Shown here: piece by piece, positions 1 through 14,037 of the stretch
How positions within the stretch are numbered: position 1 is the stretch's first letter
Layout of the letters: every line of letters starts with the position of its first letter
Assembly (NCBI GenBank): GCA_046597055.1
Contig: JBKJLC010000003.1
Span: 1-14,037, forward strand
Direction: 5' to 3'
Source: Kofleriaceae bacterium
GTDB lineage: Bacteria; Myxococcota_A; Polyangia; Haliangiales; Haliangiaceae
Length of the DNA: 14,037 bases
Translations under genes and position numbers: made by a program
The notes under the pieces: generated by a model
The model's database searches: none
The model's input: only the letters and a program-made list of their open reading frames with translations
What the model was told of the DNA's origin: nothing

Positions 1-43
1 CCGCGGGGAGCGAGGGCGACCCACCTCACCTCACACGGATGGG

Positions 44-62
44 TTGACGGCGCCCGCGTCAA
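44..62. promoter_or_regulatory. Dyad TTGACG-N7-CGTCAA, possible activator (enhancer-binding protein) site
   Basis: Perfect 6-bp inverted repeat (44-49 / 57-62) about 40 bp upstream of a sigma54-like motif. Function is inferred only. Confidence 0.3.
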
Positions 63-101
63 AGCAGCCGTCGCGCCCATGGGTTCTCGCGCTGTTGTGA
101 C

Positions 102-117
102 GGGCTCGGTGCTTGCA
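102..117 (+). promoter_or_regulatory. Putative sigma54 (-24/-12) promoter of the surface-protein gene
   Basis: GGGCTCGGTGCTTGCA versus consensus TGGCACG-N4-TTGCW. GG and GC have the correct spacing and TTGCA is intact. ATG follows at 131. Confidence 0.45.
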
Positions 118-130
118 CGCATGATGCCCC

Positions 131-3100
131 ATGGGCGTTCTGCTACGCAGGAAGACGAGACGGGATCTGTCGAAAGGTACGAGGGCAGGCAGCCGGAGGG
201 GGACCTTGCGCGGTGCGGCGATCCTGCTCTCGGTGGCCGGTGTCGTCGGCTGCGCCGGCGACGATGGCCCGGCGCTCGGCGCGGTGTCGCAGGCCATCGG
301 GCTGGCGCCGGTGAATCAGCTGCCGCCGCAACAGACCACCAACGAGGACAGTCCGCTGTTCTTCTCGGCGGTCGGGGGCAACGCGCTCTCGGTGTCCGAC
401 GGTGACAACGCGACGCTGACGGTGCAGATCAACGTCACCAACGGGACGTTCGTGCTCGGCCCCACCACGACCGGCCTGGCGGTGTCGGGCAACGGCACGT
501 TCAGCGTAACCTTGTCAGGATCAACGGGCGATCTCGTCCGTGGCCTCGATGGCGCCTACTACCGGCCGACCGCCGACTACAACGGACCAGCGACGCTGCA
601 GATGAACAGCAGCGACTCGAACGGCGAGAGCGATCTCGACATTCTTGCCATCACCGTCACCGCGTTCAACGACCCCCCGGTCAACATGGTGCCGACCACG
701 GTCGAGGCGGCGACCGAGGACGTGCCGCGGGCCTTCACCCTCTCGGTCAGCGACGTCGACGTCGCTGGCGCACCGCTGGTCATCTCGCTCACGGCCAGCA
801 ACGCCACCCTGATCACGCTACCGACGATCGCCGGGCTGACCTTCTCGTCCGGGGACGGCACCGCCGATGCCACGCTGACGTTCAGCGGCACGCTCCCGGA
901 CGTCAACGCCGCCCTCAACGGGCTGGTGATCACGCCGCCGCTCAACTACATCGGCGCGAGCACCCTCGTCATCACCAGCAACGATCAGGGTGCGACCGGC
1001 ACCGGGGTGGGCGCGCCCGGTTCCGACAACGACACGATCACCCTGGCCTGGGCGGCGGTCAACGATCCGCCGGTCAACAGCGTGCCGGCCACCCAGAGCA
1101 TCGCCGAGGACGCCACGCTGACGTTCAGCGCCGGCGCCGGCAACCTGCTGACCGTCACCGACGTCGACGCCAGCACGGCGCTGGTCCAGGTGACGCTCAC
1201 CGCGACCAACGGCACCGCGAGCCTCGGCAACCCGGCCAGCGTCACCTTCACCAGCGGCGACGGCAACGCCGATGCCACCATGACCTTCAGCGGCACGCTG
1301 TCCGCGCTGGGCTCGGCGCTGGCCGGGACGGTGTATACGCCGAACGCCAACTTCGCTGGCACCGGCACGCTGACGATGGTCTCGAACGACCTCGGCAACA
1401 GCGGCAGCGGCGGGGCCCGCATGGACACCGACGTGGTCACGATCAACGTCAGCGCCATCAACGACGCACCGGTCAACAGCGTCCCGGGCTCGCAGCTGAC
1501 CAACGAGGATGTCGCGCGGGTCTTCTCGACCGCGAACGGCAACGCCATCGCCATCACCGACGCCGACGCGTCGTCGGTCCAGGTCACGCTGACCGCCACC
1601 AACGGCACTGTGACGCTCGGCAGCAGGACCGGCCTGACCTTCCAGACCGGCGATGGCACCAGCGATGCGATCATGACCTTCGCCGGCACCGTGGCGTCGA
1701 TCAACGCCGGGCTCAACGGGACCAGCTTCGCCCCGCCGGCCAACTTCTCGGGCGCGGGCTCGCTGGTGGTCACGACCAGCGATCTGGGCGCCACCGGCGC
1801 CGGCGGCATCCTGACCGACACCGACACCATCGCGATCACGATCGCGCCGGTCAACGACCCGCCGACCGCGGCCAACGACGTCCTGACGGTCGCCGAGGAT
1901 GCCACGCCGACCACCGTCGCCGTCCTCGCCAACGATGGCATCGCACCTGACGTCGGCGAGTCGCTGATCGTCAGCGCGGTCGCCCAGCCGCTGCACGGCA
2001 CGACCTCGACCGATGGCAGCCAGGTGACCTACCAGCCGGTCGCCAACTACCACGGCCCCGACAGCTTCTCGTACACGATCGGTGATGGCTCCGGCGGGAC
2101 CGCCACCGGCGTCGTCTCCGTCACCGTCACCAGCGTCAATGACAATCCGACCGCGGCCGCCGACAGCTACTCGGTCATCTCCGATTCTCTCGAGAACTTC
2201 TTGGCCGTCCTCAGCAACGACGGCATCGAGCCCGACGTGGGCGAGACGCTCACGATCACCGCGGCCGGCCCGCCGGCCCACGGCACCGTGACGATCGTCA
2301 ACGGCGGCACCCGGGTGAACTACATCCCGACCGGAGGCTACAGCGGCGCGGATGCGTTCAACTACACGATCAGCGACGGCCGGGGCGGCACCGCGACGGC
2401 GACCGTCACGATCACAGTGGTCCTGGTGATCACGCAACCGGTGAACTCCTTGCCGGTGCCGCAGACCATCATCGAGGACAGCCCGCTGACCTTCTCGAGT
2501 GGTGCCGGCAACGCGATCACGGTATCCGATGCCAACAACACCGACATGACCGTGCAGGTGCTGGTCACGAATGGCACCTTCACGCTCAACCCCAGCGTCA
2601 CCGGCCTGGCCGTGGCGGGCAACGGGACCAGCACCGTGCAAGCGACCGGCGCCGTCACCCTGCTCAACAGCGCGCTCAACGGCGCCAGATATTCCCCCGC
2701 GCAGGACTTCCACGGCGCCGCCTCGCTGACGATCAACAGCAGCGCCGGCGGCGAGAGCGACCTCGATCGCCTGACGTTGGCGGTGACCTCGTCCAACGAC
2801 CCGCCGGTGATCTCGTTCCCGCTCGGGGCCCAGCCGGCGACCGAGGACTCGCCGCGCGCGTTCAGCAACATCTCGATCTCCGACGTCGACCTCAGCGGCG
2901 CCGAGCTGCTGGTCTCGCTCACCGTCGACAATGGCACCACGGTCTCGCTGGCGGCGACCGGCGGCCTGACCTTCTCGGCCGGCGACGGCACCGGCGACAC
3001 CACCATGAGCTTCGCCGGCACCCTGGCCAGCGTCAACGTCGCCCTCAATGGCCTCACGATCACCCCGCCGGCCAACTACATCGGTCCAAGCACGCTCAGA

Positions 3101-5977
3101 CTCACCAGCAACGACCAGGGCAGCACCGGCGCTGGCCTGGCTGGTTCGGACTCCGAGACGGTCAGCCTGAGCTGGTCGTCTGTCAACGACCCGCCGATCA
3201 ACGCCGTGCCCGGATCGCAGACCGCGAGCGAGGACGGCACCTTCGTCTTCACGTCGACCGCCGGCACCGCGCTGACCGTGAGCGATCTCGACGTCGCCGC
3301 CGCCACGATGCAGGTGACGCTGACCGCCACCAACGGCACGATGACGCTCGGCACCCCGAGCTCGGTGACGTTCACGGCCGGCGACGGCACGTCCGATGTG
3401 ACCATGACCTTCCGCGCCACCCTCACCCAGGTCAACCAGGCACTCGAGGGCACCAGCTTCCGCCCCAACCCGAACTTCGCCGGGACCGGCACCGTGACGA
3501 TGCTGTCGAACGATCTGGGCAACACCGGTGGCACCGCGCAGACCGACACCGACGTCATCACCGTCGGGATCGCACCGATCAACGATGCGCCGGTGATCGC
3601 GGTGCCGTCGCCGCTCACGACCAACGAGGACGTGACGCGCATCCTGTCCGTGGGCCAGGGCAACGCGGTGACGGTCACCGACGTCGACGCGACGGCCGTG
3701 CAGGTCACCCTCACCGGCTCGGCGGCGACCCTCACGCTGGCCAGCATCACCGGGCTCACCTTCCAGGCCGGCGACGGCAGCAACGACAGCACGATGACGT
3801 TCATCGGCACGCCGACCGCGGCCACCGCCGCGATGAACGGGATGAGCTTCATCCCCACCCCGCAATACATCGGCACCGGCAGCCTGCAGATCTACGTCAG
3901 CGACCTCGGCGCCACCGGCGCCGGTGGCCCGCTCACCGACCAGGACCAGGTCATGGTCACGATCGTCTCCGTCAACGACCCGCCCGATGCGGTCGCCGAC
4001 ACCGCCACCACCAGCGAGGACGCGCCGGCGATCACGATCAACGTGCTCGGCAACGACACCACGCTGCCCGACGTCGGCGAGTCCCTCACGATCACGGCGC
4101 TGGGCGCGCCGCTGCGCGGCACGGCGGTGCTCGTCAGCAACGGCACCCTGGTGAACTACACGCCGACCGCCAACTACCACGGGCCGGACAGCTTCACGTA
4201 CACCGTCACCGACGGCGTCGGCGGCATCGACACCGCGACCGTCTCGGTGACCGTCACCAGCGTCAACGATCTTCCCACCGCGGTCGACGACACCTTCACG
4301 GTGGGCGAGAACGCGCTCAACGCCCCCCTCGCGGTGCGCGCCAACGACACCGCCGCTCCCGACACCGGCGAGGTGCTGACCGTGACCGCGGTGACGACGC
4401 CGACCCATGGCACCGCGACCATCACCGGCGCCGGTGCCACGACCGCGGTCAGCTACACGCCGGCCGCCGGCTACAACGGCCCCGACAGCTTCCGCTACAC
4501 GCTGTCCGACGGCAACGGCGGGACCGCGACCGCCACCGTGTCGATCACGGTCACCTCGACCGACACCCAGCCGGTCGCGGTCAACGACACGCTCACCGTC
4601 ATGGAGGACGTCAGCGGCACCGTCGCGGTCGTCACCAACGACACCGGCCGGGGCGACGCACCGCTGACGGTCGCGATCACGACCCCGCCGGCCCACGGCA
4701 CCACCGTCGTGCTGCCTGATCTGCGGGTGACGTACACGCCCGCGGCCAACTACTTCGGCCCCGACCCGTTCTCGTACACGCTGACCGACGCCGATGGTGA
4801 CTTCGCGATCGGCATGGTCACGGTGACCGTCACGTCGGTCGATGACGTGGTGGTCGCGGTGGCCGACATGCTCACGGTGGTGGAGGACGAGGTAGCCGCG
4901 CTGCCGGTGCTCGCCAACGACACCGGGCTCGGTGACGGTGGGCTGACCGTCACGATCGTCACGGCGACGACCCACGGGACGCTGGCGGTCGCGCTCGACG
5001 GAACGATCACCTACACCCCGGCCGCCGGATACTTCGGGCCCGACACCCTCACCTACCGCGTCCGCGATGCGGATGGCGACCAGGCGATGGCGCTCGCCAC
5101 GCTCACGGTCACGCCGGTCAACGACCCGCCGCGTCCGGTCAGCGACCTGCTGTCAACGCGGACCGGGGAGGCGCGCACGATCGACGTCCGCACCAACGAT
5201 GTCGACCCCGACGGCGACACCCTCACGGTCACCGCCGTGACGGTCCCGCTGCACGGAACTGCCGCGATCGGTGGTGATGGCCTGGTCACGTACACCCCGA
5301 TGACGGGCTACACCGGTGCCGACGAGTTCAGCTACACCGTCAGCGATGGCAACGGCGGCACCGCCAGTGCGATCGTGATGGTCGGCGTCGGCCTCGATCG
5401 GGACGGCGACGGGTTGCTCGACGTCGACGAGCTCCTGGTTCACCTCACCGATCCCGACCAGCGCGACACCGATCAGGACCTGATCGACGACGGCGTCGAG
5501 ATCCGCGTCACCTTGACCAATCCGCTCGACGACGATGGCGACGACGACGGCCTTCTCGACGGCCACGAGGACACCAGCAAGAACGGTGCGCTCGACACCG
5601 GCGAGACCTCGCCGACGATCGCGGACACTGACCAGGACGGGCTCGGCGACGGCCTCGAGCGCGGGCGCGCGACCCCCGAGGGCACCGACACCGTGGCCGC
5701 GATGTTCGTCGCCGACGCCGACCCGACCACCACCACCGACCCGCGCCTGGTCGACACCGACGGCGGCGGCAAGGACGATGGCGCCGAGGACCGCAACGGC
5801 AACGGCCGCGTCGACGGCATCGAGGGCGATCCCAACGATCCGTCCGACGACGTGGCGGCCCCGCCTCCCGATGACGGCGGCGGCTGTCACGTGGCCGCCA
5901 GTCCGGCCGGCGCCAGCTGGCTGCTCGCCGCCCTCGGCATCATCGGCCTGGTCCGCCGCCGCCGCCGCGCCCGCTGA
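131..5977 (+). CDS. Large cell-surface adhesin-like protein: Ig/cadherin-like (tandem-95/Big_9-type) repeats, Asp-rich Ca-binding repeats, MYXO-CTERM-type sorting signal
   Basis: 1948-aa ORF. Basic N-terminus and hydrophobic stretch ending LLSVAGVVGC. Repeats bounded by VND(P/A)P..ED motifs, with YTPxxxYxGxDxFxYTxxDG motifs. DxDxDG repeats at ~5395-5850. C-terminus GGGC...WLLAALGIIGLVRRRRRAR. Exact start is uncertain. Confidence 0.92.
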   Translation: MGVLLRRKTRRDLSKGTRAGSRRGTLRGAAILLSVAGVVGCAGDDGPALGAVSQAIGLAPVNQLPPQQTTNEDSPLFFSAVGGNALSVSDGDNATLTVQINVTNGTFVLGPTTTGLAVSGNGTFSVTLSGSTGDLVRGLDGAYYRPTADYNGPATLQMNSSDSNGESDLDILAITVTAFNDPPVNMVPTTVEAATEDVPRAFTLSVSDVDVAGAPLVISLTASNATLITLPTIAGLTFSSGDGTADATLTFSGTLPDVNAALNGLVITPPLNYIGASTLVITSNDQGATGTGVGAPGSDNDTITLAWAAVNDPPVNSVPATQSIAEDATLTFSAGAGNLLTVTDVDASTALVQVTLTATNGTASLGNPASVTFTSGDGNADATMTFSGTLSALGSALAGTVYTPNANFAGTGTLTMVSNDLGNSGSGGARMDTDVVTINVSAINDAPVNSVPGSQLTNEDVARVFSTANGNAIAITDADASSVQVTLTATNGTVTLGSRTGLTFQTGDGTSDAIMTFAGTVASINAGLNGTSFAPPANFSGAGSLVVTTSDLGATGAGGILTDTDTIAITIAPVNDPPTAANDVLTVAEDATPTTVAVLANDGIAPDVGESLIVSAVAQPLHGTTSTDGSQVTYQPVANYHGPDSFSYTIGDGSGGTATGVVSVTVTSVNDNPTAAADSYSVISDSLENFLAVLSNDGIEPDVGETLTITAAGPPAHGTVTIVNGGTRVNYIPTGGYSGADAFNYTISDGRGGTATATVTITVVLVITQPVNSLPVPQTIIEDSPLTFSSGAGNAITVSDANNTDMTVQVLVTNGTFTLNPSVTGLAVAGNGTSTVQATGAVTLLNSALNGARYSPAQDFHGAASLTINSSAGGESDLDRLTLAVTSSNDPPVISFPLGAQPATEDSPRAFSNISISDVDLSGAELLVSLTVDNGTTVSLAATGGLTFSAGDGTGDTTMSFAGTLASVNVALNGLTITPPANYIGPSTLRLTSNDQGSTGAGLAGSDSETVSLSWSSVNDPPINAVPGSQTASEDGTFVFTSTAGTALTVSDLDVAAATMQVTLTATNGTMTLGTPSSVTFTAGDGTSDVTMTFRATLTQVNQALEGTSFRPNPNFAGTGTVTMLSNDLGNTGGTAQTDTDVITVGIAPINDAPVIAVPSPLTTNEDVTRILSVGQGNAVTVTDVDATAVQVTLTGSAATLTLASITGLTFQAGDGSNDSTMTFIGTPTAATAAMNGMSFIPTPQYIGTGSLQIYVSDLGATGAGGPLTDQDQVMVTIVSVNDPPDAVADTATTSEDAPAITINVLGNDTTLPDVGESLTITALGAPLRGTAVLVSNGTLVNYTPTANYHGPDSFTYTVTDGVGGIDTATVSVTVTSVNDLPTAVDDTFTVGENALNAPLAVRANDTAAPDTGEVLTVTAVTTPTHGTATITGAGATTAVSYTPAAGYNGPDSFRYTLSDGNGGTATATVSITVTSTDTQPVAVNDTLTVMEDVSGTVAVVTNDTGRGDAPLTVAITTPPAHGTTVVLPDLRVTYTPAANYFGPDPFSYTLTDADGDFAIGMVTVTVTSVDDVVVAVADMLTVVEDEVAALPVLANDTGLGDGGLTVTIVTATTHGTLAVALDGTITYTPAAGYFGPDTLTYRVRDADGDQAMALATLTVTPVNDPPRPVSDLLSTRTGEARTIDVRTNDVDPDGDTLTVTAVTVPLHGTAAIGGDGLVTYTPMTGYTGADEFSYTVSDGNGGTASAIVMVGVGLDRDGDGLLDVDELLVHLTDPDQRDTDQDLIDDGVEIRVTLTNPLDDDGDDDGLLDGHEDTSKNGALDTGETSPTIADTDQDGLGDGLERGRATPEGTDTVAAMFVADADPTTTTDPRLVDTDGGGKDDGAEDRNGNGRVDGIEGDPNDPSDDVAAPPPDDGGGCHVAASPAGASWLLAALGIIGLVRRRRRAR

Positions 5978-6034
5978 CGGGCGGCCTCGCACACGCGGCC
6001 GGCCGGTGAACGTCGTGCGCACCGGGCCGCCCGG

Positions 6035-6267
6035 TCACCGCGTGCGCTCGCCGGCCCGCCCCCTCACCGGGTGCGCTCGCCGGCCCGCCCGGTCACCGCG
6101 TGCGCTCCCCGGCCCGCCCCTCACCGCGTGCGCTCCCGGCCCGCCCCTCACCGCGTGCGCTCCCCGGCCCGCCCCCTCACCGGGTGCGCTCGCCGGCCCG
6201 CCCCTCACCGGGTGCGCTCCCGGCCCGCCCCTCACCGCGTGCGCTCCCCGGCCCGCCCGGTCACCGC
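6035..6267. repeat. Intergenic tandem repeat, 8 full units of 27-29 bp (TCACCGsGTGCGCTCsCCGGCCCGCCCC)
   Basis: Units start at 6035, 6064, 6093, 6121, 6148, 6177, 6205 and 6232, with a partial unit at 6261 and a degenerate partial at ~6014-6034. Length varies in the C-runs. There are no spacers. Confidence 0.95.
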
Positions 6268-6320
6268 AGCGCAGACCTCTCGATCGAACCCGTCTCCCCA
6301 TGCAATCGAGAGCGCTCCCC

Positions 6321-6366
6321 TTTCCCGGTGGCCCTGAGCCGGCGCCGAAGGCGCCGTGTCGAAGGG
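6321..6366 (+). repeat. REP-like palindromic element, copy A
   Basis: TTTCCCGGTGGCCCTGAGC-CGGCGCC GAA GGCGCCG-TGTCGAAGGG. Confidence 0.9.
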
Positions 6367-6410
6367 TAGACGCGCAGGTGGTGGCCGCGCTCCTCGATGG
6401 CGGGCTGCGG

Positions 6411-6459
6411 CCCTCCGACTTCGGGCTCGCAACGAGCCCTTCGCTCAGGGACACCGAAA
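6411..6459 (-). repeat. REP-like element, copy B (inverted partner of A)
   Basis: Minus strand reads TTTCGGTGTCCCTGAGC-GAA GGGCTCG TTG CGAGCCC GAA-GTCGGAGGG. Arms are conserved and the inner stem differs. Confidence 0.8.
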
Positions 6460-6616
6460 CATTGTGCTGGATGGGCAGCCGGCAGCCGGACGTGGTGCCA
6501 CAGGTGATGAGCGCCAGTAGCCCCGCCGGGCGCTCCGCACTGACCACTCGGTTCGCCACTGCGTCCGGTTTCCGGACGGATCAGGATCGTGATGACGGAG
6601 CTCCGGCGGCTTGCGC

Positions 6617-6632
6617 TGGCATGCGCCCTGCT
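6617..6632 (+). promoter_or_regulatory. Putative sigma54 (-24/-12) promoter of the GIY-YIG gene
   Basis: TGGCATGCGCCCTGCT matches TGGCACG-N4-TTGCW at 10 of 12 specified positions with correct GG/GC spacing. It ends 19 nt before ATG 6652. Confidence 0.5.
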
Positions 6633-6651
6633 CTGCAGGCGTCGCCCAGCC

Positions 6652-6972
6652 ATGAAGCCATTCCATGTCTACATGCTCCGGTGCTCGGACGGGTCGTACT
6701 ACGTCGGCCACACCGATGACCTGGAGACCCGACTGCGTCACCACCACGACGGTGCGGCTCCTGACAGCTACACCTCGACGCGCCGGCCGGTTGAGCTGGT
6801 GTTTGCGTGCGAGCACGCCACCCGCGTCGAGGCACTCGAACGCGAGCGACAGCTCAAGGGCTGGAGCCGGGCGAAGAAGGAAGCCCTGGAACGCGCCGAC
6901 TGGGCGCAGATCCGGACCCTCGCACGGCGGCGGGGACGTCCCCGCGATGTCGCCCGCGACGGAAGCAAGTGA
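6652..6972 (+). CDS. GIY-YIG nuclease family protein (UPF0213/YhbQ-like), 106 aa
   Basis: MKPFHVYMLRCSDGSYYVGHTDDLETRLRHH...YT..RRPVELV...EALERERQLKGWSRAKKEAL. It has the VY/YYVG pair, the conserved Arg and His, the catalytic Glu, and the typical 'KGWSRAKK' tail. Start 6652 is preferred over 6589. Confidence 0.92.
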   Translation: MKPFHVYMLRCSDGSYYVGHTDDLETRLRHHHDGAAPDSYTSTRRPVELVFACEHATRVEALERERQLKGWSRAKKEALERADWAQIRTLARRRGRPRDVARDGSK

Positions 6973-7020
6973 CTCTGCACGTGCGGATGGCGACGGCGGG
7001 TGCCCTGGAAAGGATCCTCA

Positions 7021-7064
7021 CCCTTCGACACGGCCCCTTCGGGGCCGGCTCAGGGCCACCGGAA
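7021..7064 (-). repeat. REP-like element, copy C
   Basis: Minus strand reads TTCCGGTGGCCCTGAGC-CGGCCCC GAA GGGGCCG-TGTCGAAGGG. Confidence 0.9.
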
Positions 7065-7080
7065 TTGAAGTTGACCTCCG

Positions 7081-7096
7081 GCGCAGGGCCACCGGG
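7081..7096 (-). repeat. Half copy of the REP-like element (5' arm only)
   Basis: GCGCAGGGCCACCGGG matches GCTCAGGGCCACCGGG at 15 of 16 positions. A weaker trace (GCTCGAGGGCCAC) lies at ~7102-7114. Confidence 0.6.
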
Positions 7097-7140
7097 CTCG
7101 CGCTCGAGGGCCACATCTCGATGTGGACGGCAGGTTTCCA

Positions 7141-7235
7141 TTTCCCGGTGGCCCTGAGCCGGCGCCGTCCTTCGACTCGGCCGTCGCTCCGCGCCGGTCC
7201 TCGCTCGGGATGCTCGGGCGCGCCGTGTCGAAGGG
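7141..7235 (+). repeat. REP-like element, copy D, with a ~50-bp insertion in its loop
   Basis: TTTCCCGGTGGCCCTGAGCCGGCGCCG [7168-7217] GCGCGCCGTGTCGAAGGG. Confidence 0.88.
7168..7217 (-). repeat. Nested REP-like element of a divergent subtype, inverted, inside copy D
   Basis: Minus strand reads CCGAGCATCCCGAGC-GAGGACCGGCGC GGA GCGACGGCCGA-GTCGAAGGA. It shares the CCyGAGC...GTCGAAGG arms. Confidence 0.7.
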
Positions 7236-7284
7236 CAGCTCTCGGGATTTAGTACAAGTCTTCATGTGATCGGAAGTGCTCACC

Positions 7285-7330
7285 TTTCCCGGTGGCCCTG
7301 AGCCGGCGCCGCAGGCGCCGTGTCGAAGGG
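7285..7330 (+). repeat. REP-like element, copy E
   Basis: Identical to copy A at 45 of 46 positions (loop GCA instead of GAA). Confidence 0.92.
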
Positions 7331-7369
7331 CAGAGCGCGAAGGTGCCGAACGTGATCTCCGACGGGCTG

Positions 7370-7417
7370 CCCTTCGACGGCGGGCGCTCGCGCTCGCCCT
7401 GGCTCAGGGCCACCGGG
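7370..7417 (-). repeat. REP-like element, copy F (inverted partner of E)
   Basis: Minus strand reads CCCGGTGGCCCTGAGC-CA GGGCG AGCGCGAG CGCCC GCC-GTCGAAGGG. Confidence 0.85.
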
Positions 7418-7504
7418 CAAGATGTGCGGGATCCTGAGGGCAGCTGCAGCGCGTTCCTCGAACTGGGGCCTTTGACCACGGACTGCCAGGCGCGCCAATG
7501 CCGA

Positions 7505-8041
7505 TCAGGCGTCGTCGGGGGCGTGGCGGCGGCGCGCGGCCTCGAAGGCGGGATCGATCACGACCGCGGCCGGGCGGGCCGGGGCGTGCGGGGCGAAGCG
7601 GTCGCGGGCGTCGGGACGGACGTCGGTGCGCCAGCGCGGGCGGGGACCCGGGTCGGCCTGGGTCTCGATCGACCAGGCGGTCCAGGGATCGTCGGGAACG
7701 TTCGGGCTGGGATCGACGCTCCGGCAGGCGACCTGGACCAGCGGGCGGGCGGCGTGGATCGCGCGGAACAGCGCGTCGACCTCGACGAAGAAGAGGTCCC
7801 AGTCGATCTCCATCGAGCGGGTGCGCACGATCACCCAGGCCCAGTCGTCGGCCCAGGTCCAGCGATCGAAGCCGTCGAGGCGCACCGCGCGGAAACCGTC
7901 GAGGATCTGCTCGAGCGCGGCGGCGATCGTGGCCCGATCGGCGGCCTGCGGCGCCTGGGCGAACTGCACCTCGTAGTCGAGGCGTCCGCCGCCGTACCAC
8001 TCGCTCGGCTGCGCACCGTAGAACCGGAAGGGCCAGACCAT
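7505..8041 (-). CDS. Hypothetical protein (~178 aa, Trp-rich)
   Basis: Protein-like composition from MVWPFRFYG onward, and it fills the gap between the repeat cluster and the divergent dehydrogenase. The longer start (8215) overlaps the dehydrogenase and was rejected. No family recognised. Confidence 0.75.
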   Translation of the reverse strand: MVWPFRFYGAQPSEWYGGGRLDYEVQFAQAPQAADRATIAAALEQILDGFRAVRLDGFDRWTWADDWAWVIVRTRSMEIDWDLFFVEVDALFRAIHAARPLVQVACRSVDPSPNVPDDPWTAWSIETQADPGPRPRWRTDVRPDARDRFAPHAPARPAAVVIDPAFEAARRRHAPDDA

Positions 8042-8108
8042 GGCGCGCATCCTCGCACGGGTCCGGCCCGCTGGTCGGCGGTCGCGACGCCCGTGGTAGG
8101 GTGCGCCG

Positions 8109-9257
8109 GTGTTGACGCCCAAGCCGTCGTACCACGTGGTCCTCTTGCCCGGCGACGGCATCGGCGCCGAGGTCGCCGGCGATGCCCGCGCCCTGCTCGA
8201 GGCGCTCGCGCCCAAGCTCGGCGTCGGACTCGAGCTCGAGGAGATCCCGTGCGGCGGGCGCTTCTACCTGCAGCACGGCCGCCGCGACTGGCCCGAGGGT
8301 GCCGAGGAGCGCTGTGCAGCCGCCGACGTGATCCTGCTGGGCGCGGTCGGCTGGAACGGGCTCGACGGTCAGCCGGTCACGATGGCCGACGGCAAGATGG
8401 CCGGCTGGTCGCCCGTGATCGGCAATCGCCTGCGGCTCGGGCTCTACGCCAACGTGCGGCCGATCCGGCTGCTCAAGGGCATCAAGCACGGGCTGTCGGG
8501 CCGGTTCACCCAGGTGTGGGAGCCCGGCATGGTCGACATGGTGATGTTCCGCGAGAACACCGAGGGCCTCTACAGCGGCATCGGCGGCGTGATCGGCGAC
8601 GCCGCGATCGACACCCGGGTGATCACGCGCGCGGCCTCGCGCCGGGTCATCCGCAAGGCGTTCGAGCTGTCGCGCGCGCGCGGCAAGGGCGCGCCGGTCG
8701 ACGGCAAGAAGCGGGTCACCTGCGTCGTCAAACACAACGTGCTGTTCGGCTGCAAGCTGTTCCTCGAGGTGTTCAAGGAGGTCGGCGCCGAGTTCACCGA
8801 CATCGAGAAGGACGTCGCGATCGTCGACTCGTTCGCGATGTTCGTCCTGACCCGGCCCGAGGCCTACGACGTGGTGGTCACCACCAACATGTTCGGCGAC
8901 ATCCTCACCGACCTCGGCTCGGTGCTGCAGGGCGGCATGGGCATGGCGGTCGGCTGCAACATCGGCGACGACCACGCGATGTTCGAGCCGATCCACGGCT
9001 CGGCGCCGCCGCTGGCCGGCAAGGACGTCGCCAATCCGCTCGCGATGCTGCTGGCGACCGCGGAGGCGCTGCTGTGGCTCGGCCGCCGGCGCGGCGACGA
9101 GCGGCTGATCCGCGGCGGCAAGGCGATCGACGACGCGATCACCGCCATCGTCGCCCGCGGCAAGCCGCTCACGACCGACCTGGTCGGCGCCGAGCGCGCC
9201 GCGCCGCGGTCGGTGGTCGCGGCCGCGGTGCGCGACGAGACGCTGGCCCGCCTTTAG
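8109..9257 (+). CDS. Isocitrate/isopropylmalate (beta-hydroxyacid decarboxylating) dehydrogenase family protein, LeuB/tartrate-dehydrogenase-like
   Basis: Motifs LPGDGIGAEV, LLGAVG, R..LGLYANVRP, RENTEGLY, KHNV, NMFGDILTD and FEPIHGSAP..AGKDVANP. The substrate cannot be assigned from sequence. Confidence 0.93.
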   Translation: MLTPKPSYHVVLLPGDGIGAEVAGDARALLEALAPKLGVGLELEEIPCGGRFYLQHGRRDWPEGAEERCAAADVILLGAVGWNGLDGQPVTMADGKMAGWSPVIGNRLRLGLYANVRPIRLLKGIKHGLSGRFTQVWEPGMVDMVMFRENTEGLYSGIGGVIGDAAIDTRVITRAASRRVIRKAFELSRARGKGAPVDGKKRVTCVVKHNVLFGCKLFLEVFKEVGAEFTDIEKDVAIVDSFAMFVLTRPEAYDVVVTTNMFGDILTDLGSVLQGGMGMAVGCNIGDDHAMFEPIHGSAPPLAGKDVANPLAMLLATAEALLWLGRRRGDERLIRGGKAIDDAITAIVARGKPLTTDLVGAERAAPRSVVAAAVRDETLARL

Positions 9258-9337
9258 GGCCCGCGAATGATAACTCGCTCGCCCCTCGCGGCCGATCCAT
9301 CCCGGCTGGCTTCGTTGCTCGTCGCATTCGCGGGCCC
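9257..9337. repeat. 13-bp perfect inverted repeat with a 55-nt spacer (MITE-like or structured 3' element)
   Basis: GGGCCCGCGAATG (9257-9269) and CATTCGCGGGCCC (9325-9337), beginning in the TAG stop codon. Confidence 0.6.
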
Positions 9338-9465
9338 GTAGTGCCCGCCGCCCCGCCGAGCGCTGCTGACACAGCGGCGCGCCTCCGCTCGCACCGCGGG
9401 GTCGTCGGTCACCGACCCGGCCGGCGCGCGCGGCGAGCCGGGGCATACTGACGGCTGGAGGCGAC

Positions 9466-10170
9466 ATGCGCAGCAACCTGGTACGACTGACCGGGGCCCT
9501 CGGGCTCTTCGCGATCGCGGCCTGCAACGCCGCGCAGCAGGGCGCCAACGATCGGGTCCTGTTCACGCCGCGCGCGTGCGGCAACCCGCTGCTCGACTGC
9601 ACGTTCGACCGGCCGGTCGCGCACGGCGGCTTCCTCGAGGTGCAGATCCGCGGCGTCGACGGGGCCTCGGTCACCGGGCTCGACGTGGCCTCGAGCAATC
9701 CCGGGATCCTGTCGGTGATCCGCGCACCCGAGGTCGGCGGCGTACCGAGCTGGCAGCTCCACGGCGCCACCGTCGGCGCGGTGACTCTGCGCGCGACCGA
9801 CGCGGGCGCGGAGGTCGACTTCATCGACGTCAGCGTGGTCGCGCCGACCCGGCTCGGCCTGGTCAAGATCGCCGGCACCGCGGTCGGGCCGACCGACGAG
9901 GACGGGGTCGACCAGGCCTGGACGGTCACCGCCGATCAGCTGGTCTCGTTCCAGGTGTTGCCCTACGCGACCAATACCCACCTGATGGGCCGCCTCGACT
10001 ACGCGACCGAGCTGCCGGCCGGATCGACCCTGCTCGCGACCGAGCAGTCGTCGTCGGATCGCACCCAGGGCTACCTGTACGTACAGCCGCCCGCCGGCGA
10101 CTACCCGTTCTCGTTCGCGCTCGCCGCGGATTCGACCATCGCGGTCGACGCGGTGATCCACGCCCGCTGA
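9466..10170 (+). CDS. Putative lipoprotein, beta-rich (possibly Ig-like), function unknown
   Basis: Shine-Dalgarno GGAGG just upstream. Signal peptide with lipobox LGLFAIAA-C. Cys pair (RACGNPLLDC). The 'VASSNPGILSV' stretch recalls Big_2-type domains. Confidence 0.82.
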   Translation: MRSNLVRLTGALGLFAIAACNAAQQGANDRVLFTPRACGNPLLDCTFDRPVAHGGFLEVQIRGVDGASVTGLDVASSNPGILSVIRAPEVGGVPSWQLHGATVGAVTLRATDAGAEVDFIDVSVVAPTRLGLVKIAGTAVGPTDEDGVDQAWTVTADQLVSFQVLPYATNTHLMGRLDYATELPAGSTLLATEQSSSDRTQGYLYVQPPAGDYPFSFALAADSTIAVDAVIHAR

Positions 10171-10183
10171 TATCGTCGGTGCC

Positions 10184-11500
10184 GTGGGAGACGCCGCGCC
10201 CGCGCGCCTGATCGGCCGCTATCTCGTGGTCGGGGCCCTCGGCGAGGGCGCCATGGGCGAGGTCGTGCGCGCGCGCGACGAGCGGCTCGGTCGCGAGGTC
10301 GCGATCAAGAAGGTGAAGAACGTCTTCGGCATGCTGGCCTCGACGTTCCACGCGCGCTTCGAGGCCGAGGCGCGCGCGCTGGCCGCGCTCGCCCACCCCG
10401 GCGTGGTCCAGGTCTTCGACCTCGGCGTCGATGGCGACGAGCCGTACCTGGTGATGGAGCTGGTCGACGGCCCGACCTTGCGCGCGGTCATCACCGACCA
10501 CGGGCCGCTGGCGCCCGCCGACGTGCGCGTGCTCGGCATCCAGCTCGCGCGCGCGCTCGAGGCGGCCCACGCGCGCGGCATCCTGCATCGCGACGTGAAG
10601 CCGGCCAACGTGCTGCGCGCCCCGGGCGGCGTGTGGAAGCTCGCCGACTTCGGCGTCGCCCACGTGCCCGACTCCGACGTGACCGTCACCGGCCAGTTCC
10701 TGGGCACCCCCGCCTATGCCGCGCCCGAGGCGCTGACCGCAGGCGAGTTCAGCCCCGGCTCCGACGTGTACGCGCTGGCGGCGACCTTGGTCGAGGCGGC
10801 CACCGGCAAGAAGCCGCGGCCCGACGCGACCCTGGCCCAGCTGATCGCGCAGTCGAGCGAGCCGGTGGTGCTGACCGCGCTCTCGCCCGAGCTGGCGGCG
10901 GTGCTGGGCCCGGCGCTCGCGCTGGATCCGGCGCGCCGGCCGAGCGCGGCCGTGTTCGCCGAGCGCCTCGCCGCGGCCGCGGTCGTCGGTCGCAACACCC
11001 CGCTGCCCGTGCCCGCGGTCGCCCTGCCGTCGGCGCTCGACGCGACCTCCCCGCTCGGTGCCACCGCCGCCCTGCCCGGCACCTCGCCGCGGGCAACGCC
11101 GGCCACCGCGGTCTCGGTGGTGACCCTGCCCGGGCAGCCCACGGCCCGCCGCCGCCTGCGCGCGCTGGCGATCGCGGGCGGCGTCATCGTGGCGATCGGC
11201 CTGCTCGCGCTCGGCGCCACCAACGACTCGTCGAAGAACGGCGCCGCGGTGCCACTGCCCACCGGTGGCCCCGCTCGCCCGAGCCCCCGGCCCGGGCAAC
11301 CGACCGCGTTCACGGCCCCGCCGGGCCTGGCCGGCAAGGCCGCCCGGGACTGGAGCAAGGTCGCCCAGAAGGTCCACGACGGCGACCCCGACGAGGCGCT
11401 CGACAAGCTGATGGAGTTCGAGCGCAAGCACGGCGCCAGCGCCGAGAGCCGGCGGTTGCGCGCATGGCTCGAGCAGGCCTCGCCACGCTACGACGACTGA
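10184..11500 (+). CDS. Hanks-type Ser/Thr protein kinase, membrane-anchored
   Basis: Motifs GEGAMGEV, VAIK, HRDVKPAN, DFG, GTPAYAAPE and SDVY. Pro/Ala linker, RRR followed by a TM helix (LAIAGGVIVAIGLLALGA), and a short helical C-terminal domain. Confidence 0.95.
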   Translation: MGDAAPARLIGRYLVVGALGEGAMGEVVRARDERLGREVAIKKVKNVFGMLASTFHARFEAEARALAALAHPGVVQVFDLGVDGDEPYLVMELVDGPTLRAVITDHGPLAPADVRVLGIQLARALEAAHARGILHRDVKPANVLRAPGGVWKLADFGVAHVPDSDVTVTGQFLGTPAYAAPEALTAGEFSPGSDVYALAATLVEAATGKKPRPDATLAQLIAQSSEPVVLTALSPELAAVLGPALALDPARRPSAAVFAERLAAAAVVGRNTPLPVPAVALPSALDATSPLGATAALPGTSPRATPATAVSVVTLPGQPTARRRLRALAIAGGVIVAIGLLALGATNDSSKNGAAVPLPTGGPARPSPRPGQPTAFTAPPGLAGKAARDWSKVAQKVHDGDPDEALDKLMEFERKHGASAESRRLRAWLEQASPRYDD

Positions 11501-11504
11501 ACGG

Positions 11505-12380
<876 letters not shown>

Positions 12381-12399
12381 GCCCGGCGAGCGTAGCCGA

Positions 12400-13122
<723 letters not shown>

Positions 13123-13129
13123 GGGGGTC

Positions 13130-13158
13130 AGGGTGCGCACGATGGCCCCCCCTGTCAA
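13130..13158 (-). promoter_or_regulatory. Putative sigma70-type promoter for a leaderless M50 protease transcript
   Basis: Minus strand reads TTGACA-17 nt-CACCCT-7 nt-ATG(13122). The -35 is perfect and the -10 is weak. Confidence 0.5.
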
Positions 13159-13173
13159 ATGCCAGGTACGACG

Positions 13174-13926
13174 CTAACCGCCCGTCCTGGCTCGACGTTC
13201 CACCACCTCCCCGATCCGGCGGGCCAGCTCCTCGCGGTCCTCGCGCTCGATCCAGGGCATCGACACCCGCGCCAGGTCGTCGCCGGCCTGGGTGGTGAAC
13301 CGCAGGTAGTCGCCGATGACCGACACCGTGAACCGCGATCGGCACGGGATGGTGGTGTCGCCGGCGGCGGTCGGGATGACGATGCGGCCGTCGTCGTGGG
13401 CATCGAGGACCCGGCGGGCCCGGGCCCGGAACAGCGAGCGCCGGTACAGCGTCAGGTGGTCGCCGTGGTCGGCGACCAGGACCTTGTCGAGGCCGTGGTC
13501 ACCGGACGGGCCGACCTCGACCGCGCTGCACACCCCGCGCGCCAGCGAGGCCAGCGCGCCCGACAGCCGCCGGGTCAGCCGATCGAGCTGGCGAAGCGAA
13601 GCCAGGCCGTCGGCGTCGTCGATCAGGTCGCGCGGCTCGGCGCCGAACACGCGCTCGACCTCCCCGGGGCGCACCTCGAGCCAGATGCCTACCCCCTCGC
13701 GGGGCAACCCGCGCGCGACCAGCAGCCGGCCGCCGATCGGACGCACCACCCGGCGCATGCGGCGGCGCGCGGCCCGGGTGAACGTGAGCAACCCCTCGGA
13801 GATCGCGAGGTGGACTCCGGCCAGGGCGATCGTGACGTGGTACGGCGCGACCTCGAGGGACATGGTCCCGGCGCGGGTCGGTGACGTCATCACCTCGGCC
13901 ATCAGCGCGTCACGAAACGGCGCCAT
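13174..13926 (-). CDS. Hypothetical protein (~250 aa)
   Basis: Long ORF with protein-like composition, co-oriented with the protease and kinase. No family recognised. Start could be 13926 or a later Met. Confidence 0.75.
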   Translation of the reverse strand: MAPFRDALMAEVMTSPTRAGTMSLEVAPYHVTIALAGVHLAISEGLLTFTRAARRRMRRVVRPIGGRLLVARGLPREGVGIWLEVRPGEVERVFGAEPRDLIDDADGLASLRQLDRLTRRLSGALASLARGVCSAVEVGPSGDHGLDKVLVADHGDHLTLYRRSLFRARARRVLDAHDDGRIVIPTAAGDTTIPCRSRFTVSVIGDYLRFTTQAGDDLARVSMPWIEREDREELARRIGEVVERRARTGG

Positions 13927-13933
13927 TGGTAGA

Positions 13934-14019
13934 TTCTGCCCTTTCACTTGGGGACTTGCGTCGTAGGTGAAAGGGCAGAACCCCCTTTCAAACCGTGCGT
14001 GCGGATTACCCGCACACGG
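13934..14019. promoter_or_regulatory. Inverted-repeat-rich regulatory region
   Basis: 14-bp perfect inverted repeat TTCTGCCCTTTCAC (13934-13947) / GTGAAAGGGCAGAA (13967-13980). A third CCCTTTCA lies at 13983-13990, and a second imperfect hairpin at 13993-14019. Confidence 0.55.
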
Positions 14020-14037
14020 CTTACCGGTGATCTCTCG

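Follow-up and report, generated by a model that had tools for sequence, protein, structure and literature searches.

Nucleases of the GIY-YIG superfamily that act on repeats around their own genes have been described as Ssn, a family defined essentially as cd10448, whose members cut beside their own flanking hairpins and for which the analogy with RAYT has already been drawn (Chenal et al. 2025, PMC11893778). According to the same paper, the cut made by SsnA lies upstream of the NTS hairpin, within the variable flank; the enzyme ignores RNA, and in Neisseria it limits the integration of incoming DNA that carries the repeats. The initial annotation of the DNA analysed here had suggested that a lone GIY-YIG gene and the REP-like hairpins around it form a GIY-YIG counterpart of the RAYT–REP partnership, and knew of no characterised system of this kind; the latter was overstated, as Ssn and its NTS and SRM repeats were characterised in 2025 and the comparison with RAYT was included.

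The DNA in question, which we refer to as the window, is a stretch of 14,037 nucleotides from a Kofleriaceae bacterium (GCA_046597055.1, contig JBKJLC010000003.1) and it carries a gene for a GIY-YIG protein of 106 amino acids (aa) amid copies of one repeat. Our preferred reading, to which we give a probability of roughly 0.7, is that this protein would bind the flanking hairpin in single-stranded DNA (ssDNA) and cut just 5' of a CCG-T tag, and that gene and repeat form a nuclease–repeat pair in a clade distinct from Ssn (the clade of the 106-aa protein is referred to below as the query clade).

The GIY-YIG gene and its repeat cluster

The gene and the repeat copies in the window are listed below, with positions counted from the first letter of the window.

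6652..6972, plus strand: single-domain GIY-YIG nuclease gene, 106 aa (ORF call and Pfam match); residues Y7, Y17, G19, R27, H31 and E65, the KGWSRAKK clade signature and a C-terminal W-containing helix
6325-6366, plus strand: copy A, inverted doublet with B
6411-6458, minus strand: copy B, with a single change in its right half
7021-7062, minus strand: copy C, about 50 bp 3' of the stop codon, outward tag
about 7080-7096, minus strand: half copy, only the tag and left arm
7145-7235, plus strand: copy D, 91 bp, with a second copy inside its loop
about 7167-7212, minus strand: copy nested within the loop of D
7289-7330, plus strand: copy E, left half of the tags-outward E/F doublet of about 127 bp
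7370-7416, minus strand: copy F, which completes the E/F doublet on the right

The cluster is therefore laid out as the doublet A+ B-, the gene, C-, the half copy, D+ with its nested copy, and the doublet E+ F-. The upstream copy closest to the gene is B- and not a tag-outward plus copy, and A and C span the gene as an inverted pair of 43 nt with 95% complementarity. The reading frame and all of the copies named in the initial annotation (A–F, the half and the nested copy) were recovered, and its remark that the repeat is absent from the rest of the window was borne out by a bipartite pattern, for which copy D is too long, that gave five matches, all within the gene cluster, and none in 200 shuffles. 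The description of the repeat as a palindrome of about 46 bp holds as far as a repeat unit is concerned, but the units are 42–49 bp long (91 bp for D) and are imperfect hairpins that have an orientation, not true palindromes; likewise, the plus-strand copies had been located, but were started four bases early by the inclusion of the TTTC flank. The E/F type of doublet recurs across the genome with conserved flanks. The nested form of copy D was also seen on contigs C239 and C266.

Rfam searches over this region of the window and ten homologue loci returned nothing at threshold, and scans for promoters and terminators found none. Contigs from two sequencing runs, possibly representing the assembly's own source reads, matched positions 6427-7051 and 6427-7018 with no differences, and run-contig joints between B and F which carried other letters, likely from other repeat copies, were left out. 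Amongst the sequencing runs, none listed as carrying the sequence was an RNA run.

The 106-aa protein matches Pfam PF01541 (GIY-YIG, 6e-17) with a weak overlapping T5orf172 match besides, is single-domain and shorter than 150 aa, and gave no match above cut-off in an NCBIfam search. Amongst 34 sequences the catalytic-type residues Y7, Y17, H31 and E65 do not vary and R27 is found in at least 90%, and the dN/dS of the gene against six relatives is 0.19–0.34. The structures closest to the fold model (pLDDT 86) are UPF0213 and Slx1, and sequence matches to UPF0213 were obtained for 1ZG2 (1e-11) and 1YWL (7e-10). There is one query-clade gene in the source genome, with a large Ig/cadherin-repeat gene on one side and, on the other, an ORF without an assigned function adjoining an isocitrate/isopropylmalate dehydrogenase gene. 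Homologues are hosted by Pseudomonadota, Myxococcota, Chloroflexota, Acidobacteriota, Armatimonadota, Gemmatimonadota and others. Eleven GIY-YIG matches were found on viral contigs, one of which is in the query clade and accompanied by the repeat, with the others being YazA-like and having no repeat.

Structure and genome-wide distribution of the repeat

The repeat is built from a CCG-T tag, a 3-bp covarying stem, and the elements Y-GA-G and C-GA-R followed by the other side of the stem, giving a short stem in which the GA/GA mismatch is invariant, together with a loop which tolerates inserts. A strict pattern identified 270 copies in the source genome (versus 3 with the reversed control), and 312 anchors were placed in 185 clusters (control 14), the largest of which is the gene-bearing cluster with six anchors. 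The largest repeat clusters sit intergenically. Neighbouring copies form 52 tags-outward pairs versus 10 tags-inward pairs across the genome, and 31 doublets of about 127 bp have longer conserved flanks in common and are BIME-like.

Of 134 copies, 130, 131, 125 and 123 retain the four respective stem pairs that lie outside the GA/GA mismatch, versus shuffle means of 126, 114, 64 and 45, the last two values in each series being those of the two variable stem positions; the stem letters were left free in this test, and the statistic overstates covariation as related copies are not independent. The opposed GA steps of the repeat have a Y-GA-R context, of a kind that forms tandem sheared pairs in DNA. 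Nearest-neighbour folding, which does not model sheared GA pairs, returned GA/GA as an internal loop and little strand difference for most copies. C-GNA-G apical loops are present in 80/86 type-A copies and show a strand bias, being found on the tag strand in 130/190 copies and on the other strand in 5. PMC13037366 describes GCGNAGC mini-hairpins as extra-stable in DNA, and the single RNA counterpart it quotes is far less stable. The apical loops therefore point to single-stranded DNA. Across the flanks of homologues, conservation ends at the CCG tag and a G-poor flank lies beyond. Repeat variants with a GTCA tag were noted at three loci (L039, L073 and L062).

It might be argued that the repeats are RNA elements instead, acting as mRNA hairpins or autoregulatory protein sites, and that DNA is not the substrate. 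Tandem GA pairs occur in RNA too, and the intergenic position of the largest clusters would suit such a role. A role in transcripts has also been put forward for REPs (PMC3733652). However, the copies either side of the gene face in opposite directions, so that a transcript would have one of them in sense and the other in antisense, GNA triloops are typical of DNA mini-hairpins, there is neither a terminator signature nor an Rfam match at threshold, and SsnA ignores RNA. We consider an RNA role very improbable, and continue with the hairpin in ssDNA as the predicted substrate.

Pairing of gene and repeat across homologues

We scored an untuned repeat pattern first and wrote a structural descriptor afterwards (tag, 3-bp stem, Y-GAG, 3–45 nt, CGA-R, stem). 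The untuned pattern was found within 500 bp of the gene at 59/80 GTDB homologue loci (the best 80 of 271 confirmed stretches) and at 20/30 and 8/9 loci in other sets, and most of the pattern-negative loci we inspected had variants showing compensatory stem changes. On these same sets, which served for its tuning, the structural descriptor recovered the repeat at 76/80, 29/30 and 8/9 loci. In a held-out set of metagenome homologue loci (the best 80 of 582, with kinship overlaps between the sets) the repeat was again within 500 bp of the gene at 76/80 loci, compared with 0/80 for the reversed control; it was present on both sides at 51 loci, with the tags outward in 43/51. Near the gene this set contained 207 copies in 72.6 kb versus 6 in 115.7 kb farther out, and the repeat lay at a median distance of 28 bp from the gene on the upstream side and 15 bp on the downstream side.

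The same descriptor found the repeat at none of the control GIY-YIG loci, which were of YhbQ/YazA type (0/14) and Ssn type (0/23). When all GIY-YIG genes of five genomes were considered, those of the query clade were beside the CCG-T repeat and several Ssn-type genes were beside SRM; in sphingomonad genomes that also have a query-clade gene, 6/13 Ssn-type genes had SRM instead.

The repeat accompanies query-clade genes, and since the flank and control tests agree with the co-occurrence data given below, the pairing is real and strongly supported, as is the gene–repeat partnership first suggested for the window. Homologous genes lacking the repeat had been named as grounds for refutation, and the held-out loci provide none. 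The same had been said of repeats being equally dense away from such genes: copies are literally common elsewhere, as the 185 clusters show, but this is no refutation because dispersal is expected of REP-type repeats. With so many clusters across the genome, a gene could also have come to lie within one of them by chance; the probability of this is negligible given that 76/80 held-out homologues are flanked versus 0/37 control GIY-YIG loci and that the cluster is the largest of the genome, and the homologue flank test rules out chance placement.

Copy number and gene presence

Gene presence was scored at E<1e-25 amongst 61 relatives, of which 8 were positive and 53 negative. Copy numbers were 72–326 in 7/8 gene-positive relatives, the remaining one (G040) having 6 strict copies and a repeat variant in the flanks of its gene, and were no more than 13 in 51/53 gene-negative relatives. 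The two repeat-rich relatives in which no gene was found (G009 with 172 copies and G006 with 74) are both draft assemblies. A comparison of 121 genomes from the sphingomonad family to which G003 belongs, from which one split-gene genome was left out, gave median copy numbers of 26 for the 43 gene-positive genomes and 2 for the 77 gene-negative ones, with exceptions in both directions: 8/77 gene-negative genomes had at least 15 copies and 7/43 gene-positive genomes fell short of 8 by the strict pattern. The low strict counts in gene-positive genomes may be due to stem variants, as seen for G040 only. High repeat copy number tracks gene presence in both of these genome samples, and it should be noted that the co-occurrence statistics overstate the association as kin are not independent.

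Alternatively, the repeats could be moved by a RAYT/Y1 or other transposase, with the GIY-YIG gene being an accessory or captured passenger. The hydrolytic GIY-YIG domain is not known to have strand-transfer chemistry, Y1_Tnp matches are available (8 in genome G000 and 5–9 in each of three related genomes), and the high copy number of G009, for which no GIY-YIG gene was found, would be accommodated. However, a copy was found within about 1.5 kb at only 3/29 Y1_Tnp loci, on a single side in each case, and the query repeat does not frame the Y1 genes of the source genome. In two repeat-rich genomes (G144 with 153 copies and G116 with 127) the GIY-YIG gene is accompanied by no PF01797 match, in a screen which covered the Y1 family. 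We regard a transposase as an improbable agent, and the GIY-YIG protein as the better candidate for the enzyme partner of the repeat.

Insertion sites and possible mobility

Stretches around the gene in congeners have little in common beyond the gene and the repeats, and some genomes have two or three paralogues of the gene. The 110 homologue loci were sorted into 59 neighbourhood groups which include syntenic sets of 12, 23 and 9, and because of these sets some insertions must be old and inherited. Such long residence at fixed loci suggests a RAYT-like domestication.

A series of states was found at the rnc–era junction, where rnc is retained upstream in 16 of the 29 best-matching Sphingomonas loci. 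Four of the 16 are empty, one has a gene-less inverted doublet of the CCG-T repeat, one has the full unit, two have SRM-like doublets and eight have another repeat family (both of the latter judged by eye); the full unit at this junction is also found in L018 and seven further loci. Insertion and loss have thus taken place at a junction prone to repeats, whichever the agent, and the empty, doublet and full-unit states fit with mobility. Searches for target-site duplications found direct repeats of at least 7 bp at 3/59 simple units versus 8% in shuffles, and at 3/29 doublets versus 10% by chance; neither exceeds the chance level, and the regular duplications of a classical IS or MITE were not found. 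An isolated 9-bp duplication was seen by eye at L325.

For the locus in the window, no clean empty allele was found among the relatives compared. One relative (G014) has kept both downstream genes and has a different upstream gene, with the nuclease and repeat absent there, and the upstream gene of the window has matches of only 65–67%, in 3/16 congeners.

We note that a reading frame remains open for more than 200 codons through the repeats at 22/23 loci of one sphingomonad set and 8/11 of a Burkholderiales set, and that the six open frames tested enter MeaB, SpoU-type methyltransferase, deaminase, pseudouridine synthase, JAB and alanine racemase domains. The repeat–gene–repeat unit is therefore predicted to have been fused in frame repeatedly to housekeeping genes (MeaB, SpoU/TrmJ-type methyltransferase, RluA-type, deaminase, JAB and alanine racemase).

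It is possible, and we put this forward tentatively, that the unit of 330–500 bp is a minimal autonomous mobile element, with the gene-less doublets as non-autonomous partners, and that it depends on a hydrolytic GIY-YIG enzyme and no transposase. An extruded doublet, cut on opposite strands 5' of each outward tag, would then be split into two breaks with hairpin ends, each retaining one copy for host repair to complete, and the unit would show a preference for gene junctions.

Phylogenetic place of the query clade

An unrooted tree of 50 rows resolved three groups, the query clade (support 97/86), the Ssn-type proteins (100/100) and the YazA/YhbQ proteins (96/93), using rows picked by hand, with UvrC and Slx1-like proteins excluded, in which the Ssn type is represented by 15 stand-ins and SsnA is absent. 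Among the stand-ins are genes with SRM or NTS-matching repeats on their flanks. The 106-aa protein nests in the query clade, outside the Ssn-type clade, and an AU test in which it was forced beside the Ssn-type rows did not reject this placement (p=0.41). When five outgroup rows were included, the query clade and Ssn-type proteins were sisters (94/89), and the alternatives to this were not rejected (p-AU 0.068 and 0.057), the first value being for the grouping of the query clade with YazA/YhbQ, which is disfavoured.

Home-made profiles scored the 106-aa protein at 141 bits for its own clade, 78 for YazA/YhbQ and 54 for Ssn-type, and the best BLAST match to 21 Ssn-type stand-ins (SsnA absent) had E=1.4e-10 with proteome-size scaling, compared with the E<1e-10 to SsnA over 75% of its length that is asked of Ssn proteins, a level which none of the matches reached. 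The activity of SsnA is not simply transferable to the 106-aa protein because the profile score is closer to YazA/YhbQ than to Ssn. The K.W.R motif is found in the query clade (107/109) and Ssn type (18/21) and in 0/15 of the YazA/YhbQ types, and the C-terminal W helix is common to the query clade and Ssn type only; a C-x-D motif after the first strand is common to the query clade and YazA/YhbQ. On these sequence comparisons a common origin with Ssn is plausible, and the query clade may be the sister of Ssn. As the protein lies outside the Ssn clade and its repeat does not fit the SRM pattern, gene and repeat are likely to be a sister system of Ssn.

The affinity with YazA/YhbQ proteins raises the alternative of a structure-selective repair nuclease, like Slx1 or YhbQ and independent of sequence, which is retained where hairpins or cruciforms abound. 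The nearest structures (UPF0213 and Slx1), the order of the profile scores and the annotation of E. coli yhbQ as a DNA damage response nuclease would all agree with this. However, it leaves unexplained why one tag and one GA/GA motif should be found at a median of 15–28 bp from the gene in a fixed orientation across phyla; moreover, SRM in the same genomes avoid the query gene, and true YhbQ/YazA types have no flanking repeat. We think this an unlikely account, and retain a nuclease specific for its own flanking hairpin as the preferred reading.

Proposed mechanism and significance

In the mechanism we propose for this nuclease, the GA/GA mismatch would form tandem sheared pairs on one strand only, allowing the enzyme to read the orientation of the repeat, and cleavage would take place on ssDNA exposed during replication, transcription or DNA uptake. 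In repairing the cuts, the host could then duplicate or relocate repeats and, from time to time, the entire unit of 330–500 bp; this second part, that cuts seed the repair-mediated spread of repeats and unit, is more speculative and we are doubtful of it.

If the nuclease–repeat pair is confirmed, site-specific ssDNA hairpin nucleases would reach beyond cd10448 into a large group of proteins (2082 at E<=1e-20) annotated only as 'GIY-YIG family' or UPF0213-like, and the predicted substrate of each could be read from the flanks of its gene. The target differs from NTS in having a short stem with the GA/GA mismatch and a long-insert loop, which would offer a distinct specificity for ssDNA tools. 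The origin and spread of REP-like repeats without a cognate transposase would also become testable, for which the rnc–era junction series provides natural empty, gene-less and full alleles, and were the mobile-element reading true, an enzyme would be supplied for REP-like families with no known transposase.

Comparison with known systems

Full-text and supplement searches found no description of the query clade or its motif, though figures, some supplements and subscription papers could hold one. Tagged hairpins arranged in dimers, like the query repeat with its occasional GTCA-tagged variants, have been reported as CGTC-tagged REPs (Di Nocera et al. 2013, PMC3733652), of which CGTC-1 to -4 are set apart by their description as having 8–9 bp stems and 4–5 nt loops. 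The query repeat motifs were not found in the searched text and supplements of that paper, though its consensus figure could hold them.

UPF0213/YhbQ/YazA proteins (1ZG2, 1YWL) provide the best sequence and structure matches to the 106-aa protein, but form their own group (96/93) and have neither K.W.R nor a flanking repeat, with none at E. coli yhbQ. The resemblance to RAYT/TnpA-REP is one of organisation: as described in PMC6006769, these also comprise a single nuclease gene or a small number of them in each genome, amid cognate repeats, with dispersed inverted doublets, and accounts of RAYTs likewise report a patchy distribution and long-lived syntenic loci. In contrast, the RAYT enzyme is an HUH Y1 protein (PF01797) and the query enzyme a GIY-YIG protein (PF01541) with no known rejoining chemistry, and the query repeats have no GTAG tag of the kind described for RAYT-linked REPs.

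Ssn is the closest parallel, as it also consists of a single-domain GIY-YIG gene of about 100 aa flanked by oriented hairpins with a 5' tag, and has hundreds of genomic copies, the number of which is tied to gene presence. A further parallel with NTS is that conservation of the query repeat stops at the tag, just as the SsnA cut lies in the variable flank. Unlike Ssn, however, the SRM pattern is absent from the window and from within 500 bp of the gene in the homologue sets (0/80, 0/30 and 0/80), and the CCG-T tag, short covarying stem and GA/GA mismatch distinguish the query repeat from both NTS and SRM. A GIY-YIG analogue of RAYT–REP has thus already been published for Ssn, and it is the separate clade with a repeat of its own that is apparently the undescribed part.

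Repeat variants, arrays and predicted fusions at homologous loci

The tags of the repeats found around homologues of the window nuclease vary, and TCA/GTCA-tag variants are common to one protein subclade (support 95/90; loci L039, L073, L048, L062, L066 and L077) with hosts from the Alphaproteobacteria and of Eremiobacterota type, a distribution in the sequences which hints that protein and repeat may co-vary. The homologue from a member of the Armatimonadota (L075) lies between long tandem repeat arrays with a period of mostly ~49–50 bp, and within 500 bp there are 10 copies upstream and 8 downstream.

At a number of homologous loci the nuclease ORF remains open in frame across the downstream repeats and runs on into a housekeeping gene, giving predicted fusions to members of six or more unrelated families:

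L003, L049, L166: fusion to a methyltransferase
L008, L010, L013, L025: fusion to MeaB
L029, L052, L063, L064: fusions to housekeeping genes at further loci

At some of the loci with a predicted methyltransferase fusion, the second domain has no visible Met of its own in front of it. ORFs of >200 codons were also found at 25 of the 80 held-out metagenome homologue loci.

Other features of the window and source genome

Two further features lie upstream of repeat copy A in the window:

131–5977: Ig/cadherin-repeat protein of 1948 aa
5988–6267: tandem array of ~9 copies of a 27–29 bp unit, just upstream of copy A

The 1948-aa protein ends in a hydrophobic segment and basic tail at the C-terminus and is probably surface-anchored. 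The core of the tandem array has matches on the window's contig only.

The source genome contains a second GIY-YIG gene (L105, contig C286), which is short and divergent, with a single repeat copy ~1.1 kb away; its protein lacks the clade signature. There are also eight weak matches to the Y1 transposase domain Y1_Tnp (E-values 7e-9 to 2e-5; contigs C189, C285, C119, C146, C48, C259, C240 and C249), none of which is framed by the nuclease-associated repeat.

The rnc–era junction in Sphingomonas

At the Sphingomonas rnc–era junction, a 9-bp duplication covering the overlap of the rnc stop and era start is present on both sides of one gene-less doublet (L325), and duplications of this type are not a general feature of the repeat insertions. 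The occupant of this single junction varies by species (L305–L333 and L018), and may be the nuclease unit, its gene-less doublet, a further inverted-repeat family with the core TTCACGCGGAG, or doublets resembling SRM, the repeat pattern of the published Ssn GIY-YIG nucleases, which form a clade separate from the window nuclease.
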